Source: a virus (lineage: Duplodnaviria > Heunggongvirae > Uroviricota > Caudoviricetes). Taken from it: DNA of 34,419 nucleotides. Below the pieces are notes generated by a model, which was not told the origin of the DNA, searched no databases, and saw only the letters and a list, made by a program, of their open reading frames with translations. The DNA lies in IMG/VR virus record IMGVR_UViG_2671180847_000009; one strand, given 5' to 3'. How positions within the stretch are numbered: the stretch's first letter is position 1; each line of letters opens with the position of its first letter. Positions 1 through 34,419 of this stretch are shown here, in pieces. Both the position numbers and the translations under genes were made by a program.

Positions 1-243
1 ATGTATACCTATAAAATGATTCAGGTGCCGCCGAATATTTCTGTAAAGGCAAAAGATAATAAAGCGGGGGTAGCTGCTGCATATCTTCAGAATGTTGTTA
101 ATGAACAGGCGGCGGATGGCTGGGAATTTCAACGGGTTGATACGATTGGTATAGAAGAGCAGCCGGGGTGTTTCGGTGGCGGAAAGGCGCAGTTTTTTCA
201 ATACTATGTGATTACTTTTAGAAAAAAAGTATCAGATGCTTAA
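1..243 (+). CDS. Small hypothetical protein (80 aa), DUF4177-like; possibly host gene, start may lie upstream of window
   Basis: ORF from position 1; GWEF motif resembles DUF4177 small proteins; stop overlaps start of next gene (operon-like). Family assignment from memory only. Confidence 0.35.
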   Translation: MYTYKMIQVPPNISVKAKDNKAGVAAAYLQNVVNEQAADGWEFQRVDTIGIEEQPGCFGGGKAQFFQYYVITFRKKVSDA

Positions 244-469
244 ATGGCTTAGTATACGTCTGATTCTTTATTATCGTGCTCATGCGCCAGCCAGCATTCG
301 TAACAGATGTCGTTATACTCCAAGCTGTTCGGCTTACACTTTGGTGTCAATAAGGCGCTATGGCTTTTTTGAAGGCTGGCGATTAGGATTGAGCCGGATT
401 TATCGCTGTCGTCCGCCTAATGGTGGTGCAGATTACCCTCCTCATATTTGTAAATGTCGCAAATCGTGA
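236..469 (+). CDS. YidD-family (haemolytic-domain, membrane protein insertion efficiency factor-like) small protein
   Basis: 77-aa ORF; C-R-Y-T-P-S-C-S-x-Y and C-R/H-P-x-x-G-G-x-D-x-P-P motifs align with E. coli YidD (CRFxPTCSxY ... CHPLHPGGDDPVPP). Confidence 0.55.
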   Translation: MLKWLSIRLILYYRAHAPASIRNRCRYTPSCSAYTLVSIRRYGFFEGWRLGLSRIYRCRPPNGGADYPPHICKCRKS

Positions 470-488
470 GCGCGTAAGAAAAAGAAAA

Positions 489-520
489 CCCGCAGTTTTT
501 ACGCTGCGGGTTTCTGCTTT
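489..520. terminator. Rho-independent terminator (bidirectional hairpin) after the YidD-like gene
   Basis: Perfect 7-bp stem cccgcag/ctgcggg (489-495 / 504-510) followed by T-rich tttctgcttt on + strand and preceded by A-run (T-run on - strand). Confidence 0.55.
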
Positions 521-1004
521 GGGATGTGTATAGGGTGCCTTATCGGCCTTACCCTGGCAACCGATTGACGGGGAAGTTGCCTTCCCCGTCGCGGTTTTCT
601 TACTGTCTACATTGTAAGAACGCCGCAAACTCCGCTCCCCAGAAGCTCATCCGTATCTCACACAGTGAACCGTGTAGCATCCAGATGATGAGGATTGCCG
701 TTACGCAGAACGTAATGGCCGTAAGCGATTTTTGCGACATAGCGCTTGCTCCTTTTTCGGGGAGGCGCTAACCTACGACTTGCGAAGGTTGTATGGCTAG
801 GGCCTCGGGTTAACGTTAAAGTTGACTCGGGGCCTTTCCACATTCGGCCTTCGGGTATTCCCTCCAGCCATCAGCCGAAAGGCACCCGCGCGAATTCTAG
901 CCTGGTTTTTTCCCTTGTTTCAATCCGTTGAGACTTATCAGCCTTCTGATGTAAAATTCCCGACCGCAGACATTATTCAGTCACGCATTTGATACATGCT
1001 TCCG

Positions 1005-1028
1005 CCGGCGTTCGCGCCGGTTTTTTTC
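1005..1028 (+). terminator. Rho-independent terminator, + strand
   Basis: Stem ccggcg/cgccgg with ttcg loop followed by ttttttt (1021-1027). Confidence 0.5.
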
Positions 1029-1503
1029 GTCCTGTTGCTGCATAGATCGTCATGCGCGATCGAGGCGCGGTATTGATCCTTTTTTCAGTTTAATTTTGAC
1101 TCTCAATTTTACGCAGGCCGCGCCGCGTCTGGCTTCGTTGTTTGACGATTTTTTGATGCGATCCTTTCGTGATCGTTTCCCGTCTCGCGTAAAGTATGAA
1201 AACTCTTTTAATATCATGCGGTTTTATTGCCCCTGCCATTTATGCGATCGTAAAAACCACTCTGAAAACTGCAAAAAATTTCAAAGCGTGAAATTTCAGA
1301 TCTCCGCTTTTCCCTCAGTTGCTGCGCGGGCTGGCGGTCAGTTTTGCACGGCAGAAAACTGAAAAAGTGTTTCGACACAAAACCCGCGGGTTGGAGGGGG
1401 TAGCGCGGTTTACGTCACCTCACACTTTACGTCACACCGTTTACGCGGTGTGTGCATACAGCGCCGGAATGGCACGCAGAACGCATTAATCAGGTGGTGG
1501 ATA

Positions 1504-1530
1504 TGAAAAACGCACGGTCGGAACCGTGCG
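1504..1530 (-). terminator. Rho-independent terminator ending the tail operon (minus strand)
   Basis: Stem cgcacggt/accgtgcg (1511-1518/1523-1530) with A5 on + strand (U-run on minus-strand RNA) 40 nt downstream of the 565-aa gene stop. Confidence 0.5.
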
Positions 1531-1570
1531 TTGTTTGATGGGGCGTTTATGTGGGTTTTATGTCGGGAGC

Positions 1571-3268
1571 TCAGGCGATAAGGTCGCCGTATTTTTCGCG
1601 CAGGCTCGTAGCCTGCAGGGCATCTGCGGCAAGTTCGCCGCTGTTCATTGGTGCGCCAGTGTTGTTGTGGGTGTGGTTTGCTGTGTGCGTGGCCAGCAAT
1701 TGAATCAGATCCAGAATATCAATCAACAACGTCAGCAGATTAAGTTCGGATTTTTCCCGTGAGCCACCGCGACCAATAAATACTGTCGGGGCTGTAAACT
1801 TCAGACCGCCGTCCGCCCGGCATGTTCTGCGGCCTCCCACGTTTTCAGTCAGGTCCTGCTCAATTGTGGATATTGTCCCTTTGAGTTTAGTCAGCAAATC
1901 CTGCGCTACCATCTGGATATGCTCGCTGGCTGCGATCGCGTAATGGCCGGTAGTAAGGTGCTCTATTTGTCCTGCCGCCAGCTTGCTGGTTCCCAGAACA
2001 CTGGTTATGTCGTTTGCCCGTACTGTGGTTGTTCTGGTTGTTGTGGTGCGCTCTTCTGCATCACTGTTAATTGTGCGGGTGGCTGACTGCTCCCTGATTT
2101 GCTGGTCTGTTTCTCTGTGCCAGCTTCCGTCAGTCGTGACGCGCTGAAACACTTCTGCGCGCTGTTGCTGCAGTTGTTCGCCGGGCTTTACATCAGGCAG
2201 GTTATGGCCAGCAGGTAAGATTTGCCTGATAACAGGTTTATCCGGGCGCCCTTCAATGTTAGATATTTCCACGATGGTGCCTGCCGGCGGGTAGGCAAAA
2301 CATCCCGCCTCGCTACCAGCCATCGGGACGGGGAGTGGGACTGCCGGGTAAACAGGCGTATCGCTTTTATCGTTGCCGTCCTCATCGAGCAGTTGCACGT
2401 CCACGGCGTAGCGTGGACGGAAGCTGTCGGCCACATCGCCCAGGGTGGCGGATTCCGTTGGTGCAATGACGCGCGCCAGCCTGGTGTGTAGTGTGCCGCT
2501 GGCCAGTTCCGGGAACTGTGTTTCCATCTGTCTGCGTAATGGTGATTTGGAGACAGGGCTGCCCGTGACGGTAAGGCGCTCCCACGTCAGAGTCATTTTC
2601 TCGTTGTTGAGGGCTACGCGGGTAATACGCCCGGTGGGAAGATTCACGCCCGGTCGCACAGTTTCCATGAACATGATGTCGATGCTGTTTCCGCCGCTTT
2701 GCCCGAGAGCGTACTGTTGCGGAATATCCGGCATCGTAATACTGGCAAATCGTGAATCAGCGGCGCTTCCCACAAATACAGAACCGTCCGGCATTGGGTG
2801 CCAGACGTAATCGCTGATACTGAATGCGCGCCCCAGCTGGCTGAGTAGCTGCGTTCCGCTGCCGCTGTGGGTGATGTAGGGGGTTGGTGTGTTGACATAA
2901 TCCGCGTCCGGGGTGATAAAAACGATGCCGCTTTGTCGTCCCAGATTATCTAACACCTCCCGCAACGTCGGGTGTTGCATGGAGCAGGGGAAATCAAAAT
3001 CCAGCACAGCAGCTGCTTCACGGATAAAAAGGCGGCGCGAACCATTTTCGGCGGGTTGGTCGCGTTCAACGTAGCCGGAGAAATAGCGCCAGACTTCACC
3101 GTCACGGCCGAGATCAATTTGTACCATTGCGCCGGCAAGGCTTTTTTCTGGTGACAGATTATTAACAGAAATGAAGCCACGACCGGCAGCATTCAGGGTA
3201 AGAACAAGGCTTATATCGGCAATTTCCACCCGTTCGCCATTAATCATGCAGCGTTGTATCAATTTCAT
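1571..3268 (-). CDS. Phage tail/baseplate protein, 565 aa (possibly central hub or spike; P2 gpD-like by position)
   Basis: Last gene of the late tail operon, start overlaps stop of upstream gene (ATGA coupling); size and position suit a baseplate hub. No motif recognised with certainty. Confidence 0.4.
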   Translation of the reverse strand: MKLIQRCMINGERVEIADISLVLTLNAAGRGFISVNNLSPEKSLAGAMVQIDLGRDGEVWRYFSGYVERDQPAENGSRRLFIREAAAVLDFDFPCSMQHPTLREVLDNLGRQSGIVFITPDADYVNTPTPYITHSGSGTQLLSQLGRAFSISDYVWHPMPDGSVFVGSAADSRFASITMPDIPQQYALGQSGGNSIDIMFMETVRPGVNLPTGRITRVALNNEKMTLTWERLTVTGSPVSKSPLRRQMETQFPELASGTLHTRLARVIAPTESATLGDVADSFRPRYAVDVQLLDEDGNDKSDTPVYPAVPLPVPMAGSEAGCFAYPPAGTIVEISNIEGRPDKPVIRQILPAGHNLPDVKPGEQLQQQRAEVFQRVTTDGSWHRETDQQIREQSATRTINSDAEERTTTTRTTTVRANDITSVLGTSKLAAGQIEHLTTGHYAIAASEHIQMVAQDLLTKLKGTISTIEQDLTENVGGRRTCRADGGLKFTAPTVFIGRGGSREKSELNLLTLLIDILDLIQLLATHTANHTHNNTGAPMNSGELAADALQATSLREKYGDLIA

Positions 3269-3840
3269 GTTTTCCCTTCCTCTTTCACGCTCCCGATGCC
3301 AACAGCATCCAGACCAGAGCCAACGGCATCATTGATTTTTTTCCAGAACGAACTTTGCGTATTCATGCCTTTGTCTGGTGCCTGTTCGCTACCGTTCTGG
3401 GTCTGCTGTCTGGCGATGGTTTTCTGCGAACCGCTGCGTGCGGATGCTTTCTCTGGCACGCTTAATTTTTCCCTGAGAGTAAAGGTAACCTGCCAGTGCA
3501 TTTTTCCCTGTTGTTCCGTGGCATCAATGCCACCAGAAAATACCCCCTGTCGCATATTGATTGCCTTCGCGGTAGCGTTAGCAATGCGATATGTTTTTTT
3601 AGCACCGTTGCTTTCTGTTGCCTCCGCAAGCTGAAAAATACGGGTCAGAATAGCTTCATCATTAAAATCAATAACCCCCGACACGCGCAGCTCTTTAGCC
3701 TTGTTTCCCTGCTGGGCGCTCGTGGTGCTGGTTGACTGTCCGGACATATCTTTGTCCGGTAGTTGCATGGTGGCGCTGACGGTGATGTTGCGCAGCAGAA
3801 TGGCTTCCCCGTCAAGCGCAAGGACAATCATCTGGGTCAT
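3265..3840 (-). CDS. Putative phage tail protein, 191 aa (gpU-like by position)
   Basis: Co-oriented, translationally coupled ORF between the 237-aa ORF and the 565-aa tail protein. Confidence 0.35.
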   Translation of the reverse strand: MTQMIVLALDGEAILLRNITVSATMQLPDKDMSGQSTSTTSAQQGNKAKELRVSGVIDFNDEAILTRIFQLAEATESNGAKKTYRIANATAKAINMRQGVFSGGIDATEQQGKMHWQVTFTLREKLSVPEKASARSGSQKTIARQQTQNGSEQAPDKGMNTQSSFWKKINDAVGSGLDAVGIGSVKEEGKT

Positions 3841-4525
3841 GTAGTGCCTCCCTTAGTGATGAGAGATTATCGCCGACGAACAGCATCACAGCTGTAAAAA
3901 CCCACTCGGGGTGTGGGATGTTTTTTTGTATCAGCACTGCAGCCTGGCTAAGGGCTCCCTTGTAGCAAAAGCGCCACACCGGGCAAAATTTTTGCCGGAG
4001 TGCAGCCTGCTGATCAGCGATTTCCTGTAAGGCTTTATCTCTCGCATTCATGAACTGATGCAGTGATGATGACAATGTTTCCGGTGATGTGGCGGCAGGA
4101 GTGGCTGCCTGTGCAATGGTTGCCGCCAGCGACATGCTGCGAGTGGTCTGTGTCGACAGCATTATCGGTTCCGGAAGTGATGTTGCCGGTCTGGCGGGGA
4201 TTTGCATTCTGCTGATGGCCAGTGAAAGCTGGCTGGAGATCATGCGGGACATTCGTCCCACCTCCGGCAACGGAAATGCGCCTGAAAATTGCCTGGCGAG
4301 TGATAAAAACTCGTCAGCAGAAGGAGCGCAAAATAACAGCGCCACAATGTCCTTTTCTGTGTTTTCTTTCAGATAGGGTAAAAGTGCAGATACAGCATTT
4401 TCGGGGCTGAGATAACGCCCCGATGGTTTGATGTTTCCGGTATTTTCTGACCATGGATGCAGGCAAACCACAGAGCATTTAATGTTCATGGCTGACGGGC
4501 GCAGAATTGCCTTTTCCCATTTCAT
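3812..4525 (-). CDS. Hypothetical protein, 237 aa, unknown function (cargo candidate at end of fibre region)
   Basis: Only long ORF spanning 3841-4521; start overlaps stop of upstream tail-fibre assembly gene; Ala/Ser/Thr/Pro-rich low-complexity middle; no recognisable family. Confidence 0.4.
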   Translation of the reverse strand: MKWEKAILRPSAMNIKCSVVCLHPWSENTGNIKPSGRYLSPENAVSALLPYLKENTEKDIVALLFCAPSADEFLSLARQFSGAFPLPEVGRMSRMISSQLSLAISRMQIPARPATSLPEPIMLSTQTTRSMSLAATIAQAATPAATSPETLSSSLHQFMNARDKALQEIADQQAALRQKFCPVWRFCYKGALSQAAVLIQKNIPHPEWVFTAVMLFVGDNLSSLREALHDPDDCPCA

Positions 4526-5097
4526 TCTGACTCTCCAGCCTGAAAAGCGCGGATGTCGGCAAGATTATTAAGGCTATCCAGCACGTCCTTCATCTGTCGC
4601 TGACGGCGATAAATCTCGTCATTGCGATCGACCTGCGCCTGCGCCATTGCTGCCGCCAGTTCTTCCAGTTCCGGCATCGACAGTTTCACCTGTTGATTAT
4701 CGGCATCACCCCACGCAAGGGTGGTTCGTGCCGTATCGGATTTCGCCGCCATTACTACCGGATAAAGGCGGGCCAGTGAGTCGGGGCCAGCGTTCCATGT
4801 GCGGCCATTCCATTCGAACATGAACGGCTGCGCTTCCTGTTCTGTGCGCCATGCCTCAATTTCTCGTTTTTTAGCGTCCTTTGCTGCTTCCAGCATTTCA
4901 GGCGTAACAGTGAACGGGGCGATTTCGCCCCATTTGCCGCTTTGCAGTTCCTGCCAGATTTGCTGGCCTGTCGTCGCGGTGTCTTCTGGCGTGGCTGTGT
5001 ACGGAAGTGGGTCTTCCATTCCCTCAAACAGCACGTCGCAGTCAATCGCACCGGATTCGGTATAACGGGGACTGGTAATCTCTTTTATCTGCATCAT
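4522..5097 (-). CDS. Tail fibre assembly protein (chaperone), copy 2
   Basis: 191 aa; N-terminal region and acidic C-terminus typical of Tfa/gpG-type chaperones; directly follows a tail-fibre gene. Confidence 0.6.
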   Translation of the reverse strand: MMQIKEITSPRYTESGAIDCDVLFEGMEDPLPYTATPEDTATTGQQIWQELQSGKWGEIAPFTVTPEMLEAAKDAKKREIEAWRTEQEAQPFMFEWNGRTWNAGPDSLARLYPVVMAAKSDTARTTLAWGDADNQQVKLSMPELEELAAAMAQAQVDRNDEIYRRQRQMKDVLDSLNNLADIRAFQAGESE

Positions 5098-6389
5098 GCA
5101 ACCCTCACAAACAAAGAAACTAAGCCCCGGTTATAAAACTTAATATCCGGGCCGCCAGATAAAGCGACATATGTACCAGGCAGGGTATCCCCGTAGACAA
5201 ATGACCTCGCAGCAGCACTAAATCCTGACGTGCGATACTCCGCTTCAAAGACCACCTGCCGGAGTCTTGAGCCTGACACGCCTTGTGCACGAAGTAACGT
5301 AACCTCACTGCTGCCATCGTCCGGTAGGTATGCAGCAAGAACCAGGCCTCCGGGGAACGGAGGACGCTTTGATGTATTTTCTGTTGCATACAACAGTTGC
5401 ATCAGGCGCTTACGTGACCAGAACAACCGCGACCATGCTTTTGGCAGGTCTGACGGACGCATGGATTTTTTAACCAGTACCTGATATTTCGCAGGACCTT
5501 CACCGAATCCCCCACTGTATTCTGCATCACCATGAAACGTTATCCACCGACGCGCTTCTGCTTCAATACCGCCAGAGTCAATTCCGTATCGTATGTCTAT
5601 ATCCACAAGTCCACGGAAATAAGGTTGCCCCATGTCATACGCAATGATGGGATTATACGAAGTGCTACTCCCTTCAGATTGTGTTACCGCGTAACGTCCG
5701 GGGGTGACTTCGAACACCCATTTCAGAAATTCGGCGGGGCCATTTTGCGCGCTGAAATACACGACTTCCGACGAAGAGAATAAATGCCCGTATCCGAATG
5801 CACCGGGTAACGCCAGACGGCCTGCGGTGCGGTCGTAGATATCGCTCTGAACATCAAGCAAAGCAGCACCTTTCAACCCCAGATTGTCTCGGGATTCCTG
5901 TTGCGCCTCTTCCCCCTCTGCTGCAATTTCTGACAGTCGGTTAGGAGCTTTCAGCATTGATTTCAGCTCGGGGGTAATATCCACCTGCCAGCTCTGTGGA
6001 GGAACGGTAATTTGCGCAGCCTGAGCAATGCCGCTGTATATAATCGTGAAATTACGAATAAGTGACTCGCCAGTATGTTTCTGGCGAACAGGGGTTTTTA
6101 TTACGCCGCACAGTGTTCTGCTGGCCTGATGGATGAGGCAAATCCAGTCATAGCTGAATGCACAGCCATCAGGAACAACTGCGCTACACACAATATTGTT
6201 CGGGTTTAACTGGCCATAGGTCAGTTCATTCACAGCATATGTGATTTTTTCTTCCGGAACGGTATTATCTTCGCGCGTTGGTTCCCGCTCCATCAGAGCA
6301 AAAATAATAGCGTCAGGGCGTGCAGGTAAATTACTGGCTGCGCATTCAGCAACCCACTTTTCAAATGCTTTCGTCAACAGTGCGCTCAT
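5094..6389 (-). CDS. Tail fibre protein, second paralogue (431 aa)
   Basis: N-terminal ~150 aa shares architecture with the N-terminus of the 584-aa fibre (W-x-A-x-x-x-S/N-x-x-P-A-R-P-D, ...L-I-R-N/T-F); C-terminus is different. Confidence 0.55.
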   Translation of the reverse strand: MSALLTKAFEKWVAECAASNLPARPDAIIFALMEREPTREDNTVPEEKITYAVNELTYGQLNPNNIVCSAVVPDGCAFSYDWICLIHQASRTLCGVIKTPVRQKHTGESLIRNFTIIYSGIAQAAQITVPPQSWQVDITPELKSMLKAPNRLSEIAAEGEEAQQESRDNLGLKGAALLDVQSDIYDRTAGRLALPGAFGYGHLFSSSEVVYFSAQNGPAEFLKWVFEVTPGRYAVTQSEGSSTSYNPIIAYDMGQPYFRGLVDIDIRYGIDSGGIEAEARRWITFHGDAEYSGGFGEGPAKYQVLVKKSMRPSDLPKAWSRLFWSRKRLMQLLYATENTSKRPPFPGGLVLAAYLPDDGSSEVTLLRAQGVSGSRLRQVVFEAEYRTSGFSAAARSFVYGDTLPGTYVALSGGPDIKFYNRGLVSLFVRVA

Positions 6390-6395
6390 TACTTC

Positions 6396-6950
6396 TTAAT
6401 TCTCGCTAATGTTCTGCGGTAATTCTGGCCATACAATCGCGGCATACGATGCTTTATCTGTAACCTGACTGAAAGTCATCTGCTGTAGTGCTTTTGCATA
6501 AATACGGCATGCTTTCAGTTTTTCCCTGTCTTCGTCACTGATTAATCCCAGCAGCAGGTCTTTTTCCCATTCGCTGGTCATGATGCTGGCCCGTTGTAAC
6601 AGGGCATCGCGTTCATCTTCCGCTTTAAGTTTGTAGTCGAAGATAAAATTGCCATCGCGGTAGAACCAGTAACCCGACGCCTCAATGCGACGATTGGCGG
6701 TAATATCCGGTAGCTCAATCACGCTTTTATTTTCCGGGCAGATTGAGGTGATGTCTTTTCCGACCCAGACCACTTCGCCGGTTTCAACATAAATAACTTT
6801 CAGGGTGTCTGGCAGAAATTTTTCCTGGGCTTCGTGCCATTCCTGGCCATCCTCTGAGAACAACCACAATAAAAATTTATGCTGTCGCGCCAGCTGGTAT
6901 TGCTCAATTGTTTTAGGGTTTTGTACCGTAAGATTTTTTAAGTGCATCAT
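6396..6950 (-). CDS. Tail fibre assembly protein (chaperone), copy 1
   Basis: 184 aa, follows the long fibre gene; Tfa-like sequence features. Confidence 0.6.
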   Translation of the reverse strand: MMHLKNLTVQNPKTIEQYQLARQHKFLLWLFSEDGQEWHEAQEKFLPDTLKVIYVETGEVVWVGKDITSICPENKSVIELPDITANRRIEASGYWFYRDGNFIFDYKLKAEDERDALLQRASIMTSEWEKDLLLGLISDEDREKLKACRIYAKALQQMTFSQVTDKASYAAIVWPELPQNISEN

Positions 6951-6952
6951 AA

Positions 6953-8707
6953 TTACAAACTCGCTACATTCCGCCAGACGCCATTAATCAGAACCTGCAC
7001 CGGGCGGGCATTGGCCCAGTCCATACTTTCACCACCATCAAGACCGCTGATAAGGTGACCTGATGGTGCGTTCCCGCCACGCCCAATACCAATGGCACTG
7101 CCCAGACGCACATCCTGTACACCGCCTGTTTTGGTCTGATAGCGGGCATCAAAGTTTCCGTAGTCTGACGGTGTTACCCGTCCTGAAACATTCACTGCCC
7201 GGTTACTTTGTAACGCGCCATTCTGAAAACGGAATACGTGCTGACCATTGGCATAAACATCCAGCAGGCCGTCACCATTCTGTTTCAGGCCGGTATCGTT
7301 ATCCCCGAAAGCAATTGAGTTTCCGCCCAGCGCGTTCTGAACGCCGATACCTAATGCACCGTTTACTTTCGAACCGCCGCCAACAGATACCGGGTGAGAC
7401 ATCGAGACTTCACCCGTCCGCAGGTTAATGCTGAATGGTCGCAGGGGGCCAATATCGCCGTTTTCACCCTGATTTTCCTGTGTGGGAATAAGATGCAGGC
7501 ACTCTTCAGAGCGACGAAAAATCAGGCCAAAAGCTTCGTTGAAAATCCTCAGTGCATTAACGCCACGGATTTTCAGCTCCCCGGTCATGGTGTCGCCAGC
7601 GCGTTGAACGGCGCTTTCAGCTTTATCAACGGTGGGTTTCAGTCCGACGTTTTCAATAAACAGCGGTTTATTGGGAATGTCGCTGCCGTTGCGATTTTTC
7701 GCAAGACGTGCGTTGGCGTTATCCATTGCGATTTTTACCGCTTTTGACGTGGCGGCGCGGTCTTCTGCATCGCTGTCGGTGGCGTTGCTGTACTGCGCAA
7801 AGCCTTTTTCGGTCAGCGTGGCATCCGGGTGTCTGCGGGATTTTTCGTGTTCTGCCAGCGCGTTGCTTTGCTCTTCGTCGGGCGTCTGTGGGCGTAAATC
7901 CTGTGGGCCACCTGCTGTCAGTTTTGCAAGTGGCGCGACAAAGTGTTGGAAACCGTTCCCGTCTGTATAGGGCGCGTGTTCCTTGCGAGCGCAGAACGTA
8001 AAAACGGTGCTCCATTCGCCGGTAACAAATCCCTGCCAGCTTGCATCAATCCAGAGGGTATCCCCGACCGCAGCCGGCAGGCTGTAAGGTTCGCGCAGGC
8101 TGACGCGCAGACCTCCCACATACCCGATGCCGGCGGCAACAGTGGCGGTACCATCCTGATAGCTGACCTGAAAACCATCCCCCAGAAAAGCGGCTTCACC
8201 GTAGTGATCAAACGCCAGCAGCCGGCGGGCTTCATCCATTCCCGCAAGACGGGCAGTGAAATCAATCTGCCAGACATCAGCACTGACATCGATATGCATT
8301 GCTGCTGCAGCGCCGTCAAACTCCATGGAAAATGTGCGGATCAGGTTGTTTCCCTGCACGCCGTTCGCTGTTTTAATTTTTTGCTGACGAGGTGTGTGTG
8401 CAATCATGCAGAGCACGCCGCTTTCTTCGTTCAGCAGACCGATCCAGTTGTATTCGAAGTCGCCGACTGTCGTGTCCAGAATGATGGAAAACGCGGTCGC
8501 GTTCGGCGACAGGAGGCCGTACTGGGTGACCGGCGCACGATACTGAATCATGGATTCATCAGGGAGTATCTCATCGCGGGGGATCTCTGCGGATTCATCC
8601 TGTCCCGGAATATATGCAAAAACAAATGTATCCGGGCGCGCAGGTTTTCCACTGATGATTTGATTTGCGCACCAGTGTTCGTACTGTTCAGTAATAATCG
8701 TGCTCAT
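6953..8707 (-). CDS. Tail fibre protein (584 aa, P2 gpH-like)
   Basis: Conserved phage tail-collar N-terminus; Gly-rich C-terminal region typical of fibre tips; followed by a Tfa gene. Confidence 0.65.
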   Translation of the reverse strand: MSTIITEQYEHWCANQIISGKPARPDTFVFAYIPGQDESAEIPRDEILPDESMIQYRAPVTQYGLLSPNATAFSIILDTTVGDFEYNWIGLLNEESGVLCMIAHTPRQQKIKTANGVQGNNLIRTFSMEFDGAAAAMHIDVSADVWQIDFTARLAGMDEARRLLAFDHYGEAAFLGDGFQVSYQDGTATVAAGIGYVGGLRVSLREPYSLPAAVGDTLWIDASWQGFVTGEWSTVFTFCARKEHAPYTDGNGFQHFVAPLAKLTAGGPQDLRPQTPDEEQSNALAEHEKSRRHPDATLTEKGFAQYSNATDSDAEDRAATSKAVKIAMDNANARLAKNRNGSDIPNKPLFIENVGLKPTVDKAESAVQRAGDTMTGELKIRGVNALRIFNEAFGLIFRRSEECLHLIPTQENQGENGDIGPLRPFSINLRTGEVSMSHPVSVGGGSKVNGALGIGVQNALGGNSIAFGDNDTGLKQNGDGLLDVYANGQHVFRFQNGALQSNRAVNVSGRVTPSDYGNFDARYQTKTGGVQDVRLGSAIGIGRGGNAPSGHLISGLDGGESMDWANARPVQVLINGVWRNVASL

Positions 8708-9339
8708 GCTTCATCTGCCTGTAATGTGTAATGTTCCACGGACAGGCCGTAATGTCCTGCCTGTAGCGAAGCGGTTAACCAGATGGTGTCCTTTCTCACC
8801 GTTGCTTCTGCTGTGTGATACCTGTAATGGCCATCGAATGTGCCGGCTGTCAGCCGGGCAGTGGTTGTATTGATTACCTGAAAGAAATAGCGCCTGCAGG
8901 TACGACCATACTGGCGCACGAGCTGCATCATCAGCGCGTTGTTTTCACTTAACTGGGTGTCATTAATGCGCAGTAAAATAACGTCCCAGTCATGCTGCAG
9001 TTGCCGTTCCAGTGTTTTAACGTCTCCCACGCCAAGACGCTTAAAGATGCGTTCGAAGCCGGCGCGTTCGCCAGAGTCCTGAGCGTTAATAAACGCGTGT
9101 TTCACTCTTAAGCGAAATAACGAAACCGGCTCACCTTTAAATCGGGTGATATTGCGCTGATAAGCCAGCAGGTTAAGTAAAGGCTCTGCGCAGGTGTCGA
9201 CATCAATCTGCTGTAGTGGCCACGTCAGCCAGCTGTATACCTTTTCCCAGTAGCGATGCGATGAATGTGCCAGCGTTAACGGCTCGCCTTTATTCATCCA
9301 GGTGGGGAGCGGAAATTCAGGGATCTCCGGAAGTTTCAC
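8704..9339 (-). CDS. Baseplate/tail protein (P2 gpI-like), 211 aa
   Basis: Position between baseplate J-like gene and tail fibre gene, overlapping start/stop coupling. Confidence 0.45.
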   Translation of the reverse strand: MKLPEIPEFPLPTWMNKGEPLTLAHSSHRYWEKVYSWLTWPLQQIDVDTCAEPLLNLLAYQRNITRFKGEPVSLFRLRVKHAFINAQDSGERAGFERIFKRLGVGDVKTLERQLQHDWDVILLRINDTQLSENNALMMQLVRQYGRTCRRYFFQVINTTTARLTAGTFDGHYRYHTAEATVRKDTIWLTASLQAGHYGLSVEHYTLQADEA

Positions 9340-18446: not shown

Positions 18447-18463
18447 ACCGTGCGCTCCGTTTA

Positions 18464-19477
18464 TCAGGCGATGGTGACCGCAGACTCATCCACGGCAGCA
18501 TATAAATCCGGATCGCCCAGGGCGTACCCCTCGTGACGCCAGTATGAGTTTTCGAACTGTTTGCGATCGCCCACATCTTCCGCTTTACGACGGCGGGAAC
18601 CCTTCAGCGTCAGGATCTGCAGGTTTGGCAGCATGGTCACCACCATACGCTTACCCGGCATAAACGGCGGAATGATGGCCTTGCGGCCCGCAATGTTCTT
18701 CGTCAGCAACTGTGCGGCCACTTTTTCGGTAGGCTTATCCTCTTTGTTGTAGAGGCGTAGTTCTTCAGCAGCCACAAGGTCTGCGCCAACCAGCACAGTA
18801 AGGCGAGGATCGTTGTGATATTGCGCCGGGATATAAGTGCGGATCAGGTCTGAGGCCATAGCGTCAAGACCGACATAATCACCGCCTTCGCCCAGGGTAA
18901 CGGCGTCCGTCAGAATACGGGAGGTATTGCCGGGCTGTTCTCCCCATTTTCTGGCGATTTCATGCCAGCCGATGTTGACGTCTTCACCGTTCGGATTACT
19001 TTCAGGATCGGAGTTTTCTGCGGCTGTTTTACCGTTAAAGCCAATGCGCAGCATATCCAGCGCAAAGTTGGTGACGGCGGCGGAGTTCATCAGGTTGAAA
19101 AATTCCTGCGGGCTGCCGGCATTCGCCCAGATGGCGAGTTGTTCCCAGGTGATCACGCAGCAGGAATCAGTTTCAACGAGTTTAAATTCGTTGCCTTTGA
19201 TGCCCGAACCTTTAGCGAAACGACCGCTTTTCACGCGACCGGTGCGCAGCGTGGATTCACCCACGGTGACGACCTGCCCCTGCGGGTGCGGAACGTCCAT
19301 GCAGGTGATGAAACTCAGAAATTCCGTGCTTTCCAGCAGGGCTTTACGCAGGGCAATGCTGCGCGGTTCGGTCAGTGAAAAGTAACGATCGCTCGAGCGT
19401 TCGCAGTCACTGAATGTTTTTTGCAGTTCGCTGATATAGCGATTAACCAGCTTTTGTGCTTCTGGTGTGAAATTCAT
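18464..19477 (-). CDS. N: Major capsid protein, P2 gpN-like
   Basis: 337 aa; segment GFNGKTAAENSDPESNP...GW aligns with P2 gpN (AGFNGVKRAETSDRSSNP...GW). Confidence 0.8.
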   Translation of the reverse strand: MNFTPEAQKLVNRYISELQKTFSDCERSSDRYFSLTEPRSIALRKALLESTEFLSFITCMDVPHPQGQVVTVGESTLRTGRVKSGRFAKGSGIKGNEFKLVETDSCCVITWEQLAIWANAGSPQEFFNLMNSAAVTNFALDMLRIGFNGKTAAENSDPESNPNGEDVNIGWHEIARKWGEQPGNTSRILTDAVTLGEGGDYVGLDAMASDLIRTYIPAQYHNDPRLTVLVGADLVAAEELRLYNKEDKPTEKVAAQLLTKNIAGRKAIIPPFMPGKRMVVTMLPNLQILTLKGSRRRKAEDVGDRKQFENSYWRHEGYALGDPDLYAAVDESAVTIA

Positions 19478-19491
19478 TGCGCTCTCTCCGG

Positions 19492-20382
19492 TTACACCAG
19501 GTTAAAAGTTTCGCCACCGGCCGGATTGTTGCCCGGCAGCTTCGTGGCGTCCTTGCTGAGTTCAGCAAATGCGGTTTCCATACTGGTAACCTTCTCCGCG
19601 ATGGCGTTCACCGTGGAGAACAGCTTTTCGCCCTGCTCGGTGGTCAGCGTGAAGGTTTTGTCGTCCTTGTTGTTCTGTTCTGCGTTGTCCTGCCCCTGAT
19701 CGCCGGTGCTGCCTTCCAGCTTGTTATCATCGGTATCTTTCGGGGCATCCTTCGCGCTGAACTGCGCGACGTTTTCTTCCAGTTTTTCCAGGCGTTCGCC
19801 GGTTTTGTTGATGGCGTCCATCAACTGACCGAACTGTTTTTCGTTCATATCGTTTTCCTGTTTGTTGCGTCCCATGGAGAAAAGGCCGGAAAAGAAACTG
19901 CGTTTGGCCTGCTCGTCATCAGACTGCAGCGTGAAATTCAGTTCTTCTGCATTCCCCATGTGAATGGAATCTCCCTGCGAAAATTGCAGGCGGGTGGTGT
20001 TGATGCTGGCCGGTGTGTCAGTCACGGCGATACCGGATACAAAGAATTTGCCTGTCCCCAGATAGTTTTCCTTTACCTCTATGGAGGTGAAAAGTTTTTG
20101 CCCGGCCTCGTTGGCTTCGGTCAGAAAGCGGTTGGGTATCAGGCGGGCTTTCAGCTGCACTTTATCACCGACTTTTTCCGCCTTCAGTGCATCAACAAGA
20201 CCATAGTTATTGGTGAAAGCACGCCAGCCGGCGCTGGCATGAAACGGCCAGAGCATGGCGGTGTGTTCGTCCGGGTTATAAACCTCGGCGGCATCCGTCA
20301 GCCACTTTGGATCAATTTCCCGACCGTCGATGGTGGGGCCTGAAGTGGCTACGACCACCCAGTCTGTTTTCAGTTTCGACAT
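19492..20382 (-). CDS. O: Capsid scaffolding protein, P2 gpO-like
   Basis: 296 aa; N-terminus (GPTIDGREI..., VTDTPAS) matches the gpO family; acidic C-terminal half. Confidence 0.8.
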   Translation of the reverse strand: MSKLKTDWVVVATSGPTIDGREIDPKWLTDAAEVYNPDEHTAMLWPFHASAGWRAFTNNYGLVDALKAEKVGDKVQLKARLIPNRFLTEANEAGQKLFTSIEVKENYLGTGKFFVSGIAVTDTPASINTTRLQFSQGDSIHMGNAEELNFTLQSDDEQAKRSFFSGLFSMGRNKQENDMNEKQFGQLMDAINKTGERLEKLEENVAQFSAKDAPKDTDDNKLEGSTGDQGQDNAEQNNKDDKTFTLTTEQGEKLFSTVNAIAEKVTSMETAFAELSKDATKLPGNNPAGGETFNLV

Positions 20383-20576
20383 CTGAATTAACCCGCTGAT
20401 AAAAATTAAACTGGCGTTATTTAACGGAGAAATAAAAATGTCGTCATCTGATTAATTTCCGGTACTTTCGGATATGCGTATATATCCGAAAAATACCGAA
20501 AAGCGATATTCGTTTTTAAAAAAGCCTTTGCTGAAAATGCATAAATTAAAATTGCATCAGTAGGTGAGGTTTATTT
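20383..20576. promoter_or_regulatory. Divergent late promoter region between O and P
   Basis: AT-rich 194-bp intergenic region with dyad TTCGGATAT-N6-ATATCCGAA (about 20467-20490) and ATGCA-N11-TGCAT (about 20541-20565). Confidence 0.4.
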
Positions 20577-22364
20577 ATGGCGTATTCTGATGAGGTGATT
20601 GCTGCTGCAAAATCGCTCTATCTGAAAAGACACACACCAAAAGAAATACAAAAGAAGCTCGGACTGAACAGCCCGCGAATTGTTTATTACTGGGCGACAA
20701 AGTTTGAGTGGTACACGCAGCTCAATACGGAAGGCGTGGAAGATGTTATCGCCCGGCGTCTCGCTGTGCTGGCGGAACGCGACCATAAGACTCAGGAAGA
20801 ACACGATGAGCTTGATCGCCTGATTGGTCATCACGTCAAACTGATGTCGGTCAGAAACAAGCACACGGAACGAATGGCTGAGATTGCGCGAATGGGAGTG
20901 GACATTCCCCAGCCTGGCCGTTATGGAAAAGAAGAACGCGGAGAAAAAGGTGCAGGTAAGAAAGAGCGCCCCCGTAAAGCTAATGACGTTTCCGGACTGA
21001 CTGCTGAAAGTTTTGAGCCGTTTACGAAGAAGTTGTTTGCTTATCAGTTGCGCCTGCGTGAAAACAAATTCCGCCGTGTACGCAATCTACTTAAATCCCG
21101 CCAGATTGGGGCTACGTATTACTTCGCGTTTGAGGCATTTGAAGATGCAGTATTAACCGGCGACACACAGATATTTTTATCGGCATCAAAACGTCAGGCC
21201 GAAGTGTTCCGTACTTATATTGTAAAAATTGCACAAACGGAATTTGGCATTCCCATTAAAGGCAATCCGGTTAAGTTAAGTAATCTGGCTGAACTGTATT
21301 TTCTGGCGACCAACAGTAACACAGCGCAGTCAAACAGCGGCCACCTGTATATTGATGAATACCTGTGGATCCCTGGTTTTCGCCGTCTCAATGAAGTGGC
21401 ATCAGGGATGGCCACCCATAAACACTGGCGCATTACCTATTTCTCCACGCCGTCATCCAAAACACACCAGGGTTACCCGTTCTGGTCTGGCGATGAATGG
21501 CGCAAAGGTGATCCGAAACGAAAAGGGGTTGAGTTTCCGTCCTTTGATGAGCTGCGCGATGGTGGGCGTGAATGTCCAGATGGTCAGTGGCGCTATGTGG
21601 TTACGCTGGAAGATGCCATTGCCGGCGGCTTTAACCTTGCTGACATCAACGAGCTGCGCGAGCGATACAACGAAACAGCGTTCAATATGCTGTTTATGTG
21701 TGTGTTTGTGGATGACAAAGAGAGCGTCTTTAAATTCGATGATCTTGTGCGTTGTGGTGTTGATGTCAGTACGTGGGAGGATTTTCACCCGGAAGAGCCC
21801 ATGCCATTTGGTAACCGTGAAGTGTGGGGCGGCTTTGACCCTGCGCGCTCCGGCGATAACGCCACATTTGTTGTGCTGGCACCGCCGCTGGTTGCGGCAG
21901 AACGATTCCGCGTGCTGGAAAAACACCACTGGCGCAGCATGTCATTCCAGTTTATGGCAGAGCGTATCCGCAGCATTAAGGCGCGCTATAACATGACATT
22001 TATCGGCATTGACGTCACCGGTCTTGGCTACGGTGTCTTTGAGCTGGTTCAGGGATTTGCCCGCCGTGAAACAGTGGCCATTCATTACAGCGTGGAATCC
22101 AAAAACCGCCTGGTGATGAAGATGCTGGATCTGATTTACGCCAACCGTATTGAGTGGGATGAAGAAGCCACGGATATTCCGGCATCGTTCCTGGCCATTC
22201 GTCAGGAATCCACCAACAGCGGCAATAAAGTCACTTTCACCGCCGAACGTAGCGAAGAAACCGGGCACGCTGACATCTTCTTTGCCATAGCTCATGCCGC
22301 AAGTAATGAACCCCTGAACTATAAGCACAAGCGCAAATCAACATGGATCCTGTCAGATGAGTAA
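20577..22364 (+). CDS. P: Terminase large (ATPase) subunit, P2 gpP-like
   Basis: 595 aa; GGTGAGG RBS; gene order P then Q ending at a cos-like region as in P2. Confidence 0.85.
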   Translation: MAYSDEVIAAAKSLYLKRHTPKEIQKKLGLNSPRIVYYWATKFEWYTQLNTEGVEDVIARRLAVLAERDHKTQEEHDELDRLIGHHVKLMSVRNKHTERMAEIARMGVDIPQPGRYGKEERGEKGAGKKERPRKANDVSGLTAESFEPFTKKLFAYQLRLRENKFRRVRNLLKSRQIGATYYFAFEAFEDAVLTGDTQIFLSASKRQAEVFRTYIVKIAQTEFGIPIKGNPVKLSNLAELYFLATNSNTAQSNSGHLYIDEYLWIPGFRRLNEVASGMATHKHWRITYFSTPSSKTHQGYPFWSGDEWRKGDPKRKGVEFPSFDELRDGGRECPDGQWRYVVTLEDAIAGGFNLADINELRERYNETAFNMLFMCVFVDDKESVFKFDDLVRCGVDVSTWEDFHPEEPMPFGNREVWGGFDPARSGDNATFVVLAPPLVAAERFRVLEKHHWRSMSFQFMAERIRSIKARYNMTFIGIDVTGLGYGVFELVQGFARRETVAIHYSVESKNRLVMKMLDLIYANRIEWDEEATDIPASFLAIRQESTNSGNKVTFTAERSEETGHADIFFAIAHAASNEPLNYKHKRKSTWILSDE

Positions 22365-23391
22365 AAAGAAAAAATACCCCGTGTTACACGATGGCGTGGC
22401 AAAAAAAACAGCCAGCAAAATGACGTTTATTGAATTTGGTGACCCAGAACCGGTCGCTGCATGGGGCTGTTATTACGGCTCGCTCTGGGATGGCTATAAC
22501 GGCTGGTACACGCCGCCCATTGAGCGCATGGATCTCGCCATGTTGTCCAATATCGCACCGTATCACGGCGCGGTATTGCGTGCGCGCGTCAATATGATCA
22601 TGCAGGGTTTTCGGGGTGGTGGTGGTATGACACACGCCGCCATGGCGGCAGCAGTAACCAATCTGGTGATATTCGGGGATATGGGGTTGCTTAAAGTGCG
22701 CAATGGCTTCGGTCGAGTGGTGCGCCTGCATACGTTACCTTCTCTGTACCTGCGGCGTAACAACGAGGGTGGCACGGTGATTGTGCAGGCGGCACTGGAA
22801 GATCTCGTTTACCCGCCAGGCGAAGTGGTGTTCGTGGCCATTTATGACCCGCAACAGCAGGTTTACGGTGTCCCGGATTATATTCACGGGATGGAATCCG
22901 CCATGCTGAATGTGGATGCCACCCGCTTTCGCCGCAAGTATTACAAGAACGGCGCACATCTTGGTTATATCCTGTATTCCACTGACCCGGATATGGATCC
23001 CGAGCTCGAGGCGGAATTCCGTAAAAAGATAGAGGCGTCAAAAGGGGCGGGCAATTTTAAATCCATGTTTATCAATATACCGGGCGGAGACAAAGAAGGC
23101 GTTAAGGTGATCCCTATCGGGGATTCAGGTACAAAAGATGAGTTCCTGAATATAAAAACCATCAGTGCCCAGGATCAGCTCGTTGCGCACCGTTTCCCAC
23201 CCGGACTTGCCGGCATCATTCCCGCAAATACGGCCGGGCTTGGTGATCCACTGAAATCCCGCGAGGCATATTACAGGGATGAGGTTATCCCGATGCGCCG
23301 CCTGATTATGGAGGGGATCAACAGCGACCCGGATATCAGACGACTGGGGGAGGTGAAATTTATTCTTGATTTTGATGAACCCATGGAGTGA
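22357..23391 (+). CDS. Q: Portal (capsid portal vertex) protein, P2 gpQ-like
   Basis: 344 aa; start overlaps P stop (ATGA); gpQ-family sequence character. Confidence 0.85.
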   Translation: MSKKKKYPVLHDGVAKKTASKMTFIEFGDPEPVAAWGCYYGSLWDGYNGWYTPPIERMDLAMLSNIAPYHGAVLRARVNMIMQGFRGGGGMTHAAMAAAVTNLVIFGDMGLLKVRNGFGRVVRLHTLPSLYLRRNNEGGTVIVQAALEDLVYPPGEVVFVAIYDPQQQVYGVPDYIHGMESAMLNVDATRFRRKYYKNGAHLGYILYSTDPDMDPELEAEFRKKIEASKGAGNFKSMFINIPGGDKEGVKVIPIGDSGTKDEFLNIKTISAQDQLVAHRFPPGLAGIIPANTAGLGDPLKSREAYYRDEVIPMRRLIMEGINSDPDIRRLGEVKFILDFDEPME

Positions 23392-23456
23392 TGTGCGGTA
23401 TGGGGAAAGAGCGGGTAAAATCGGTGGCAGTAAAACGCTGTTCTGGGAGGTGGAAA
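23392..23456. other. Candidate cos (cohesive end) region
   Basis: G-rich segment ggtatggggaaagagcgggtaaaatcggtggc just past Q, where P2 places cos; shares GGGGAAAG with the recalled P2 cos core. Exact cut sites not determinable. Confidence 0.3.
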
Positions 23457-23714
23457 ATGCGCAGACAGAAAGCGCGATGTCATTGCTGCGGTGCACATGC
23501 AGTGATTGAGAAAACAGCCTGGAAAACCGATCAGTTTGCTGATGTGTATTACCGTTGCACCCGTCTCGAGTGCGGACATACCTGGGTGATGAATCTGACC
23601 TACTCGCACACACTGGTGCCCAGCGGGCTGGAGAATGGTGTGTTAAAGCTGTTGATTGAGCGGATGCGTCCGGAAGAAAAACAAATGGCTCTGGAGTTGT
23701 TGCAGGCCGGATAG
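23457..23714 (+). CDS. ogr: Ogr/Delta-type zinc-finger transcriptional activator homologue (85 aa)
   Basis: C-x2-C...Y-x-R-C-x4-C-x-x-T-W spacing matches P2 Ogr (C-x2-C-x22-C-x4-C); start at third ATG (23457) with GGGAGG RBS. Confidence 0.6.
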   Translation: MRRQKARCHCCGAHAVIEKTAWKTDQFADVYYRCTRLECGHTWVMNLTYSHTLVPSGLENGVLKLLIERMRPEEKQMALELLQAG

Positions 23715-23736
23715 CTGACGCGCTTCGCTTGTCCAA

Positions 23737-23784
23737 CCCGGAACGGGCGCACAAAGAATTTGCGCACCCGTTCCGGGTTTTCTT
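23737..23784. terminator. Strong hairpin terminator between convergent ogr-like and Rrf2 genes
   Basis: 11-bp stem cccggaacggg/cccgttccggg (23737-23747 / 23767-23777) followed by ttttctt. Confidence 0.6.
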
Positions 23785-24142
23785 ATTCAATGACAGACAA
23801 CTGATAATTTGTGTCTTCCTGCAGGCTGGTTAAAGAAATATTATCCAGTGCAGCCAGAATAACGTGCTGTGTATATAATCCGGAACATTTCATTGCCCGG
23901 ACAATATCACCAACACTGTAATTTTCTTTTGTCGGGATATATCCACCACCCGGGCCGCGTGTGGCTTTTACCAGGCTACTTTCCCGTAAATATCTGAATA
24001 TTTGCTCCAGATATGACAGTGAAACGGTTTCTTTGCTTAATTGCCGGAGCGAGATTGGCTTTCCGGTGTACTGTTTCACAAATTTAATCATTACCATAAC
24101 TGCAACTGATGCACGCTGGCTTCCGGAATTATCTTTCATCAT
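23783..24142 (-). CDS. Rrf2-family transcriptional regulator (119 aa, non-Fe-S type)
   Basis: S-L-S-Y-L-E-Q-I-F-x-x-L-R...R-G-P-G-G-G-Y matches the Rrf2/IscR HTH signature; only one Cys, so no cluster ligands; start at MMKDNS with GGAAG RBS. Confidence 0.7.
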   Translation of the reverse strand: MMKDNSGSQRASVAVMVMIKFVKQYTGKPISLRQLSKETVSLSYLEQIFRYLRESSLVKATRGPGGGYIPTKENYSVGDIVRAMKCSGLYTQHVILAALDNISLTSLQEDTNYQLSVIE

Positions 24143-24153
24143 GATTACTTCCA

Positions 24154-24441
24154 TTAATGGCATAAATTGATGGAGCGGGTCAGTGAATAAAGAGGCAATA
24201 CATTCCATCCCTTAGAGCGCCAGCTGTCTGCAACATCTTTACTTCTTGTTATCGCCGGTATTCCAATAGGATTATTTGCGTGCATCCATACCACTGGCTC
24301 TGCTTCCAGTGATGCAAGTGCGATTTCCAGTGCGATTAACATATTGTGATCGTCTTCATCAAGACCGAACGGGATGTCTTCGCGCCACGATTTAAACTCT
24401 GTGATTTTACGTTGTAACCATTCTTTGGTAATGGTGGACAT
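24154..24441 (-). CDS. Hypothetical protein (95 aa), unknown function
   Basis: Start MSTITKEW at 24441 with AGGAG RBS at spacing 5; ends 11 nt before the Rrf2 start. Confidence 0.45.
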   Translation of the reverse strand: MSTITKEWLQRKITEFKSWREDIPFGLDEDDHNMLIALEIALASLEAEPVVWMHANNPIGIPAITRSKDVADSWRSKGWNVLPLYSLTRSINLCH

Positions 24442-24455
24442 AGTTACTCCTGTTT

Positions 24456-24770
24456 TCACTTCGGGAAAAACGCCTGAATATTCTTTTTCACCTGCTGCAT
24501 ATGGGGGGCGCTGTCTGCTGCTGGTTGCGCCGGTTTTTCAGGCTGTACTGGTAGCGGTGGCATCCGTATTTCGTCTTCTGACCATTCTGCCAGCGAATAC
24601 GCCAACGCGGGGGTGCGTTTTATAAGAGCCAGTCCGGCCAGAAAAGCCGCGCGTTGTGCGCGGCTGCGTTCGGAGGCTGGCAGGCTGTCGAGGTAACTGC
24701 ACGCCTCCCGTTCGCTCTTGACGACGGCGGGCTTCAGATAGAAACTTATCCGTCTGGTTGGTGTCGTCAT
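24456..24770 (-). CDS. parR: ParR/StbB-like partition adaptor (104 aa)
   Basis: Start MTTPTRR (24770) 5 nt after parM stop; segment ISFYLKP...LDSLPASERSRAQRAAFLAGLAL resembles R1 ParR (IAFKLNP...LDSIPQGERSRLNRAALTAGLAL, recalled). Confidence 0.5.
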   Translation of the reverse strand: MTTPTRRISFYLKPAVVKSEREACSYLDSLPASERSRAQRAAFLAGLALIKRTPALAYSLAEWSEDEIRMPPLPVQPEKPAQPAADSAPHMQQVKKNIQAFFPK

Positions 24771-24774
24771 TGAT

Positions 24775-25734
24775 TTACTCCTTGTCCATTGCGTACAGCC
24801 CATTAACCAGAGCAAACTGTGGCACCCCGTCCGCGATGAAAGTCGCATTAACTCCGCAGGCTTCGCGGATAGCGGGTGCCACAATCTCCGCCCCTCCACC
24901 GACAACCATCACCCGCCCGTAACCCGAAAAACCCGCCAGCGCGCGGATCACGCGTTGTTTCAGTGTTTCTTCCTTTTCACGAATAACCGCCATCAGGCTG
25001 GCGTAATGCGCGTCATTGTGGATGTGCTGGCGCAACCAGGCTTCATCATGGCGATGTTCGATAATGGTATTGGCGATGTGGTGACTGGTACGCATACCGT
25101 TGGTGGCCATCACCGACAGCACGGCATCGGCCATCAGGGAAACGCCTACGTGTGGATCGCAAAACACCTGGCTGATACCTGCCAGTTGTCCCTGAACCTT
25201 TGCCACATCCAGCGTGGTTCCGCCCAAATCCACAATCAGCAGGGATTCAAACGGACTCATGTCAGCCAGTGCTTTAAAGCCAGCCGGAATGGATTCAGGC
25301 ATAACCCGTACATTACGGATAGTGAATGCTTCGCCGTTCTGGTATTCCACCGGGCGCATAACGTTTGCTTTTTTGCGGTTGATGTTGGCCATGTCCGGCT
25401 GTGCGTTTGTGTCGAAATACTCGCTCAGTGGCAGGGTGACAACCACATCCACCTCCTGTGGCGTGATGCCTGATTTGACCAGCGCATGATGAATGGCAAT
25501 GACATTCACATCGCTGTACTGGTATTGCGTGTCGGTCGTCTGGACAAAGCGATCGCTGACCGGATCAAAACCATAGCGCACGCCATCAAGCATGTAGTTC
25601 GCGGGCTGCGTGCCACCGAACGGCGCAGACCATTCCGACTTGAAGCTGTTCGGGCTGATGGCGTTGCGGCGTTCGCCGTTCTCAGTCCATGCCAGCTTGA
25701 TGTTGGTGGAGCCGTCGTCGATACAAATTTTCAT
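24775..25734 (-). CDS. parM: ParM/StbA actin-like segregation ATPase (319 aa)
   Basis: N-terminus MKICIDDGSTNIKLAW...ISPNSFK...YSDVNVIAIHHAL...LLIVDLGGTTLD...VMVVGGGAE parallels plasmid R1 ParM (MLVFIDDGSTNIKLQW..., recalled) across the ASKHA phosphate and adenosine motifs. Confidence 0.7.
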   Translation of the reverse strand: MKICIDDGSTNIKLAWTENGERRNAISPNSFKSEWSAPFGGTQPANYMLDGVRYGFDPVSDRFVQTTDTQYQYSDVNVIAIHHALVKSGITPQEVDVVVTLPLSEYFDTNAQPDMANINRKKANVMRPVEYQNGEAFTIRNVRVMPESIPAGFKALADMSPFESLLIVDLGGTTLDVAKVQGQLAGISQVFCDPHVGVSLMADAVLSVMATNGMRTSHHIANTIIEHRHDEAWLRQHIHNDAHYASLMAVIREKEETLKQRVIRALAGFSGYGRVMVVGGGAEIVAPAIREACGVNATFIADGVPQFALVNGLYAMDKE

Positions 25735-25771
25735 GTCGATTTTCCTTATGTTGATTAATTAATCGGCTACA

Positions 25772-25877
25772 GGATTTTTAAATCCCGTTTTCGCCTGTTT
25801 TGTGCGCGCTTCATATATCGCGGCGCGTTTTTTGCTCATTTACGGGATTTGTGAATCCCGTTTTTGTCTGTTTTTTG
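25772..25877. repeat. Two ~33-bp direct repeats, each with an internal GGATTT/AAATCC inverted repeat (candidate parC-like centromere/operator)
   Basis: Copy 1 at 25772-25804 (GGATTTTTAAATCCCGTTTTCGCCTGTTTTGTG), copy 2 at 25844-25877 (GGGATTTGTGAATCCCGTTTTTGTCTGTTTTTTG), about 28/33 identical; copy 1 lies just upstream of parM, copy 2 inside the 3' end of gene A. Confidence 0.4.
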
Positions 25878-28633
25878 TTTCCACTGGTCAGGCCACTCCG
25901 CAGCAGGTCTGCTTTGCGGCGGGCGCGTTCAGTGGTTTCACTGATTCTCTGTTCGTGCTCTGCGTCGCGGATGGCGCGCAGCATGTCAGAAAGCACGGTA
26001 ACGGGTGTTTTCATGGTGTTCTGGTCTTGCTGAAGTGTGGATGCCAGGCGTGCGGCGGCTTCAGGGTCTGATGCCCCTAGTTGTTCCAGATAGCTGGCGA
26101 CCGGGTTATGGCGGATCTCCGTGCTGCTTACGCCGTGGTTACGGCTCAGGCGTTGCCAGAGCTGCGTGATTCGGCTGTCCGGGCGGGGATCCGGTTTGCG
26201 TACAATTTCAAATCCCTGCGGTGCAATGATGCTGCCGTCAACGTACAGGCTGCCGCCCCGTAACAGGTGCTGCATCTGCTGTTCACCGATATGCAGGCCG
26301 AGAGATTCGGCAGACTTCCGCCATTCTTTAGCGAGTAATTCGTGGTTATCAGGCAAAGGCCGCTGCTGTTTGCGGCTCTGTGTCCAGGTCTGCATTTCAT
26401 CACTGCTGTTTTTTGCCTGTTTGTCACGCAGCGAACGCATCAGCGCCCGGCGTTCGTGCCGTTTCAGTGAGCGCATCCATTCATCCACATCAACGCCGTC
26501 AGGAAGCTGCGGCCACGGTGCTGGCCGTTCTTCCGGCTGTTCTGTCCCGTTGTTGTCCGTTTCCTGTACACGGGGACAGTTATTGCCACGAGTCCAAGGG
26601 GCGGCAGGGCCGCCCTGAAGGTCAAAACCATTTTCGTGGGCGTTGTCTTCTGGTTCTGGTTTACGTCTTACCAACTTCCAGTTATCCGGATGCGTGCACA
26701 CACGGGAGGATTCCCCGATGAGTGGTGACCAGATCCCGTAAATCTGTACGCTCTGTTCGCCGTAATCGTTCAGCTCATCTGCGAGGTCGTAGGCGGTGCG
26801 AATCAGGTAGTCCTTGCGTGGAACAAGCACGCCACCCTGTTTTTCAATGTAGGTGGCAAAACACCCGGCATCGGCGGCAGCGAGTACCGCATCCATTGCA
26901 TCATCTTTCAGCCGTTGCGGGCCTTCCGGATTGCGTGCCATCTGGCTGGCAAGGCGGCGCAGTTCACGCCACACCTGACGGGAGGGGATGCCAAAGAACT
27001 GGAACTGACGGACCCGGTGAAGGCGCGCCCAGCCGATGGCGCGCTCCACGCTCTCGGCCATTGATTTTCCGGTTTCGTGGTCAACGCGTGGCTTGCCCGT
27101 TTTCGGGTCGATGCCATCCACGGCGCGGCTGTCCAGGTTCTTTCCGATGTAGGTGGCGATGTAGCTGGTTGGTGTGCCTTTTGAGCCGTCGACATACTCC
27201 GCCTTAAAACGCGGAGTTATGTCATCGCCCAGCTCGTGGCGGTCCTCCTGAATGGCAATATCGCAGACGTGGGACACGATGGTTTCAATCTCGTCCGGAT
27301 GTGCAAAGACCATCATATGCCAGTGCACAGTGCCGTCATGGTGAGGCTCCACCGTGCGGATGCCATACCAGCGCAGGCCGTCGCGGTTCAGTTTTTTGCG
27401 GACCGCCGCAAAAAACGTGTTAACCAGGTAATCGCTGGAGTCGCGCATGGTGGCCCCGTTCCATTTGGGGTTCGGATGACCGTTCTCCGTTGTTGCGTGG
27501 TATTTTGACGGGCAGGTGACGGTCAGAAACACCGCTCTGTCGCCACGGGCTTCGGCCAGAAGTTCCAGTCCCTTCATGGTGGCCATCATTTCTGCCTTAC
27601 GGTGAACCGGGTTACTTACTCCCGCGTAATACACCGTCTCGAGATCAATCGTGAACCCGTCTTCATTTTCCAGCATGAAACTTTTCAGGAAATCGCGTGT
27701 TTTCTCGCGCTGTGCGCGAAACTCGCTTAACGCGTCCTGGCTCAGATAGGGCGATGTTTTTCTGGAAACCAGACAGGCGGCGCGGAGTTGTTCTTCTCTC
27801 CACTCGCAACGTAACAACCACAGTTTGCGTTTCCACCATTCCGCACAGGTCAGGCGAAGGATTGCGCCCGGCAGCAGCTCCGTGTCTGGTTCGTTTCTCC
27901 GGTCTTTGTCTGTTGTCAGTGTGTCATAATGCGGCGGCGTGACGTGCAGGTGTAACGCCATGCGAGCCAGCATCTGATATGCCTTCAGTGCCACCTCCAT
28001 GGTCAGCTCGCCATCGGTCGCGCCAAAGCCATCGCAGAGTGTTTCGAAGGTGCTGCTGAACATCGCCGCCGTCATGGTGGCCAGCGTCTGTATCTGGTGT
28101 TTGTTGAGCTGCGGCAGGTAAAGCAAATCGTCCAGGCGTTCGCGTCCGGCAAGGGAGCGATACCCCTGTGTCAGCCAGCGGCTGTCGGTGCGATCCAGAC
28201 GTTCGAATATTTTGCGCAGGGTTCCGCGTGCATAGCGTTCCGCCTGCCAACTCTTTTTGCCTTTCCGGCGATCGGCTTCCTGTTTTTTGCGCAGGAAGGA
28301 GAGGTGGCGAATAAGCGGATCGCGCAGATAGGATGGCAGCAGGCGCAGCGAGGCCATGGCTTCATCCACCGCACCGCGTGCCTGTTTTCTGGCTTCTCTG
28401 GCCAGTGTGATGGTTTTGTCCTGTTTTTCCTGTGCGTCCAGGCTTTTATTAATCAGGTTGCCCAGCGGTGTGGCGGAGAACGCCGCATCAGCCATTTCCT
28501 GGCGGCGCTCGTTCTCTGCCCGGTAGGCATCCAGCCAGGAGGAAAGTGCGGATTCAGGAGCGGGGATCTCCGTTCCTTCACGCCCCACTGCGTGGCGCGG
28601 TTGTTGCCAGTCCCTGATGTACTCTGTCGTCAT
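25811..28633 (-). CDS. A: Replication initiation endonuclease, P2 gpA-like (rolling-circle Rep), 940 aa
   Basis: HUH motif in TVEPHHDGTVHWHMMVF and catalytic-Tyr region GTPTSYIATYIGK; located where P2 gene A lies relative to cox and Q. Confidence 0.8.
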   Translation of the reverse strand: MTTEYIRDWQQPRHAVGREGTEIPAPESALSSWLDAYRAENERRQEMADAAFSATPLGNLINKSLDAQEKQDKTITLAREARKQARGAVDEAMASLRLLPSYLRDPLIRHLSFLRKKQEADRRKGKKSWQAERYARGTLRKIFERLDRTDSRWLTQGYRSLAGRERLDDLLYLPQLNKHQIQTLATMTAAMFSSTFETLCDGFGATDGELTMEVALKAYQMLARMALHLHVTPPHYDTLTTDKDRRNEPDTELLPGAILRLTCAEWWKRKLWLLRCEWREEQLRAACLVSRKTSPYLSQDALSEFRAQREKTRDFLKSFMLENEDGFTIDLETVYYAGVSNPVHRKAEMMATMKGLELLAEARGDRAVFLTVTCPSKYHATTENGHPNPKWNGATMRDSSDYLVNTFFAAVRKKLNRDGLRWYGIRTVEPHHDGTVHWHMMVFAHPDEIETIVSHVCDIAIQEDRHELGDDITPRFKAEYVDGSKGTPTSYIATYIGKNLDSRAVDGIDPKTGKPRVDHETGKSMAESVERAIGWARLHRVRQFQFFGIPSRQVWRELRRLASQMARNPEGPQRLKDDAMDAVLAAADAGCFATYIEKQGGVLVPRKDYLIRTAYDLADELNDYGEQSVQIYGIWSPLIGESSRVCTHPDNWKLVRRKPEPEDNAHENGFDLQGGPAAPWTRGNNCPRVQETDNNGTEQPEERPAPWPQLPDGVDVDEWMRSLKRHERRALMRSLRDKQAKNSSDEMQTWTQSRKQQRPLPDNHELLAKEWRKSAESLGLHIGEQQMQHLLRGGSLYVDGSIIAPQGFEIVRKPDPRPDSRITQLWQRLSRNHGVSSTEIRHNPVASYLEQLGASDPEAAARLASTLQQDQNTMKTPVTVLSDMLRAIRDAEHEQRISETTERARRKADLLRSGLTSGNKKQTKTGFTNPVNEQKTRRDI

Positions 28634-28639
28634 ACTGAT

Positions 28640-29005
28640 TTACTTCGTCATTCCGTTCAGAGTGTCACGGCAAACGGCAGCCAGCCGCTGAATCTCCAGC
28701 ACAGTGTCTTCTGTGTCGGCATGGTGGTGTGTGATGCGGATGCTGTCGGCAATCACATCGACGATCGCAGAGGATGGGCGCTGGTAAATGCCAATAACGG
28801 ACGGGATGCCGGCTTCAATGCGGTAAAGCCTGTAATTCCCCTCGTGGCTGTCAATCATGTAGCGACCATCAATAACAATTTTTCCGTCAGCGAGCTGCGG
28901 TACAGGCAGGGATTTCAGGTACATGTCATAACGTTCACGCACGCGAACGGCAAGATCACGCTCTGTGTTGAGCAGGTATTCAAGAAAGTCGTTGGCGAGA
29001 ATCAT
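28640..29005 (-). CDS. Hypothetical protein (121 aa) immediately upstream of gene A
   Basis: AAGAGGA RBS; 6-nt gap to A start; no family recognised (occupies roughly the position of P2 B but shows no recognisable similarity). Confidence 0.4.
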   Translation of the reverse strand: MILANDFLEYLLNTERDLAVRVRERYDMYLKSLPVPQLADGKIVIDGRYMIDSHEGNYRLYRIEAGIPSVIGIYQRPSSAIVDVIADSIRITHHHADTEDTVLEIQRLAAVCRDTLNGMTK

Positions 29006-29077
29006 TGCGGCAATCCTCTTGTTACAGATGTGCGAAGGCCTCCCGCCGCAAGGTGCAGGAAAGGCCCGGAACAGGAA

Positions 29078-29308
29078 TTAATGGAGTTTGTTTTGCTGCT
29101 GGATGAGATCCTGAAGAGACAGGAGGTCTTCCGCCAGATAGCTGAATACAGCGGCGCAGTAGTCGGCTGAAATAGTGCTGTTGAGTCTGTGCAATGTGTT
29201 GGATTGCATGATAAAGGCGATGTGTGCAGCGCGGGTGAGTCTGCGGTCGATTTCAGTCTGGATGTGACGACGCTCCGCGATAGCGCGGTGCTGTTTGCGG
29301 TTTGCCAT
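29078..29308 (-). CDS. Hypothetical protein (76 aa)
   Basis: ATG with AAGAGG RBS; preferred over the overlapping 205-aa ORF in another frame. Confidence 0.4.
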   Translation of the reverse strand: MANRKQHRAIAERRHIQTEIDRRLTRAAHIAFIMQSNTLHRLNSTISADYCAAVFSYLAEDLLSLQDLIQQQNKLH

Positions 29309-29628
29309 GATATGTGGCCTCTTGTAGTAAGTTGTGAAAACTCACCATCCAGAGGTTCCAAGCTCGGGGTGGTGAGACGTACAGGGTTGGAACTACCGGC
29401 TACAAGAGATCCCGGCCCGACCGAAATCGGCCCCGTACGCCCCACCATAATTCGTGTGCGAAAAAGACGTGGCAATACAGTTCGCACAAAAAAACCGCTG
29501 GCGCGGTTGTGCGCTCTTGTAGTCTGCGGGGTTCCAATCCCGGCACCCGTTTTATGAGGTGCAGCGGAAATGTAACCTGACTGATTGCGGCATGGCAAGC
29601 GGTTTTTTTGTGTGTGCATAGTGGTTAC
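29309..29628 (-). promoter_or_regulatory. Structured 320-bp intergenic element inside the early operon (terminator/attenuator-like hairpins, possible promoter or small RNA)
   Basis: No credible ORF; minus-strand RNA contains hairpin CCGC-GCCA-GCGG followed by U7 (plus 29488-29506) flanked by mutually exclusive stems CGCACAA/TTGTGCG and GTGCGAA/TTCGCAC; further long-range complementarity CTCTTGTAG/CTACAAGAG (29320-29328/29401-29409). Confidence 0.3.
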
Positions 29629-30180
29629 TCAGTCCGGTAGCAGTTCGCAAAGCACGGTGTCAGCGGCGGTATATCGTGCGTAAAGCCGGGCGGGAACCCA
29701 TCTTTTAAGGGATATCCCGGCTGTGTCCCGGATGTGCTTCCTGATTTCGCTGAATGTCATCCCCTTCTCATCACGCAGTTCAGTTACCAATTCCACCAGG
29801 TGATCGCTGTATCTGGTTCTGTGGTGGAGTTCCCCGTATTTCCTGAACCGATACCCTCTTTTTCTCAGGTTTAGTTCCACCGTGGATGGCGAGCGCCCCA
29901 ACTCATTCGCGAGTTCCCGGATAGTTTTTGTGTGGCGATTCCTGATGAGCATGCTGAGTTCTTTTGTGCTCAGGTGGGGGCGTTTGGCGTGAATAACCCC
30001 CTGAGAGAGCAAAAGGCGGATGCGACTTCGTATTGCTGACTCGGTTCTCTGAAGGTACTTTGTCAGCTCCGGCGCTGTGTGGGAGTGGTATAAAGTGGCT
30101 AAAAGTTCATCCTCCTGCTGTGTCCATGGTTTTACATGTGCCGGAGCCACACCAGGTGTACCCATTGGTTTGAGTTTCAT
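29629..30180 (-). CDS. Putative DNA-binding protein with tandem HTH-like repeats (183 aa)
   Basis: Three repeats resembling Myb/sigma-70 region-4 type HTH (W-x-x-x-E-D-E-L-L, L-x-x-x-I-R-E-L-A-x-E-L-G-R-S, G-M-T-F-S-E-I-R-K-H-I); AAGGGAG RBS. Confidence 0.4.
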   Translation of the reverse strand: MKLKPMGTPGVAPAHVKPWTQQEDELLATLYHSHTAPELTKYLQRTESAIRSRIRLLLSQGVIHAKRPHLSTKELSMLIRNRHTKTIRELANELGRSPSTVELNLRKRGYRFRKYGELHHRTRYSDHLVELVTELRDEKGMTFSEIRKHIRDTAGISLKRWVPARLYARYTAADTVLCELLPD

Positions 30181-30194
30181 TGTGATTTACTCCC

Positions 30195-30494
30195 TTACTG
30201 GTTAAGGAAAAAATCGAAAACGTTGTCGATGCGTTGCAGCAGCTCCTGCTGCATTGCTTCCGGCGTTTCTGATTCACCTGGTGACTCCAGCGTCGCGCAA
30301 AAATCCTTGATTTCATGATGGAGCGTCAGACGAATGGCAGGAGCCATGGTTCTGGCGTGCTCCAGCTCATCCAGCAGTGCCAGCACGGCAGATGGCGAGA
30401 GCATTGCGCGAAACGCCAGTAATTTTTGATGCGTTGCCATTCGTTGCAGGTCAGTCGCCAGTTCGCGTAGTTCCTGGTGGTTGATGGTGCTCAT
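30195..30494 (-). CDS. Hypothetical small helical protein (99 aa)
   Basis: ORF in early operon, start overlaps upstream gene stop. Confidence 0.4.
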   Translation of the reverse strand: MSTINHQELRELATDLQRMATHQKLLAFRAMLSPSAVLALLDELEHARTMAPAIRLTLHHEIKDFCATLESPGESETPEAMQQELLQRIDNVFDFFLNQ

Positions 30495-30757
30495 GCTCTG
30501 GCTTCCTTCAGTAGCTGGTTAAACATGTGAGTAAGTGGATTGCTACACCCGAACGGCATCGGGTTTACGTGGTAAGAAGCCTGGCCTCCTGCTTTGCGAG
30601 CGCGACCACCTGTGCTGCGGTTTGTTCTGATGACTAAGCCGCCGCGCCAGAGTCGGCGTAACTCAGCATTGATGGCTGTGGTTGGGGTATTCAGTGCTGC
30701 GGCGATTTCTCCGCCGCTACAACCCGGATGGGTAGCGATGTAGTCCAGAATGGTCAT
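30491..30757 (-). CDS. Small winged-helix-like DNA-binding protein (88 aa)
   Basis: Segment GGEIAAALNTPTTAINAELRRLWRGGLV resembles a winged-helix recognition unit; translationally coupled to neighbours. Confidence 0.4.
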   Translation of the reverse strand: MTILDYIATHPGCSGGEIAAALNTPTTAINAELRRLWRGGLVIRTNRSTGGRARKAGGQASYHVNPMPFGCSNPLTHMFNQLLKEARA

Positions 30758-30957
30758 CTGCGTGGCTCCTGTACCTGTCGGATAAGATTCACCCGCTCCA
30801 CGTTGGTGGCGCAGAAGTAAGTGTCGTCAGTGAGATAAATGTGATGCGCGTCAGGTTGCGAACGGTGACGGTCGAGCGTTTTAATCAGCCGTTCGTCAAC
30901 TTCGTATTCACGCCCTCTGGAGGTGAAACGAATGACGGAAAAACGCTTAATTGCCAT
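30754..30957 (-). CDS. Hypothetical protein (67 aa)
   Basis: AAGGGGG RBS upstream of ATG; coupled to downstream gene. Confidence 0.4.
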   Translation of the reverse strand: MAIKRFSVIRFTSRGREYEVDERLIKTLDRHRSQPDAHHIYLTDDTYFCATNVERVNLIRQVQEPRR

Positions 30958-30980
30958 TGCGCCCCCTTTGTCCAGTAACC

Positions 30981-31391
30981 CTATGCGTTAAATACGGTGT
31001 GTTGGGCGTCATCAATGAATGCAACTTGAGAGCGCTCTATCAGGCGGAGATTTGTCAGAATCTCTGACTCCCTTATGGGGTGCGGAGTGATCAGGTATTT
31101 ATCCTGTAATCCGGCGATAATGGTGTATCGCTGTAGCTCCGAGCCAATTGTGTAAATAAGGCGTCCGGTGTTAGATAAATCCAGTCCGGTGATTGGTTGT
31201 GTTCTGAGAACCACCAGTTCAGCATCCTGTTTTGCGATAATTTCGGCTGCTTCTGCCGTGACTCTTGCGACTATCAGTGTGTGGATTGCGACGTCCATAT
31301 GTGCATTTGCCACGGCTTTTTTCGCTACTTCGTTTTCTGTCTTTGAAATTTCTTTCAGTGCTCTGATAATACCTTCTTCTTTTGCGTTCAT
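30981..31391 (-). CDS. Hypothetical protein (136 aa), AT-richer than backbone
   Basis: GGAGAT RBS; no recognisable family; composition by eye differs from flanking phage genes. Confidence 0.4.
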   Translation of the reverse strand: MNAKEEGIIRALKEISKTENEVAKKAVANAHMDVAIHTLIVARVTAEAAEIIAKQDAELVVLRTQPITGLDLSNTGRLIYTIGSELQRYTIIAGLQDKYLITPHPIRESEILTNLRLIERSQVAFIDDAQHTVFNA

Positions 31392-31483
31392 TTTATATCT
31401 CCGTTATTTATGTGTGCGAATACCTCCGCGAATGCGGATGGTTTTCAGGTTTTCGGGTTTAATCTGGTGTTTTATTTAAGCTG

Positions 31484-31597
31484 TTATTCGTCAGTGAAAA
31501 AGCGTTCAATCTTTTTTACTGAATGAATAATTCGCATAATCCCAATGGCGCAGGCCACCGAAATAATCAGAACAAGCCATGAGATAAATATACTCAT
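31484..31597 (-). CDS. Small hydrophobic ORF (37 aa, single predicted transmembrane helix)
   Basis: ATG overlaps the stop of the upstream 80-aa gene (ATGA); peptide MSIFISWLVLIISVACAIGIMRIIHSVKKIERFFTDE; below the ORF-track length cutoff. Confidence 0.35.
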   Translation of the reverse strand: MSIFISWLVLIISVACAIGIMRIIHSVKKIERFFTDE

Positions 31598-31836
31598 GCG
31601 ATATTCCCCAGCTTATACGGTTCAATGCGCTCTCCGCATTCTGCGGCGCAGACGAGTTCGGAAAGCTCGTTAATCGCATCCAAATCGTCAGCGTAAAAAG
31701 CTACGTCATAAAGACTTCTGATAGCCCTCGCTAATGAATCATGGGCTGCGTGTTCAGCGTGGGGGCCTGACGTGTTTAAGCGAAAATGAAAGCGCTCAAG
31801 TGCTTTATTAACGAGAGTTTTGTATTCTTGGTCCAT
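31594..31836 (-). CDS. Hypothetical protein (80 aa)
   Basis: ORF in early operon; no family recognised. Confidence 0.4.
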   Translation of the reverse strand: MDQEYKTLVNKALERFHFRLNTSGPHAEHAAHDSLARAIRSLYDVAFYADDLDAINELSELVCAAECGERIEPYKLGNIA

Positions 31837-31847
31837 TGTAACGCCCT

Positions 31848-32125
31848 TTAATCTGCCTTCTGGATTTCTGCTTTTGAATCCATGCAGATAATTTCGATGT
31901 ATGGTTCATCGCTATTAATCTGACGTGCCTTTTCAGCTTCGCTAATGATTTCTCGTACGGTCTGGTACGGAAGCTCCACAGTCAGGCGCGTACCGTTCAG
32001 ATAAACGTAAGTAGCTGCGTTTTTTCGGATGGAACAACTCCGTCAATGGCTGATGCGCGTAATAACAGTTCACCGCGAAAATCAATAAAACGGAGAAATA
32101 CACCTTGTGCATGCTCTTTGGTCAT
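31848..32125 (-). pseudogene. Gene interrupted at an A6 run: frameshifted ORF (42 aa in frame 0 from MTKEHAQ, continuing in the -1 frame for ~50 more codons)
   Basis: Start ATG 32125 with AGGTG RBS; frame 0 stops at 31997; -1 frame is open from the run of six A (minus strand, plus 32020-32025) to TAA at 31848-31850. One extra A would give a continuous 92-aa ORF. Confidence 0.4.
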
Positions 32126-32135
32126 AAAGCACCTG

Positions 32136-32486
32136 TTATAAATCAGCCTGTTTAATAAAACTTTGCCCGCGAAGCAGACGATCAACCGTGCGAAGTGCTT
32201 CGTATAATGTGAAATCCTGCCTGAACTGATTGTCGCCGTTGCTCAGTGCAAAAATGCGGTTTCCGGTAAATGGGTTGCGCTGGCATCTGTGGACCACGAT
32301 TCCAGCCTTCTCAATCAGCCAGGTGTGTTCACCAATTTGTTTTACGGGATGGCCATCAGGTGTGGCGTGTGTTTCGCTCAGGCTGTAGCGAGAGTTGCTA
32401 CGTGATGCACTGGTAGCGAAACGGTTAGCGTGGCGTTCCGCACCGTTGCGGAAGCGCTGCTGTGAAGAATTGCGCCGTTCCTTCAT
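32136..32486 (-). CDS. Hypothetical protein (116 aa), first gene after cox-like
   Basis: ORF in early operon; Arg/Ser-rich N-terminus; no family recognised. Confidence 0.4.
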   Translation of the reverse strand: MKERRNSSQQRFRNGAERHANRFATSASRSNSRYSLSETHATPDGHPVKQIGEHTWLIEKAGIVVHRCQRNPFTGNRIFALSNGDNQFRQDFTLYEALRTVDRLLRGQSFIKQADL

Positions 32487-32523
32487 ATCAAAATACTCCG
32501 CCTAAAATGAATTATGGTTTGAG

Positions 32524-32949
32524 TTATGCTGCTTTACCGCTGATATTTCTGTTTCGTCTGCCACTTGTTGGCTTAAACAAAAACAGACGGTTTTCCCAGT
32601 CGTGCCATTCCTGAGGTGCGTTTTCGATGAGGCGATCGCATGCTTCATCCCACGCTTTTCTGTTGATGTAGAGTTCAGCGTTTCCGCCTGGTTTGAGAGG
32701 GTCCGCCATATACACCGCAGGTAGCTTTCCTGCTTTGGCCATGCTTACGATGGCGTCAACGGTCTTTCCGATATACATCGCAAATCCTTCTTTTGACAGG
32801 AGATGCGAGGGATTTTCTGAAAGTCGAATCTCTTCACGTTCACGTGCTTTGCGTCCTGTTTTTTGATGCTCCCCTTCTGGCATTTCTGGCAGGTGATCGC
32901 ATCGTGTTCCGCAAAGTGACTCAGGCGCGTTTTGAGTGCTTTCTTGCAT
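32524..32949 (-). CDS. cox: Cox-like excisionase/early repressor with N-terminal extension (141 aa)
   Basis: Segment FAMYIGKTVDAIVSMAKAGKLPAVYMADPLKPGG...AW parallels P2 Cox (FAKLIGKSTGAVRRMIDKGKLPVIDMTDPQSASG...AW); start at second ATG (32949) with GGAGG RBS; divergent from C. Confidence 0.55.
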   Translation of the reverse strand: MQESTQNAPESLCGTRCDHLPEMPEGEHQKTGRKAREREEIRLSENPSHLLSKEGFAMYIGKTVDAIVSMAKAGKLPAVYMADPLKPGGNAELYINRKAWDEACDRLIENAPQEWHDWENRLFLFKPTSGRRNRNISGKAA

Positions 32950-33063
32950 CTGATATCCTCCGCCATTGGTGCTTTTTCTAATTGGCACTAGTTGGAACCA
33001 CTTAGAACATTCTTTTGCTGTTCATATGTGGTGTTAATCTACACATATGTAGGAGTTTGTCAA
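32950..33063. promoter_or_regulatory. Divergent immunity promoter/operator region (Pe/Pc equivalent)
   Basis: 114-bp region between divergent cox-like and C genes; inverted repeat CATATGTG-N11-CACATATG at 33023-33049; TTGCTG -35-like hexamer at 33015-33020. Confidence 0.45.
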
Positions 33064-33357
33064 ATGGACATTCCTCAAAAAATTCGCGTCATGCGTAAAT
33101 CTGAAGATCTGACTCAGCGGGAATTCGCTGATATGATTGGAATTTCTTATTCTGCTCTGACCAGTTATGAGTATGGTCGTAACCTTCCTGGTCTTGAGAT
33201 CACTATCAAGCTTTTCAAGCACCCGAGATTTTCTAAATACCGCGACTGGTTTTTGTTTGATGAAGTTGAACCCAAGGCCGGGCAGGTTGTACCGGCTCTC
33301 GCACACATTGGGCAAGACGAAGCGGAATCATCCCGCTCCGGCAAGAAAACTGGTTAA
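33064..33357 (+). CDS. C: Immunity repressor, P2 C-like (97 aa)
   Basis: KIRVMRKSEDLTQREFADMIGISYSALTSYEYGR...PALAHIGQDEAESSRSGKKTG aligns closely with P2 C; start at MDIPQK with AGGAG RBS. Confidence 0.8.
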   Translation: MDIPQKIRVMRKSEDLTQREFADMIGISYSALTSYEYGRNLPGLEITIKLFKHPRFSKYRDWFLFDEVEPKAGQVVPALAHIGQDEAESSRSGKKTG

Positions 33358-33423
33358 CGGTTCATCAGGCATTTATTTCCCAGAGCTGTGATCAAGATGA
33401 TGTTTTCATTGGAGGGCTTCCTT

Positions 33424-34419
33424 ATGTCGATTAAGAAGCTCGCTAATGGCAAATTTTGTGTGGACGTGCGGCCTGCTGGATCAGAAGGAAAGAGATTCAG
33501 GCGGCGATTTGATACTCGTGGTGAGGCTGTTTTGTATGAGCGTCATGTATTGCAGCATTACCACGACAAAGACTGGGTTGATAAGCCAACAGAACGGCGG
33601 TCGCTGAGGGAGCTGCTGGATTGTTGGTGGTTGTATCACGGTAAAAATCATCCTTACGGTGCGATGGAGCGAGTGCGTATTGCTGCGGTCATTAGTGATC
33701 TTGAAAGTATTAATGTTACACGCAGTGATCAACTTACTCGTAAAAACATAATTAATTATCGGTTATTGTTGCTTAACCGCGGAATAAAACAATCCACGGT
33801 TAATCGTTATTGCGCAATGATGAGTGGTTTTTTCACAAAACTAATTGACGCAGAGGAATATTCTGGGGCTAATCCGTTTCATGATGTGAAAAAACTTAAT
33901 ATCAAACAGCCTGAAATGGCTTATTTGTATCATGAAGATATTCCACGATTACTGGAGTTGTTATCAGGTGATGAATTAAAAGCCGTCTTGTTGTGTTTGG
34001 CAACAGGTGGAAGATGGGGTGAAGTTGCAAATATCAAGGGGGAGCATGTTATTAGCGGCAAAGTCATTTTTATGGAAACAAAAAATGGGAAGCGTCGCGT
34101 TATACCTATATCGTCAGAACTGGAGTGCATGATTAAAACAAAGGCCACTGGTCGTTTAATTTATCCAAGTTATTCTGCTGTCAGAACGGCTATCAGAAAG
34201 GTGAGGCCCGATCTTCCTGAAGGGCAGTCGATACATGTTTTACGGCATACCTTTGCTACTCACTTCATGATTAATGGTGGGAATATCATCACGTTGCAGA
34301 GAATACTTGGACATAGCACTATTCAGCAGACGATGACTTATGCCCATTTTGCACCGGATTATCTGCAGGATGCTGTGCGCTTTAATCCTGTGGCTGAGTT
34401 GTCCAGATATTGCCCATAA
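33424..34419 (+). CDS. int: Tyrosine integrase, P2 Int-like (331 aa)
   Basis: Start MSIKKLANGKF with GGAGGG RBS; near colinear with P2 Int (MAIKKLDDGRYEVDIRP...) including HxLRHTFATHFMINGGxIITLQRILGH and catalytic Tyr in MTYAHFAP; stop at window end. Confidence 0.85.
   Translation: MSIKKLANGKFCVDVRPAGSEGKRFRRRFDTRGEAVLYERHVLQHYHDKDWVDKPTERRSLRELLDCWWLYHGKNHPYGAMERVRIAAVISDLESINVTRSDQLTRKNIINYRLLLLNRGIKQSTVNRYCAMMSGFFTKLIDAEEYSGANPFHDVKKLNIKQPEMAYLYHEDIPRLLELLSGDELKAVLLCLATGGRWGEVANIKGEHVISGKVIFMETKNGKRRVIPISSELECMIKTKATGRLIYPSYSAVRTAIRKVRPDLPEGQSIHVLRHTFATHFMINGGNIITLQRILGHSTIQQTMTYAHFAPDYLQDAVRFNPVAELSRYCP

Follow-up and report, generated by a model that had tools for sequence, protein, structure and literature searches.

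The hok/sok locus is a textbook type I toxin-antitoxin system. In its archetype, R1 hok/sok (parB; RF01794, PF01848), the mechanism involves a closed full-length mRNA, 3' processing of this mRNA and pairing with Sok (PMC9841398). A second system, hokW-sokW of the Stx2 prophage Sp5 in E. coli O157:H7 Sakai, is functional and was shown to help lysis (PMC8621323). In E. coli K-12, hokA/sokA is a chromosomal locus broken by IS150. A recent survey reported that prophages are enriched in hok and that mok is difficult to define outside R1 (bioRxiv 10.1101/2025.08.07.668861).

We analyzed a window of 34,419 nucleotides, which is a P2-family prophage with major capsid, gpA, terminase and portal genes. 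With a probability of about 90%, the minus strand of segment 478-923 bears a complete type I toxin-antitoxin cassette of the hok/sok family, which forms accessory cargo at the prophage end opposite to the integrase (Table 1). The system is of a known kind, and its gene is annotated routinely. Its hok/sok architecture was shown by computation; the transcript ends, Sok expression, 3' processing, toxicity and the role of mok are inferred.

Table 1. Coordinates of the cassette elements and of flanking features in the window
Feature	Position	Strand	Remarks
hok promoter	923..894	minus	-35 TTGAAA 923..918, 18-nt spacer, -10 TAGAAT 899..894
Full-length hok mRNA, ~410 nt (predicted)	887..~478	minus	predicted +1 G887; 3' end in U-run after terminator
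tac-like 5' element GGGUGCCUUUCGGCU	887..873	minus	partner 549..533 in MFE fold
mok-like leader ORF, 61 aa	843..658	minus	overlaps hok in another frame
ucb-like local partner of 5' end GUGGAAAGGCCCCG	841..828	minus	RNAalifold consensus
Predicted Sok RNA, ~58 nt	782-840	plus	variable single-stranded 5' tail, 16-bp hairpin 799-836, UUUCC tail
Sok promoter	746-774	plus	-35 TTGCTC 746-751, 17-nt spacer, -10 TAACCT 769-774
hok SD hairpin	770..741	minus	helices 9 and 10, 100% and 97% paired (17 loci)
hok CDS	740..600	minus	46 aa, MSQKSLTAITFCVTAILIIWMLHGSLCEIRMSFWGAEFAAFLQCRQ; Pfam and PHROG matches, intact in relatives
GC-rich 3' hairpin	590..567	minus	9 nt past hok stop codon; helix 16
fbi-like fold-back element AGGCCGAUAAGGCACCC	549..533	minus	3' UTR of hok mRNA; partner 887..873
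hok terminator	514..485	minus	minus-strand terminator call, tail UUUUCUUUUUC; helix 17
Spacer terminator	1004..1028	plus	scan: hairpin 1004-1021 + T7; missing where hok adjoins ogr
Exact repeat TTTACGTCAC, two copies 17 nt apart	1409, 1426		within spacer 930-1570
Tail-operon terminator	1532..1509		within spacer 930-1570
Baseplate gene	1571..3268		phage gene beyond spacer 930-1570
Tyrosine integrase	33388-34419		P2-family prophage, far end from hok

Like R1, the window codes for a small hydrophobic toxin with the LCE-R...AAF motif, and the order of elements is the same in both: promoter, tac, a Sok-target hairpin bearing GAGG, a sequestered hok Shine-Dalgarno sequence, hok, GC hairpin, fbi and terminator. 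Both have an antisense promoter with 17-nt spacing inside the leader, and in both the MFE fold closes the 5' end onto the 3' end. The two differ in the length of the toxin (46 aa in the window, 52 in R1) and of the leader (147 nt and ~167 nt, respectively), and the carrier is a prophage here, whereas it is a plasmid in R1. The window toxin shares PHROG 251 and a prophage location with HokW; however, HokW has 51 aa and belongs to a lambdoid phage, the window toxin belongs to a P2-family prophage, and function has been shown for HokW only.

Region 521-1030 had been described in a sequence-only reading as non-coding, with only short, protein-unlike ORFs. This does not hold for the minus strand, where the ORF at 740..600 encodes a Hok/Gef toxin. 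It matched Pfam PF01848 (HOK_GEF) with 30 bits against a gathering cut-off of 22 and was assigned to PHROG 251, 'MokW-like host killing' (E 4e-22). NCBIfam searches with the toxin also returned Hok-family matches. The nearest curated model was HokA (E 5e-8), and the window toxin and K-12 HokA are 40% identical, with the MxQK...WM...SLCE...AAFL.C motifs in both, but the score against the HokA equivalog NF007290 was 32.9 bits and did not reach the curated cut-off of 89. Relatives with 87-98% identity are named Hok/Gef in RefSeq. The ORF was unbroken in 17/17 related loci, and its variable columns were distributed as 26/18/35 over the three codon positions, that is, with a third-position bias. 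A decayed pseudogene, which had been named as an outcome that would overturn the earlier description, is therefore not what was found. Plus-strand ORFs 526..771, 746..931 and 822..992 were also considered as genes and rejected: they had no Pfam matches and were open in only 4/17 relatives.

A consensus scan scored the hok promoter at 10/12 matches. The positions of its hexamers are kept in 16 relatives, and upstream of the -35 element all similarity is gone. The transcript would begin at 887, the position to which the first position of RF01794 aligns, and end at about 478. Minus-strand RNA of this extent folded with an MFE of -174 kcal/mol (z -7.55), and 0/100 shuffles folded as well; the opposite strand is also strongly folded (z -7.0). 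Structure in the region thus clearly exceeds that of shuffled sequence. Over 17 loci, the whole hok mRNA fold had 87.8% of cells paired, compared with 40-46% in slid controls, and 25 of its base pairs showed double changes. The GC-rich hairpin behind the hok stop codon corresponds to a 10-bp stem, gacggggaag/cttccccgtc, that had already been pointed out, and it was recovered at 567-590 (566-591 with 11 pairs in our scan). Compensatory double changes occur in 5/10 of its pairs, with 93.5% of cells paired; an equivalently placed hairpin occurs in the R1-type locus, which likewise shows the order stop codon, hairpin, fbi, terminator. The repeats ggcctcggg (801-809) and ggccttcggg (846-855), also reported before, are present. 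The hok Shine-Dalgarno sequence, GGAG at 752..749, lies 8 nt ahead of the AUG and is buried, together with the pre-AUG bases, in the SD hairpin.

Nine terminator-like sites were found in positions 1-1700 of the window, whereas shuffles gave 2.6 +/- 1.3. The leftmost terminator of the region had been assigned to a YidD-like gene. Its hairpin (485-514) is real, but the assignment is not borne out, as the minus strand has the better T-run. The hairpin also persists beside hok where the locus lacks a YidD gene, so that it is the terminator of hok and could at most be bidirectional; helix 17, which it forms, has double changes in 6 pairs. The description of the region as GC-rich is valid only relative to the left flank (0.50-0.54 versus 0.42-0.45) and not relative to the phage genes on the right (0.52-0.61).

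The helix between the tac-like and fbi-like elements (helix 1) had 95.4% of cells paired in 16 loci of the 17-locus alignment. In folds made independently of the alignment, the 5' end closed onto the 3'-UTR element in 15/16 relatives, and the R1-type positive control did likewise. The sole exception was Ecol_542, where the MFE partner is the competing local ucb-like element. GGCACCC of the fbi-like element is invariant although the rest of the 3' UTR diverges. Within the subfamily the helix is too conserved to show double changes; it is supported by its conservation and energy and by comparison with R1. The tac/fbi pair is GGGUGCC/GGCACCC in the window subfamily and GGCGCUU/AAGCGCC in R1, so that complementarity is preserved between subfamilies. 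These in silico data indicate long-range tac/fbi closure of the predicted full-length hok mRNA. When the 3' element was removed in silico, the 5' end refolded locally. In the RNAalifold consensus, positions 46-60 pair with 93-106, an arrangement kept in 15-16 of 16 loci. GGCCCCG of the ucb-like element can also pair with CGAGGCC (807..801, minus), and the Rfam alignment places the hairpin at 841..828 onto the R1-type Sok-target hairpin.

On the plus strand, the Sok promoter is nearly invariant: TTG-N-TAACCT was found in 17/17 loci and 25/25 viral leaders, with an invariant -10 element, and the layout is that of the R1-type promoter (TTGCGC-17-TATCCT, read from locus L019). The RNA made from it would extend from about 782 to 840. 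It has a predicted folding energy of -29.8 kcal/mol (z -4.6), compared with -14.8 kcal/mol (z -2.2) for its complement; the Sok strand folds better since the complement has C·A mismatches in place of three G·U pairs. It was the more stable strand in 14/14 distinct relatives, with a mean ddG of -8.9 kcal/mol. The UUUCC tail makes a weak terminator. Taken together, the conserved promoter and the strand-specific hairpin fit a Sok-type antisense RNA of ~58 nt.

The Rfam 'sok' model (RF01794) aligned over its full length to 887..727 (-) with 36.7 bits (E 2e-6). The gathering score of this family is 59, and the match was obtained in a permissive scan. Four relatives in the subfamily (L004, L010, L014 and L017) scored 43-50 bits, whereas the R1-type plasmid locus L019 scored 87 bits, on the hok strand. 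The orientation of the model is that of the hok mRNA leader and not of Sok, as its position 1 falls on the mRNA 5' end (887) and its last positions on the hok AUG. The default Rfam scan is silent at 521-1030 because the subfamily scores 37-50 bits, below gathering. In this default scan of the window, no gathering-level match was found within 521-1030, be it to tmRNA, RNase P RNA, SRP RNA or the rest of Rfam; the only matches were C4 and isrK, far away. C4 antisense RNA scored 79 bits and isrK 71 bits, and the two are adjacent in the presumed immunity region; 29365-29562 (-) and 24775-25734 (-) are the coordinates for these RNAs together with a ParM-type gene of the prophage. Other permissive Rfam matches in the region (Thr leader, Spy1786666, snoRNAs and CRISPR repeats; E 0.1-10) were discarded, all being due to the terminator hairpin.

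The sequence-only reading had leaned towards a structured RNA gene; as a non-coding gene, this would be an sRNA or a cis-regulatory element. Strong folding of both strands and the lack of an Rfam family at gathering score speak for it, and part of this view survives, as hok mRNA and Sok are predicted to be folded RNAs with conservation and covariation in homologues. However, the segment contains an intact toxin gene and is not non-coding: the Hok ORF is above the Pfam cut-off and conserved as coding sequence, among Rfam models that of the hok leader matches best and no other family fits, and the plus-strand ORFs are unconserved. We regard the chance that a non-coding RNA gene explains the region as negligible.

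The hok/sok cassette belongs to the mobile element rather than to the chromosome. Since a profile search of genome contigs with the Hok alignment gave just 4 near-identical loci, the diversity of relatives was drawn from E. coli genomes, plasmids and IMG/VR. Relatives of the unit occur in 1756/5426 complete E. coli genomes, and all inspected copies were annotated 'Hok/Gef family protein'. The closest copies (93-96% identity) likewise adjoin the 565-aa baseplate gene but occupy three different places in the chromosome, at serS, flk and raiA, and their similarity to the window begins at ~480, just beyond the terminator. More distant copies lie beside ogr at ends of P2-like prophages, in ICE-like regions and on one IncI1 plasmid, and one is located in a lambdoid prophage between gpJ and a tail-fibre gene. 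Between these mobile-element contexts similarity starts at the -35 element and stops at the terminator. Searching a phage database with 24 kb of the window returned only tail-fibre and ParM fragments, so no close reference phage was found. A Mu-like transposable phage was considered to explain the varied insertion sites and was rejected because a tyrosine integrase is present and the capsid, gpA and terminase genes are of the P2 family. A ParM-type plasmid segregation gene is also present in this integrase-bearing P2-family prophage.

The region had alternatively been viewed as a chromosomal attachment or target locus flanking the prophage, and its location near one prophage end, between convergent terminators, would suit this idea. 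The unit, however, accompanies the phage at no fewer than three different chromosomal sites, next to the same baseplate gene, and occurs in other mobile elements; the genes to its left are phage-associated (phrog_12383), the same pair being found beside hok and ogr in another prophage; and neither a tRNA gene nor an att-like feature was found here. An attachment or target region is thus extremely improbable, and the mobile contexts together with phage-associated genes on both sides place the hok unit inside the element as cargo.

Many predicted prophages of ~35 kb in IMG/VR terminate exactly at the hok gene. In L025, L027, L031 and about 45 other IMG/VR loci, the predicted prophage contigs stop exactly 3 nt past the last hok codon; prophage-boundary callers therefore cut there and lose the 3' UTR with its fold-back element and terminator. 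Two Firmicutes-labelled records, L005 (Planococcaceae MAG UBA3378) and L006 (Vagococcus sp. WN89Y), contain an enterobacterial-type hok 96% identical to that of the window; in one of them it lies on a 226-kb contig. These records probably represent contamination or mislabelling.

Positions 930-1030 are outside the hok module and are absent where hok abuts ogr. They belong to a spacer of 640 bp (930-1570) that separates hok from the baseplate gene; it occurs in just 50/5426 E. coli genomes, in none of which it is annotated. A second terminator on the plus strand, proposed earlier, was indeed detected in this spacer (Table 1); it would halt transcription from the hok/Sok side before this could enter the tail operon in antisense. 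A small RNA between a promoter-like site at 928-957 (+) and the 1004-1028 terminator was considered but gained no support, its fold being unremarkable (z -1.3). On the left (1-469, +) are two genes that overlap by 8 nt, one DUF4177-like (phrog_12383, E 2e-40) and the other YidD-like. Two different P2-like prophages end with this pair next to hok (the second is in L009, 4001-4469), and the pair was found in only 28 E. coli genomes. The YidD-like protein is a phage-carried paralogue of a membrane-protein insertion factor, and its neighbor Hok is a membrane toxin.

If regulation of the hok/sok cassette follows that of R1 (PMC9841398), the full-length hok mRNA would be locked by the 5'-3' fold-back and thus be both untranslated and inaccessible to Sok. 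Slow 3' trimming to the GC hairpin would strip the fold-back element, and the 5' end would refold locally. The leader would then become accessible, and the unstable Sok, while it is made, would pair with it, resulting in block and decay. After loss of the element or a stop of transcription, Sok would be gone first and the stable mRNA would yield Hok, which would permeabilise the inner membrane and kill the cell. The prophage may benefit by addiction or stabilisation, and possibly by exclusion of other phages or by help with lysis.

The one point at which the window subfamily is mildly unusual is the inconsistent conservation of its mok leader ORF. R1 requires mok, whereas the mok-like ORF of the window begins further upstream than that of R1 and is not consistently conserved, and no start codon was found in the window leader at the R1-equivalent mok position; the coupling step may therefore differ here. 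The ATG of the mok-like ORF is invariant, but a 1-nt indel goes along with a switch of the start from one ATG to another, at -103 or at -130. In two loci a stop directly follows the conserved ATG. Of the 17 loci, only 8 have a leader ORF reaching hok; among viral contigs, such an ORF is found in 15 of 25 distinct leaders (61/80 loci), and no codon periodicity was seen in the leader across relatives. It is possible, though on balance doubtful, that this phage-borne, HokA-like Hok subfamily is regulated without a canonical mok leader peptide. This idea is based on the missing R1-type mok start and on the absence of a hok-reaching ORF from ~40% of distinct leaders, as well as on the strong SD of hok itself, buried in a conserved hairpin.

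The uneven conservation of the mok-like ORF could also mean that the locus is an inactive hok-family relic, a passive passenger unable to kill or to be regulated, as is the case with several K-12 hok loci; there, IS150 interrupts hokA, whose partners mokA and sokA are both pseudogenes. The window copy, however, has both promoters, the ORF, the SD hairpin, tac/fbi and the terminator intact and contains no IS, the toxin ORF is open in 17/17 relatives with a coding-type substitution pattern, and the repeated gain of a precise-edged module by different mobile elements argues for selection. A relic is therefore very unlikely, and a complete hok/sok cassette remains the preferred interpretation.

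As hok/sok is well described and has been reported to be enriched in prophages, and as nearly identical copies are routinely annotated, the locus has little discovery value, and its practical value is in annotation. This hok subfamily is systematically overlooked at the RF01794 gathering threshold, and a hairpin-rich 'intergenic' stretch of ~450 bp at a prophage end needs checking on both strands for tiny toxin ORFs. The sharp edges of the module, from the -35 element to the terminator, are useful for delimiting prophage cargo. The variable mok ORF raises a small question over the generality of the R1 regulatory model. If regulation in the subfamily is indeed independent of mok, Sok would act through duplex-triggered decay or leader remodelling rather than by blocking mok translation.

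Follow-up and report, generated by a model that had tools for sequence, protein, structure and literature searches.

We found that a P2/HP1-type (Peduoviridae-like) Escherichia prophage carries two tail-fibre genes in tandem, each followed by its own chaperone gene. Gene content and sequence comparison suggest, with a probability of about 0.6 for the explanation as a whole, that its virions display two receptor-binding fibres produced from these two fibre-plus-chaperone modules. The window analysed here is the whole 34,419-nucleotide stretch of IMG/VR record IMGVR_UViG_2671180847_000009. A preliminary description of this DNA had offered two alternatives, two displayed receptor-binding proteins or one recent host-range acquisition. 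The first is the better supported, since the second fibre slot is present in all further members of the lineage examined, is under purifying selection and precedes conserved baseplate genes in a stretch for which no internal promoter is predicted. The second alternative holds for the present tip and DUF4376 cassette of the second fibre, which has 93% DNA identity to phiP27, but not for the second slot and its anchor, where synonymous divergence is saturated.

Organization of the fibre locus

Four tightly packed, co-oriented open reading frames occupy 4522-8707 on the minus strand, exactly where the preliminary description had placed them, and form two complete modules. The features of the locus are as follows.

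8704..9339, minus strand: P2 gpI-like baseplate protein, upstream flank
6953..8707, minus strand: fibre 1, 584 aa, tail-collar anchor and Mu S-like tip
6396..6950, minus strand: Tfa1, 184 aa, Mu U-type Tfa chaperone
5094..6389, minus strand: fibre 2, 431 aa, second tail-collar anchor and a tip unrelated to that of fibre 1
5960..6389, minus strand: fibre 2 anchor, aa 1 to ~143, tail-collar paralogue found only in slot 2 of the prophage lineage
5094..5959, minus strand: fibre 2 stem and distal tip, aa ~144-431, exchangeable receptor-binding module
4522..5097, minus strand: Chap2, 191 aa, DUF4376 protein
3812..4525, minus strand: HP1 orf33-like protein, 237 aa, downstream flank
1571..3840, minus strand: HP1 orf34-like (3265-3840) and orf35-like hub/spike (1571-3268) baseplate genes, operon end

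The late tail operon runs in the order tape measure, DUF2590, gpJ, gpI, fibre 1, Tfa, fibre 2, DUF4376 chaperone, orf33, orf34 and orf35. The gpI-like protein (PF09684, E 7e-5; phrog_1228, E 9e-82; 52% identity to SI7 gp19) is likely part of the fibre docking site. At the other end, the orf33-like protein has 30% identity to SI7 gp22 and 25% to HP1 orf33, and its gene forms the recombination boundary of slot 2, with backbone homology to the lineage relatives stopping at 4483-4521. The orf34/orf35-like region matches PF25759 (E 1e-53) and phrog_2258 (E 3e-232), with weak matches to VgrG/gp5 OB domains, and is followed by a terminator-like hairpin (1532-1509, minus strand), the best terminator on that strand. 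No promoter-like site was predicted in 1000-11000, where 8 would be expected by chance, and the start and stop codons of the module genes overlap or lie within 6 nt of each other. Both modules are probably expressed, since they precede conserved baseplate genes and no internal promoter is predicted in this part of the operon.

An invertible switch of the Mu G or P1 C segment type was rejected, in agreement with the preliminary description. All genes are co-oriented, a tblastn search of the window with an approximate Hin query sequence gave a best E of 2.2, no Hin-like open reading frame was seen, and the search for inverted repeats in 1000-10000 returned nothing above a 28-nt, 75% complementary pair at chance level.

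Two related anchors with unrelated tips

The 584-aa and 431-aa proteins had been said to share an N-terminal domain and to have unrelated C-terminal regions, and both statements are borne out. BLASTP aligned the two proteins at 35% identity over 177 aa (E 2e-24), both N-termini belong to PF12571, the family of tail-collar fibres of the P2 gpH and HP1 orf31 type, and similarity was undetectable by BLASTP beyond about residue 175.

In fibre 1, PF12571 (tail-collar fibre N-terminal domain) covers aa 3-157 with 102.6 bits against a cut-off of 23 (E 2.5e-29), followed by a Phage_fiber_2 repeat in the shaft (aa 297-338, PF03406, E 6e-16) and a receptor-binding tip (aa ~294-583) that matches Mu S (PDB 5yvq_A, E 1.5e-39). 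The first 160 aa show 47% identity to SI7 gp20 and 40% to HP1 orf31. HP1-like phages have a single fibre, and fibre 1 is orthologous to it. Over aa 330-584, the tip shares 91% identity with phiP27 L54. Tfa1 begins directly downstream, after an intergenic gap of 2 nt, and belongs to PF02413 (Tfa / Caudo_TAP; 75 bits against a cut-off of 22.1, E 8e-21), with further matches to Mu U (PDB 5yvq_B, E 2.3e-34) and phrog_136 (E 6e-53). It moves along with the fibre 1 tip, window positions 6427-7656 having 90% DNA identity to phiP27. Judged by family and position, Tfa1 is the tail fibre assembly chaperone for fibre 1.

Fibre 2 is short, with a stem of only ~100 aa between its anchor and its tip. Its anchor is also a tail-collar domain (PF12571, aa 3-142, 43.6 bits against a cut-off of 23, E 3.8e-11), with 69-89% identity to the slot-2 anchors of three lineage members (L003-L005) and only 27-33% to the SI7 and HP1 fibres. 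The dN/dS is 0.11 for the anchor, with a dS of 1.35-1.7 that is saturated among lineage members, and 0.24 for the tip. The slot-2 anchor is an ancient, separate paralogue maintained by purifying selection. The assignment of the 431-aa protein as a fibre rather than a member of a non-fibre family was confirmed by the match of its tip to phrog_2636 'tail fiber protein' (E 2.6e-75), and the C-terminal part matched no other Pfam family at E<=10. Members of the tip family are few, with 111 representatives in a set of 1.84 billion proteins, and intact, near-full-length relatives of ~430 aa fall into at least 74 protein clusters in the database. The same tip type is also found on PF08400 (lambda-Stf-type) side tail fibres. 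In an AlphaFold2 model, computed for the monomer of what is expected to be a trimer, pLDDT was ~80 for aa 180-431 and low in the anchor region (below 50 for aa 19-156). The tip found no match in the PDB, either by Foldseek (best E 0.35) or by sequence search.

Fibre 2 is paired with a DUF4376 chaperone

The preliminary description had given each fibre its own Tfa-type chaperone, which is correct for the 184-aa protein but not for the 191-aa protein, Chap2. The C-terminal half of Chap2 (aa 71-175) is a PF14301 (DUF4376) domain, with 60.8 bits against a cut-off of 25 (E 1.9e-16); the whole protein matches phrog_1141 (E 6e-89), and its N-terminus (aa 1-53) forms a small beta/alpha domain. Neither a PF02413 domain nor homology or fold similarity to Tfa was detected in its 191 aa, and Chap2 was therefore rejected as a Tfa-type protein and placed in a separate chaperone class. 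Its AlphaFold2 model (pLDDT 86.9) predicts a helix-hairpin-helix-hairpin-helix topology for the DUF4376 domain.

The Chap2 start codon overlaps the fibre 2 stop codon (ATGA) and is preceded by a GAGGG Shine-Dalgarno sequence, and dN/dS is 0.17-0.23. Among 80 viral loci in IMG/VR that carry a Chap2 homologue, this gene is directly preceded by a fibre-2-type tip in 73, and a DUF4376 gene directly downstream of a fibre gene was also found in the distant phages Av-05, PhiR5_2 and phiSTEC1589. DUF4376 proteins are needed for fibre function in Alteromonas V22 (gp27) (PMC7289586) and in Campylobacter CJIE1 (PMC7882524), and one attaches to the fibre tip as a 'cap' (PMC10579305). By analogy with these proteins, Chap2 is a probable tail-fibre chaperone of the DUF4376 class.

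A second slot in the prophage lineage

We examined eight further Escherichia loci of the lineage (L002-L005, L013, L021, L024 and L092 from E. albertii), and the second fibre slot was present in every one, with varied tips. Both slots were visible in seven, as two PF12571 fibre genes or as both anchors; in L013, slot 1 is represented by Tfa1 only. One locus (L003) is cut by IS1, leaving only the slot-2 fibre, and in L005 and L092 the slot-2 fibre lacks a chaperone gene, which indicates that the slot is heterogeneous. The anchors of slot 1 share 99% identity across the lineage, except in L024 (91%), and show 47% identity to SI7. Those of slot 2 group in a clade of their own, with 69-96% identity within the lineage and 27-35% to everything else. 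In a collection of 50,697 phage records, with one place checked per record, no isolated phage had two anchors of the slot-1 and slot-2 type. The position of fibre 2 is thus an extra slot, found in this lineage and additional to the single fibre slot of HP1 and SI7.

The tip of fibre 2 has a different history from its anchor. Window positions 4598-5959 have 93% DNA identity to phiP27 (89% at the protein level between the tip and the C-terminus of L56), and homology to the lineage relatives is lost between ~4521 and ~5794-5976. The fibre 2 anchor is absent from phiP27, where L56 has PF08400 in its place. These junctions mark the fibre 2 tip and the DUF4376 chaperone as one exchangeable mobile cassette. 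The tandem pairing is not peculiar to the window phage: about half (~41) of the 80 viral loci with a Chap2-type chaperone have it, with a different fibre 2 anchor, and 24 of the 80 have a single fibre-2-type module. In prophages of the phiP27 type, this cassette is joined to a lambda-Stf anchor and the tail is Mu-like, which makes it possible that second fibres persist without a matching socket.

Display of two fibres and alternative explanations

We propose that both fibres would be made in every late infection, because their genes apparently belong to a single transcription unit, in which they precede the baseplate genes. The chaperone of each module would trimerise its fibre starting at the C-terminus, the tail-collar domain would plug the fibre into the baseplate, and virions would thus have two receptor specificities. 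In the R2 pyocin, the fibre is anchored by a tail-collar domain (Williams 2008, cited in PMC7882524). Recombination between conserved flanks could re-arm each slot independently.

Our best guess from the sequence divergence is that the slot-2 anchor docks on a surface different from that used by fibre 1. A structurally distinct second socket is a more tentative suggestion: the paralogous anchor would sit on a different baseplate partner, possibly the orf33 protein, which varies in parallel with the anchor across the lineage, and the virion would have two independently exchangeable full fibre sets, the second folded or capped by a non-Tfa chaperone.

Several points weigh against the proposal: the slot-2 fibre has no chaperone gene in L005 and L092, no isolated phage in the collection had two anchors of this kind, the phiP27-type cassette shows that a second fibre might persist without a socket, and the fibre 2 anchor was modelled with low confidence. 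P2/HP1-type baseplates have one fibre socket per wedge, which makes a second docking site hypothetical; the fibres could instead compete for one socket. It is possible, if somewhat doubtful, that both use their related tail-collar domains to occupy the same six sockets of the baseplate, giving mosaic or mixed virions and receptor bet-hedging. Both anchors are PF12571 domains that can be aligned over their whole length (35% identity), and compared with single-fibre SI7, gpI (211 vs 197 aa) and gpJ (395 vs 394 aa) have no obvious extra domain. In addition, L004, L005 and L092 retain 98-100% identity in gpI, gpJ and the fibre 1 anchor, whereas identity in the fibre 2 anchor falls to 73-74%, so no co-variation of gpI or gpJ with a second partner is visible. 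However, a paralogue that has stayed distinct (35% identity), evolves under purifying selection and is saturated for synonymous changes suggests a specialised interface rather than a shared one, and the parallel variation of orf33 is compatible with a different partner or with mere linkage.

We consider it unlikely that the second module is a passenger, that is, a recombination by-product of the fibre 1 tip and Tfa cassette that is expressed but not incorporated, or is functionally irrelevant. The four-gene block minus its anchors is common to phiP27 (90-93% DNA identity), the phiP27-type second fibre combines a lambda-Stf anchor with a Mu-like tail, and tandem blocks are common, all of which would fit a passenger. 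In the window lineage, however, the foreign Stf anchor is replaced by a tail-collar anchor that matches the lineage's own baseplate type, the slot is universal among the loci examined, with different tips, dN/dS is 0.11-0.24, intact relatives are numerous, and the slot boundaries are clean module junctions.

Very improbable is a branched fibre, in which fibre 2 would dock on fibre 1 or on its tip-bound Tfa instead of the baseplate, as in the branched complexes of multi-tailspike phages: to our knowledge PF12571 has no other known role than anchoring to the baseplate, the identity of fibre 1 tips and of Tfa ranges from 61 to 98% among lineage members and the fibre 2 anchor does not change in step with them, and phiP27, with the same Tfa and tip, has an entirely different second-fibre anchor (PF08400). 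Its appeal comes from the shortness of fibre 2, the frequent joint inheritance of the two modules across different tail types, and Mu Tfa, which according to PMC10579305 stays bound to the mature fibre and would offer a docking point.

The display of two fibres would explain receptor hedging without an inversion switch. Retargeting by fibre swapping relies mainly on phages and tailocins with a P2-type baseplate as chassis, and two independently swappable slots would offer ready-made fusion junctions at ~aa 140-144 of fibre 2 and ~aa 330-350 of fibre 1. The window lineage supplies a second anchor and a pairing rule, in which the fibre 2 tip family goes with a DUF4376 chaperone. Beyond the swappable slots and this rule, the locus is a real but fairly ordinary host-range arrangement and reflects ordinary mosaic phage biology. 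The module genes already carry generic RefSeq annotation, and the novelty is modest.

Comparison with known systems

The Peduoviridae phages HP1 (Haemophilus) and SI7 (Salmonella) share the order tape measure, DUF2590, gpJ, gpI, fibre, Tfa, orf33, orf34, orf35 with the window, at 25-60% identity between the HP1 or SI7 backbone proteins and those of the window, and HP1 orf31 and SI7 gp20 are orthologous to fibre 1. They have one fibre and Tfa between the gpI-like gene and orf33, whereas in the window lineage a second fibre, here with a chaperone, is inserted between Tfa and orf33.

The gene order fibre, Tfa, fibre, DUF4376 is the same in phiP27 (L54-L57, NC_003356) and phiP27-type E. coli prophages. 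In contrast to the window, with tail-collar anchors on both fibres, phiP27 combines a Mu-like baseplate with an L56 anchor of the lambda-Stf type (PF08400), and the N-termini of L54 and L56 are related neither to each other nor to those of the window. Mu S and U are homologues of the fibre 1 tip and Tfa1, and Mu and the window both provide two alternative receptor-binding tips. In Mu the tips alternate by Gin-mediated inversion on one constant anchor, whereas in the window each fibre has its own anchor and both could be produced at once.

Alteromonas V22 gp27, A5 gp9 and the H-fibre partner of CJIE1 resemble Chap2 in size (~190-240 aa), in having PF14301 in the C-terminal half and in lying directly downstream of a fibre gene, and the CJIE1 partner fibre has a tail-collar anchor (DUF3751 = PF12571), as does fibre 2 (PMC7882524). 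The match to Chap2 runs only through the shared Pfam domain, while the N-terminal domain and cognate tip differ. Among lambdoid prophages, Rac-SA53 (tail3/tail4) has the fibre 2 tip and DUF4376 chaperone in common with the window at 96% DNA identity, and SerU-LTIIb (stf2) has 86% identity over the chaperone gene alone. These lambdoid side-tail-fibre modules have a lambda-Stf N-terminal anchor, a siphovirus tail and a single fibre module, and the window differs from them in all three respects.

Organization of the tandem fibre block

The preliminary description had proposed two complete tail fibre and chaperone modules in tandem, and four co-oriented ORFs fill 4522-8707 of the minus strand at the coordinates it had assigned.

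Genes of the tandem fibre block
6953-8707, minus strand: fibre 1, 584 aa
6396-6950, minus strand: Tfa1, 184 aa
5094-6389, minus strand: fibre 2, 431 aa
4522-5097, minus strand: Chap2, a DUF4376 protein, 191 aa

The start of fibre 1 is overlapped by the stop of gpI, only 2 nt separate fibre 1 from Tfa1 and 6 nt separate Tfa1 from fibre 2, and ATGA overlaps link Chap2 to fibre 2 on one side and to the next gene on the other, with a Shine-Dalgarno sequence (GAGGG) ahead of Chap2. NCBIfam gave no names for any of the four proteins. The window is an Escherichia prophage of the P2/HP1 type, ~33 kb long, with E. coli ETEC1716 as its closest match (96% over the tail region, with the layout conserved), and its operon reads tape measure, DUF2590, gpJ, gpI, fibre 1, Tfa1, fibre 2, Chap2, orf33-like, HP1_ORF34 (PF25759) and an orf35-like hub/spike. 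The canonical HP1-like phages HP1 (Haemophilus) and SI7 (Salmonella) have the same backbone, but they carry one fibre and a Tfa between the gpI-like gene and orf33, where the window has a second fibre and Chap2. Since no sigma-70-like site was found in window 1000-11000 (8 expected by chance) and the best minus-strand terminator lies at 1532-1509, just past orf35, we infer that fibre 2 and Chap2 are co-transcribed with the downstream baseplate genes.

The orf35-like 'baseplate protein' of 565 aa (1571-3268, minus strand) weakly matches the VgrG/gp5 OB-fold as well as the C-terminal trimerisation domain of gp5, and probably represents a hub/spike fusion; one relative in RefSeq is labelled a T6SS Vgr family protein. 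Just beyond the prophage tail end, a 46-aa ORF, MSQKSLTAITFCVTAILIIWMLHGSLCEIR... (600-740, minus strand), looks like a Hok/Gef-type membrane toxin, and relatives carry the annotation 'Hok/Gef family protein' at the aligned position.

Two fibres with related anchors and unrelated tips

As initially described, the fibre N-termini are related and the remainders are not: the two proteins share 35% identity over the first ~175 residues (E 2e-24) with no alignment elsewhere, and both exceed the Pfam gathering score of PF12571, the N-terminal domain of tail-collar fibres, here called the anchor. In fibre 1, this anchor is followed by a Phage_fiber_2 repeat and then by a C-terminal region with homology to fibre S of Mu (PDB 5yvq_A, E 1.5e-39), and Tfa1 is a homologue of Mu U (PDB 5yvq_B, E 2.3e-34) with a PF02413 match. 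The absence of an invertible switch also held, since all four genes are co-oriented and searches for an invertase and for inverted repeats were both negative. A tblastn search of the window with a Hin query sequence gave a best E of 2.2, and window 1000-10000 held only short, imperfect inverted pairs at chance level, which rules out the switch.

In fibre 2, the anchor (aa 3-142) is followed by ~290 aa that match phrog_2636 ('tail fiber protein') and have no Pfam family and no PDB sequence match. The family of this distal part, or tip, is small: at E<=1e-3, a set of 1.84 billion cluster representatives yielded 111. Many of these matches span just the first ~100 residues after the anchor, which suggests a separable stem. 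The AlphaFold2 monomer model of fibre 2 has a mean pLDDT of 62, with ~80 for residues 180-431 and a poorly modelled anchor, and Foldseek with this model found no relative of the tip fold in the PDB (best E 0.35). As fibre 2 is presumably a trimer and the model a monomer, we make no claim of a new fold.

Chap2 belongs to a different chaperone class

The second helper had also been taken for a Tfa-type chaperone; instead, Chap2 matches PF14301 (DUF4376) at 60.8 bits and has no PF02413 match even at E<=10. BLASTP of Chap2 against Tfa1 gave E 0.03. The hhalign comparison of Tfa and DUF4376 profiles gave 99.6% probability, which was an artefact because a natural hybrid, gp55 of phage phiSTEC1589-Stx1c (L091 3252-3923), sat in both alignments; once it was removed the probability was 0.5%, a weak negative taken alone as both profiles are shallow. 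Together, the missing PF02413 match, the BLASTP result and the corrected hhalign value rule out that Chap2 is a Tfa.

The gp55 hybrid joins a Tfa (Mu U-like) N-terminal domain, 35% identical to Tfa1 aa 2-114, to a DUF4376 C-terminal domain, 38% identical to Chap2 aa 53-188. Phrog_11571, which matches the corresponding halves of Tfa1 and Chap2, is its probable counterpart. The existence of the hybrid means that DUF4376 can replace the conserved C-terminal domain of a Tfa and shows that domains are exchanged between the two chaperone classes. Structure models of Chap2, built from a shallow alignment, were confident in one of five cases (pLDDT 86.9 vs 64-69). Residues 2-80 of Chap2 (window 4858-5094, minus strand) are 33-36% identical to the start of PB1-like Pseudomonas phage 'tail fiber component' genes, and of the 192 phage records that match this stretch, 153 are from Pseudomonas phages.

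The second fibre slot is conserved across the lineage

We compared eight further loci with the same backbone (L002, L003, L004, L005, IMG/VR L013, L021, L024 and E. albertii L092). Seven of the eight showed two fibre genes or two anchors; one of the seven is L013, where slot 1, the position of fibre 1, holds Tfa1 alone. In L003 (E. coli 58-3), an IS1A at 11535-12232 truncates the prophage inside the slot-2 fibre, and the remnant retains the slot-2 fibre, orf33-35 and Hok, with no slot-1 fibre left. Judged from these sequences, the second slot belongs to the lineage as a whole.

Within the lineage, slot-1 anchors share 99% identity (91% in L024); their identity is 47% with SI7 and 40% with HP1, which makes them orthologues of the fibre in the canonical phages. 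The slot-2 anchors group in a clade of their own, with 69-96% identity among lineage members and 27-35% to slot-1 anchors, SI7 and HP1. This separate clade and the 35% identity between the two anchors rule out a recent duplication of the fibre 1 anchor. Among lineage members, synonymous divergence is 1.35-1.7 (saturated) for the fibre 2 anchor vs 0.12 for the fibre 1 anchor, which indicates that the slot-2 anchor alleles are old. The dN/dS values (0.07-0.09 for fibre 1, 0.11 for the fibre 2 anchor, 0.24 for its tip and 0.17-0.23 for Chap2) make all parts look functional.

The slot-2 tips vary widely among the loci. Those with a DUF4376 partner are the window tip or relatives 32-47% identical to it, and slot-2 fibres lacking this partner occur in L005 (619 aa), L003 (514 aa) and L004; a Chap2 homologue is absent from L092 as well. 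In L004 (4524-6464), the fibre is divided between two ORFs, one of 285 aa with the anchor and one of 352 aa that has no Pfam match, and downstream of them there is no chaperone gene. Among 50,697 records of the phage collection, in a search giving one place per record, none had two places matching the slot-2 anchor, so the lineage is known solely as prophages. A scan of species-representative genomes found the fibre 2 anchor in E. albertii alone, and since this method reaches close relatives only, restriction to Escherichia is unproven.

The two slots exchange independently

Two blocks of DNA homology link the window to phage phiP27, one (4598-5959, 93%) covering Chap2 and fibre 2 from aa 144 and the other (6427-7656, 90%) covering Tfa1 and the fibre 1 tip. 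Neither anchor, in contrast, is shared with phiP27: of the phiP27 fibres, L56 has a lambda-Stf anchor (PF08400) and the N-terminus of L54 is unrelated. Homology to lineage relatives ends at the orf33 start (~4521), returns at the anchor/tip junction of fibre 2 (~5794-5976) and is broken again inside the fibre 1 tip, which gives the two slots clean, independent exchange boundaries.

Across 80 IMG/VR loci with a Chap2 homologue, a fibre-2-type tip lies directly upstream of it in 73, and 24 carry single Stf-type modules. The tandem layout (Mu-S-like tip and/or Tfa, second fibre, DUF4376) is present in ~41 of the 80, which makes the block a common one among E. coli prophages. The block has been annotated in phiP27, and the cassette also in RefSeq E. 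coli genomes. The double fibre cassette of the E. coli phiP27 type, 90.8% identical in DNA, also occurs in Actinobacillus phage vB_Apl-pPE4 (PP818812.1, 42019-45922), whose recorded host is Actinobacillus pleuropneumoniae; this reflects either a transfer across families, which would be unexpected, or a mix-up of host or assembly.

Taken together, these results show that one operon carries two complete fibre genes, each paired with a cognate helper from a different class, and that the second slot is conserved, with its own anchor paralogue, purifying selection and modular exchange.

Proposed mechanism and comparison with known systems

Both fibres would be made late, each trimerised by its own chaperone and inserted via its tail-collar domain, which would provide two receptor specificities with no inversion switch involved. 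We favour docking of fibre 2 on a candidate second socket; alternatively, it may compete with fibre 1 for the same six sockets, or may not be incorporated into virions. For the favoured second socket, a possible docking partner is the orf33-like protein (3812-4525, minus strand). Among the backbone proteins of the lineage it varies most (78-100% identity), and its identity rises and falls with that of the fibre 2 anchor; in most loci, gpI, gpJ and the fibre 1 anchor keep 98-100% identity. This pattern could also reflect linkage alone.

In a limited literature search we found no description of an HP1-type lineage in which a dedicated second slot has its own paralogous tail-collar anchor, of the pairing of such a slot with a non-Tfa chaperone, or of independent exchange of slots 1 and 2. 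Phages with two receptor-binding proteins, tandem fibre-chaperone pairs and DUF4376 chaperones are already known. In Alteromonas phage V22 and the Campylobacter CJIE1 prophage, fibre function requires DUF4376 proteins (PMC7289586, PMC7882524), and in Alteromonas phage A5 the DUF4376 protein is a tip-bound 'cap' (PMC10579305).

Follow-up and report, generated by a model that had tools for sequence, protein, structure and literature searches.

A small gene encoding an Ogr/Delta-type zinc finger, termed ogr here, lies directly behind the portal gene Q in the window (the whole 34,419-nt stretch of DNA that was analysed), and its position raises the question of whose late promoters its product serves. 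The first-pass annotation had proposed that it was either the phage late activator, relocated relative to P2, or a second Delta-like regulator of the kind found in satellites. The analysis points, with a probability of roughly 80%, to ogr being the resident late-gene activator of a P2-family (Peduoviridae) prophage of the K139/phiO18P/ESSI-2/SI7 branch, a function whose assignment rests on Pfam-level homology, the protein being far from P2 Ogr in sequence. The gene and its location are already known as such, the former being annotated by RefSeq and the latter published for K139-like phages. Coordinates of the features are collected in Table 1.

Table 1. Positions of ogr, its neighbours and the associated DNA elements in the window
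Feature	Position	Strand	Description
O	19492-20382	divergent from P	Scaffold gene
Candidate activator-binding array	20457-20500	.	TTCCG-N5-TTCGG-N14-CCGAA-N5-CCGAA in the divergent O/P control region
P	20577-22364	+	Terminase large subunit, P2 gpP type; Pfam Terminase_6N, Terminase_6C, Terminase_5
Q	22357-23391	+	Portal gene, P2 gpQ type; Pfam Phage_portal PF04860; RefSeq annotation in relatives
Q-ogr spacer	23391-23456	+	Holds TAAAAT box (23416-23421) and GGGAGGTGG (23445-23453); without terminator
ogr	23457-23714	+	Ogr/Delta-family zinc-finger gene, 85 aa, K139-Orf13 / ESSI-2 subfamily
Apparent intrinsic terminator	23735-23790	+	Stem-loop 23735-23779, then T-rich run TTTTCTTATTC
Cargo block	23783-25734	-	Rrf2-like regulator, hypothetical gene, StbB/ParR-like, ParM; Pfam Rrf2, Plasmid_stab_B, StbA_N, ParM

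Gene model and genomic context

The interval 23392-23784 contains a single real gene, ogr, whose reading frame is open from 23388 and which encodes 85 residues from its ATG start codon to its stop codon, the ATG being preceded by a strong ribosome-binding site, GGGAGGTGG. The same 258-nt coding sequence is called by RefSeq in related E. coli prophages at 100% nucleotide identity, its product being the identical 85-aa protein WP_001254198.1, which carries the name 'ogr/Delta-like zinc finger family protein'. Comparison with the 79%-identical relative E7-1N7 yielded 39 synonymous and 9 non-synonymous codon changes, from which pattern of substitution it is evident that ogr is a real coding gene under purifying selection. 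The start of ogr lies 65 nt past the Q stop codon, on the strand common to P, Q and ogr, and the Rrf2-like gene, the hypothetical gene, StbB, ParM and gpA are encoded on the opposite strand; the initial description of a gene immediately after the portal gene and on the strand opposite to the cargo was therefore accurate. P is the first gene in the P-Q(-ogr) transcription unit.

Downstream of ogr, a hairpin was identified with an outer stem of 13 bp, plus inner pairs, and a calculated free energy of -36 kcal/mol (z -5.2) on the + strand and of -45.8 kcal/mol (z -6.8) on the - strand, which has no U-tract, the T-rich run TTTTCTTATTC being present 3' of the hairpin on the + strand only. By these features the element looks like a canonical intrinsic terminator in the + direction only, and it presumably terminates ogr and also read-through from P-Q. 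The stop codon of the Rrf2-like gene (23783-23785) lies 3 nt past the stem, so that ogr and the Rrf2-like gene converge on the hairpin. The convergence recorded earlier was thereby confirmed, with the corrections that the gene starts at 23457, that the stem is longer than the 11 bp assigned to it and that the T-run serves one of the two strands. A hairpin followed by a T-run occurs at the equivalent place in ESSI-2, SI7 and E7-1N7, with a different sequence in each, as expected for a conserved terminator function.

Homology with relatives spans Q, the spacer and ogr, and breaks no more than about 20 nt past the ogr stop codon, beyond which E7-1N7 and ECL27977 carry genes unlike those of the window. 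Because homology ends just past ogr and the cargo is swapped in the relatives, ogr belongs to the conserved P-Q block and not to the cargo. This bears on the alternative that ogr is a satellite-style (P4 Delta-like) or supernumerary cargo activator, which hijacks or cross-activates the late promoters of other P2-family phages and is not the phage's own. In favour of that alternative, ogr sits within the gpA-to-gpQ interval, an accessory-gene hotspot in E. coli P2-like phages (Rousset et al., PMC9122126); however, it is conserved with P and Q while the adjoining cargo is exchanged. Judged by the gene content, the accessory hotspot here begins after the terminator, and the cargo is made up of the Rrf2-like gene, the hypothetical gene, StbB and ParM.

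The gene had also been described as lying at the cos end. When the P2 cos junction was aligned locally, in either orientation, with positions 23340-24000, chance matches of 14-16 nt were all that resulted, with no P2-like cos in this range. An octamer common to P2 cos, GGGGAAAG at 23402-23409, is wrongly oriented with respect to Q and not significant. The ends of the phage records give no cos position, the SI7 record being split inside the portal gene and those of K139 and PV94 not obviously end-arranged; the accessible text of the PV94 paper reports 16-nt 5' overhangs, and K139 is said there to have terminally redundant ends. A P2-like cos next to Q would fit the 65-nt spacer only, because conservation with ECL27977 ends right after ogr. 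The earlier placement at the cos end is accordingly a statement of synteny with P2 only.

Protein family and predicted fold

The Ogr protein was matched by the Pfam family PF04606 (Ogr_Delta) with 48.3 bits against a cut-off of 26.3 (E 9e-13), residues 7-53 covering positions 1-47 of the 47-position model. Its cysteines C8, C11, C34 and C39 form the pattern C-x2-C-x22-C-x4-C, which is invariant across 46 subfamily sequences and is the cysteine spacing stated for Ogr (PMC3931495). The Ogr-type finger (C-x2-C...C-x4-C) recognised at first pass was thus borne out, its spacing being accepted by the full Ogr/Delta HMM. The protein was also matched by PHROG 603, 'transcriptional regulator', with an E value of 3e-29. 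An AlphaFold2 model calculated with the subfamily alignment (mean pLDDT 91.6) consists of a three-stranded zinc ribbon (strands 14-24, 27-34 and 42-48) and two helices (61-69 and 72-84), and the zinc-ribbon fold is therefore predicted with confidence.

A total of 32 residues lie C-terminal of the Pfam domain, in agreement with the extension of about 35 residues noted initially. This tail is not peculiar to the window gene: P2 Ogr (72 aa) is shorter overall by 13 residues only, and alignments showed that the two-helix tail is kept across the K139-Orf13-type subfamily, of which it is a hallmark. Members of the subfamily typically comprise about 83-90 residues and have in common the motifs 'CGHTFV' and 'SHTLxPS' and a C-terminal L..L.PE..Q.AL.LL. 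Grouped at 50% identity, the subfamily falls into at least 150 clusters, and its members are encoded by at least 593 IMG/VR contigs. It also includes Delta-like proteins of 149-167 aa with two domains in tandem, which would accord with a satellite-style role, against which the Ogr of the window consists of a single domain of 85 aa.

Searches of sequence databases placed the protein apart from P2 Ogr. Using tblastn, the window Ogr retrieved 135 phage records, mainly from Burkholderia, Vibrio and Pseudomonas phages, and P2 Ogr retrieved 241, mainly enterobacterial, the composition of the two sets being unlike. A word-indexed homologue search recovered close relatives only, every one of which was named ogr/Delta-like, and a nucleotide search of phage records with the ogr locus gave no match. 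No NCBIfam family was matched by the window protein. Searching the PDB with a sequence profile gave sub-threshold zinc-ribbon matches only (RPB9 and TFIIS-type chains, E 0.03-0.1), and searching it with the AlphaFold2 model in Foldseek gave no match with E <0.1. In the literature, no experiment was found on any member of the K139-Orf13-type subfamily.

Start site and expression of ogr

A further ATG in the ogr frame, at 23391, shares bases with the Q stop codon (TGATG), and no stop codon interrupts the frame before 23457, which would permit the main product to be a 107-aa protein whose translation is coupled to that of Q, the 85-aa form then being a minor product or one made from an internal promoter only. 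An ATG overlapping the Q stop codon (as TGATG, ATGA or TAATG) and followed by an open frame is found in about six lineages, among them the window, E7-1N7, ESSI-2, SI7 and the IMG/VR locus L023; the spacer lengths (65, 56 and 50 nt) are separated by multiples of three; a product of 104-107 aa is predicted by some gene callers; and PHROG 603 scores 109.6 bits with the upstream extension and 103.5 bits without it, all of which argues for the longer form. However, four lineages (L074, L077/L079, L080/L081 and L082) have an upstream frame that is closed or out of phase, one of them with an Ogr 86% identical to that of the window, and the amino-acid sequence of the extension changes rapidly, its sole conserved stretch being the nucleotide hexamer TAAAAT, which is conserved at third codon positions and also where the frame is closed. 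With the strong ribosome-binding site in front of the ATG at 23457 and the 85-aa call by RefSeq also counting against it, the 107-aa protein is unlikely to be the main product; a Q-coupled form of this length is possible and is not required.

With the 85-aa gene model retained, expression of ogr was considered. The TAAAAT box is kept 32-38 nt upstream of the ogr start in nearly every lineage examined, the exceptions being near-variants (TGAAAT in L079 and TAAACT in L126), and it is kept also where the gene upstream is not Q. The position of a -35 element for the box is not conserved among lineages, and a sigma-70 consensus scan of 22900-24400 returned no promoter. The box is taken to be the -10 element of a weak or regulated promoter belonging to ogr itself; it provides a testable activator-promoter candidate, useful for annotation and engineering.

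The Q-ogr spacer gave a negative result in the terminator scan, and its RNA folding was no better than that of shuffled sequences (z -0.49). Since there is no terminator between Q and ogr, and only the one after ogr, transcripts from the P promoter should include ogr. By analogy with P2, read-through from P-Q into ogr should then produce positive feedback. In P2, ogr ends the late F operon, its own promoter lies within the 81-nt D-ogr spacer and the terminator is common to both transcripts; in the P2 record, ogr has a promoter annotation of its own, and the terminator is labelled 'rho-independent terminator for ogr transcript and F operon'.

Host prophage and gene order among relatives

The region is 97-99% identical to chromosomal prophages present in a small minority of E. 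coli genomes, the Q-ogr segment being found in 46 of 5,426 complete genomes. The element of strain SC418 sits between flk and pdxB and carries a full P2-family gene set, consisting of integrase, C-type repressor, Cox, gpA, P, Q, O, N and M together with genes for head completion, sheath, tube, tape measure, baseplate, fibres and lysis.

A subfamily HMM was built from 46 members and used to search the 34,419 nt of the window and the SC418 prophage with 16 kb of flanking sequence. Exactly one Ogr-family ORF was identified in the window and one in the SC418 prophage and flank, and P2 Ogr as a query gave no match in either. A regular-expression scan of the six frames of the window found no second plausible Ogr-type finger. 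One further C-x2-C...C-x4-C match, at 13981-14073 on the - strand, belongs to an out-of-frame ORF overlapping the holin gene, has no match to the subfamily HMM and was dismissed as chance. SI7, a fully annotated relative, has a single Ogr-type gene, and no other candidate late activator is annotated in SI7 or in the annotated related prophages. The wider search for another ogr, in the SC418 related prophage and its flank, thus brought none to light, and the suggestion of a second, Delta-like regulator did not hold, ogr being the only, single-domain member of its family in a complete prophage. The satellite-style alternative is further opposed by the gene content of the host element, which has full head, tail, lysis, replication and integration functions, and by the occurrence of ogr at the same position in free-living, plaque-forming phages, for which a late activator is a necessity; it is considered highly improbable.

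The order P, Q, ogr, terminator and converging replication or cargo genes is that of K139, phiO18P, ESSI-2 and SI7, and it is shared by the majority of 80 related IMG/VR loci that were inspected. The homologue in K139, a Vibrio phage, is orf13, annotated as 'zinc-finger protein'; ESSI-2 is a Cronobacter, phiO18P an Aeromonas and SI7 a Salmonella phage. The genera with this order are Longwoodvirus (K139), Bielevirus (phiO18P), Seongnamvirus (ESSI-2) and Irrigatiovirus (SI7). Placement of ogr beside the portal gene has been stated for K139 and Smhb1 (PMC8537503), and in the Burkholderia phages KS5 and KL3 ogr lies within the early operon (PMC3091744). As read from these gene orders, the late activator has no fixed position in the Peduoviridae, with at least three places in use (downstream of the tail operon in P2, in the early operon in KS5 and KL3, and after P-Q here and in the relatives), and the position after P-Q is the known standard for one large branch. 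P2 is therefore the wrong yardstick for gene order in the family. Of the proposal that ogr is the phage late activator relocated, the first part is thus the most likely reading, but the second holds only with P2 as the reference.

A candidate operator between O and P

The inner part of the array in the divergent O/P control region is a perfect 24-bp dyad, TTCGGATATGCGTATATATCCGAA at 20467-20490, corresponding to TTCGGATAT-N6-ATATCCGAA, which occurs once in the window against 0.02 occurrences expected by chance. The outer pentamers (TTCCG at 20457-20461 and CCGAA at 20496-20500) are phased by 10 bp from the inner ones, and across 25 distinct segments the outer pentamer reads TTC[GCT]G at 37 of 50 positions. 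The array is centred at 20478.5, lying 96.5 bp from the ATG of O and 98.5 bp from that of P. The dyad is kept in the O/P spacers of E7-1N7, ECL27977, ESSI-2 and K139, spacers that are otherwise not alignable, and its distance from the O start codon is 96.5-97.5 bp in the window, E7-1N7, ECL27977 and ESSI-2 and 106.5 bp in K139.

Scanning of IMG/VR identified the dyad in 45 contigs, in 38 of which it lies between O and P homologues. Some of the O and P homologues flanking these dyads are only 33-60% identical to those of the window. In two further loci, L030 and L052, an Ogr homologue closely precedes the dyad and a block of tail genes without head genes closely follows it, and in the short locus L038 the dyad is likewise downstream of an Ogr homologue. 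The whole contigs of L030 and L052 consist of the Ogr homologue, a few small ORFs and tail genes. Four occurrences (L011, L017, L040 and L050) were set aside as chance, being without O, P and Ogr homologues and without outer pentamers.

Of 45 distinct flanks, 19 have a hexamer resembling a -10 element (A at position 2, T at position 6) at 41-43 nt past the inner pentamer, and 7 have one at 31-32 nt, one helical turn closer, tail-block promoters being counted. On this spacing, the array is estimated to lie at roughly -45 to -88 from each late start site. Its 5-N14-5 geometry is that of the P2 pF site, GGTTG-N14-CAACC. The motif TGT-N12-ACA was found neither in the O/P spacer nor in the other late-region spacers.

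The array is accordingly presented as a candidate operator, which Ogr would bind, for both divergent late promoters. A looser dyad scan of the whole window (TTCGG-N13..19-CCGAA, one mismatch) found no second convincing site. The objection may be raised that, with a single array, the head, lysis and tail genes would all have to be expressed from one control region or from sites of unrecognised type. Another phage regulator, such as Cox, C or a MarR-like protein, could also be the binder. As a testable operator candidate for late promoters, the array at 20457-20500 would aid the annotation and engineering of prophages and tailocin-like clusters.

A further alternative is that Ogr is a zinc-ribbon regulator with another target (for example the adjacent cargo or early genes, or host genes), and that the O/P array is bound by a different protein. 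The great distance from P2 Ogr, the absence of TGT-N12-ACA and the indirect assignment of array binding would be consistent with this, as would a LexA-type box (CTGT-N8-ACAG) upstream of the homologue in K139-like relatives, which shows regulation to vary by lineage. However, Ogr homologues are found together with the array even in L030 and L052, the syntenic link to the late packaging operon persists across genera and no other candidate late activator is annotated, and this alternative is regarded as improbable, if less so than a satellite-style role.

Proposed regulatory circuit

With ogr as the resident late activator, the following circuit is proposed. A basal promoter in the 65-nt Q-ogr spacer, with TAAAAT as its -10 element, would supply the first activator molecules. 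Ogr would then bind the four-pentamer array, midway between the divergent genes O and P, and would switch on both late promoters, in each of which a -10-like hexamer lies about 42 nt past the inner pentamer and a good -35 is lacking, with Ogr touching RNA polymerase by analogy with P2 Ogr. Finally, the activated P-Q transcript would enter ogr and reinforce synthesis of the activator, following the logic of the P2 F operon.

A more far-reaching reading, which is put forward tentatively and as somewhat less probable than its contrary, is that the K139-Orf13-type branch constitutes a functionally distinct class of late activator in four respects, namely its array, its C-terminal module, its wiring to the packaging operon and its tail-only clusters. 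Such a class would use a 44-bp array, TTCGG-N5-TTCGG-N14-CCGAA-N5-CCGAA, in place of TGT-N12-ACA; its C-terminal two-helix module would perhaps serve for oligomerising on the array; its gene would close the packaging operon as the last cistron, a long isoform coupled to Q being optional; and it would also drive tail-only (tailocin-like) clusters, e.g. L030 and L052.

Comparison with known systems

The closest known counterparts are K139 Orf13 and its equivalents in phiO18P, ESSI-2, SI7 and Smhb1, which like the window Ogr are PF04606-family proteins of about 83-90 aa with the C-terminal tail SHTLxPS...LxPExxQxALxLL, encoded directly after P-Q on the same strand, with a terminator facing replication or cargo genes. 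K139 also has the TTCGGATAT-N6-ATATCCGAA dyad between O and P. However, the window protein is only 38-51% identical to the members of this group, whose downstream cargo is unlike that of the window, and K139 differs in having a small additional ORF, orf14, that separates Q from orf13, and in carrying upstream of its homologue a LexA-type box that is absent from the window.

P2 Ogr belongs to the same Pfam Ogr/Delta family and has the same C-x2-C-x22-C-x4-C zinc site, so that the alignment with Ogr called for at first pass agrees in the spacing of the cysteines but yields an overall identity of just 19% (MAFFT), with no alignment by BLASTP. The NCBIfam Ogr equivalog NF007241 scores 177.6 bits with P2 Ogr, whereas the window Ogr is unmatched, and the C-terminal two-helix tail is absent from the P2 protein. 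In both phages, ogr is the last gene of a late operon strand and has a short spacer, its own promoter (a candidate here) and a common terminator, and the presumed role, activation of divergent pO and pP from one midway site, would also be common to the two. The P2 gene, in contrast, follows the tail F operon next to attP, whereas that of the window follows P-Q. Late promoters of the P2 Ogr-type class carry TGT-N12-ACA centred near -55 and are activated through the RNA polymerase alpha subunit; the candidate site in the window is TTCGG-N14-CCGAA with flanking pentamers.

P4 Delta, which activates P2-type late promoters, is likewise a member of the Ogr_Delta zinc-finger family. Delta consists of two Ogr-like domains (166 aa according to its record annotation) and is encoded by a satellite without structural genes, whereas the Ogr of the window is a protein of one domain and 85 aa encoded in a complete prophage.

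Accessory modules of the prophage

The Rfam matches to C4 antisense RNA and isrK were located upstream of the gpA operon, and the region containing them looks like a c4-type immunity or antirepressor module in the style of P1/P7, carried within a P2-family prophage. The complete related prophage of E. coli strain SC418 has an SPFH-domain gene in place of this region. The SC418 counterpart of the window's left end additionally encodes a regulator of the Com family, along with a DNA methyltransferase. The cargo block containing the partition genes and the Rrf2-like regulator is partly swapped in relatives. The ParM of the window comprises StbA_N and C-terminal ParM domains and, together with the StbB/ParR-like protein, constitutes a plasmid-type partition pair in prophage cargo; the prophage carrying this pair is integrated in the chromosome and encodes an integrase. 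Coordinates of the features are listed in the table.

Coordinates of accessory features, the rejected 128-aa ORF and the tail-only loci
Feature	Position	Strand	Remarks
C4 antisense RNA	29365-29452	-	Rfam, 79 bits, gathering-level
isrK Hfq-binding sRNA	29488-29562	-	Rfam, 71 bits, gathering-level
Cargo block: ParM, StbB/ParR-like, Rrf2-like regulator, small hypothetical gene	24456-25734 + 23783-24441	-	Between ogr terminator and gpA
Hok/Gef-type small toxin ORF	600-740	-	Near the window's left end, past the last tail-region gene
128-aa ORF with C-x2-C...C-x2-C motif	13924-14310	-	Other frame than the overlapping holin gene (14024-14320)
Tail-only locus L030	about 1750-14527		IMG/VR contig of ~14 kb
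Tail-only locus L052	1-13750		IMG/VR contig of ~14 kb

Rejected candidates

Between M, the gene for the small terminase subunit, and the head-completion gene lies a G+C-rich spacer of 98 nt (17638-17735) that contains CTTTCCCCG, a 9-mer also present in the reverse complement of P2 cos. Its orientation is wrong with respect to P2, and as a P2-like cos it was judged to be a chance match. The 128-aa ORF was rejected as an Ogr-type finger, as it gave no match to the Ogr subfamily HMM (46 members of the K139-Orf13/ESSI-2-type subfamily), and is probably spurious.

Ogr homologues in related loci

In the related IMG/VR loci L030 and L052, with which L038 was grouped, an Ogr homologue, together with a handful of small membrane ORFs and the four-pentamer array (the candidate activator-binding site), is followed by tail genes only, encompassing a tail protein, sheath, tube, chaperone, tape measure, baseplate and fibre-region genes. 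No homologues of O, N, M, P, Q or A were detected in these three loci, which could represent either tailocin-like clusters with Ogr-type control or trimmed prophage predictions.

The LexA/SOS-box-like motif CTGT-N8-ACAG was found approximately 60-80 nt 5' of the Ogr homologues in four K139-like Vibrio loci (L013, L014, L016 and L045). This placement hints that the late activator of the K139-like lineage could be coupled to the SOS response. The motif was absent near ogr in the window, where its two matches lie at 5381 and 26564.

Seven representative proteins of the ogr subfamily (P0021, P0024, P0026, P0028, P0038, P0043 and P0120) are 149-167 aa long, and the 85-aa query aligns in two stretches of each. 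Like P4 Delta, these seven representatives have two domains in tandem, but they belong to the K139-type subfamily.

Follow-up and report, generated by a model that had tools for sequence, protein, structure and literature searches.

Two small genes between the replication gene A and the portal gene Q of a P2-type prophage raise the question of whether they act together, for example in defence, or are unrelated cargo at the same site. The window analysed here, a stretch of 34,419 nucleotides, is a P88-like, P2-type E. coli prophage. A sequence-only reading of the window had described the pair as an Rrf2-type regulator beside a 95-aa protein of no recognisable family, AT-richer than the phage backbone and possibly a sensor–effector or defence module. 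In this text the two genes are called the mini-Rrf2 gene (rrf2) and orf95. Both open reading frames were confirmed on the minus strand, and the site was confirmed as a P2-type cargo site, since the pair lies between A and Q in a region of variable occupancy. The gpA–gpQ interval is the P2 hotspot as defined by Rousset et al. 2022. The features of the locus are as follows.

25811–28633, minus strand: A, the replication gene (gene order)
24775..25734, minus strand: parM/stbA, actin-like partition ATPase (Pfam StbA_N/ParM, E 1.8e-82; RefSeq annotation)
24456..24770, minus strand: stbB, ParR-like partition adaptor (Pfam Plasmid_stab_B, E 1.9e-24)
24154..24441, minus strand: orf95, 95 aa, a mosaic early gene, Eaa/DUF551-associated and chimeric by homologue alignment (PHROG 660/60)
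23783..24142, minus strand: the mini-Rrf2 gene, 119 aa, winged helix-turn-helix of the IscR clade (Pfam Rrf2, PDB sequence match, AF2)
23735..23779, no strand: hairpin with a 21-bp stem between the converging ogr and rrf2 genes (folding)
23457..23714, plus strand: ogr/Delta-type zinc-finger late activator, converging on rrf2 (Pfam Ogr_Delta, E 1.4e-12)

A near-identical prophage adjoins pheA in strain EC42405, with 99.8% identity across window positions 23700–24800, the segment compared. The early and replication part of the window is 95–96% identical to phage P88 (Xuanwuvirus, Peduoviridae). The blastn breakpoints showed that this homology runs rightwards from approximately 24573–24618 and thus stops inside stbB. 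The portal side of the window is not P88-like at the DNA level, and the mini-Rrf2/orf95 segment lies exactly at the transition from early DNA of P88 type to another structural module. On its far side the variable segment is bounded by the ogr/Delta-type gene. The near-identical prophage has no other annotated Ogr, and relatives of this gene adjoin the portal gene in HP1/K139-like phages. The hairpin between ogr and rrf2 folded with −36 and −43 kcal/mol (z −6 and −7). It is the terminator of ogr, with its U-run on the plus strand, and likely also forms the 3′ end of the early/partition transcript.

The pair is oriented like A, parM and stbB, with gaps of 14 nt between stbB and orf95 and 11 nt between orf95 and rrf2. 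The GC profile bore out the impression that it is AT-rich: at 42.5% GC (GC3 40–43%) it lies below the window (52.3%), stbB (57%) and parM (55%), and it ranks within the lowest 1.5% of 659-nt windows. A search with the P2 cos 19-mer gave no match within 3 mismatches, so the description of the site as cos-proximal stays presumptive.

A partition system occupies the hotspot in one quarter of P2-like phages. Related parM-stbB genes were found in 1,145 E. coli genomes, and only 37 of these (~3%) carry the cargo of the window. Occupancy after stbB is variable, with other small genes in P88 and vB_EcoM-569R5. The exact arrangement, with the same accessions, stands in a supplementary table of Rousset et al. 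2022, where it was not tested; it is catalogued as StbA, hypothetical WP_000104418, Ogr_Delta, Rrf2 WP_000974052 and Plasmid_stab_B. In the Salmonella relative of the locus, a gene for a 217-aa membrane protein lies on the opposite strand between rrf2 and ogr. This gene looks more like classical hotspot cargo than the pair does.

The mini-Rrf2 protein starts with MMKD, as does RefSeq WP_000974052. A longer frame of 141 aa can be read from 24208, and was rejected because it overlaps orf95 and does not match the N-termini of the family. Pfam Rrf2 (PF02082) matched mini-Rrf2 with E 2.2e-13 and 50.9 bits against a gathering score of 30; the match is limited to profile positions 2–85 of 132 and does not span the full-length domain. 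The score with TIGR00738, the NCBI Rrf2 superfamily model, was 53.5 bits, below the cut-off of 73.3. The best NCBIfam model was IscR, yet both equivalog models (TIGR02010/NF008110) stayed below their cut-offs (59.3 vs 207.55 bits and 46.3 vs 275 bits). The closest PDB sequence match was E. coli IscR (4HF0, E 8e-11). The AF2 model had a pLDDT of 82 and its top fold match was apo-IscR (4HF0, TM 0.72), with CymR, NsrR and RsrR as further matches.

The motifs SLSYLEQIF and RGPGGGY, which had drawn attention to the gene, are both present. IscR contacts bases in the major groove through Ser40, Glu43 and Gln44 (PMC5411485). These residues correspond to S43, E46 and Q47 in mini-Rrf2, and the wing R62–Y68 is intact. 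Alignments with IscR homologues and E. coli IscR showed that approximately 22–26 residues are deleted in mini-Rrf2. The deletion takes out the Cys loop with the C92/C98/C104/H107 ligands and the first half of the dimerisation helix. A single Cys is left, and the [2Fe-2S] ligand set is not present; the C-terminal tail of IscR is missing as well. The sequence-only reading was right that mini-Rrf2 is a true Rrf2 winged helix and that it has no Fe-S ligands. Half of the dimerisation helix is gone, and it is uncertain whether mini-Rrf2 forms the homodimer needed for palindromic sites.

A profile built from four short relatives of mini-Rrf2 was used to search for its family. The search recovered approximately 80 clusters (90% identity level) of 100–125 aa, scoring 92–179 bits, while canonical IscR reached at most 86 bits. 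An exhaustive search of representatives gave approximately 15–20 clusters at 50% identity that aligned through the C-terminal part. The hosts are Klebsiella, Citrobacter, Kluyvera, Enterobacter, Leclercia, Salmonella and E. coli, and all members have the same deletion. Conservation was assessed in 48 mini-Rrf2 sequences, which are 34–50% identical to the window protein and have a mean column identity of 44%. S-x-S-Y-L-E-Q, the wing residues G63/G66/Y68 and A98/L99 are invariant in this set, and R62/G65/G67 of the wing are nearly so.

All seven mini-Rrf2 loci inspected are early regions of temperate phages of Enterobacteriaceae. Three contexts were distinguished. The first is the tail of a P2-type early operon, as in the window, the E. 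coli variant and Salmonella. The second is a lambdoid leftward operon, from a cI-type repressor to exo/xis/int, in phages or phage-plasmids of Klebsiella, Citrobacter, Salmonella and others. The third is a replication or nin-like region. Rrf2 was absent from every Peduoviridae isolate of the phage collection, in agreement with the earlier remark that it is not a normal P2 component. A linkage of mini-Rrf2 to SPFH/Band_7 genes was considered, as these adjoin it in L014–L016 and in the early operon of NZ_CP043414, and was rejected; the window lacks an SPFH gene at this position. The literature searches turned up no relevant publication on an Rrf2 or IscR encoded by a phage. Mini-Rrf2 is a coherent, uncharacterised family of phage early genes.

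The 95-aa protein proved to have relatives after all. Its gene is preceded by AGGAG-N5-ATG, and it matched PHROG 660 (E 1.9e-17) and PHROG 60 (E 1.1e-15). No Pfam, NCBIfam or credible PADLOC match was obtained for orf95, the sole PADLOC entry being STK_OB (E 0.032). Its homologues number in the hundreds; they are prophage proteins whose annotations read DUF551-containing, Eaa or, mistakenly, valyl-tRNA synthetase. The family is modular and comprises alternative N-terminal helical modules, a IALASLEAEPVAW linker, a middle module and optional C-terminal domains such as DUF551. The linker is nearly invariant in 47 aligned sequences of the family and is present in orf95. Like the lambdoid Eaa/DUF551-associated proteins (PHROG 660/60; P22 ea-region type), orf95 has the N-terminal helical module, the linker and the middle module; it differs from them in that it fuses the N-module of one gene to the middle module of another and has no C-terminal domain. 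It ends ten residues past the middle module and its PLY motif, where the relatives run on, and Pfam found no DUF551 (PF04448) C-terminal domain in it.

The two parental genes are found in L009–L011, an E. coli variant of the same prophage. There, stbB is followed in turn by a 137-aa gene, a 95-aa gene that is unrelated, an 88-aa gene and Rrf2. Thus two more genes lie between stbB and the 88-aa gene adjacent to rrf2, and orf95 is split into its parents: it consists of the N half of the 137-aa gene and the C half of the 88-aa gene of L009. The junction was located by overlapping blastn segments against L009 (window 22301–24327 and 24293–26000), and relatives of the L009 type carry 651 bp extra at this point.

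24293..24327, no strand: 35-bp junction that codes for ...EIALASLEAEPV... and joins the two parental genes of orf95

From these alignments, orf95 is a chimera made by recombination from the mosaic pool of Eaa/DUF551-type early genes. Its AF2 model (pLDDT 85) shows a helical hairpin and a small alpha/beta domain. Fold searches matched only generic hairpins or uncharacterised phage proteins, and neither the model nor these searches showed enzymatic, toxin or membrane features. A 215-aa gene downstream of the mini-Rrf2 gene of L014 was examined as an orf95 homologue and rejected, since it shares only the short IALAALE linker (E 0.005).

The rrf2 gene was found in 37 of 5,426 complete E. coli genomes, and the full arrangement of the window with orf95 likewise in 37. 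The E. coli copies of the pair are approximately 99% identical and represent one lineage; the Salmonella copy is 93–97% identical and keeps the pair. Co-occurrence in independent lineages was not seen, and the pair was confined to one P88-like lineage with 93–99% identity. Therefore, its linkage is attributed to recent common descent. In six other mini-Rrf2 contexts orf95 is absent and the neighbours are DUF1482, Band_7 or other proteins, and relatives of orf95 occur by hundreds without Rrf2. The sequence-only reading had taken it as a refutation of a module if the two genes never co-occurred elsewhere; they are together only by common descent, which amounts to the same in spirit.

Selection was assessed by dN/dS between the E. 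coli window and the Salmonella copy, with the following counts of synonymous/non-synonymous substitutions.

rrf2: 7 / 3, dN/dS 0.12, p 0.002 vs neutrality
orf95: 3 / 9, dN/dS 0.82, p 0.49, indistinguishable from neutral
parM: 28 / 10, dN/dS 0.10
stbB: 13 / 11, dN/dS 0.25
ogr: 18 / 2, dN/dS 0.025

These values point to an rrf2 under constraint and an orf95 without it, on small counts. The direct contrast of the two genes was not significant (Fisher p 0.08), with only 10 and 12 substitutions. The same data bear on the view that neither gene has a current function and that the two have only hitch-hiked neutrally, as debris of recombination at a junction of modules. The chimeric structure of orf95, its missing C-terminal module and its dN/dS near 1 would fit this view, as would the position of the segment at the boundary between P88-type early DNA and a different structural module. 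However, rrf2 is intact, constrained and part of a conserved family with invariant functional residues, and orf95 itself keeps an open frame and a strong AGGAG ribosome-binding site in both E. coli and Salmonella. We regard debris as a very unlikely account of the pair as a whole. Orf95 is probably a passenger and not a partner of mini-Rrf2.

The layout of the locus provides information on how the pair may be expressed. No convincing promoter was found for it, the sole promoter-like match being inside orf95. In P2, old and tin lie on the opposite strand and have their own mapped transcript start, whereas P2 orf91 is an extension of the early operon, with a layout like that of the pair. The best reading is that the pair is a promoter-less, co-oriented extension of the A-parM-stbB operon, made up of two unrelated accessory early genes. 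Early timing of expression is inferred from the layout only, and a par promoter ahead of parM might drive the pair in lysogens too.

These results bear directly on the proposal that orf95 and Rrf2 form a two-gene regulator–effector module for defence, exclusion or anti-defence. The location speaks for it, as the gpA–gpQ interval houses old, tin and many validated systems in P2-like phages and the pair, with its high AT content, appears to be acquired DNA. Its genes are linked in 37 of 37 E. coli genomes with rrf2 and in Salmonella, and six of eight unknown hotspot loci tested in related P4 satellites proved defensive. On the other hand, PADLOC gave no credible match for mini-Rrf2, orf95 or their relatives, the linkage reflects descent, and each protein has relatives that occur without the other. 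The L009 variant breaks up both orf95 and its placement, and the near-neutral orf95 has none of the features of an enzyme, toxin or membrane protein. The pair has the replication–portal interval and the variable occupancy in common with old and tin; the latter have proven anti-phage activity, and the pair matches no defence model and has the strand and operon of A-parM-stbB. The single lineage, the unconstrained orf95, the PADLOC result and the operon-tail layout together make a sensor–effector or defence module highly improbable. Taken as a whole, the locus carries mosaic early genes of an ordinary kind, and it had been catalogued before.

What mini-Rrf2 may do was considered from its likeness to known regulators. 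It has the fold, the recognition-helix residues and the RGPGGGY wing in common with E. coli IscR in its apo or C92A 'apo-locked' form. Apo-IscR without cluster still binds type-2 sites. Mini-Rrf2 also has no Fe-S cluster, and its DNA binding is predicted only; it differs from IscR in being phage-borne and not upstream of iscSUA. CymR of B. subtilis and S. aureus is another Rrf2 winged helix-turn-helix protein that has no cluster, and its recognition helix is likewise of the SYLEQ type. Its dimerisation helix is complete, and it requires CysK as a partner. It differs from mini-Rrf2 in being chromosomal and approximately 138 aa long.

Our leading interpretation, held tentatively and falling just short of probable, is that mini-Rrf2 is a constitutive DNA-binding transcription factor similar to apo-IscR and that orf95 is a passenger mosaic gene. 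The protein keeps the whole winged helix-turn-helix, including the DNA-reading residues of IscR. The Fe-S-binding loop is lost, so mini-Rrf2 is unable to sense Fe-S status. Its synthesis would accompany any transcription of the early or partition operon, and it would recognise IscR type-2-like sites. The model for such an activity would be apo-IscR, or apo-locked IscR, acting at type-2 sites. The invariance of the recognition helix across phage types and hosts suggests a target that they share, and for this reason host sites of the IscR regulon are more likely than sites in the phage. The data establish the family of the protein, its deletion and fold, the purifying selection on rrf2, the chimeric origin and relaxed evolution of orf95, the non-conservation of the pair and its place at the operon tail. 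The DNA specificity, the host target, the timing of expression and the dimerisation are properties that we infer for mini-Rrf2.

Motif scans for IscR type-2 sites in the window and eight related loci showed no enrichment at meaningful positions. The core motif CCNYAN7TRNGG gave 1 exact match vs 1.9 expected; the flanked motif gave 34 matches vs 19 expected, but this excess was seen with 3 mismatches allowed and came from W-runs. These scans therefore point to no target for mini-Rrf2. CymR and further Rrf2 clades have recognition helices of the SYLEQ type as well, and the specificity therefore cannot be read from the helix with certainty.

Mini-Rrf2 might instead be a regulator internal to the phage, which binds a prophage operator, for example in the switch, late or par region, and tunes the lytic programme without any host target. 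Rrf2 proteins are usually local regulators, and the regions that hold the mini-Rrf2 gene are always early regulatory or accessory ones. L017 has a palindrome resembling an IscR type-2 site, TAATTCCC-N11-GGGAATTA (locus positions 4566–4594), upstream of the cluster of a small ORF, DUF1482 and mini-Rrf2. This palindrome was not found in the other loci, and the search for a motif near the gene that is common to the window, L005, L009 and L012–L017 gave none. Phage-specific operators normally co-vary with their binders, yet the recognition helix is invariant although the immunity and replication modules differ. The presence of the gene in only ~3% of related parM-stbB prophages indicates that it is dispensable for the phage programme. 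We consider a purely internal role fairly unlikely.

Antagonism of host IscR was also weighed, in which mini-Rrf2 would poison IscR dimers through its retained C-terminal helix or occupy IscR sites without activating. A truncated dimer helix and a missing C-terminal tail would fit a dominant-negative design, and the DNA-reading residues are identical to those of IscR. Identity to E. coli IscR, however, is approximately 40% over the winged helix-turn-helix only and is low in the helix that would have to pair, and we give this mechanism little probability.

Returning to the interpretation of mini-Rrf2 as an apo-IscR-like transcription factor, we speculate on what its host sites would imply. P2-type phages depend on a frameshifted tail chaperone. 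Host Fe-S biogenesis protects against lambda, and tRNA thiolation promotes infection via programmed frameshifting (PMC3296357). A permanently 'apo-locked' miniature IscR, carried by several types of temperate phages of enterobacteria, could, upon induction or infection, occupy host type-2 sites and rewire Fe-S and sulfur trafficking, a specific scenario that we rate as quite unlikely. The rewiring would shift the suf/isc balance, and hence IscS flux, to the benefit of the phage.

For the field of defence hotspots, the locus is a caution: hotspot position and AT-richness alone do not indicate a defence system. Part of what fills the gpA–gpQ interval is drawn from the ordinary mosaic early-gene pool and sits on the tail of an operon. 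If mini-Rrf2 binds IscR-type sites, it would amount to a copy of a global host regulator that is made by the phage and blind to signals. If this is true, temperate phages would have a compact override of host Fe-S homeostasis, and mini-Rrf2 would represent a new class of prophage transcription-factor 'moron'.

The prophage carries a single Ogr/Delta-type late activator. This gene adjoins the portal gene and converges on rrf2, the mini-Rrf2 gene encoding a shortened IscR-type regulator. Its position differs from that in P2 and resembles that in HP1/K139/phiO18P-type phages. In the isolate comparison, its nearest relatives were found in the Salmonella phages SW3/SI7 and the Cronobacter phage ESSI-2 (identity at most 52%), and P88 was absent from the matches. 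Because of this placement and these matches, the prophage is taken to be a hybrid: its early region is P88-like, while its late module is a different one.

Features of the window discussed here
23457–23714: Ogr/Delta-type late activator
24151–24160: perfect 10-bp palindrome CCATTAATGG
24456–25861: R1-type partition cassette (parM/stbA and stbB) with repeat region, directly after the replication gene A
about 25769–25788: inverted repeat copy 2, a variant, in the A-parM spacer
25842–25861: inverted repeat copy 1, ACGGGATT-N4-AATCCCGT, within the 3′-end of A
29629–30180: 183-aa ORF
30195–30494: 99-aa ORF

The P2 cos 19-mer had no match with three or fewer mismatches anywhere in the window. Just past the portal stop (23392–23456), TGCGGTATGGGGAAAGAGC shares 12 of the 19 bases of this 19-mer by eye.

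Positions 29600–30500 depart from the otherwise near-identical prophage of NZ_CP043414, which has an SPFH/Band_7 gene at the matching spot. The 183-aa ORF lies in the differing segment, and the 99-aa ORF aligns with the ead/Ea22-like gene of NZ_CP043414. The segment looks like a further variable spot inside the early operon.

Partition systems of the type found after gene A occur in about one quarter of P2-like phages (Rousset et al.). The two copies of the inverted repeat near the A-parM boundary could be a centromere or promoter region.

The perfect palindrome spans the stop codon of orf95, the chimeric Eaa/DUF551-type gene directly upstream of rrf2, and the ribosome-binding region of rrf2; it may be due to chance. 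Another palindrome was located in a lambdoid prophage with a mini-Rrf2 gene (L017):

L017 4566–4594: TAATTCCC-N11-GGGAATTA, in a divergent spacer

It has two mismatches to the IscR type-2 consensus and sits upstream of a cluster of a small ORF, DUF1482 and mini-Rrf2. This palindrome did not turn up at the corresponding position in other loci.

In the Salmonella relative of the locus (L005), a further gene was inserted between rrf2 and ogr:

L005 4946–5599, opposite strand: 217-aa predicted membrane protein

This protein had no Pfam, NCBIfam or PADLOC matches. The orientation of its gene is closer to that of classical old/tin-type hotspot cargo than is the orientation of the rrf2/orf95 pair.

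In a Salmonella lambdoid prophage, mini-Rrf2 is fused in frame with the N-terminal region of the next gene downstream (187–199 aa), as found by comparing L016 4965–5564 with L014 4992–6007. The gene downstream of mini-Rrf2 is also recombinant, with the joint at an IALAAL-type linker. This short linker seems to be a recombination joint in many mosaic early genes.

Follow-up and report, generated by a model that had tools for sequence, protein, structure and literature searches.

In the par and stb loci of plasmids R1 and NR1, parM is followed by parR; the parC site of R1 consists of 10 direct 11-bp iterons with the promoter embedded in it, and the host is a theta-replicating, low-copy plasmid. 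Actin-type partition pairs have also been described in integrated elements. The srpMRC locus of the SXT/R391 ICEs has a centromere of four repeats in the 5' region of srpM, upstream of the gene; it stabilizes the excised rolling-circle form of the element as well as a pBeloBAC11 delta-sop BAC, and its expression is tied to SetCD and int (PMC4489591). In the Corynebacterium glutamicum prophage CGP3, efficient replication of the phage DNA depends on the AlpAC/alpS system: its genes are switched on early, phage DNA is carried along by the filaments, and its deletion halves the amount of circular phage DNA (PMC4446434); the repeats bound by AlpA lie upstream of the operon (PMC4446434, PMC5539076). 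Phage D6, a P1-like plasmid prophage of 91 kb that does not depend on integration, carries the StbA/StbB pair (MF356679), and ParM proteins encoded on chromosomes have been reported as functional polymers (PMC12270681).

The window (the whole stretch of DNA analysed here, 34,419 nucleotides) is a P88-like Peduoviridae prophage of the genus Xuanwuvirus. Its gene order matches that of phage P88, in which int, C and cox are followed, further along, by A (940 aa), ParM, a partition protein, small variable genes, portal and terminase. The partition cassette and the genes that frame it in the window are the following:

23783..24441, minus strand: variable cargo slot downstream of parR, with a 95-aa ORF of unknown function and a 141-aa Rrf2-like wHTH protein
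24456..24770, minus strand: parR, a 104-aa adaptor that matches PF10784
24775..25734 (including the stop codon), minus strand: parM, a 319-aa actin-like ATPase
25811..28633, minus strand: gene A, a 940-aa rolling-circle replication endonuclease (Phage_GPA, 1.9e-129), directly upstream of parM
33388-34419, plus strand: tyrosine integrase, at the end of the window

An earlier note on this DNA had placed the pair downstream of replication gene A in a phage that also carries an integrase, and had pointed out that P2 harbors the tin and old genes in the corresponding region; all three statements are correct, the canonical P2 order being A, then Orf91, tin and old, and then cos. The P2 A-type rolling-circle nickase is the sole replication protein of the window, and a theta replicon was not found in it. 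A Hok/Gef ORF is present as well, so that both R1 stability loci, parMR and hok/gef, have homologs in the window. An Rfam scan at gathering thresholds returned no match within or near the cassette.

The predicted ParM protein matched the Pfam domains StbA_N (1.8e-82, residues 1-157) and ParM C-terminal domain (1.3e-68, residues 159-316), and aligned over its full length with R1 ParM (PDB 1mwk; E=9e-93), with which it shares 147 of 315 residues (46.7%). All four nucleotide-binding motifs (DDGSTNIK, MPESIPAG, DLGGTTLD, and GGGAE) are identical to those of R1 ParM, and the phosphate-1, connect, phosphate-2, and adenosine motifs are intact; the protein also matched phrog_691, annotated as 'partition protein' (1.8e-90). 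The NCBIfam ParM equivalog PRK13917 scored 19 bits against a cut-off of 417 bits; since this model describes a different ParM branch, the identity of the window protein rests on the Pfam and PDB matches. At the amino acid level, the window ParM is 100% identical to gp17 of phage P88, and the two genes differ by 14 synonymous and 0 non-synonymous substitutions. Across 83 related loci, with 70 distinct nucleotide alleles, the dN/dS ratio of parM is approximately 0.05; the gene is under strong purifying selection.

The predicted ParR protein matched the Pfam family Plasmid_stab_B (PF10784; 1.9e-24, with a family cut-off of 25 bits), to which the ParR proteins of R1/NR1 and pB171 also belong, and phrog_2515, annotated as 'partition protein' (2.4e-44); its match to the pB171 ParR structure (PDB 2jd3) was weak (E=0.009). 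With the StbA_N match, the possibility that the 319-aa protein lacks any significant HMM match falls away, and the R1-type actin-like ATPase with a ParR-like adaptor that the earlier note had recognized is confirmed by Pfam, PDB, and motif matches far beyond chance. The two genes lie on the minus strand at precisely the coordinates that had been given and are immediately adjacent, as claimed, although 4 nt (TAA-ATCA-ATG) instead of 5 nt separate the start codon of parR from the stop codon of parM; the 4-nt gap recurs in 83 of 83 related loci. An alignment of 38 ParR homologs revealed an invariant RRISFYLKP motif at the N-terminus, then conserved helices, a linker of approximately 30 residues that is hypervariable, and an invariant C-terminal NIxxxFP motif; this tail motif also occurs in the ParR proteins of an IncFII plasmid and of phage-plasmid D6. 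The AlphaFold2 monomer model (mean pLDDT 67.5) predicts helices at residues 20-61, a disordered, low-confidence segment at residues 62-89, and a helix at residues 90-101. The model contains no strand; the N-terminal strand is expected to form only in the dimer. A Foldseek search of this model against the PDB returned nothing meaningful, the query being a monomer model, with a long disordered linker, of a fold that is dimeric. Among the 83 loci, the dN/dS ratio of parR is 0.2-0.3, and both parM and parR are nearly always intact. Two allele classes of parR can be distinguished, a P88 type in 57 loci and the window type in 22 of 79 loci; the window ParR is 57% identical to that of P88. The ParR alleles are thus highly diverse, while ParM is near-invariant.

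The distribution of the cassette follows that of the replication gene next to it. The cassette is present in each of the 14 phage records that have a P88-type A protein, at 94-96% DNA identity and with ParM proteins that are 96-100% identical; P88, Citrobacter phage PhiSM (ParM 99.7% identical), 520873 and P884B11 are among them. Proteins at least 84% identical to the window A were found in exactly these 14 records with ParM; among the remaining Peduoviridae, no A protein exceeds 43.5% identity, and the alignments cover only residues 9-796 of the window A, the C-terminal extension of approximately 140 residues being specific to this lineage. The closest counterparts of the window, P88 (gp17/gp18, NC_026014), PhiSM, 520873, P884B11, and vB_EcoM-569R5, resemble it in site, A type, and upstream palindromes, with ParM proteins that are 99-100% identical; the window differs from the P88 group in its ParR allele class and its downstream cargo. 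Among 5426 complete Escherichia coli genomes, the cassette was detected, at a coverage of at least 80%, in 1278 (approximately 24%), and a P88-type A in 1354; the places occupied by the cassette in these genomes are 1441 chromosomal and 2 plasmid, and there are polylysogens with 2-3 cassettes. A further 203 contigs with the cassette were found in IMG/VR.

Variability begins on the other side of the cassette. From parR to the portal gene, the sequence is hypervariable: among 53 related loci, this stretch is approximately 1 to 3 kb long and its cargo falls into 23 clusters, a PARIS-like AAA/DUF4435 pair and Fic/Phd among them; in the window, the matches of the cargo ORFs are to Pfam Rrf2 (3.9e-13), NCBIfam rrf2_super, and phrog_660/phrog_24072 (unknown function). 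The site equivalent to the tin/old hotspot thus starts downstream of parR and not directly behind A. The suggestion of the earlier note that the cassette is itself cargo at the variable tin/old site is not supported by these distributions, in the 14 phage records as in the E. coli genomes; since the cassette is fixed together with the lineage's own type of A, it is core and not cargo. The earlier note had counted against its own reading a pair that is a common conserved core gene of the lineage with another assigned function; half of this holds, since the pair is such a core gene but has no other function assigned to it. A PADLOC scan returned no family match for ParM or ParR (E<=0.1), nor for the two cargo ORFs, and the cassette is therefore not classed as a defence system.

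The association of the cassette with gene A extends beyond the P88-like phages. The order A, parM, parR, cargo, portal is also found in P2-like prophages of Plesiomonas, Hafnia, Serratia, and Enterobacter, with ParM proteins that are 63, 62, 58, and 54% identical to that of the window, respectively; the ParM homologs of intermediate identity are all located between a Phage_GPA gene and cargo, portal, or terminase genes. The examined ParM proteins with identities of 53% or less belong to plasmids, integrated plasmids, or ICEs, and have Rep3, ParA, umuDC, or TraG/TraU nearby. The comparison with plasmids and P2-like prophages that the earlier note had proposed therefore shows the position to be shared by P2-like prophages of other genera, and the closest plasmid ParM to be approximately 53% identical; the regions upstream of the plasmid par genes contain unrelated repeats. 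In a neighbor-joining tree, the ParM proteins form two phage-context clades with an IncFII plasmid clade between them. Whether captured once or twice, the cassette has stayed in place while ParM diverged by approximately 40%.

Upstream of parM, 76 nt of intergenic DNA separate the gene from the 3' end of A, and this short region, together with the end of A, contains the candidate cis-acting elements:

25743-25747, minus strand: Shine-Dalgarno sequence AAGGA, downstream of the promoter candidate
25754..25782, minus strand: weak sigma-70-like promoter candidate, TTTAAA-17-ATTAAT, 8/12, the best candidate in a custom scan
25769..25788, no strand assigned: proximal 20-bp palindrome, ACAGGATT-TTTA-AATCCCGT, within a 37-nt repeat at 25768-25804; candidate ParR site or operator
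25842..25861, no strand assigned: distal 20-bp perfect palindrome, ACGGGATT-TGTG-AATCCCGT, within a 37-nt repeat at 25841-25877; candidate ParR site

The two palindromes are spaced 73 nt apart within related 37-nt elements, and the distal one falls within the last codons of gene A. The pattern ACGGGATT-N4-AATCCCGT has three matches in the window against 0.14 expected, and none of 100 shuffled sequences reached three. The promoter candidate, at 8/12, falls below the threshold of 9/12 of the standard promoter scan; its -35 element sits within the proximal palindrome. The two-element layout is kept in the cassettes of P88, Plesiomonas, and Hafnia, with a spacing of approximately 71-74 nt in the Plesiomonas and Hafnia relatives, and the ATTAATCAA element of the promoter candidate is kept in both of these despite a ParM identity of approximately 62%. 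In the Serratia/Enterobacter clade, other inverted repeats occur together with another ParR N-terminus (NRK vs. TRR); the co-variation of repeat type and ParR N-terminus, seen in few lineages, is suggestive. Together, the two palindromes form a candidate for a compact parC. An iteron array of the R1 type was found nowhere in the window by tandem-repeat and direct-repeat searches; against the 10 iterons of R1, the candidate centromere of the window comprises only the two 20-bp palindromes, with four half-sites. The putative cis site of the window lies upstream and overlaps a weak promoter candidate, which echoes the embedding of the R1 promoter in parC. As a caveat, conservation within the lineage cannot single out the palindromes, since the whole upstream region, column by column, is uniformly more than 90% conserved; the comparison with distant relatives served this purpose instead. 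On the plus strand the palindromes resemble intrinsic terminators, a character that is not kept in Plesiomonas; on the sense strand, no terminator was predicted between A and parM.

The claim of the earlier note that this arrangement had not been described for P2-like phages was overstated. The pair is annotated as ParM and partition protein in P88 and 13 other phage records (in P88 and its relatives as 'plasmid segregation protein ParM' or 'partition protein'), PGAP names both genes in approximately 1300 E. coli chromosomes, both proteins have PHROG families, and the annotation of phage D6 mentions 'similar to phage P88 StbA'. The PhiSM paper lists the gene in passing, as a 'fitness' gene, and demonstrates the integration of this phage experimentally, its lysogens being integrated (PMC6456863); the P88 paper does not mention the pair. 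A functional study of the cassette was not found in the open-access literature, which misses many subscription papers, and expression data on parMR of the O157 prophage CP-933T were not found in published omics work. The gene annotation is thus known already, as is a cassette of this kind as the partition module of an integrative element.

Compared with the systems described so far, the window shares with R1 and NR1 the order of parM and parR, the ParR family, and the ParM motifs; the R1 replicon is a theta-replicating low-copy plasmid, whereas the host of the window cassette is an integrating, rolling-circle phage. Like srpMRC, the window cassette is an actin-type partition pair in an integrated element, and HUH rolling-circle replication of the excised form is common to both; SrpM, however, is distant from R1 ParM, SrpR has no recognizable domain, and the SXT/R391 elements are conjugative and not viral. 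AlpC and AlpA resemble the window pair as filament former and DNA-binding adaptor of an integrated prophage with adaptor repeats upstream of the operon; in contrast to the window ParM, AlpC belongs to another actin-like family in a Gram-positive host, alpS has 24 repeats, and CGP3 is cryptic. By functional analogy, the window can be placed with srpMRC and AlpAC, as an element with an operon of actin-like ATPase and adaptor, an integrase, and presumptive replication in the excised state. Of the other phages in the collection, D6 alone has a homologous pair; its StbA is 47.8% identical to the window ParM, and its ParR shares the tail motif, yet this plasmid prophage differs from the window in its long upstream stretch with TCTCA-type repeats.

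The replication of P2-type phages proceeds by rolling circle, and monomeric circles are the packaging substrate. We propose that a ParMRC machine would find plasmid-like targets in these monomeric phage circles, and we lean, with some reserve, towards the reading that the pair is a genuine type II cassette in a conserved P88-like replication module that acts on the phage's own circles. ParR dimers would bind the two palindromic elements, which lie on either side of the end of A and overlap a weak parMR promoter; the conserved C-terminal helix of ParR would capture ATP-ParM filaments, and the growing filaments would push or position the copies of the phage's circular genome. These events would take place on extrachromosomal circles after infection or excision, during A-driven rolling-circle replication, and the spreading or segregation of the circles could make replication, packaging, or inheritance more efficient before lysis or integration. 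The precedents for such a role are srpMRC, for excised SXT/R391 ICEs, and AlpAC, for the induced prophage CGP3. Since no sense-strand terminator is predicted between A and parM, transcription of the early operon should read into parMR; we infer the action on extrachromosomal circles from this continuity with A, together with the almost always integrated state of these phages. A promoter of the cassette's own, if active, could give parMR expression in the lysogen. The benefit of parMR may be small, since P2-type phages without it replicate well.

Among the functions that the earlier note had proposed, stable episomal maintenance and interference with plasmids are the less likely ones. For episomal maintenance, parMR, possibly together with hok/gef, would sustain a low-copy episome for generations instead of integration. 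This account draws on the PLSDB entry pZ1323PEC0009-2 of strain Z1323PEC0009 (NZ_CP148288.1), a circular 34,461-bp 'plasmid' that comprises an entire P88-like phage genome, including int, parMR, and hok; a 99.9% identical copy of this phage is integrated in the chromosome of a sister strain. The account is also consistent with the homologs of both R1 stability loci in the window, with the Plesiomonas relative on a phage-sized 32-kb contig, and with the use of a homologous StbAB pair by phage-plasmid D6. However, such a circular contig may stem from phage that had excised and was replicating when the culture was sequenced, and only one of six near-identical PLSDB matches is phage-sized. The predominance of chromosomal over plasmid places in E. 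coli (1441 vs. 2), the integrated state of the PhiSM lysogens (PMC6456863), and the combination of an integrase with a rolling-circle nickase as sole replication protein and no theta replicon found make a facultative plasmid prophage unlikely. A facultative low-copy episomal phase across P88-like and related phages, in which A would replicate the circles, ParMR would partition them, and hok/gef would perhaps guard them, appears quite unlikely; if it exists, the phage would ride through host divisions without integrating, and a common E. coli prophage lineage would be a hidden integrative phage-plasmid hybrid.

The pair might instead work in trans in lysogenic conversion, by interfering with resident ParMRC plasmids or superinfecting phages. 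The cassette adjoins a hypervariable defence hotspot and may have its own weak promoter, and diverse ParR alleles accompany a near-invariant ParM; since the NxxxLFP tail of ParR is also found in the ParR of an IncFII plasmid, cross-binding to plasmid ParM filaments is conceivable. Yet the cassette is fixed together with its type of A and keeps its place in other genera, has no PADLOC match, and is distant from plasmid systems, the closest plasmid ParM being approximately 53% identical and the plasmid upstream repeats unrelated; moreover, ParR has an invariant DNA-reading strand, with a putative matching cis site on the phage itself, and a role of this kind seems very unlikely. Even less probable is a regulatory or vestigial cassette, with ParR serving as an RHH repressor where the early operon ends and ParM being a decaying passenger captured from a plasmid. 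Two operator-like palindromes and no others would be typical of RHH repressor operators, and the promoter candidate overlaps one of them. Decay is excluded by the dN/dS ratio of 0.05; nor would a passenger gene be expected to show such purifying selection, intact ATPase motifs, and full-length ORFs in 83 loci, together with an invariant tail motif of ParR.

For annotation, these results mean that an E. coli chromosomal gene labelled 'Plasmid segregation protein ParM' usually points to a P88-like prophage and not to an integrated plasmid, and that the anti-phage cargo hotspot of the P88-like lineage starts after parR, not after A. O157:H7 and ST131 strains are among the approximately one quarter of complete E. 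coli genomes that carry the cassette in a P2-like prophage. The preferred reading, a partition cassette for the phage's own circles, is directly testable, because both P88 and PhiSM can be induced and plaqued on K-12 and are amenable to engineering. If the cassette moves phage circles, it would combine a very compact candidate centromere with an R1-like ParM for which structures and assays are already in place; it would represent a Gram-negative counterpart, in a fully functional phage, of AlpAC in CGP3, and a viral counterpart of srpMRC.

Between the window and the Escherichia phage P88, the synonymous divergence of parR (24456-24770; dS 0.67 over codons 1-66) is roughly ten times that of the adjacent parM (24775-25734; dS 0.066), and the first 16 parR codons are nearly identical in both phages; this pattern suggests that a recombination junction lies where parR begins and that the ParR allele classes are old and shuffled. 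The product of replication gene A, encoded just upstream of the partition pair, carries a C-terminal extension that is missing from every non-P88-type Peduoviridae A protein and in which no Pfam domain was found (residues ~797-940); the distal of two palindromes upstream of parM, a candidate ParR-binding site, sits in its last codons. The coordinates of this extension and of two neighboring RNAs in the early region are as follows:

25811-26240, minus strand: C-terminal extension of A, ~140 aa, residues ~797-940
29365-29452, minus strand: C4 antisense RNA (Rfam, 79 bits)
29488-29562, minus strand: isrK Hfq-binding RNA (Rfam, 71 bits)

Since the C4 and isrK RNAs adjoin each other, they suggest that this P2-like phage possesses an antisense-controlled antirepressor switch in the style of P1 and P7.

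Both classical stability loci of plasmid R1 have homologs in the window phage, parMR and hok/gef, the latter at the left end:

1-243, plus strand: DUF4177 ORF
236-469, plus strand: YidD-like membrane-insertion-factor ORF (Pfam 8.1e-18)
603-740, minus strand: Hok/Gef-family toxin ORF, 46 aa (Pfam HOK_GEF 4.1e-07)

A Hok/Gef ORF also occurs in the circular record pZ1323PEC0009-2; an Rfam scan detected no Sok RNA at the gathering threshold. The two ORFs adjoining hok (1-469) probably represent morons close to the attachment site. That circular record, listed as a plasmid in PLSDB (NZ_CP148288.1; 34,461 bp; from an E. coli isolate from a cat), consists in its entirety of a complete P88-like phage genome, and strain Z1323HEC0067 carries this phage as a chromosomal prophage with 99.9% identity.

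The region between the portal gene and parR contains the following features:

23388-23714, plus strand: Ogr/Delta zinc-finger ORF, 108 aa (Pfam 1.4e-12; phrog_603)
23735-23779: palindrome, 21-nt arms, 90% complementary, 3-nt loop
within 23783-24441, minus strand: cargo ORF without assigned function, 95 aa (phrog_660)
within 23783-24441, minus strand: Rrf2-like winged-helix protein, 141 aa (phrog_24072)

The Ogr/Delta ORF comes immediately after the portal gene, whose end it overlaps; this placement is unusual compared to P2 ogr. An Ogr_Delta gene likewise adjoins the portal gene in the distantly related Plesiomonas and Hafnia prophages. Located between the convergent cargo genes and this ogr-like gene, the palindrome is likely a bidirectional terminator. 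The slot that houses the cargo genes, downstream of parR, is the real hotspot of the P88-like lineage; in related cassette-bearing loci it is occupied by a PARIS-like AAA and DUF4435 pair (L055), Fic/Phd (L013), HicAB (L090), or a KAP NTPase (L091).

Follow-up and report, generated by a model that had tools for sequence, protein, structure and literature searches.

A parMR cassette and a repeat pair in a P88-like prophage

The stretch of viral DNA analyzed here (34,419 nucleotides; referred to below as the window) is a P88-like (Xuanwuvirus, P2-like) prophage with an integrase open reading frame at the window end, and most copies of this prophage are chromosomal. On the minus strand, gpA (940 amino acids) is followed by an R1-type ParM and then by a ParR-family protein, which is encoded directly downstream of parM (Table 1). 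ParM matched the StbA_N domain (PF06406, 1.8e-82), the ParM C-terminal domain (PF21523, 1.3e-68), and the structures of R1 ParM (9e-93 over residues 2 to 316). The ParR protein, a predicted ribbon-helix-helix adaptor on the basis of its family match, matched PF10784 (4.5e-24) and phrog_2515, "partition protein" (2.4e-44), and its N-terminal region and C-terminal KKN motif aligned with those of R1-type and other plasmid ParRs. Judged by these Pfam and structure matches, which bear out the gene identities assumed in the first-pass annotation of this DNA (A, ParM, and ParR-like), the adjoining genes are a genuine ParM and ParR of a type II (ParMRC) partition locus.

The A-parM junction that was tested occurred in 1298 of 5426 complete E. 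coli genomes (~24%), and parMR cassettes were also found in Salmonella, Hafnia, Plesiomonas, Serratia, and Enterobacter. Homology to P88 ends inside parR, which places the Rrf2-like gene downstream outside the conserved block. No defense-system matches were returned by PADLOC for the cassette and the adjacent cargo.

Table 1. Positions of genes, repeats, and associated features in the window
Feature	Position	Strand	Remarks
Gene A, replication endonuclease, 940 aa	25811..28633	(-)	PF05840, 1.9e-129
parM, actin-like partition ATPase, 319 aa	24775..25734	(-)	Domain matches and matches to R1 ParM structures
parR, 104 aa	24456..24770	(-)	N-terminal ribbon-helix-helix-type ParR/StbB domain; conserved C-terminal tip
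Repeat copy 1	25768..25804	(-)	Intergenic, flanked by the A stop codon and the start of parM; sequence TACAGGATTTTTAAATCCCGTTTTCGCCTGTTTTGTG
Dyad of copy 1	25769..25788		Arms ACAGGATTT/AAATCCCGT
Spacer between copies	25805..25840	(-)	36 bp; A stop codon (25811-25813) and one further phased A-tract
Repeat copy 2	25841..25877	(-)	Within the last codons of gpA (~919-931); sequence TACGGGATTTGTGAATCCCGTTTTTGTCTGTTTTTTG
Dyad of copy 2	25842..25861		Arms ACGGGATT/AATCCCGT
Cassette cis-region, conserved as a whole	25735..25880	(-)	Both repeats, spacer, ATTAATCAA motif, and Shine-Dalgarno sequence
Variable 3' tail of gene A	25811..25905	(-)	Last ~31 codons including the stop, from the cassette side of the recombination junction

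A direct-repeat search recovered two 37-nt direct copies upstream of parM that form one family, with 84% identity and a start-to-start distance of 73 bp. The copies had earlier been described as 33 bp long and about 85% identical; the pair is real, and its length and identity are revised accordingly. Copy 1 falls within the 76 bp that separate the stop codon of A from the start of parM (25734) and ends 34 bp ahead of the parM ATG, and copy 2 codes for the last residues of gpA, as had been proposed. The inverted repeat previously reported inside each copy was recovered as the dyad GGGATT-N4-AATCCC, and each copy also carries two AAAAC(A/G)G units, which for copy 1 are on the parM-sense strand. 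A motif search of the kind suggested in the first-pass annotation found that the core GGATTTNTNAATCCCGTTTT, with up to three mismatches allowed, had two matches in the 34.4-kb window, both of them the repeat copies. The number expected from shuffles was 0.04, and two or more matches were obtained in 0 of 100 shuffles. Four of the 24 minus-strand occurrences of AAAAC[AG]G in the window lie within the 110 bp of the repeat region. The spacer motif GATATAT is common to the window and the spacer of one Hafnia locus (L092). The motifs GATATA(T/A) and ATTAATCAA are conserved among the parMR sequences scanned for promoters.

The A-tracts of the region are phased at 10.5 bp, with a normalized power of 3.19, compared to 3.99 in R1-type parC and 0.96 to 1.63 in coding controls. 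These comparisons are fairer than the shuffle control, for which the value of 0 of 2000 is only rough since shuffling breaks the A-tracts. The A-tract period is comparable with that of an R1-type parC and four AAAAC[AG]G units are present, but the sub-iterons are degenerate and reflect our own parsing. The strongest repeat unit is 37 bp with an internal dyad, as opposed to the tandem iterons of ~10 to 11 bp by which the R1 site is defined.

Distribution of the repeats among related prophages

The prophages of STEC384 and isolate 624 (loci L006 and L007) have the same gpA (86 to 88% identical over the last 163 amino acids) with other cargo replacing parMR. Both lack the repeats, and their homology to the window ends at ~25905. 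Conversely, the repeats are kept in a locus with a different open reading frame upstream of parMR (L044) and in Hafnia L092, in which gpA is only ~62% identical. Identity between the window and Hafnia L092 was 78% in the repeat region and 87.6% in parM, and 56 to 61% in the adjoining A sequence. Copy 1 was found in every parMR locus examined, and in the ~6-kb loci compared, the exact dyad GGGATT-N4-AATCCC occurred only at the two sites, 72 to 74 bp apart. On these comparative grounds, the repeats belong to the parMR cassette rather than to gene A, because they are absent when the same gpA is accompanied by other cargo and retained when gpA is divergent or is replaced by another open reading frame. 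Within the close E. coli family, the repeats had overall nucleotide diversities of 0.032 and 0.074, which is not below the level of synonymous sites (~0.05 to 0.07), and invariant blocks were short only (AAAACAG, GGATT, and AATCC).

The 3' ends of gene A were compared with those of the relatives without the cassette, and the results agree with the earlier proposal that the cassette remodeled the end of the gene. The tails of same-gpA relatives with different cargo diverge after ...ERARRKAxLL, the usual codon-position constraint pattern is absent from the A tail, and the A stop codon of Hafnia L092 falls in the dyad center of copy 2. The homology breakpoint between cargo variants is ~25 to 30 bp upstream of copy 2. 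The cassette probably starts directly at copy 2, with any upstream gene reading in until it encounters a stop codon; the last residues of gpA are "encoded" by copy 2 because the cassette starts there. On this reading, the last ~30 codons of such "replication endonuclease" genes are cassette DNA and not conserved protein, which matters for annotation, and the locus is an example of cargo exchange at the P2 A-portal hotspot that rewrites the C-terminal tail of the replication protein with no apparent harm.

A scan of GTDB genomes for intermediate relatives yielded three near-identical loci only, and the other loci came from a protein search and contig look-ups. The nearest ParM relatives were all phage-borne, with 54 to 63% identity in other P2-like prophages. 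No close ParMR locus sharing these repeats was found on a plasmid; the nearest plasmid ParMs were at most 52% identical and had different upstream repeats. Plasmid p19-7P3 carries GGTTTTTGTCTGTATTTTT, which is similar to positions 25859 to 25877 of the window but is on the other strand with respect to parM, a likeness that is suggestive only.

In the P2-like prophages of Plesiomonas (L095), Hafnia (L096), Serratia (L097), and Enterobacter (L098), the cassette is likewise located between gpA and the portal gene, with a repeat pair directly upstream of parM, as in the window. The Plesiomonas and Hafnia L096 ParMs are 62 to 63% identical to the ParM of the window, and their loci have two GGG-N10-CCC elements 72 to 73 bp apart, the first of which is inside the 3' end of the upstream gene, as in the window; they differ in that the inner element sequence is another one and forms no stable hairpin. 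The Serratia and Enterobacter loci differ further, with a 19- to 20-bp inverted repeat 28 bp apart. The repeat type co-varies with the recognition strand of ParR, in three groups only: TRR(I/V)SFYL with direct GGG-N10-CCC repeats, NRKISFYL with the 19- to 20-bp inverted repeat (Serratia and Enterobacter), and RRTIAFKL with R1-type iterons.

A candidate ParR-binding site and its alternatives

The repeats with their spacer (approximately positions 25735 to 25880) are likely to be the ParR-binding, parC-type site of the cassette, a candidate that is put forward from sequence comparisons. They lie just upstream of parM, the usual place for a parC, as two clusters around a 36-bp core and, in the loci examined, were present with parMR and absent without it. 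This reading had already been offered in the first-pass annotation, and it stands after the examination of two relatives without parMR (STEC384 and isolate 624), neither of which has the repeats. By analogy, the site probably doubles as the ParR operator. We infer ParR binding, centromere activity, and any autoregulation at the repeats.

The type II (ParM/ParR) partition cassette is cargo of the P88-like prophage, situated between its gene A and its portal gene. If the site works as in R1, ParR dimers would contact the GGGAT/ATCCC half-sites, via the N-terminal ribbon-helix-helix strand TRRISFYLKP, as well as the adjoining AAAAC(A/G)G units. The contact sites would share one face of a DNA stretch that is intrinsically bent, the A-tracts being phased at 10.5 bp, and bound ParR would form two clusters of protein separated by seven helical turns (73 bp). 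The C-terminal tip of ParR, which is conserved, could then catch ParM filaments.

The two copies had been thought to flank a probable parM promoter, and this part of the earlier description was not supported. A consensus scan found no sigma-70-like site between the copies, the best result of a relaxed scan between and after the copies was 6.5 of 12 matches, and both kinds of scan found no convincing promoter in five sequences from four parMR lineages. Repeats that flank and overlap a par promoter, as expected of a parC site, were not recovered by these scans. The operator half of the R1 analogy is weak because no sigma-70 promoter was detectable between or after the copies. It is possible that parM is read through from gene A and has no promoter of its own.

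Because the prophage integrates, it is not obvious why it would need a centromere. No account of the repeat site was found in the searched literature on P88, P2-like, or Peduoviridae phages and ParM. A doubtful proposal is that the cassette is a working DNA-segregation machine, or an incompatibility weapon against plasmids or phage-plasmids with related centromeres, with a compact dyad-type centromere tolerated in the end of gene A. The target of a segregation machine would be the excised or replicating phage circle, and bound ParR might also tune how much of the cargo is reached by read-through from A. If the repeats are a centromere, they would represent a compact parC (~110 to 146 bp) for a ParMR family whose closest relatives are phage-borne. 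With such a fragment one could ask what makes a temperate phage that integrates, and that is found in ~24% of complete E. coli genomes, keep a segregation system of the plasmid type, and whether resident plasmids suffer interference from it.

Dyad symmetry with a variable center is typical of many dimeric regulators, and bending by A-tracts also fits binding of the IHF or Fis type. It nevertheless seems unlikely that the repeats serve some protein other than ParR, be it a Cox- or Ogr-type phage regulator, the Rrf2-like protein encoded downstream, or a nucleoid protein of the host, as operators or architectural sites that control the cargo genes with no centromere function. The repeats accompany parMR in different hosts, on different phage backbones, and next to different downstream cargo, the conserved block does not include the Rrf2-like gene, and the type of repeat shifts together with the ParR recognition strand. 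The lack of repeats in same-gpA phages without parMR also speaks against a regulator encoded by the phage backbone.

Hairpin functions, which the first-pass annotation had named as the alternative, are quite unlikely when considered jointly. The repeats might be tandem Rho-independent terminators or insulators on the plus strand that shield gene A by keeping out antisense or late read-through, or sense-strand hairpins that process or stabilize the A-parM mRNA. On the plus strand, copy 2 is terminator-like, with an 8-bp stem, a 4-nt loop, and a TTTTTGTCTG tail, but there was no such match for copy 1. The neighboring genes are all on the minus strand, where the hairpins precede A-rich sequence rather than U-runs, and thus the hairpins cannot terminate A or parM transcripts. 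Each dyad folds on the sense strand at -7.5 to -9.7 kcal/mol, and the 136-nt region folds better than shuffles on either strand (z = -3.6 for minus and -2.9 for plus). However, in Plesiomonas L095 and Hafnia L096, the stems have shrunk to 3 to 5 bp around loops of 10 nt (-2.7 to -5.6 kcal/mol) and there are no T-run tails, yet position, spacing, and the GGG/CCC ends are kept; a hairpin or terminator role is unlikely because these loci have lost both the inner stem and the T-run. G-U wobble preserves pairing in some variants, but the strand that it favors (plus or minus) differs from one copy or variant to another. Neither strand is thus consistently protected, and compensatory changes are uninformative about a strand-specific RNA structure. 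Furthermore, the common variant GGGACT (F to L in the A tail) breaks a sense-strand pair. Rfam gave no match to a known RNA family at E ≤ 1.

It is highly improbable that the repeats are functionless recombination scars or module junctions at the A-portal cargo hotspot, or part of a gpA origin or nick site: the cargo homology breakpoint is close to copy 2 and the origin of P2-type phages (P2 and 186) lies inside gene A, but a scar would have decayed at the level of divergence (ParM identity of 62 to 63%) at which two copies, the fixed 72- to 73-bp spacing, and the GGG/CCC ends persist, and the repeats cannot be the cognate gpA origin because same-gpA relatives do not have them.

Comparison with plasmid partition sites

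The type II ParMRC locus of plasmid R1, to which the candidate parC-type site is most readily compared, was reportedly described by Dam and Gerdes in 1994. In R1, parC has ten 11-bp iterons, five on either side of a 39-bp core (PMC2241845). As in the window, parC of R1 is immediately upstream of parM, which is followed by parR, and both sites have two repeat clusters and a short core (36 bp here and 39 bp in R1). Both here and in R1-type parC, the parM-sense strand is rich in A and its A-tracts have a phasing of ~10.5 bp, and the half-site AAA(A/T)CCC is similar to the core AAAACCC of the R1-type parC on pETEC_80. The phage ParR has its N-terminal strand/helix region and its C-terminal KKN tip in common with R1-type ParR, to which it is only ~35% identical.

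There are also differences. The ten tandem direct 11-bp iterons of R1 span 159 bp, whereas the two 37-bp inverted-pair units described here span 110 bp. The core of R1 contains a clear promoter and none was detectable here, and, unlike in R1, one cluster overlaps the coding end of the upstream gene. R1 is a plasmid, whereas the host element here is an integrating phage.

The only solved structure matched by the phage ParR was that of ParR from pB171 par1 (PDB 2JD3, StbB), over residues 6 to 62. This match covers the DNA-binding N-terminal domain and is weak (E = 0.009), in a comparison of the proteins alone. The ParR proteins of pB171 and of the phage have a common Pfam family, PF10784.

Repeat pair and gene layout upstream of parM

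A repeat search of the window recovered two direct copies of 37 nt that are 84% identical and start 73 bp apart (see table), confirming the first-pass annotation of a repeat pair with internal dyads upstream of parM and its placement of the second copy in the coding end of gene A. The internal dyad is ACAGGATTT/AAATCCCGT in one copy and ACGGGATT/AATCCCGT in the other. When the whole 34.4-kb window was searched for the core GGATTTNTNAATCCCGTTTT (18 specified bases) with up to three mismatches permitted, the only two matches were the repeat copies, compared to 0.04 expected from shuffles. Gene A and the other local genes are all on the minus strand, and the stop codon of gene A (25811-25813) falls within the 36-bp spacer between the copies. 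The two dyads (25769-25788 and 25842-25861) are alike and palindromic, so that pairing between copies is possible (80% complementary over 20 nt), and the plus-strand minimum-energy fold uses such long-range pairing.

Features of the parMR region in window coordinates
Feature	Coordinates	Strand	Details
Repeat copy 1	25768-25804		In the 76-bp A-parM gap
Repeat copy 2	25841-25877		Covers ~codons 919-931 of gene A
Gene A	25811-28633	minus	940 aa; Pfam Phage_GPA, 1.9e-129
parM	24775-25734	minus	StbA_N and ParM C-terminal domain; R1 ParM structures at 9e-93
parR	24456-24770	minus	104 aa; PF10784; PHROG family "partition protein"; weak match to pB171 ParR (2JD3)
Cargo downstream of parR	23125-24459		101-aa ORF (phrog_660/60), 141-aa Rrf2-like winged-helix protein, 221-aa ORF

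The window segment shares 96% identity with Escherichia phage P88 and related phages (Xuanwuvirus, Peduoviridae), in which the gene order A-parM-parR is also found. Of 5426 complete E. coli genomes, 1298 contain the A-parM junction at ≥80% coverage, in most cases on the chromosome. The public records inspected annotate both ParM and ParR; the P88 record has no feature annotated at the repeat site, and the literature searched yielded no paper on it. A P88-like prophage with a 100% identical ParM is inserted in the IncHI2 Salmonella plasmid pS2122_1 (NZ_CP110658.1, ~113.7-126.7 kb), which also carries its own second ParM-like locus (two places in the record). Both repeats also accompany a 98% identical ParM on a contig labeled Vagococcus sp. 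WN89Y; the label names a Gram-positive genus, and contamination of the assembly with enterobacterial DNA is the probable explanation.

A second recombination boundary lies inside the 3′ half of parR (24456-24620), where homology to P88-like phages ends at 24573-24618. Among E. coli prophages the ParR linker is hypervariable (overall identity, 46 to 93%), with an invariant N-terminal TRRISFYLKP strand and C-terminal NIxxFFPE tip. The cargo block downstream differs from its P88 counterpart; its 221-aa ORF had no family match, and PADLOC gave no hits for any of its three ORFs.

Association of the repeats with the parMR cassette

Two E. coli prophages, L006 (STEC384) and L007 (isolate 624), have the same gpA (last 163 aa, 86 to 88% identical) and carry other genes in place of parMR: an AAA ATPase and S8 peptidase, or a Dam methylase and AAA ATPase (L006 1-3288, L007 652-3212), which may be defense-type cargo at the P2 A-portal hotspot. 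The repeats are absent from both of these relatives, which lack parMR; their presence there would have counted against the ParR-site reading of the first-pass annotation. Their gpA is invariant relative to that of the window as far as ...ERARRKAxLL, the tails beyond are unrelated, and DNA homology ends at ~25905.

The repeats are also found next to other upstream genes. At locus L044, a 155-aa ORF (1957-2424, phrog_21788) between a shorter gpA frame (651-aa ORF) and parM extends into copy 2 and shares the 20-aa C-terminal tail of the window gpA, ...KQTKTGFTNPVNEQKTRSDI. The gpA of Hafnia prophage L092 is only ~62% identical, yet both copies are kept, 73 bp apart, with the gpA stop codon at the dyad center of copy 2. 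Identity between the window and L092 is 78% in the repeat block and 87.6% in parM versus 56 to 61% in adjacent A sequence, and in a six-sequence alignment the conserved block starts at ~25880 and extends into parM.

In 67 distinct close sequences, diversity in the gene A body was 0.070 at third, 0.024 at second, and 0.016 at first codon positions, whereas in the tail (25814-25905) first-position diversity (0.068) matched that at third positions (0.052). Because the repeats are absent with other cargo and are kept with other upstream genes, and because the gene A tail has lost the codon-position pattern, the repeats are cassette DNA, with the gene A tail a by-product of reading into the cassette. 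The same tail pattern, the unrelated A tails, and the position of the L092 gpA stop codon support the earlier proposal that the cassette remodeled the end of gene A.

Conservation of the element pair

Both copies are present in every locus among ~80 with 99 to 100% identical ParM, and in these ~6-kb loci the exact dyad GGGATT-N4-AATCCC is found only at the repeats. The AAAACAG, GGATT, and AATCC blocks are near-invariant, and the dyad center varies (TTTAAAAAT or TTTCAGAAT in copy 1; ATTCACAAAT or ACTCACGAAT in copy 2). Some changes preserve pairing through G-U wobble, but the strand on which pairing survives differs between cases (minus in one, plus in another), which provides no evidence for strand-specific RNA structure.

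Outside this close family, the most similar ParMs are those of Plesiomonas (63%), Hafnia (62%), Serratia (58%), and Enterobacter (54%), always in the gpA-portal interval. Because these relatives are all in P2-like prophages and plasmid ParMs are ≤52% identical to the window ParM, the comparison suggests that the phage-borne ParMR lineage is long-standing. The Plesiomonas elements, GCGGGACAACAAAAACCCGAAATAGC and GCGGGACAACACTAACCCACAATGGC, are spaced 72 bp apart with the first in the A 3′ end; the Hafnia (L096) elements, GGGATTGAGGAAACCC and GGGTTCATTAAATCCC, are spaced 73 bp apart, with the first inside the upstream ORF and its stop codon inside the second. The architecture is thus retained in these cassettes: a pair of GGG-N10-CCC elements separated by seven helical turns adjoins parM, the first in the upstream coding end. 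Serratia and Enterobacter have instead a 19- to 20-bp inverted repeat, 28 bp apart. The ParR N-terminal strand follows the repeat group: TRR(I/V)SFYL with GGG-N10-CCC, NRKISFYL in Serratia and Enterobacter, and RRTIAFKL in an R1-type plasmid.

The alternative that the dyads act as plus-strand hairpins or terminators is disfavored, as the Plesiomonas and Hafnia elements have lost both the plus-strand T-runs and the inner stem, their predicted hairpins reaching −2.7 to −5.6 kcal/mol. The suggestion that the copies flank the parM promoter found no support in consensus or relaxed scans, which recognized no sigma-70 promoter at the phage repeat site; with no sense-strand terminator downstream of A, transcription could extend by read-through from gene A into parM. 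The comparative evidence favors a ParR site analogous to parC, as first proposed, and the repeats are probably a parC-type centromere/operator for phage ParMR. The more interesting question is why a P2-like phage family that integrates should keep a parMR cassette.

Comparison with R1-type parC

The parC site of R1 spans 159 bp: five 11-bp iterons lie on each side of a 39-bp promoter core, each iteron binds one ParR dimer, and the site has strong DNA curvature (PMC2241845). In the R1-type parC of plasmid pETEC_80, the iterons are A-rich and have AAAACCC as their core when read in the parM sense. Upstream of the 52% identical ParM of plasmid p19-7P3 (L003 1364-1401), GGTTTTTGTCTGTATTTTT resembles window 25859-25877, CGTTTTTGTCTGTTTTTTG, in the reverse orientation with respect to parM; the resemblance may reflect a common ParR half-site or mere T-rich iteron composition.

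The phage site, which has AAATCCC half-sites and four copies of the AAAAC[AG]G unit, resembles R1-type parC in the A-richness of its sense strand and in the 10.5-bp phasing of its A-tracts (normalized power, 3.19, compared to 3.99 for the R1-type site and 0.96 to 1.63 for coding controls). In contrast to R1 parC, it has no recognizable sigma-70 promoter and is built of two 37-bp dyad-containing units rather than ten tandem iterons.

What the first reader, a model, noticed from the sequence alone, without database searches (positions are those of the whole stretch)
29309..29628. Structured 320-bp non-coding element splitting the early operon
Canonical P2 has no large intergenic gap between cox and A. 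Here a 320-bp ORF-free region separates the multi-HTH gene from the 76-aa/121-aa/A/parMR block. On the transcribed strand it has an intrinsic-terminator-like hairpin (CCGC-GCCA-GCGG plus U7) nested in two mutually exclusive alternative stems, plus longer-range complementary pairs. This looks like a regulated terminator/attenuator or a small RNA gene, possibly the control point or internal promoter for replication and cargo expression.
Basis: seen in the sequence. Interest (0 to 1): 0.55.

Follow-up and report, generated by a model that had tools for sequence, protein, structure and literature searches.

The report
IsrK–C4 antisense RNA immunity module
The 320-bp "gap" holds two known phage regulatory RNA genes, an IsrK-type small RNA and a C4/CI-type antisense RNA, placed to gate translation of the downstream anti-repressor-like and replication genes as in phages P1, P4 and N15; it is real but of a known kind.

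Summary
The gap is real and structured, but it is not a new element. Rfam finds two full-length hits on the transcribed (-) strand. One is isrK (29562..29488, 71 bits), with its own promoter and the CCGC-GCCA-GCGG-U7 terminator. The other is C4 antisense RNA (29452..29365, 79 bits).

The two C4 loops are complementary to sites inside IsrK. They are also complementary to sites in the leader, one of which covers the Shine-Dalgarno of the 76-aa gene. Across 60 unique relatives there are 14 x 5 loop types, and both target sets co-vary with them (0 of 2000 permutations reach the observed fit).

The same tandem is found in P4 (seqA/CI), N15 (cA), P1-like, Stx and ST64B phages, and it matches Gifsy-1 isrK-orf45. 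It is absent from P2 and 186. The 76-aa protein is a homolog of P4 epsilon, the helper derepression protein.

The gap is not ORF-free. It lies inside a 205-codon frame that is open in 59 of 63 relatives. That frame starts next to the upstream gene's stop and ends in ATGA on the next gene, like P4 eta.

Verdict: a P4/P1-type RNA immunity cassette in a P88-like P2-family prophage, i.e. a new member of a known kind. The mechanism is inferred by homology and has not been tested in this phage.

The parts
29002..29619 (-). 205-codon 'eta-like' open frame. It spans the promoter, IsrK, C4 and the leader, and overlaps the 76-aa gene out of frame. Its ATG lies 9 nt after the stop of the 183-aa gene. Its TGA overlaps the ATG of the 121-aa gene (ATGA, 29005-29002).
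   Evidence: Listed. Open in 59 of 63 unique relatives; 55 of these end in ATGA. Only 0.7% of synonymous versions of orf76 keep this frame open. The amino-acid sequence is not conserved. It hits Pfam Phage_ASH at 31.4 bits. It is the same frame as P4 eta and the N15 cA ORF.
29569..29598 (-). Predicted sigma-70 promoter of IsrK: -35 TTGCCA at 29598-29593, 18-nt spacer, -10 TACATT at 29574-29569. An A7 tract at 29609-29603 sits in the UP-element position.
   Evidence: Scan. The promoter is invariant in 60 unique relatives. A promoter-like pair of hexamers sits at the same place in P4, N15, F004, ST64B, RCS47 and Kp020009. The Rfam isrK model starts 7 nt after the -10.
29488..29562 (-). IsrK-type sRNA, the counterpart of P4 seqA and the P1 a1/b1 region. 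It has two hairpins, a linker and an intrinsic terminator (29508..29486). It carries b1 (29537..29531, in the loop of hairpin 2) and a1 (29522..29514, in the single-stranded linker).
   Evidence: Rfam isrK 71.3 bits against GA 50, full length. Sub-threshold c4-a1b1 hit, 20 bits. Terminator found. Hairpins 85% paired with 4 compensatory pairs. Sites located.
29365..29452 (-). C4/CI-type antisense RNA: a 17-bp closing stem and two hairpins. Recognition loop a' is at 29408..29400 and junction b' at 29393..29387.
   Evidence: Rfam C4 79.2 bits against GA 45, full length. 99.8% of cells paired, and 13 of 27 pairs show changes on both sides. The single-sequence MFE of -43.8 kcal/mol reproduces the Rfam fold.
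29355..29361 (-). b2 target (UUGGAAC), 4 nt after the C4 3' end.
   Evidence: Located. Co-varies with b' across 5 types. Duplex energy -8.9 kcal/mol.
29319..29327 (-). a2 target (CUACAAGAG). It overlaps the Shine-Dalgarno AAGAGG (29323-29318) of the 76-aa gene.
   Evidence: Located. Co-varies with a' across 14 types. Duplex energy -13.2 kcal/mol. The position is the same in P4, N15, F004, ST64B and RCS47.
29341..29376 (-). Alternative hairpin. The C4 3' strand CUCACCA (29376..29370) pairs with the leader segment UGGUGAG (29347..29341), which presents b2 in the loop. This is mutually exclusive with the C4 closing stem.
   Evidence: A 7-10 bp helix is present and co-varies in all 12 modules examined, from P4 to P1-like.
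29078..29308 (-). 76-aa gene, a homolog of P4 epsilon (helper derepression protein). It is the first gene whose ribosome-binding site lies after C4.
   Evidence: BLASTP against P4 epsilon: 29% identity, E = 2e-8. hhalign probability 92.9%, E = 3.6e-7. Pfam Derepression 22.1 bits, below GA 27. Excess of third-codon-position variation.
28640..29005 (-). 121-aa gene of unknown function. Its ATG overlaps the stop of the long frame.
   Evidence: PHROG 3237, unknown function.
25811..28633 (-). 940-aa replication endonuclease (P2 A-type). It is the downstream gene whose expression has to pass through the module.
   Evidence: Annotated as replication endonuclease in Shae_phiSM, P88 and E. coli.

Best explanation
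The gap is a P4/P1-type antisense-RNA immunity cassette sitting in the early operon of a P88-like (Xuanwuvirus, P2-family) prophage.

Shown by the sequence and by comparison:
- An internal promoter is followed by an IsrK-type sRNA gene with its terminator.
- Next comes a C4/CI-type structured RNA.
- The two recognition elements of C4 (a', b') are complementary to one pair of sites in IsrK (a1, b1) and to a second pair in the leader (b2, a2).
- a2 covers the ribosome-binding site of a P4-epsilon-like 76-aa gene.

Inferred by homology with P1 c4, P4 CI, N15 CA and Gifsy-1 IsrK:
- Most transcripts from the internal promoter stop at the IsrK terminator and give the short sRNA.
- Read-through transcripts are processed to C4 RNA.
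- C4 pairs with b2/a2, blocks translation of the 76-aa gene, and by polarity keeps the 121-aa and A replication genes off in the lysogen.
- IsrK carries the same target sequences. It therefore competes for C4 and relieves the block.

Also inferred, by analogy with P4 eta:
- Transcripts from the repressor-controlled early promoter carry the start codon of the 205-codon frame.
- Ribosomes reading through IsrK, its terminator and C4 would let these transcripts escape termination and the RNA block. They would then re-initiate at the 121-aa gene through the ATGA overlap.
- The epsilon-like product probably inactivates the phage's own P2-type C repressor.
For: - Identity: two full-length Rfam hits above the gathering score, and they are the only hits in the 34-kb window.
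- C4 fold: 99.8% paired, 13 compensatory pairs, 0 of 500 shuffles reach it, slid controls about 40% paired.
- IsrK hairpins are supported.
- Promoter and terminator are predicted at the ends of the IsrK hit and are invariant in relatives.
- Loop-target pairing: 9 nt plus 7 nt of perfect Watson-Crick complementarity to both site pairs in the window.
- Among 60 unique relatives there are 14 a' types and 5 b' types in 17 combinations. Cognate complementarity has medians of 9 and 7 nt, against 4-5 nt for non-cognate pairs. 0 of 2000 permutations reach the observed total.
- The same architecture, with a2 on the SD about 35-45 nt after C4, is found in P4, N15, Stx phage F004, ST64B and P1-like RCS47. 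In Kp020009 the a2-type match lies at the same offset, but no SD was identified there.
- One GenBank record annotates isrK and C4 side by side.
- Experimental precedent in Gifsy-1 (PMC4825925): the isrK promoter drives the downstream operon, the read-through mRNA is translationally silent, IsrK supplied in trans activates it, a processed RNA of about 80 nt (STnc1160) comes from the 'orf45' region, and prophage induction requires PisrK.
- P4 precedent for CI/seqA and for eta translation: PMC10111431.
- orf76 is homologous to P4 epsilon.
- The window's C repressor is 44% identical to P2 C.
- The long frame is conserved with ATG and ATGA boundaries.
Against: - There are no expression, processing or genetic data for this phage or any P88-like phage. 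Every functional step is by analogy.
- The simple 'IsrK titrates C4' model is not proven even in Gifsy-1. There, constitutive STnc1160 did not counteract IsrK but enhanced its effect (PMC4825925 discussion).
- The Pfam Derepression score of orf76 (22.1) is below the gathering score (27).
- Unlike P4, where kil is in frame with eta, orf76 is in a different frame from the long ORF. Translation of the long frame would therefore pass over orf76, not produce it.
- The long frame's amino-acid sequence is not conserved, and 3 of 63 relatives have it truncated.
- P1-like RCS47 and Kp020009 have stops in that frame. Translation of the region is therefore not a universal feature of the family.
- A few natural variants have non-matching loops and targets (L015, L027, L036 type, L052).
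Confidence: 0.8

Rival explanations
1. The cassette works purely as a P4-style replication immunity. C4 stops expression of the A replication gene from the constitutive internal promoter. The 76-aa protein is not an anti-repressor of the phage's own C repressor, and IsrK has no inducing role.
For: - The gene order IsrK-C4-(small gene)-(small gene)-replication gene parallels P4 seqA-cI-seqC-epsilon-orf151-alpha.
- In P4 the system keeps the replication operon off in the lysogen (PMC4825925 discussion; PMC10111431).
- No test of epsilon-like/C binding exists for this phage.
Against: - The first gene gated by a2 is an epsilon homolog, and the resident repressor is P2-C-like. P2 C is the known target class of P4 epsilon (PMC8628076).
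- In P1, N15, lambdoid phages and Gifsy-1 the cargo behind C4 is an anti-repressor (PMC4825925).
Confidence: 0.3
2. This is the first reader's version: a cis-acting regulated terminator or attenuator. Mutually exclusive stems around the CCGC-GCCA-GCGG-U7 hairpin decide read-through, without trans-acting RNAs.
For: - The MFE of the 351-nt region pairs CACAAAAAAACCGC (about 29614-29601) with GCGGUUUUUUUGUG (about 29496-29483), enclosing IsrK. The duplex energy is -27.2 kcal/mol.
- The terminator is real.
Against: - The A7CCGC segment is invariant in 60 relatives, so it offers no covariation.
- It is absent from P4, N15, P1-like and lambdoid homologs, which have the same terminator position.
- It pairs with the 3' half and U-tract of the terminator, which are still inside the polymerase when the termination decision is made (inference).
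- It sits where a promoter UP element would be (own knowledge).
- This model leaves the three-way loop/target covariation unexplained.
Confidence: 0.07
3. The region is simply a protein-coding gene (an 'Ash family' or eta-like protein), and the RNA hits are incidental.
For: - The 205-codon frame is conserved, with ATG and ATGA boundaries.
- It hits Pfam Phage_ASH at 31.4 bits against GA 26 and PHROG 'transcriptional regulator' families at E down to 8e-20.
- PGAP annotates it as 'ash family protein'.
Against: - Substitutions in the stems are compensatory at the RNA level.
- Loop and target sites change together at three separate places, which would be unconnected amino-acid changes in a protein.
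- In the part overlapping orf76, the long frame shows 3 synonymous against 31 non-synonymous codon differences.
- BLASTP between this frame and P4 eta finds nothing (E = 1), although the RNAs are homologous.
- Pfam Phage_ASH also matches the obsolete P4 'cI protein' and N15 'cA protein' ORFs. Per the literature their products are RNAs (P4 CI: PMC10111431; N15 CA: own knowledge).
Confidence: 0.03

Closest known systems
Satellite phage P4 immunity region (PLE - seqA - cI/CI RNA - seqC, nested in eta/kil, followed by epsilon, orf151 and alpha)
   Same: - Same two Rfam families in the same order and spacing: isrK hit at 8692..8615 and C4 hit at 8507..8420 of NC_001609.
- b2 lies 4 nt after C4 and a2 lies on the SD.
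- The internal promoter sits inside a long ORF that reads C4 in the same frame, AUG-GUN.
- An epsilon homolog and then a replication gene lie downstream.
- The covarying alternative helix between the C4 3' strand and the leader is present.
   Different: - The host element is a full-size P2-family phage, not a satellite.
- The replication gene is a P2 A-type endonuclease, not the alpha primase.
- The first gene after a2 is the epsilon-like gene itself, in a different frame from the long ORF. In P4 it is kil, in frame with eta, and epsilon follows.
- The long frame is coupled (ATGA) to the 121-aa gene.
- The recognition loops differ: GAUCUCUUGUAG / AGUUCCAA here against UAUCCUGUGAAG / AUUCUCAC in P4.
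Gifsy-1 isrK-orf45(STnc1160)-anrP locus of Salmonella (Hershko-Shalev et al. 2016, PMC4825925)
   Same: - The layout matches the published description: an IsrK sRNA with its own promoter and a leaky terminator, then an 'orf45' region whose nucleotide sequence is conserved while its amino-acid sequence is not, which yields a processed RNA of about 80 nt and is complementary to IsrK.
- In both, the frame through that region ends in AUGA on the next gene.
- The cargo is an anti-repressor-type gene.
- The Gifsy-1 sequence itself was not fetched or scanned here.
   Different: - The context is lambdoid, with a Q-like antiterminator upstream.
- The cargo is AnrP, not an epsilon-like protein plus replication genes.
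- In the window the frame extends upstream beyond the promoter to the previous gene's stop (205 codons against 45).
P1/P7 immI operon (c4 - icd - ant) and N15 cA
   Same: - C4 RNA with a'/b' loops, a1/b1 sites upstream (which score as isrK) and a2/b2 sites downstream on the RBS.
- Specificity is set by a few loop bases (P1 versus P7: own knowledge, Citron and Schuster 1990, cited in PMC2864571).
   Different: - The downstream genes icd and ant are unrelated to orf76 (no BLASTP hit at E <= 100).
- In P1-like RCS47 the frame over C4 is closed after 39 codons.

Membership tests
Rfam RF01695 C4 antisense RNA | Covariance-model score at or above the curated gathering score, over the full model | tested here: met
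   79.2 bits against GA 45, model positions 1-87 of 87, at 29452..29365 on the - strand.
Rfam RF01695 C4 antisense RNA | Long closing stem enclosing two hairpins, supported by covariation | tested here: met
   27 pairs, 99.8% of cells paired, 13 pairs with changes on both sides, 0 of 500 shuffles as good, slid controls 32-46% paired.
Rfam RF01695 C4 antisense RNA | Loops a' and b' complementary to a2/b2 downstream, with one site covering the ribosome-binding site of the first gene | tested here: met
   9-nt a2 at 29327..29319 over the SD AAGAGG, and 7-nt b2 at 29361..29355. Both co-vary across 14 and 5 types.
Rfam RF01695 C4 antisense RNA | Excised from a longer transcript (RNase P) and acting in trans as a repressor | not testable with these tools
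   Only indirect: CC is invariant directly after the closing stem (columns 84-85). No expression data.
Rfam RF01394 isrK (also RF03163 c4-a1b1, P4 seqA) | Covariance-model score at or above the gathering score | tested here: met
   isrK 71.3 bits against GA 50, full length, at 29562..29488. c4-a1b1 scores only 20 bits against GA 46.7, so that model is not met.
Rfam RF01394 isrK (also RF03163 c4-a1b1, P4 seqA) | Independent transcription unit: own promoter and Rho-independent terminator | tested here: inconclusive
   Consensus promoter at 29598..29569 and terminator at 29508..29486 are predicted. Both are conserved. Transcript ends have not been measured.
Rfam RF01394 isrK (also RF03163 c4-a1b1, P4 seqA) | Carries sequences complementary to the RNA encoded just downstream | tested here: met
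   b1 at 29537..29531 and a1 at 29522..29514. They co-vary with the C4 loops.
Rfam RF01394 isrK (also RF03163 c4-a1b1, P4 seqA) | Hfq binding | not testable with these tools
   No data.
P4-type immunity region (eta/kil nested genes with seqA-cI-seqC) | A long ORF starts upstream of the internal promoter and reads through seqA, cI and seqC | tested here: met
   205-codon frame 29619..29002, open in 59 of 63 unique relatives. It uses the same codon phase on C4 as P4 eta.
P4-type immunity region (eta/kil nested genes with seqA-cI-seqC) | The first gene translated after seqC (kil) is the in-frame C-terminal part of the long ORF | tested here: not met
   The orf76 start is offset by 311 nt (frame 2) from the long ORF start.
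P4-type immunity region (eta/kil nested genes with seqA-cI-seqC) | An epsilon derepression gene and a replication gene lie downstream in the same operon | tested here: met
   orf76 against P4 epsilon: E = 2e-8, hhalign probability 92.9%. A-type replication endonuclease at 28633..25811. The replication protein is of a different family from P4 alpha.
P4-type immunity region (eta/kil nested genes with seqA-cI-seqC) | Immunity acts by Rho-dependent premature termination, which is suppressed by translation | not testable with these tools
   Needs transcript mapping and nonsense mutants.
P1 immI operon | icd and ant genes lie behind c4 | tested here: not met
   orf76 has no BLASTP similarity to the icd-like protein of P1-like RCS47. 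No Ant, Rha or Bro domain was found in orf76 or orf121.
Pfam PF10554 Phage_ASH | Score at or above the gathering score | tested here: met
   31.4 bits against GA 26 for the 205-aa frame. The family also matches the P4 'cI' ORF and the N15 'cA' ORF, both of which overlie the C4 RNA hits in those genomes. The domain is therefore the translation of the isrK/C4 RNA region.

The most novel reading that the evidence does not exclude
In P88-like P2-family phages the P4-type RNA cassette may be a self-induction switch. IsrK would titrate C4 and so unlock an epsilon-like anti-repressor that acts on the phage's own P2-type C repressor.

The anti-repressor gene is nested out of frame inside an 'eta-like' ORF. 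That ORF's only selected property appears to be that it is translated, which would carry early-promoter transcripts through the IsrK terminator.

The 14 x 5 loop/target specificities would form a combinatorial immunity code. This code would decide which co-resident P2-like helpers, P4-like satellites and lambdoid prophages can cross-regulate each other.
Probability: 0.3. Interest if true: 0.6.

Novelty: new member of a known kind. Interest (0 to 1): 0.3.

Why it matters
- The gap is a common locus. It is present at roughly 80% identity or more in 1246 of 5426 complete E. coli genomes. It is currently left blank, called 'hypothetical protein', or called an 'ash family protein' pseudogene.
- It places a P4-style RNA immunity/anti-immunity cassette, including an epsilon homolog, inside helper-type P2-family phages. 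This bears on where the satellite's derepression toolkit came from. It also offers a candidate induction route for P88-like prophages.
- It shows that the Pfam 'Ash' domain, described in the literature as having no known function (bioRxiv 10.1101/2021.11.24.469858), corresponds to the translated isrK/C4 RNA region.
- None of this is a new mechanism.

Tried and rejected
- tRNA/tmRNA scan of the window found none, despite a T-arm-like GGTTCCAATCC string.
- The A7CCGC/GCGGU7 'anti-terminator' is invariant in P88-like relatives and absent in all distant homologs. It was set aside as a probable UP element.
- A second promoter-like site at 29475..29447 has its -10 overlapping the C4 5' end, so a transcript from it would lack the C4 5' strand. 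In Gifsy-1, removing PisrK abolishes downstream transcription (PMC4825925). It is not counted as part of the module.
- A protein-only reading of the 205-aa frame was rejected on the substitution pattern.
- BLASTP of the long frame against P4 eta found no similarity.
- orf121 against P4 orf151 found no significant similarity.
- NCBIfam gave nothing for orf76, orf121 or the long frame.
- The genome-contig scan with orf76 returned only one locus, from E. albertii.
- The exact C4 loop type of the window was found only in 5 P88-like viral contigs. No sharing across phage families was seen for this type.
- Forti 1999 and Sabbattini 1995 could not be read. Their content is cited through PMC10111431 and from my own knowledge.
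- No paper was found that describes these RNAs in P88, phiSM or Xuanwuvirus.
Full report
OBSERVATION.

All genes around the finding are on the - strand. The 183-aa multi-HTH gene runs 30180..29629. The gap is 29628..29309. It is followed by a 76-aa gene (29308..29078), a 121-aa gene (29005..28640) and a 940-aa A-type replication endonuclease (28633..25811).

AACCGC-GCCA-GCGGTT followed by T7 lies at 29508..29486. The 351-nt region folds better than dinucleotide shuffles, but equally so on both strands (z = -3.30 and -3.33). The fold energy alone therefore says little.

The region is not ORF-free. A 205-codon frame on the transcribed strand (29619..29002) covers all of it.

IDENTITY.

An Rfam scan of the whole 34-kb window gives exactly two hits above the gathering score. 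Both are inside the finding, both are on the transcribed strand, and both are full length:
- isrK, RF01394, at 29562..29488: 71.3 bits against GA 50.
- C4 antisense RNA, RF01695, at 29452..29365: 79.2 bits against GA 45.

A permissive scan adds only a sub-threshold c4-a1b1 match (20 bits) over the 5' part of IsrK.

A sigma-70-like promoter (TTGCCA, 18-nt spacer, TACATT; 29598..29569) ends 7 nt before the IsrK model start.

ANATOMY OF THE PAIRING SITES.

- The 12-nt loop of the second C4 hairpin contains CUCUUGUAG (a', 29408..29400).
- The single-stranded junction that follows contains GUUCCAA (b', 29393..29387).
- Their exact complements occur twice. One pair is inside IsrK: b1 UUGGAAC at 29537..29531, in the loop of hairpin 2, and a1 CUACAAGAG at 29522..29514, in the linker.
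- The second pair is in the leader: b2 at 29361..29355, 4 nt after C4, and a2 at 29327..29319.
- a2 overlaps the Shine-Dalgarno AAGAGG (29323..29318) of the 76-aa gene, whose ATG is at 29308.
- Duplex energies are -13.2 kcal/mol (a':a2), -12.1 (a':a1), -8.9 (b':b2) and -10.4 (b':b1).

COMPARATIVE EVIDENCE.

The window is a P88-like prophage (Peduoviridae, Xuanwuvirus). The locus is 95% identical to Citrobacter phage Shae_phiSM and about 90% identical to P88. Sequences at roughly 80% identity or more occur in 1246 of 5426 complete E. coli genomes.

Eighty viral contigs that encode the 76-aa protein gave 60 unique upstream sequences. Among them:
- There are 14 different a' loops and 5 different b' junctions, in 17 combinations.
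- In nearly every sequence both a1 and a2 match a', and both b1 and b2 match b'. Cognate medians are 9 and 7 nt, against 4-5 nt for non-cognate combinations.
- None of 2000 permutations of the loop/target assignment reaches the observed total (1914 against 1204 +/- 34).
- The a and b types reassort, so these are many independent co-changes at three places 100-200 nt apart.
- The permutation breaks relatedness between sequences. The number of independent types is the stronger argument.

The RNA folds are also supported:
- C4: 99.8% of cells paired across 21 diverse sequences, including P4, N15, P1-like and lambdoid. Thirteen of 27 pairs show changes on both sides. No shuffle is as good, and slid controls reach about 40%.
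- IsrK: the two 5' hairpins are supported more modestly, at 85% paired with 4 compensatory pairs.

THE SAME CASSETTE ELSEWHERE.

Rfam finds the isrK-C4 tandem in the following:
- P4: 8692..8615 and 8507..8420. This is its seqA/CI immunity region.
- N15: the 'cA secondary immunity repressor'.
- P1-like RCS47, upstream of ant.
- Stx2 phage F004, whose GenBank record already annotates both RNAs.
- ST64B and Klebsiella phage 020009.

In every case b2 lies 3-7 nt after C4. In all but Kp020009, a2 lies about 35-45 nt after C4 on the SD of the next ORF; in Kp020009 the a2-type match lies at the same offset, but no SD was identified there.

About 170 phage records carry a 70-76% identical copy, mostly in front of Rha or anti-repressor genes. 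The early regions of P2 and 186 have no hit (E <= 1).

Published work covers the parts:
- The C4 and c4-a1b1 motifs are in PMC2864571.
- PMC10111431 states that the Rfam C4 and isrK profiles detect P4 CI and seqA relatives.
- PMC4825925 shows experimentally, in Gifsy-1, that the isrK promoter drives the downstream operon. The read-through mRNA is translationally silent and short IsrK supplied in trans activates it. An RNA of about 80 nt (STnc1160) is processed from the 'orf45' region, and prophage induction depends on PisrK.

THE CARGO.

The 76-aa protein is a homolog of P4 epsilon, the helper derepression protein:
- BLASTP: 29% identity over 66 aa, E = 2e-8.
- Profile comparison: 92.9% probability.
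- Pfam Derepression: 22.1 bits, which is below GA 27. P4 epsilon itself scores 170 bits.

The window's repressor, next to the integrase, is 44% identical to P2 C. P2 C is the known target class of P4 epsilon (PMC8628076).

Variation in orf76 is concentrated at third codon positions (42 against 24 and 23). It is therefore a real protein gene.

THE LONG FRAME.

- The 205-codon frame is open in 59 of 63 unique relatives. In 55 of them its TGA overlaps the ATG of the next gene (ATGA), even where that next gene differs.
- Its ATG is conserved 9-12 nt before the A-tract. It always lies close to the stop of the upstream gene, although at least six different upstream genes abut the module.
- Indels occur in frame-preserving sets, as read from the alignment: +1 and +2 in L004, +1 and -1 in L050, and +1 and +2 in L068.
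- Only 0.7% of synonymous re-codings of orf76 (7% for a diverged allele) keep this overlapping frame free of stops.
- The encoded amino acids are not conserved. There are 3 synonymous against 31 non-synonymous codon differences in the overlap, and BLASTP against P4 eta finds nothing.
- The frame reads C4 in the same phase (AUG-GUN at the C4 5' end) as P4 eta, the N15 'cA' ORF and the F004/ST64B Rha ORFs. It is closed in P1-like RCS47 and in Kp020009.

This matches the P4 precedent as described in PMC10111431 (citing Forti 1999). There, eta begins upstream of the internal promoter and contains seqA, cI and seqC. Its translation from the upstream promoter prevents termination.

My inference for the window is as follows. 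Being translated is what is selected here. Transcripts from the C-repressed early promoter carry the start codon. Ribosomes can run through the IsrK terminator and C4, and then re-initiate at the 121-aa gene. Transcripts from the internal promoter lack the start codon. They terminate, or they yield C4.

MECHANISM, WITH STATUS OF EACH STEP.

Shown:
- The two RNA genes, their folds, the promoter and terminator motifs, the three-way complementarity and its covariation.
- a2 lying on the SD.
- The epsilon homology.
- The conserved coupled frame.

Inferred from homologs:
- Processing of C4 (in P1 and P4 this is by RNase P; own knowledge).
- Translational block of orf76 and polarity on orf121 and A.
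- IsrK acting as a competing target that relieves the block.
- Epsilon-like inactivation of the resident C repressor.

The simple titration picture is not settled even in Gifsy-1, where constitutive STnc1160 enhanced the IsrK effect instead of opposing it.

OTHER STRUCTURES.

This pairing is invariant in P88-like phages and missing in all distant homologs. The A-tract sits where a promoter UP element would be (own knowledge). I do not count it as a switch.

A different alternative helix does co-vary from P4 to P1-like phages. The 3' strand of the C4 closing stem (CUCACCA, 29376..29370) can pair with a leader segment (UGGUGAG, 29347..29341), which puts b2 in a hairpin loop. This fits the two alternative conformers reported for Gifsy-1.

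VERDICT.

The feature is real, functional-looking and under strong selection, but it belongs to a known kind. It is a new member, in a new host-phage context, of the C4/CI-IsrK/seqA antisense immunity family.

It differs from P4 in three ways:
- The epsilon-like gene takes the place of kil, in another frame.
- The long frame is coupled to a different downstream gene.
- The replication gene is A-type.

I found no paper that describes the element in P88, phiSM or Xuanwuvirus.

Noticed in passing
window 29619..29002 (-); L085 8168-8584; L086 413-715; L002 3082-3336: Pfam PF10554 'Phage_ASH' and the PGAP name 'ash family protein' correspond to the translated isrK/C4 RNA region. The family matches the window's 205-aa frame (31 bits), the obsolete P4 'cI protein' ORF (60 bits), the N15 'cA' ORF (37 bits) and the PGAP pseudogene. 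One paper used PF10554 as the marker for P4 epsilon (PMC8628076), but P4 epsilon itself hits PF25738 (170 bits). Another paper states that the Ash domain has no known function.
   Followed up: partly
loci L004-L084, about 90-330 nt upstream of the 76-aa gene: The recognition elements are highly diversified: 14 a' loop types by 5 b' types in 17 combinations, with matching a1/a2 and b1/b2. The a and b types reassort like modules. Some b' types are shared with other phage families: GUUGAGAA with N15 and AGUUCCAA with Klebsiella phage 020009.
   Followed up: partly
L015, L027, L036/L037/L047, L052 (same region): A few natural variants have a C4 loop that does not match its own targets. In L015, a' is of the CAACUACAG type while a1/a2 are of the CAACCAAAG type. 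In L027, b1 in IsrK does not match. The others show 1-2 mismatches or G-U pairs. These are possible recombinants with altered or lost self-control.
   Followed up: no
window 29613..29600 and 29496..29483 (-): A 13-nt inverted repeat flanks the IsrK gene (ACAAAAAAACCGC ... GCGGUUUUUUUGU). It is specific to the P88-like group, invariant there, and absent from P4, N15, P1-like and lambdoid homologs. The A7 tract is also codons 4-6 of the long frame and sits in the UP-element position of the IsrK promoter.
   Followed up: partly
window 29475..29447 (-): A second sigma-70-like site (TTGCCA, 17-nt spacer, AATTAT) lies between IsrK and C4. It is largely conserved in relatives. Its -10 overlaps the first bases of the C4 model, so a transcript from it would lack the C4 5' strand.
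   Followed up: no
window 29376..29341 (-); same place in P4, N15, F004, ST64B, RCS47, Kp020009: A covarying 7-10 bp alternative helix forms between the 3' strand of the C4 closing stem and a leader segment 15-18 nt after C4. It presents b2 in a hairpin loop and is mutually exclusive with the mature C4 fold.
   Followed up: partly
loci L004-L084, left and right edges of the module: The module is a recombination cassette. At least six unrelated upstream gene ends abut its conserved ATG. On the right there are two different genes after the ATGA, and in four loci the long frame runs on to 326-328 codons.
   Followed up: no
window 29078..29308 (-) within 29002..29619 (-): The epsilon-like gene lies entirely inside the long frame in a +1 register. 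Both frames stay open in alleles that differ by 56 of 231 nt, but only the 76-aa frame shows protein-level constraint.
   Followed up: yes
downstream ORF starts in L085, L087, L088, L089: The first ORFs after a2 in P4 (kil), F004 and ST64B (Rha-type) and P1-like RCS47 (icd) share an N-terminus MAT(x)P(x)3-4PE and the surrounding nucleotides GCTGCCAT(C/T)ATGGCTAC, although the proteins are otherwise unrelated. The window has MANRKQ instead.
   Followed up: no

Follow-up and report, generated by a model that had tools for sequence, protein, structure and literature searches.

Examining the run of small genes downstream of cox in a 34,419-nucleotide stretch of Caudoviricetes DNA (IMG/VR record IMGVR_UViG_2671180847_000009; the whole stretch is called the window here), we found that the locus is the standard small-gene early-operon block of P88-like (Xuanwuvirus, P2-family) Escherichia coli prophages. 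Its genes are real but ordinary, since their families are already catalogued and about a quarter of complete E. coli genomes carry the block (1401 matched of 5426). Several E. coli assemblies match the window itself at 99.98% identity, and in them the prophage adjoins ppa/ytfQ. The synteny cox-DUF4761-92-aa gene-DUF4754-37-aa peptide-o67-winged helix-Ead-like-gpA, compiled from the annotated regions of P88, PhiSM and E. coli FAM21845, the called genes in eight exact-match contigs and a tblastn presence matrix of 80 IMG/VR loci, places the block in Xuanwuvirus, as does a nucleotide identity of 87-93% to P88, P884B11, PhiSM and others over 48-76% of a 3.8-kb query. Moreover, a comparison with 50,697 phage records recovered DUF4754 in 14, all of Xuanwuvirus type, and o67 in these very 14 and no others.

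An earlier note on this DNA had proposed the block as a candidate location for undescribed biology. As a genetic feature it proved to be described: seven of the eight ORFs fall in Pfam or PHROG families (DUF4761, phrog_3800, DUF4754, phrog_9338, phrog_3459, MarR-type winged helix and Ead/Ea22-like), and P88, PhiSM and E. coli prophages in RefSeq, that of FAM21845 among them, are annotated with this order of genes. The exception is o37, which has no Pfam or PHROG family and is annotated in relatives nonetheless. For function the proposal stood, as a literature search found no paper naming DUF4761 or DUF4754, and the small early genes of the block are not taken up in the papers on P88 and PhiSM. 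None of the eight proteins receives a function from an annotated homologue. AlphaFold models, with fold and profile searches, gave no functional analogue, and an NCBIfam scan of the ORFs returned generic HTH noise only. Searches of the PDB by sequence (o116, o136, o88, o99 and o80) and by profile (DUF4761 and o136 alignments) gave no match better than E 0.03; all these matches are implausible.

Table 1. Features of the early block and its surroundings (positions in the window).
Feature	Position	Strand	Description
Pe-like promoter	33036-33063	-	Sigma-70 type, TTGACA-16-TAGATT; consensus scan, 10/12 matches; between the C repressor gene and cox
cox	32524-32949	-	141 aa, Phage_Cox (Pfam PF10743, E 6.6e-28); first operon gene
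o116	32136-32486	-	DUF4761 protein, core gene
o92	31848-32125	-	phrog_3800, broken by frameshift; core gene elsewhere
o80	31594-31836	-	DUF4754 protein, core gene
o37	31484-31597	-	37-aa single-pass membrane peptide (predicted), core gene
Stem-loop	31407-31437	-	Conserved, imperfect; in the 92-nt spacer 3' of o37
o136	30981-31391	-	phrog_9338, accessory cassette gene
o67	30754-30957	-	phrog_3459, core gene
o88	30491-30757	-	Minimal winged HTH, MarR_2/HTH_24 type; mosaic alleles
o99	30195-30494	-	phrog_4144, Ead/Ea22-like; N-terminal half swappable
HTH gene	29629-30180	-	183-aa DNA-binding protein (predicted), HTH_11; phrog_323, E 2e-32; variable slot
isrK-like RNA gene	29488-29562	-	Rfam match
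C4 antisense RNA gene	29365-29452	-	Rfam match

ORFs of 116, about 92 (frameshifted), 80, 37, 136, 67, 88 and 99 codons lie at the positions of Table 1, all on the minus strand, and they are as tightly packed and coupled as first described, with 4-nt ATGA overlaps at o80/o37, o67/o88 and o88/o99 and other gaps of 10-37 nt; the one larger gap is the 92-nt spacer ahead of o136. Each of the eight has a Shine-Dalgarno-like motif 5-10 nt upstream. In IMG/VR relatives, seven ORFs have pN/pS values of 0.17-0.25 and o136 one of 0.49, indicating purifying selection. Judged by these Shine-Dalgarno sites, ATGA overlaps and pN/pS values, the eight ORFs are genuine protein genes, beyond chance. The smallest of them, especially those of 37 and 67 codons, could instead be chance frames in a non-coding or RNA-coding leader, as their shortness and the missing family of o37 might suggest. 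This is hardly credible, because o37 and o67 have pN/pS of 0.25 and 0.19 with many synonymous variants, are kept in all 73 relatives compared, have both Shine-Dalgarno sites and ATGA coupling, and are overlapped by no match in an Rfam scan.

The earlier note counted seven genes while listing eight ORFs. Seven are intact, and the eighth, o92, is a pseudogene in this lineage through an inherited A7-to-A6 deletion. A DNA alignment with P88, FAM21845 and PhiSM, together with A-run lengths in 15 loci, shows that the frame is split by loss of one nucleotide in an A run at 32020-32025, which is A6 here versus A7 or A8 in relatives. Sequencing error is rejected, since the A6 allele is common to at least seven independent assemblies, two of them only 98.7% identical to the window, and the frameshift is thus real. 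Programmed frameshifting or slippage at A6 is, we infer, unlikely as well: the run is of modest length, the shift would have to be +1, and the gene is in a single frame in 77 of 80 relatives. In the IMG/VR loci, o92 is intact in these same proportions (77/80) with a pN/pS of 0.25, and its C-terminal half matches phrog_3800 (E 6e-24).

A scan of genome contigs with DUF4754 gave two loci only, too few for a cross-species comparison, so IMG/VR loci were used instead. Among 73 relatives, which are the closest matches to one query (DUF4761) so that "invariant" is measured inside one lineage, five genes (DUF4761, o92, DUF4754, o37 and o67) are present in nearly all. They stay near-invariant even where the cox/immunity module is swapped, and whatever that module they always accompany a 940-aa gpA replicase. 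This comparison, which the earlier note had advised for finding the variable genes, leaves o136 as the only cassette-like gene, an optional one, and o88 and o99 as mosaic. Arms-race cargo is predicted to be variable; thus, as far as the sequences of these relatives go, the core-gene pattern does not fit it. Such conservation of the core is equally compatible with an essential role in replication or regulation, and also with an anti-host function that has been kept. With o92 broken here, at least one "core" gene can be lost and the prophage still be maintained.

Several proteins carry hints of their activity. DUF4761 (o116), encoded first after cox, has a basic, disordered and conserved N-terminal tail (residues 1-32) that is rich in Arg and His, followed by a five-strand, one-helix domain. 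o80 is a DUF4754 protein (Pfam PF15946, E 7e-48; also phrog_2549), found in 73/73 relatives with a pN/pS of 0.18. In o37, whose start overlaps the o80 stop, residues 3-24 reach a Kyte-Doolittle 19-mer maximum of 2.68 and precede a charged tail; the hydrophobic segment is nearly invariant among relatives, and the P88 annotation reads "membrane protein". o67 belongs to phrog_3459 (E 5e-43), and its homologues are short, with named sources almost all from Escherichia. One profile, phrog_19053, spans both o67 and o88, but a search through the o67 homologues recovered no fusion, and the apparent one annotated in phage 520873 is an unannotated o67. The link between the two genes is therefore that of the ATGA overlap of the o67 stop with the o88 start.

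o88 scores above the cut-offs of PF12802 MarR_2 (31.5 bits; cut-off 27) and PF13412 HTH_24 (22.6; 21.9), and matches phrog_1687 "MarR family regulator" (E 1e-31); on these profile matches it is presumably a DNA-binding regulator. Full-length MarR proteins are typically about 140-160 aa long, with helices at both termini making up the dimer interface. o88 differs from this architecture, having 88 aa of which only the winged-helix core is aligned (residues 2-53), and its score to classic PF01047 MarR (17.9 bits) is below the cut-off of 24.6. In the PDB, the sequences closest to it are small winged helices of the FeoC/YhgG type, with matches that are not significant. The gene is found in 65/73 relatives in two allele classes (about 77% and 98% identity), and is replaced in eight loci.

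o99 belongs to phrog_4144 (E 3e-61), which has no known function, and is present in 59/73 relatives. Its conserved part is a C-terminal module of about 40 aa, which is also carried, in eight loci, by a 72-aa protein with a basic N-terminus. The name "ead/Ea22-like" given by the NCBI pipeline reflects a short coiled-coil motif shared with Pfam PF13935 Ead_Ea22, the family of lambda and P22 Ead/Ea22 (exo-xis region). However, this match covers 27 residues only (22-48), its 23.1 bits are below the cut-off of 27, so that by this threshold o99 falls outside the family, the protein has 99 aa versus a 139-position profile, and the conserved C-terminal module is unrelated.

The earlier placement of the block between cox and the replication genes is right for its upstream side, directly downstream of a cox gene that resembles P2 cox (tblastn E 6e-8) and is annotated as 141 aa in relatives. 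On the other side it does not abut the replication genes, as o99 is separated from gpA by the 183-aa HTH gene, the isrK and C4 RNA genes, a 76-aa epsilon-like gene (o76) and a 121-aa gene. The slot of the HTH gene is variable, being filled in P88 and 23/73 relatives by an SPFH lipoprotein and a small membrane protein. The two RNA genes score well above the Rfam cut-offs (RF01394, 71 bits, cut-off 50; RF01695, 79 bits, cut-off 45), and in ten loci scanned the pair is found in 4/4 with o76 and 0/6 without o76, including P2 and 186. Promoters and terminators were called by consensus, with about as many matches as shuffled sequence would give; among these calls, the Pe-like promoter matches P2 Pe in its position between C and cox, and from the scan and this position it is presumed to be the start of the early transcript carrying the block. 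By the same kind of call, the isrK 3' end (29508-29493) ranks first among the intrinsic terminator-like sites that separate the block from the replication genes, and upstream of it on this strand there is one other, weaker site inside the o116 3' end.

The spacer 3' of o37 folds with -14.3 kcal/mol (z -2.6) and holds a stem-loop with the core TCCGC-AUUC-GCGGA (31425-31438), present in all 73 relatives. Two of its pairs show compensatory C-G to U-A changes, and its cells are paired in 98.5% versus 36-59% in slid controls. It lacks a U tract and belongs to no Rfam family. Substitutions of the same symmetry would also arise in a palindromic DNA operator.

The closest known systems are Escherichia phage P88 (NC_026014, gp04-gp10) and Citrobacter phage PhiSM (Shae_phiSM; OR565851), which have the same order and families from cox through the Ead/Ea22-like gene at 87-93% DNA identity, and the same downstream series of variable slot, isrK/C4, derepression-like gene, 121-aa gene and gpA. 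P88 differs in lacking the o136 cassette, in the content of the variable slot and in its intact 92-aa gene; moreover, the structural genes of the window are not P88-like at the DNA level. More distantly, P2 (cox, orf78, B, orf80-83, A) and 186 (apl, cII, fil, dhr, CP79-84, A) share the architecture: a divergent repressor/cox switch, packed and mostly uncharacterised small genes, and a rolling-circle replicase A downstream. The functional analogy drawn here is with 186 fil and dhr, which lie at comparable positions and shut down division and replication of the host. The genes themselves are different, as the earlier note had judged for P2 orf78-83 and B, and at the level of BLAST and Pfam this was borne out. 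When all ORFs were compared by tblastn (word size 2, E up to 10) with the early regions of P2 and 186, cox alone was recovered, the rest being no better than E 0.3, and no ORF matches the P2/186 early families in Pfam (DUF2732, DksA-like zinc finger, DUF5405, gpB and others). P2 and 186 also have no isrK or C4 RNAs in this region.

Downstream of the block coordinates, the module of isrK-like RNA, C4-like RNA and a small ORF weakly similar to the P4 epsilon "derepression" family (Pfam match of 22.1 bits, below the cut-off of 27) resembles the P4 left operon and P1 immI, which have a seqA/IsrK-like RNA, a CI/C4 RNA and then an antirepressor or epsilon. IsrK has been equated with seqA, and C4 with the CI RNA of P4 (PMC3632133). 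In contrast to P4, the module here lies inside a P2-type operon, ahead of a P2-type gpA and not a P4 alpha primase.

On balance, the block is probably the stretch nearest the promoter in the Pe operon of a P88-like prophage of E. coli (Xuanwuvirus, Peduoviridae), and it probably encodes early lytic-cycle modulators rather than arms-race cargo. It would occupy the position of P2 orf78-B-orf80-83 with an unrelated, lineage-specific gene set, and its eight ORFs would be co-transcribed with cox once the C repressor is lifted, several of them translationally coupled. The products would then be made before transcription passes the isrK/C4 module and terminator, ahead of the epsilon-like and replication genes. 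They may act as early regulators and host modulators: the o67/o88 pair as a small DNA-binding regulator, o37 as a peptide of the inner membrane whose target belongs to the host membrane or to host division, and DUF4761, DUF4754 and o92 as small proteins binding host or phage partners. The functional hints behind these assignments are the MarR_2/HTH_24 scores of o88, the hydrophobic segment of o37, and the basic disordered tail and folded domain of DUF4761.

The suggestion of the earlier note, that such genes serve anti-defence or superinfection exclusion, does not suit the block as a whole: it predicts variable cargo, whereas five of the eight genes are near-invariant, and all genes other than o136 are conserved or mosaic and not cassette-like. 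PADLOC protein models, which describe defence systems only, matched none of seven ORFs, and o88 had one marginal match (E 0.008) to the winged-helix part of a CARF model. Moreover, the documented defence hotspot of P2-like phages is elsewhere, between gpA and gpQ (PMC9122126). Realistically, conflict cargo would be o136 only, which would be expressed from the early transcript and would either disarm a defence of the host or of a prophage or keep out competitors. The protein is predicted to consist of an N-terminal helical hairpin and a small C-terminal beta domain, and the variable hairpin would be the interaction surface. This gene is a discrete cassette of about 440 nt with its own ribosome-binding site, inserted just 3' of the conserved stem-loop in 30/73 relatives at 50-99% identity and restricted to Escherichia and close relatives. 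It evolves fast, with the highest pN/pS of the block and a peak of 0.65 in the hairpin, its N-terminal alleles are mosaic, the E. albertii versions have tandem repeats, and the family is tiny (25 clusters in 1.84 billion representatives). Yet pN/pS stays below 1, and a structure search found no o136 analogue among known inhibitors. We therefore regard a conflict role as unlikely, even for o136.

Less likely still is that the core consists of essential lineage-specific lytic genes, supplying what P2 and 186 get from B, CII or host factors. One version makes DUF4761 an N-type antiterminator, whose tail would bind the stem-loop on the nascent early RNA and allow read-through of the isrK terminator into the gpA region. 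The constant company of the five core genes and gpA agrees with an essential role, as do, for this version, the place of DUF4761 after cox, its conserved disordered tail, the predicted intrinsic terminator upstream of the replication genes, and a conserved stem-loop with compensatory changes. However, the tail is only moderately arginine-rich, the sequence of DUF4761 resembles that of no N family, the hairpin has a single copy only and no boxA-like element was seen beside it, and the operator reading would explain the same substitutions. The hairpin and DUF4761 are also found in 16 loci without o76, of which three were scanned and all have neither isrK nor C4. Furthermore, o92 is tolerated as a pseudogene, and the 186 annotation lists its corresponding small early genes as non-essential. 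It is likewise doubtful, to about the degree of the conflict role, that o136 is an undescribed conflict protein (anti-defence or inter-phage exclusion, with the hairpin as specificity surface) and that DUF4761 and the stem-loop form a new antitermination or RNA-binding device gating the isrK/C4-controlled replication genes.

The finding itself adds little, since this early region, from a frequent type of E. coli prophage, is annotated already. What it offers in practice is a map for study of which genes are core, which are mosaic and which is a true cassette, in a block whose core genes without assigned function sit in so large a share of E. coli genomes. New biology is likeliest at o136 and the conserved stem-loop, and the relatives P88 and PhiSM are culturable, both plaquing on K-12 (PMC6456863).

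Comparing the small early genes downstream of cox with profile databases and related prophages, we found that this block is already known as a set of annotated families of unassigned function in a widespread prophage type. Existing Pfam or PHROG families cover every ORF except the 37-codon one (o37; ORFs are named by codon count), and NCBIfam and PADLOC scans of the ORFs gave nothing further. Annotations of phage P88, Citrobacter phage PhiSM, and RefSeq E. coli chromosomes list the genes in this same order, and 1401 of 5426 complete E. coli genomes match the 3.8-kb region. In a set of 50,697 phage records, DUF4754 (o80) and o67 are confined to the same 14 Xuanwuvirus-type records. The early regions of P2 and 186 share only cox with the block by tblastn, and the earlier note was correct that no ORF matches P2 orf78-83 or B. 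What it observed holds, and its interpretation has partial support; the families are already annotated, with function unassigned, in a common prophage type. A literature search for DUF4761 (o116) and DUF4754 found no paper mentioning them, and the papers on P88 and PhiSM are silent on the small early genes.

The eight ORFs proposed from sequence were borne out in position and length, on the minus strand from cox to 30195, as were their tight packing and coupling: stop and start codons overlap as ATGA at o80/o37, o67/o88, and o88/o99, the remaining intergenic gaps are 10-37 nt except for a single 92-nt spacer ahead of o136, and a Shine-Dalgarno-like motif precedes all eight starts. These ORFs are real genes. 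Among orthologues from 80 related IMG/VR loci, fetched by the DUF4761 protein, pooled pN/pS is 0.17-0.25 in seven ORFs, o37 included, and 0.49 in o136. The frameshift noticed in o92 is also real; in alignments to P88, E. coli FAM21845, and PhiSM, the break falls within a homopolymer that is A6 here (32020-32025), A7 in close relatives, and A8 in P88, and the frame is whole in 77/80 relatives. A read error is ruled out by the presence of A6 in at least seven independent assemblies. Because these include two only 98.7% identical to the window, besides five at 99.96-99.98%, o92 is an inherited pseudogene allele.

Features of the early region and the gpA-gpQ interval, with presence among 73 IMG/VR loci spanning DUF4761 to gpA (the P2-type replicase)
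Feature	Coordinates	Strand	Description	Loci
Pe-like early promoter	33063-33036	-	between C repressor gene and cox	
cox	32524-32949	-	141 aa, matching annotation in relatives	24/73 (window's type)
o116	32136-32486	-	DUF4761 (Pfam, E 9e-68), phrog_2492	73/73 (by selection)
o92	31848-32125	-	split ORF; phrog_3800	71/73
o80	31594-31836	-	DUF4754 (Pfam, E 7e-48), phrog_2549	73/73
o37	31484-31597	-	no Pfam or PHROG profile; labelled membrane protein in P88	73/73
Stem-loop	31407-31437	-	imperfect; in 92-nt spacer after o37, o136 cassette immediately 3'	
o136	30981-31391	-	phrog_9338	30/73
o67	30754-30957	-	phrog_3459	73/73
o88	30491-30757	-	MarR_2 and HTH_24 (Pfam) over cut-offs, phrog_1687	65/73
o99	30195-30494	-	phrog_4144; Ead_Ea22 (Pfam) sub-threshold	59/73
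183-aa HTH gene	29629-30180	-	phrog_323; variable slot between Ead-like gene and isrK	
isrK-like RNA	29488-29562	-	over Rfam gathering score	
C4 antisense RNA	29365-29452	-	over Rfam gathering score	
o76 (76-aa ORF)	29078-29308	-	weak similarity to P4 epsilon 'derepression' family	
121-aa ORF			after o76, next gene gpA	
ParM	24775-25734	-	actin-like segregation ATPase; gpA-gpQ interval	
StbB/ParR-like	24456-24905	-	'plasmid stability' protein; gpA-gpQ interval	
Rrf2-type	23783-24208	-	winged-helix regulator; gpA-gpQ interval	

Comparative genomics, suggested as a check for variable genes, separates five near-constant genes from the o136 cassette and an o88/o99 mosaic. In eight loci, o88 and o99 are both exchanged for one 72-aa protein that carries o99's conserved C-terminal module (~40 residues) behind a basic N-terminus. 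Since cox of the window's type occurs in a minority of loci, the immunity module is swapped around a constant block.

The block is best explained as the early accessory region that is standard for P88-like prophages and specific to their lineage. The earlier note had raised host takeover, anti-defence, or superinfection exclusion; arms-race cargo is disfavored because five genes are invariant across swapped immunity modules, a pattern that fits better with conserved functions in early lytic development or in host takeover. The 186 genes fil and dhr offer an analogy: one candidate role is that of a small DNA-binding regulator, o88 probably together with o67, and another is that of a membrane peptide. 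In the almost invariant o37 peptide, a strong hydrophobic segment of 22 residues precedes a charged tail. A fusion link between o67 and o88 hinted by phrog_19053 could not be confirmed. An anti-defence or exclusion role is plausible for o136 only, a discrete ~440-nt cassette whose insertion point, by comparison with P88, lies precisely where a conserved spacer element meets the o67 ribosome-binding site. Its N-terminal alleles are mosaic, with pN/pS of 0.65 in the N-terminal versus 0.36 in the C-terminal domain. An exhaustive profile search found only 25 family members among 1.84 billion cluster representatives, and homologues with a named source (41-96% identity) are nearly all from Escherichia/Shigella, with one from Citrobacter.

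The block and the replication genes are not adjacent; the HTH gene, isrK, C4, o76, and the 121-aa ORF come, in that order, before gpA. In the region scanned, no intrinsic terminator-like site on this strand is stronger than the isrK 3' end, and thus the small-gene block would make up the stretch of the early transcript ahead of an RNA-controlled checkpoint; upstream of 29508 there is only one other, weaker site, within the o116 3' end. IsrK and C4 have been equated with the P4 immunity seqA and CI RNAs, respectively (PMC3632133). Among 10 loci scanned, the isrK/C4 pair is present in all four o76 carriers and 0/6 loci without o76, including P2 and 186. Together they look like a P4/P1-type RNA immunity/antirepressor module grafted onto a P2-type phage. 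The variable slot holds the HTH gene in this prophage and PhiSM. In P88 and 23/73 relatives it holds an SPFH/Band-7 lipoprotein together with a membrane protein of 67 aa, and in most others it is without cargo. Public assemblies call a 205-aa protein at 29002-29619 (-) with a Phage_ASH match (PF10554, E 3e-7). Both RNA genes overlap the part that matches, and the translation is low-complexity and Ser/Thr/Pro/Arg-rich. RNA genes may have been translated in this call, and possibly in part of the Phage_ASH family too.

The spacer stem-loop, with the core TCCGC-AUUC-GCGGA (31425-31438), is present in 73/73 relatives. Compensatory C-G to U-A changes occur at two of its pairs, the paired fraction of cells is 98.5% versus 36-59% in slid controls, and the spacer fold has a z of -2.6. 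Lengthening the stem added no covariation, and the stem-loop has no U tract and matched no Rfam family. It could serve either as an RNA element or as a palindromic operator. The DUF4761 model has a basic tail (residues 1-32), disordered though sequence-conserved, and a five-strand, one-helix domain (pLDDT 85-90) with no analogue in PDB or BFVD; sequence and profile searches of PDB with this and other proteins of the block were empty. More speculatively, the tail is a putative ligand of the stem-loop, governing read-through of the isrK terminator. Within the block, only o136 and the stem-loop hold some potential for new biology.

The host DNA flanking identical prophages matches E. coli ytfQ-ppa at 100%, placing the window as an E. 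coli prophage integrated beside ppa. A 226-kb contig (NZ_JBQPOM010000071.1) from a genome labelled as the Firmicute Vagococcus sp. WN89Y also carries this enterobacterial prophage block, with 86-91% identity; the assembly is probably mislabelled or contaminated. The prophage is a mosaic (noted over window 1-25000): at the DNA level, similarity to P88 is confined to its early region and to the first ~900 bases, which match the P88 record's end, annotated 'MokW-like host killing'; the tail-fibre region (~4600-7650) has 91-93% identity to phiP27, Rac-SA53, and even an Actinobacillus phage. The gpA-gpQ interval (23783-25734, minus strand) is a documented defence hotspot of P2-like phages; its three genes had no PADLOC match. 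A plasmid-type partition system inside an integrated P2-family prophage merits attention.

Follow-up and report, generated by a model that had tools for sequence, protein, structure and literature searches.

A conserved 37-codon gene overlapping a DUF4754 gene in P88-type prophages encodes a predicted single-helix membrane peptide

Does the short open reading frame (ORF) that follows the DUF4754 gene in the early region of a P2-family prophage encode a peptide on which selection acts, and, if so, what might that peptide do? The window considered here, i.e. the whole stretch of DNA that was analysed (34,419 nucleotides, IMG/VR record IMGVR_UViG_2671180847_000009), belongs to the P88 type of P2-family prophages (Xuanwuvirus, Peduoviridae). 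Its nearest phage records are Citrobacter phage phiSM and the Escherichia phages vB_EcoM-569R5, 705R2, P88 and P884B11. A preliminary description of this DNA, made from its letters alone, had pointed to a 37-codon ORF whose ATG overlaps the TGA of the gene before it, and had compared the product with small membrane toxins, Kil-like peptides and holin-like modulators. The ORF is present as described, on the minus strand, and its position among the surrounding features is given in Table 1.

Table 1. Positions of the small ORF, of the elements within and around it, and of the other prophage genes referred to in the text
Feature	Position in the window	Strand	Remarks
Integrase gene	33388 to window end	+	
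C-type HTH repressor gene	32992-33357	+	
Promoter-like TTGACA-16-TAGATT, upstream of cox	33036..33063	-	Consensus match only; probable early promoter
cox	32524-32988	-	
DUF4761 gene	32136-32486	-	
phrog_3800 gene	~31848-32122	-	
Upstream partner, 80-aa DUF4754 gene (PF15946, phrog_2549)	31594..31836	-	Full-length Pfam match, E 7e-48
Shine-Dalgarno-like GGGGAA	31604..31609	-	6-8 nt 5' of the ATG, within the 3' end of DUF4754; read from the sequence
ATGA start/stop overlap, DUF4754 / small ORF	31594..31597	-	Invariant in 66/66 distinct sequences
Small ORF, 37 codons and TAA stop	31484..31597	-	Product MSIFISWLVLIISVACAIGIMRIIHSVKKIERFFTDE
Predicted transmembrane segment, codons 3-21	31535..31591	-	IFISWLVLIISVACAIGIM; no charged residue
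Juxtamembrane mixed-charge tail, codons 22-37	31487..31534	-	RIIHSVKKIERFFTDE; predicted cytoplasmic (positive-inside rule)
5-bp GC-rich hairpin TCCGC-N4-GCGGA	31425..31438	.	In the 92-nt spacer 3' of the small ORF
Next operon gene, 136 aa, phrog_9338	30981..31391	-	Other genes here in relatives
136-aa, 67-aa, MarR-like and Ead/Ea22-like genes, then more	From 30981-31391 downward	-	
gpA replication protein gene	25811-28633	-	
Endolysin-like Peptidase_M15_4 gene	13573-13914		Among the late genes, 17 kb from the small ORF

The order of genes in this region, from int through C, cox, DUF4761, phrog_3800, DUF4754 and the small ORF and onwards to gpA, matches that of P88 and its relatives, and the 136-aa gene that follows the peptide in the window has a 67-aa gene in its place in P88. 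This order, taken together with the promoter-like site upstream of cox, suggests that the early lytic operon begins about 1.4 kb before the small ORF. The latter has a mid-operon position and no promoter of its own. By analogy with P2, and judging from the gene order, the operon is presumably silenced by C in lysogens and transcribed early in lytic growth.

At the junction, the ATG of the small ORF occupies positions 31597-31595 and the TGA of the 80-aa DUF4754 gene positions 31596-31594. Purine runs comparable to the one upstream of this start stand 4-7 nt 5' of the ATG in deep lineages (GAGGTGG, GAGGAG and GAGAGGG), where they encode other residues, and an SD-like run is found 4-8 nt 5' of the ATG in all deep lineages. 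DUF4754 is separated from the next gene by 202 nt (31392-31593). It had been said that the ORF fills most of a gap of about 200 bp, and this is true in part, with 114 nt taken by the ORF and 92 nt left over as a spacer. The length of the ORF is by itself unremarkable, as 226 ORFs of 30-60 aa can be read in the six frames of the window, about one per 150 nt; what exceeds chance is the pattern of its conservation.

Conservation of the frame in related prophages had been named beforehand as a test of its reality. To this end a set of 85 related loci, drawn from annotated records, IMG/VR and two genomes, was reduced to 66 distinct stretches running from DUF4754 to the next gene. The frame is open in every one of them, with the same ATGA junction; it thus stands up to the test, and the physical coupling to the 80-aa early gene that had been proposed is therefore a constant trait of all the relatives examined. 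The encoded peptide has 37 aa in 62 of the distinct sequences and 45 aa in three, and is cut to 30 aa in one; truncated alleles of 28, 30 and 34 aa are present in some genomes, which speaks against the functional account favoured below. The 45-aa forms derive from a deletion of 1 nt in a T-run near codon 33, after which the frame reads into the spacer.

Substitutions within the ORF fall mostly on the third codon position, and the column entropies summed over codon positions 1, 2 and 3 are 3.7, 2.4 and 9.95, respectively. The ratio pN/pS, obtained from pairwise Nei-Gojobori counts over codons 3-32 with bootstrapping over codons, is 0.24 in frame (95% CI 0.12-0.46, none of 2000 replicates reaching 1). 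The corresponding values are 1.35 and 1.12 in the other sense frames and 1.52 and 1.32 in two of the antisense frames; the antisense frame that has its wobble positions in common with the coding frame gives 0.34, a low value that is to be expected precisely because these positions are shared. The constraint is the same on the tail (0.236) as on the transmembrane part (0.238), and DUF4754 itself has a pN/pS of 0.12.

The same pattern extends to more distant relatives. Between the three deep lineages the nucleotide differences over 35 codons, by codon position, number 10/3/17, 12/5/22 and 12/4/19, and the start, the length and the hydrophobicity of the peptide are preserved over these 30-39 changes in 105 nt. 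Furthermore, lineages in which the identity of DUF4754 falls to 30% retain a 41-aa peptide (51-59% identical to that of the window) together with the overlap and the SD-like run. On the strength of this evidence, the small ORF is almost certainly a real, translated gene whose amino-acid sequence matters.

The product is dominated by its hydrophobic part. The best 19 residues, 3-21, have a mean Kyte-Doolittle value of 2.68, which ranks first among the short ORFs (30-60 aa, 226 in number) counted in the window, and the summed Hessa scale for the segment is -2.9 kcal/mol. AlphaFold2, run with an alignment of the family, models one continuous helix over residues 2-35 (pLDDT 88). The single, strongly hydrophobic helix of the preliminary description is thus well founded, and we consider it very probable that the product is a membrane helix. 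The basic tail that was said to follow the hydrophobic segment is in fact of mixed charge, with 4 K/R, 1 H and 3 D/E. Since residues 1-21 carry no charge and four K/R occur within the next 11, the positive-inside rule predicts an N-out/C-in arrangement, and this is probably the topology adopted in the inner membrane.

Conservation is distributed along most of the peptide, with S6, W7, a small residue at position 13, A17, G19, R/K22, K28, I30 and E31 among the conserved positions, G19 being replaced in a few outlying sequences and otherwise kept. In the tail, the pattern R-I-I-x-x-h-K-x-I-E-x-h-F is maintained across lineages, and its K-x-I-E motif is retained even in the members that are 51-59% identical. 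The last few residues are free to vary, as is the C-terminal length, in forms of 37, 41 and 45 aa. The residues SVAC at positions 13-16 are a loose fit to a lipobox; a lipoprotein reading was rejected, as residues 1-7 lack K/R and so form no basic n-region, and as distant members have M or F in place of C16, so that the cysteine is not conserved.

The gene had been presented as hidden, and in this respect the preliminary description does not stand. In P88 it is annotated as gp07, a membrane protein of 37 aa (YP_009113050.1) with 97% protein identity to the peptide of the window, and in the record of vB_EcoM-569R5 as a putative membrane protein. In E. coli chromosomes it is among the PGAP gene calls, as a hypothetical protein (WP_074500842.1), and the exact peptide of the window, found on at least 1000 contigs in the public collection, bears the UniRef name 'Prophage membrane protein' (A0A0V9G2H9). 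The feature is missing from the RefSeq records NC_049344 and NC_049341. The gene is, in short, already known as an annotated, uncharacterised entry, ordinary in kind and of low novelty.

Its distribution is broad in number and narrow in taxonomy. The surrounding region of 600 bp is present in 1360 of 5426 complete E. coli genomes (about 25%), and among 50,697 phage records the gene has 14 carriers, all of them P88-like phages of Escherichia or Citrobacter. A scan of species-representative genomes returned E. albertii, a probably mislabelled 'Vagococcus' contig and no others. For a word-indexed protein search the peptide was lengthened at its start by the 5 residues that the frame natively encodes there. 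When 1.84 billion representatives were searched exhaustively with a family profile, 17 clusters matched; all the sequences read, six short fragments apart, belong to the same family, and the clusters that were looked up are of E. coli origin. The peptide of the window is 73-97% identical to members of 37 and 45 aa and 51-59% identical to those of 41 aa. The latter include the distant forms P0122 (MSVFLSWVILIISVLMAIGIMRIIEALKNIESLFTGEERRK) and P0123/P0150 (MNILISWLILILAIICAVGIMRIINGIKTIESLFTGDKRHK), and the two large 41-aa clusters both carry E. coli names, each on about 1000 contigs.

No match to the peptide was found in Pfam or PHROG (both at E <= 0.1), in NCBIfam or in PADLOC, and a sequence search of the PDB with the family profile returned none at E <= 10. 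A literature search for DUF4754, PF15946, the accessions and the peptide sequence yielded no relevant paper; the paper describing P88 has receptor recognition as its subject.

The partner gene is the other element by which a role might be approached. An 80/81-aa DUF4754 or DUF4754-like gene lies directly upstream, with the 4-nt overlap, in every context examined, and both linkage and overlap hold where the upstream gene is 30-41% identical and where cox, C, int and the downstream genes differ. The taxonomic spread of DUF4754 is as narrow as that of the small peptide. The DUF4754 protein is acidic and predicted to be soluble, and AlphaFold2 models it with confidence as a three-helix bundle with an extended C-terminus (pLDDT 89). 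A Foldseek search with this model found nothing significant (best E 1.4 against the PDB and 0.76 against the viral library BFVD), and the partner therefore offers no functional lead. Moreover, an identical 41-aa peptide adjoins versions of DUF4754 that are 39% and 78% identical to that of the window, which argues against the co-evolution of a tight interface between the two products; a target in the host fits this observation at least as well.

As the best explanation of the whole, we favour on balance a gene of the early operon that is coupled to DUF4754 and whose product is a specific membrane partner. Ribosomes ending translation of DUF4754 would restart at the overlapping ATG, aided by the SD-like run, and such reinitiation would yield the two products jointly in the early part of lytic growth. 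Residues 3-21 would then cross the inner membrane, leaving the two uncharged N-terminal residues in the periplasm, and the amphipathic tail formed by residues 22-37, rich in K/R, would lie on the cytoplasmic side. The conserved tail and a helix face of the small-xxx-small type could provide a specific contact with DUF4754 or with a membrane protein of the host. In this way the peptide may tether the soluble DUF4754 protein or act with it, or may bind a host inner-membrane protein, while early lytic growth proceeds.

Since the tail is constrained like the membrane segment and the gene always accompanies DUF4754, a sequence-specific membrane partner appears the most likely kind of product, and a generic membrane-damaging peptide is less likely. 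The narrower statement that the peptide acts as a specific partner or modulator is offered tentatively. A more elaborate version, which we regard as speculative and rather unlikely, would make DUF4754 and the peptide a two-part, membrane-targeted early module specific to P88-like phages of Escherichia. Here the K-x-I-E tail would recruit DUF4754 to the inner membrane, and the pair would inhibit or redirect a machine of the host envelope (e.g. the divisome, FtsH or a transporter) or a membrane-bound defence. If this were true, the module would be among the commonest uncharacterised phage microproteins of E. coli, because about one quarter of the complete genomes carry it.

Composition alone would suit a membrane-active toxin equally well, and it was from composition alone that a toxin-, Kil- or holin-like role had been suggested. 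A growth inhibitor akin in action to type I toxins, Kil proteins or holins would form oligomers in the inner membrane and collapse the proton-motive force, or would prevent cell division, and would contribute to host shut-off or to the timing of lysis. The size of the peptide, its N-terminal transmembrane helix and its charged tail do resemble toxins of the Hok, Fst and TisB type as well as small holin and antiholin peptides, and an operon that is lytic and under repressor control would make a toxic product tolerable in lysogens. We nevertheless judge a membrane-damaging inhibitor unlikely. The exhaustive profile search recovered only the P88 gp07 family, none of the family databases (Pfam, PHROG, NCBIfam, PADLOC) returned a match, and the lysis cassette, with the endolysin gene in the late region, lies 17 kb away. 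The gene also lacks a promoter of its own, beginning mid-operon with an ATGA overlap, and the equal constraint on tail and transmembrane part hints at a specific contact, a finding with which toxicity is still compatible.

A further point in favour of the toxin reading could be sought in the spacer, where a terminator-like hairpin on the antisense strand stands just downstream of the ORF. The 92-nt spacer is well conserved even where unrelated genes replace the downstream gene. At two pairs of the hairpin, CG is replaced by UA through compensatory changes (in 2 and 6 of 34 distinct sequences), and none of 500 shuffles and no slid control reaches its values for paired cells and covariation; the hairpin also persists in deep lineages, with differing loops. 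On the plus strand, antisense to the operon, it is followed by a T-run and has an intrinsic-terminator score in three lineages, whereas the sense strand has an A-run before the hairpin and no U's after it, with a fold z of -4.3. The element may serve to stop antisense transcription entering the early control region, or may affect the stability or processing of the early mRNA.

An antisense RNA of about 70 nt, as in a type I toxin-antitoxin pair, was considered between a plus-strand promoter-like site at 31343-31370 and this hairpin, and is unsupported. The site belongs to the lineage of the window only, and such matches occur at the level of chance (4 sites found and 3.7 expected). No counterpart of the promoter was found in P88, L086 or L089, nor was any antisense promoter found that the lineages have in common, and Rfam gave no match over 30900-32200. 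Antisense promoter-like matches also occur inside the ORF of L086 and L089, and not in that of the window; these are a side effect of ATT-ATT (Ile-Ile) codons.

The peptide might instead serve superinfection exclusion or counter-defence, blocking the entry of DNA from other phages or neutralising a membrane-bound defence of the host during replication. Roles of this type are frequent among small phage membrane proteins, T4 Imm/Sp and HK97 gp15 being examples. The family is narrow and lineage-specific, confined to Escherichia and Citrobacter as would be expected of genes engaged in an arms race, and its location is an accessory stretch of the early region, mosaic in make-up, in which the surrounding genes are freely exchanged. 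On the other hand, since the early operon is C-repressed, the peptide would protect only the infected cell and not the lysogen, and neither PADLOC nor any other search gave a match; on these grounds we hold an exclusion or anti-defence factor to be improbable.

Far less credible is the idea that translation alone matters, the peptide itself being functionless, with ribosomes kept on the 200-nt spacer as a safeguard against Rho-dependent polarity or setting the translation of the next gene. The ATGA coupling, the site between two genes of a long operon and the variable C-terminal length would all suit it. However, the amino-acid sequence is under purifying selection, and hydrophobicity as well as S6, W7 and K28, together with G19 in almost every member, are preserved through the 30-39 differences in 105 nt noted above. 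Coupling to the next gene is moreover impossible, because the stop codon lies 92 nt before it. Lastly, the notion of an ORF that is open by chance in a non-coding spacer, for which only the abundance of 30-60-codon ORFs in the window would speak, is effectively refuted already by the open frame, the pN/pS values, the frame-specific substitutions and the retention in deep lineages.

A specific membrane partner encoded with DUF4754 remains the reading that we prefer. The value of the locus lies in a well-supported real gene of fewer than 40 codons that some annotations omit, and in its forming with DUF4754 a two-gene unit, present in about a quarter of complete E. coli genomes, in which early functions of the P2 family can be tested. 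As the unit is neat and widespread in E. coli, a modest practical interest can be claimed for it. The architecture of the peptide is shared with many phage and bacterial microproteins and holds little for discovery in itself. A simple expression and deletion experiment on either the peptide or DUF4754 would provide new information, since nothing published on either was found.

Set beside known systems, the peptide recalls several classes of small membrane proteins. With type I toxins (Hok/Gef, Fst, TisB, Ldr, ZorO) it has its size in common, and like them it consists of one hydrophobic helix that ends in a polar or charged tail, but it differs from them in that no homology and no conserved promoter for an antisense RNA were found, in having no promoter of its own, and in starting mid-operon at a stop/start overlap. 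Like holins and antiholins it is small, phage-encoded, predicted to be membrane-embedded and, as far as its operon suggests, produced in lytic growth only; unlike them, it is encoded outside the lysis cassette, is smaller than typical holins and matches no holin family. Proteins of the Kil type (lambda Kil, Rac KilR, Mu Kil) are likewise small phage proteins of early operons, yet neither Pfam, PHROG nor the exhaustive profile search revealed a similarity to them, and lambda-type Kil proteins are not known to be transmembrane peptides.

A closer parallel in form is offered by the regulatory small membrane proteins that are co-encoded with their partners, such as KdpF, CydX, AcrZ, MgtS and MgrB. 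The peptide resembles this class in having no more than 50 aa, one transmembrane helix and, by prediction, a short N-terminus in the periplasm with a charged tail in the cytoplasm. It is also encoded in an operon, would be co-translated with another protein, and has conserved small-xxx-small positions at S/A13 and A17. In contrast to this class, with which it has no sequence relationship, its co-encoded protein DUF4754 is predicted to be a soluble protein and no membrane complex.

The comparison that holds in full is with P88 gp07 and its equivalents WP_074500842.1 and A0A0V9G2H9, an unnamed family that is absent from Pfam, PHROGs and NCBIfam. The gene of the window shows the synteny typical of this family, namely a place in the early operon of a P2-family prophage, immediately after DUF4754 and overlapping it by ATGA. 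Nothing substantive distinguishes the two apart from the downstream gene (67 aa in P88, 136 aa here), and they are members of the same family in the same position, directly after DUF4754 and joined to it by the same 4-nt overlap.

The spacer downstream of the 37-codon membrane-protein frame holds a conserved GC-rich hairpin (see the table), in which two base pairs show compensatory changes and which is retained in lineages with different flanking genes. Its sequence resembles that of an intrinsic terminator when read on the strand opposite to the early operon transcript. A promoter-like site is directed at it from within the neighbouring 136-aa gene, and transcription from the site to the hairpin would yield a ~70-nt antisense RNA covering the ribosome-binding site and start codon of that gene. 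The match to the promoter pattern is no better than expected by chance, and scans of three other lineages turned up no counterpart of the site.

The peptide itself varies at its C-terminus. In the 45-aa form, a 1-nt deletion in a T-run near codon 33 carries the frame into the spacer, and the 41-aa form of the deep lineages ends in a basic ...GE/DxRxK tail. Shortened alleles of 28-34 aa are present on dozens of contigs.

Among the related loci, one contig (L004, NZ_JBQPOM010000071.1) is labelled 'Vagococcus sp. WN89Y', a Gram-positive genus, and carries at 2501-2925 an Escherichia-type prophage region with 86-88% identity; contamination or a mislabelled assembly is most likely.

Further upstream in the early operon, the phrog_3800 gene is broken into two frames by a frameshift at a homopolymer (32020-32025), because the poly-A-bearing stretch is 1 nt shorter. 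The gene is unbroken in relatives, where it encodes 92-95 aa (gp05 of P88 and the related locus L002), and the same split recurs in L006, an identical IMG/VR contig. It could represent a pseudogene, a homopolymer sequencing error or a slippery site.

Features and their coordinates in the window
Feature	Position	Strand	Remarks
Promoter-like site, TTGAAA-16-GATAAT	31343-31370	+	within 5' end of 136-aa gene
Hairpin, TCCGC-N4-GCGGA	31425-31438		in spacer 31392-31483
phrog_3800 gene	31848-32122	-	between DUF4761 and DUF4754
Peptide C-terminal variation	31484-31500		three length classes; relatives L011, L015, L052
C4 antisense RNA and isrK Hfq-binding RNA	29365-29452 and 29488-29562	-	Rfam matches
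'Derepression protein' gene, 76 aa	29078-29308		PF25738 match, under its gathering score

Elsewhere, a 183-aa ORF (29629-30180, minus strand) weakly matched the PADLOC models for CasR, Csa3 and CARF-associated wHTH proteins (E ~5e-4), probably through no more than a generic winged-helix DNA-binding domain. The C4 and isrK RNA matches, which score at Rfam gathering level (79 and 71 bits, respectively), adjoin each other directly upstream of the derepression gene, and a 205-aa ORF overlying both (29002-29619) is probably spurious. Together, the two RNAs and this gene look like an RNA-controlled antirepressor module of the P1 c4/ant type or the IsrK/AnrP type.
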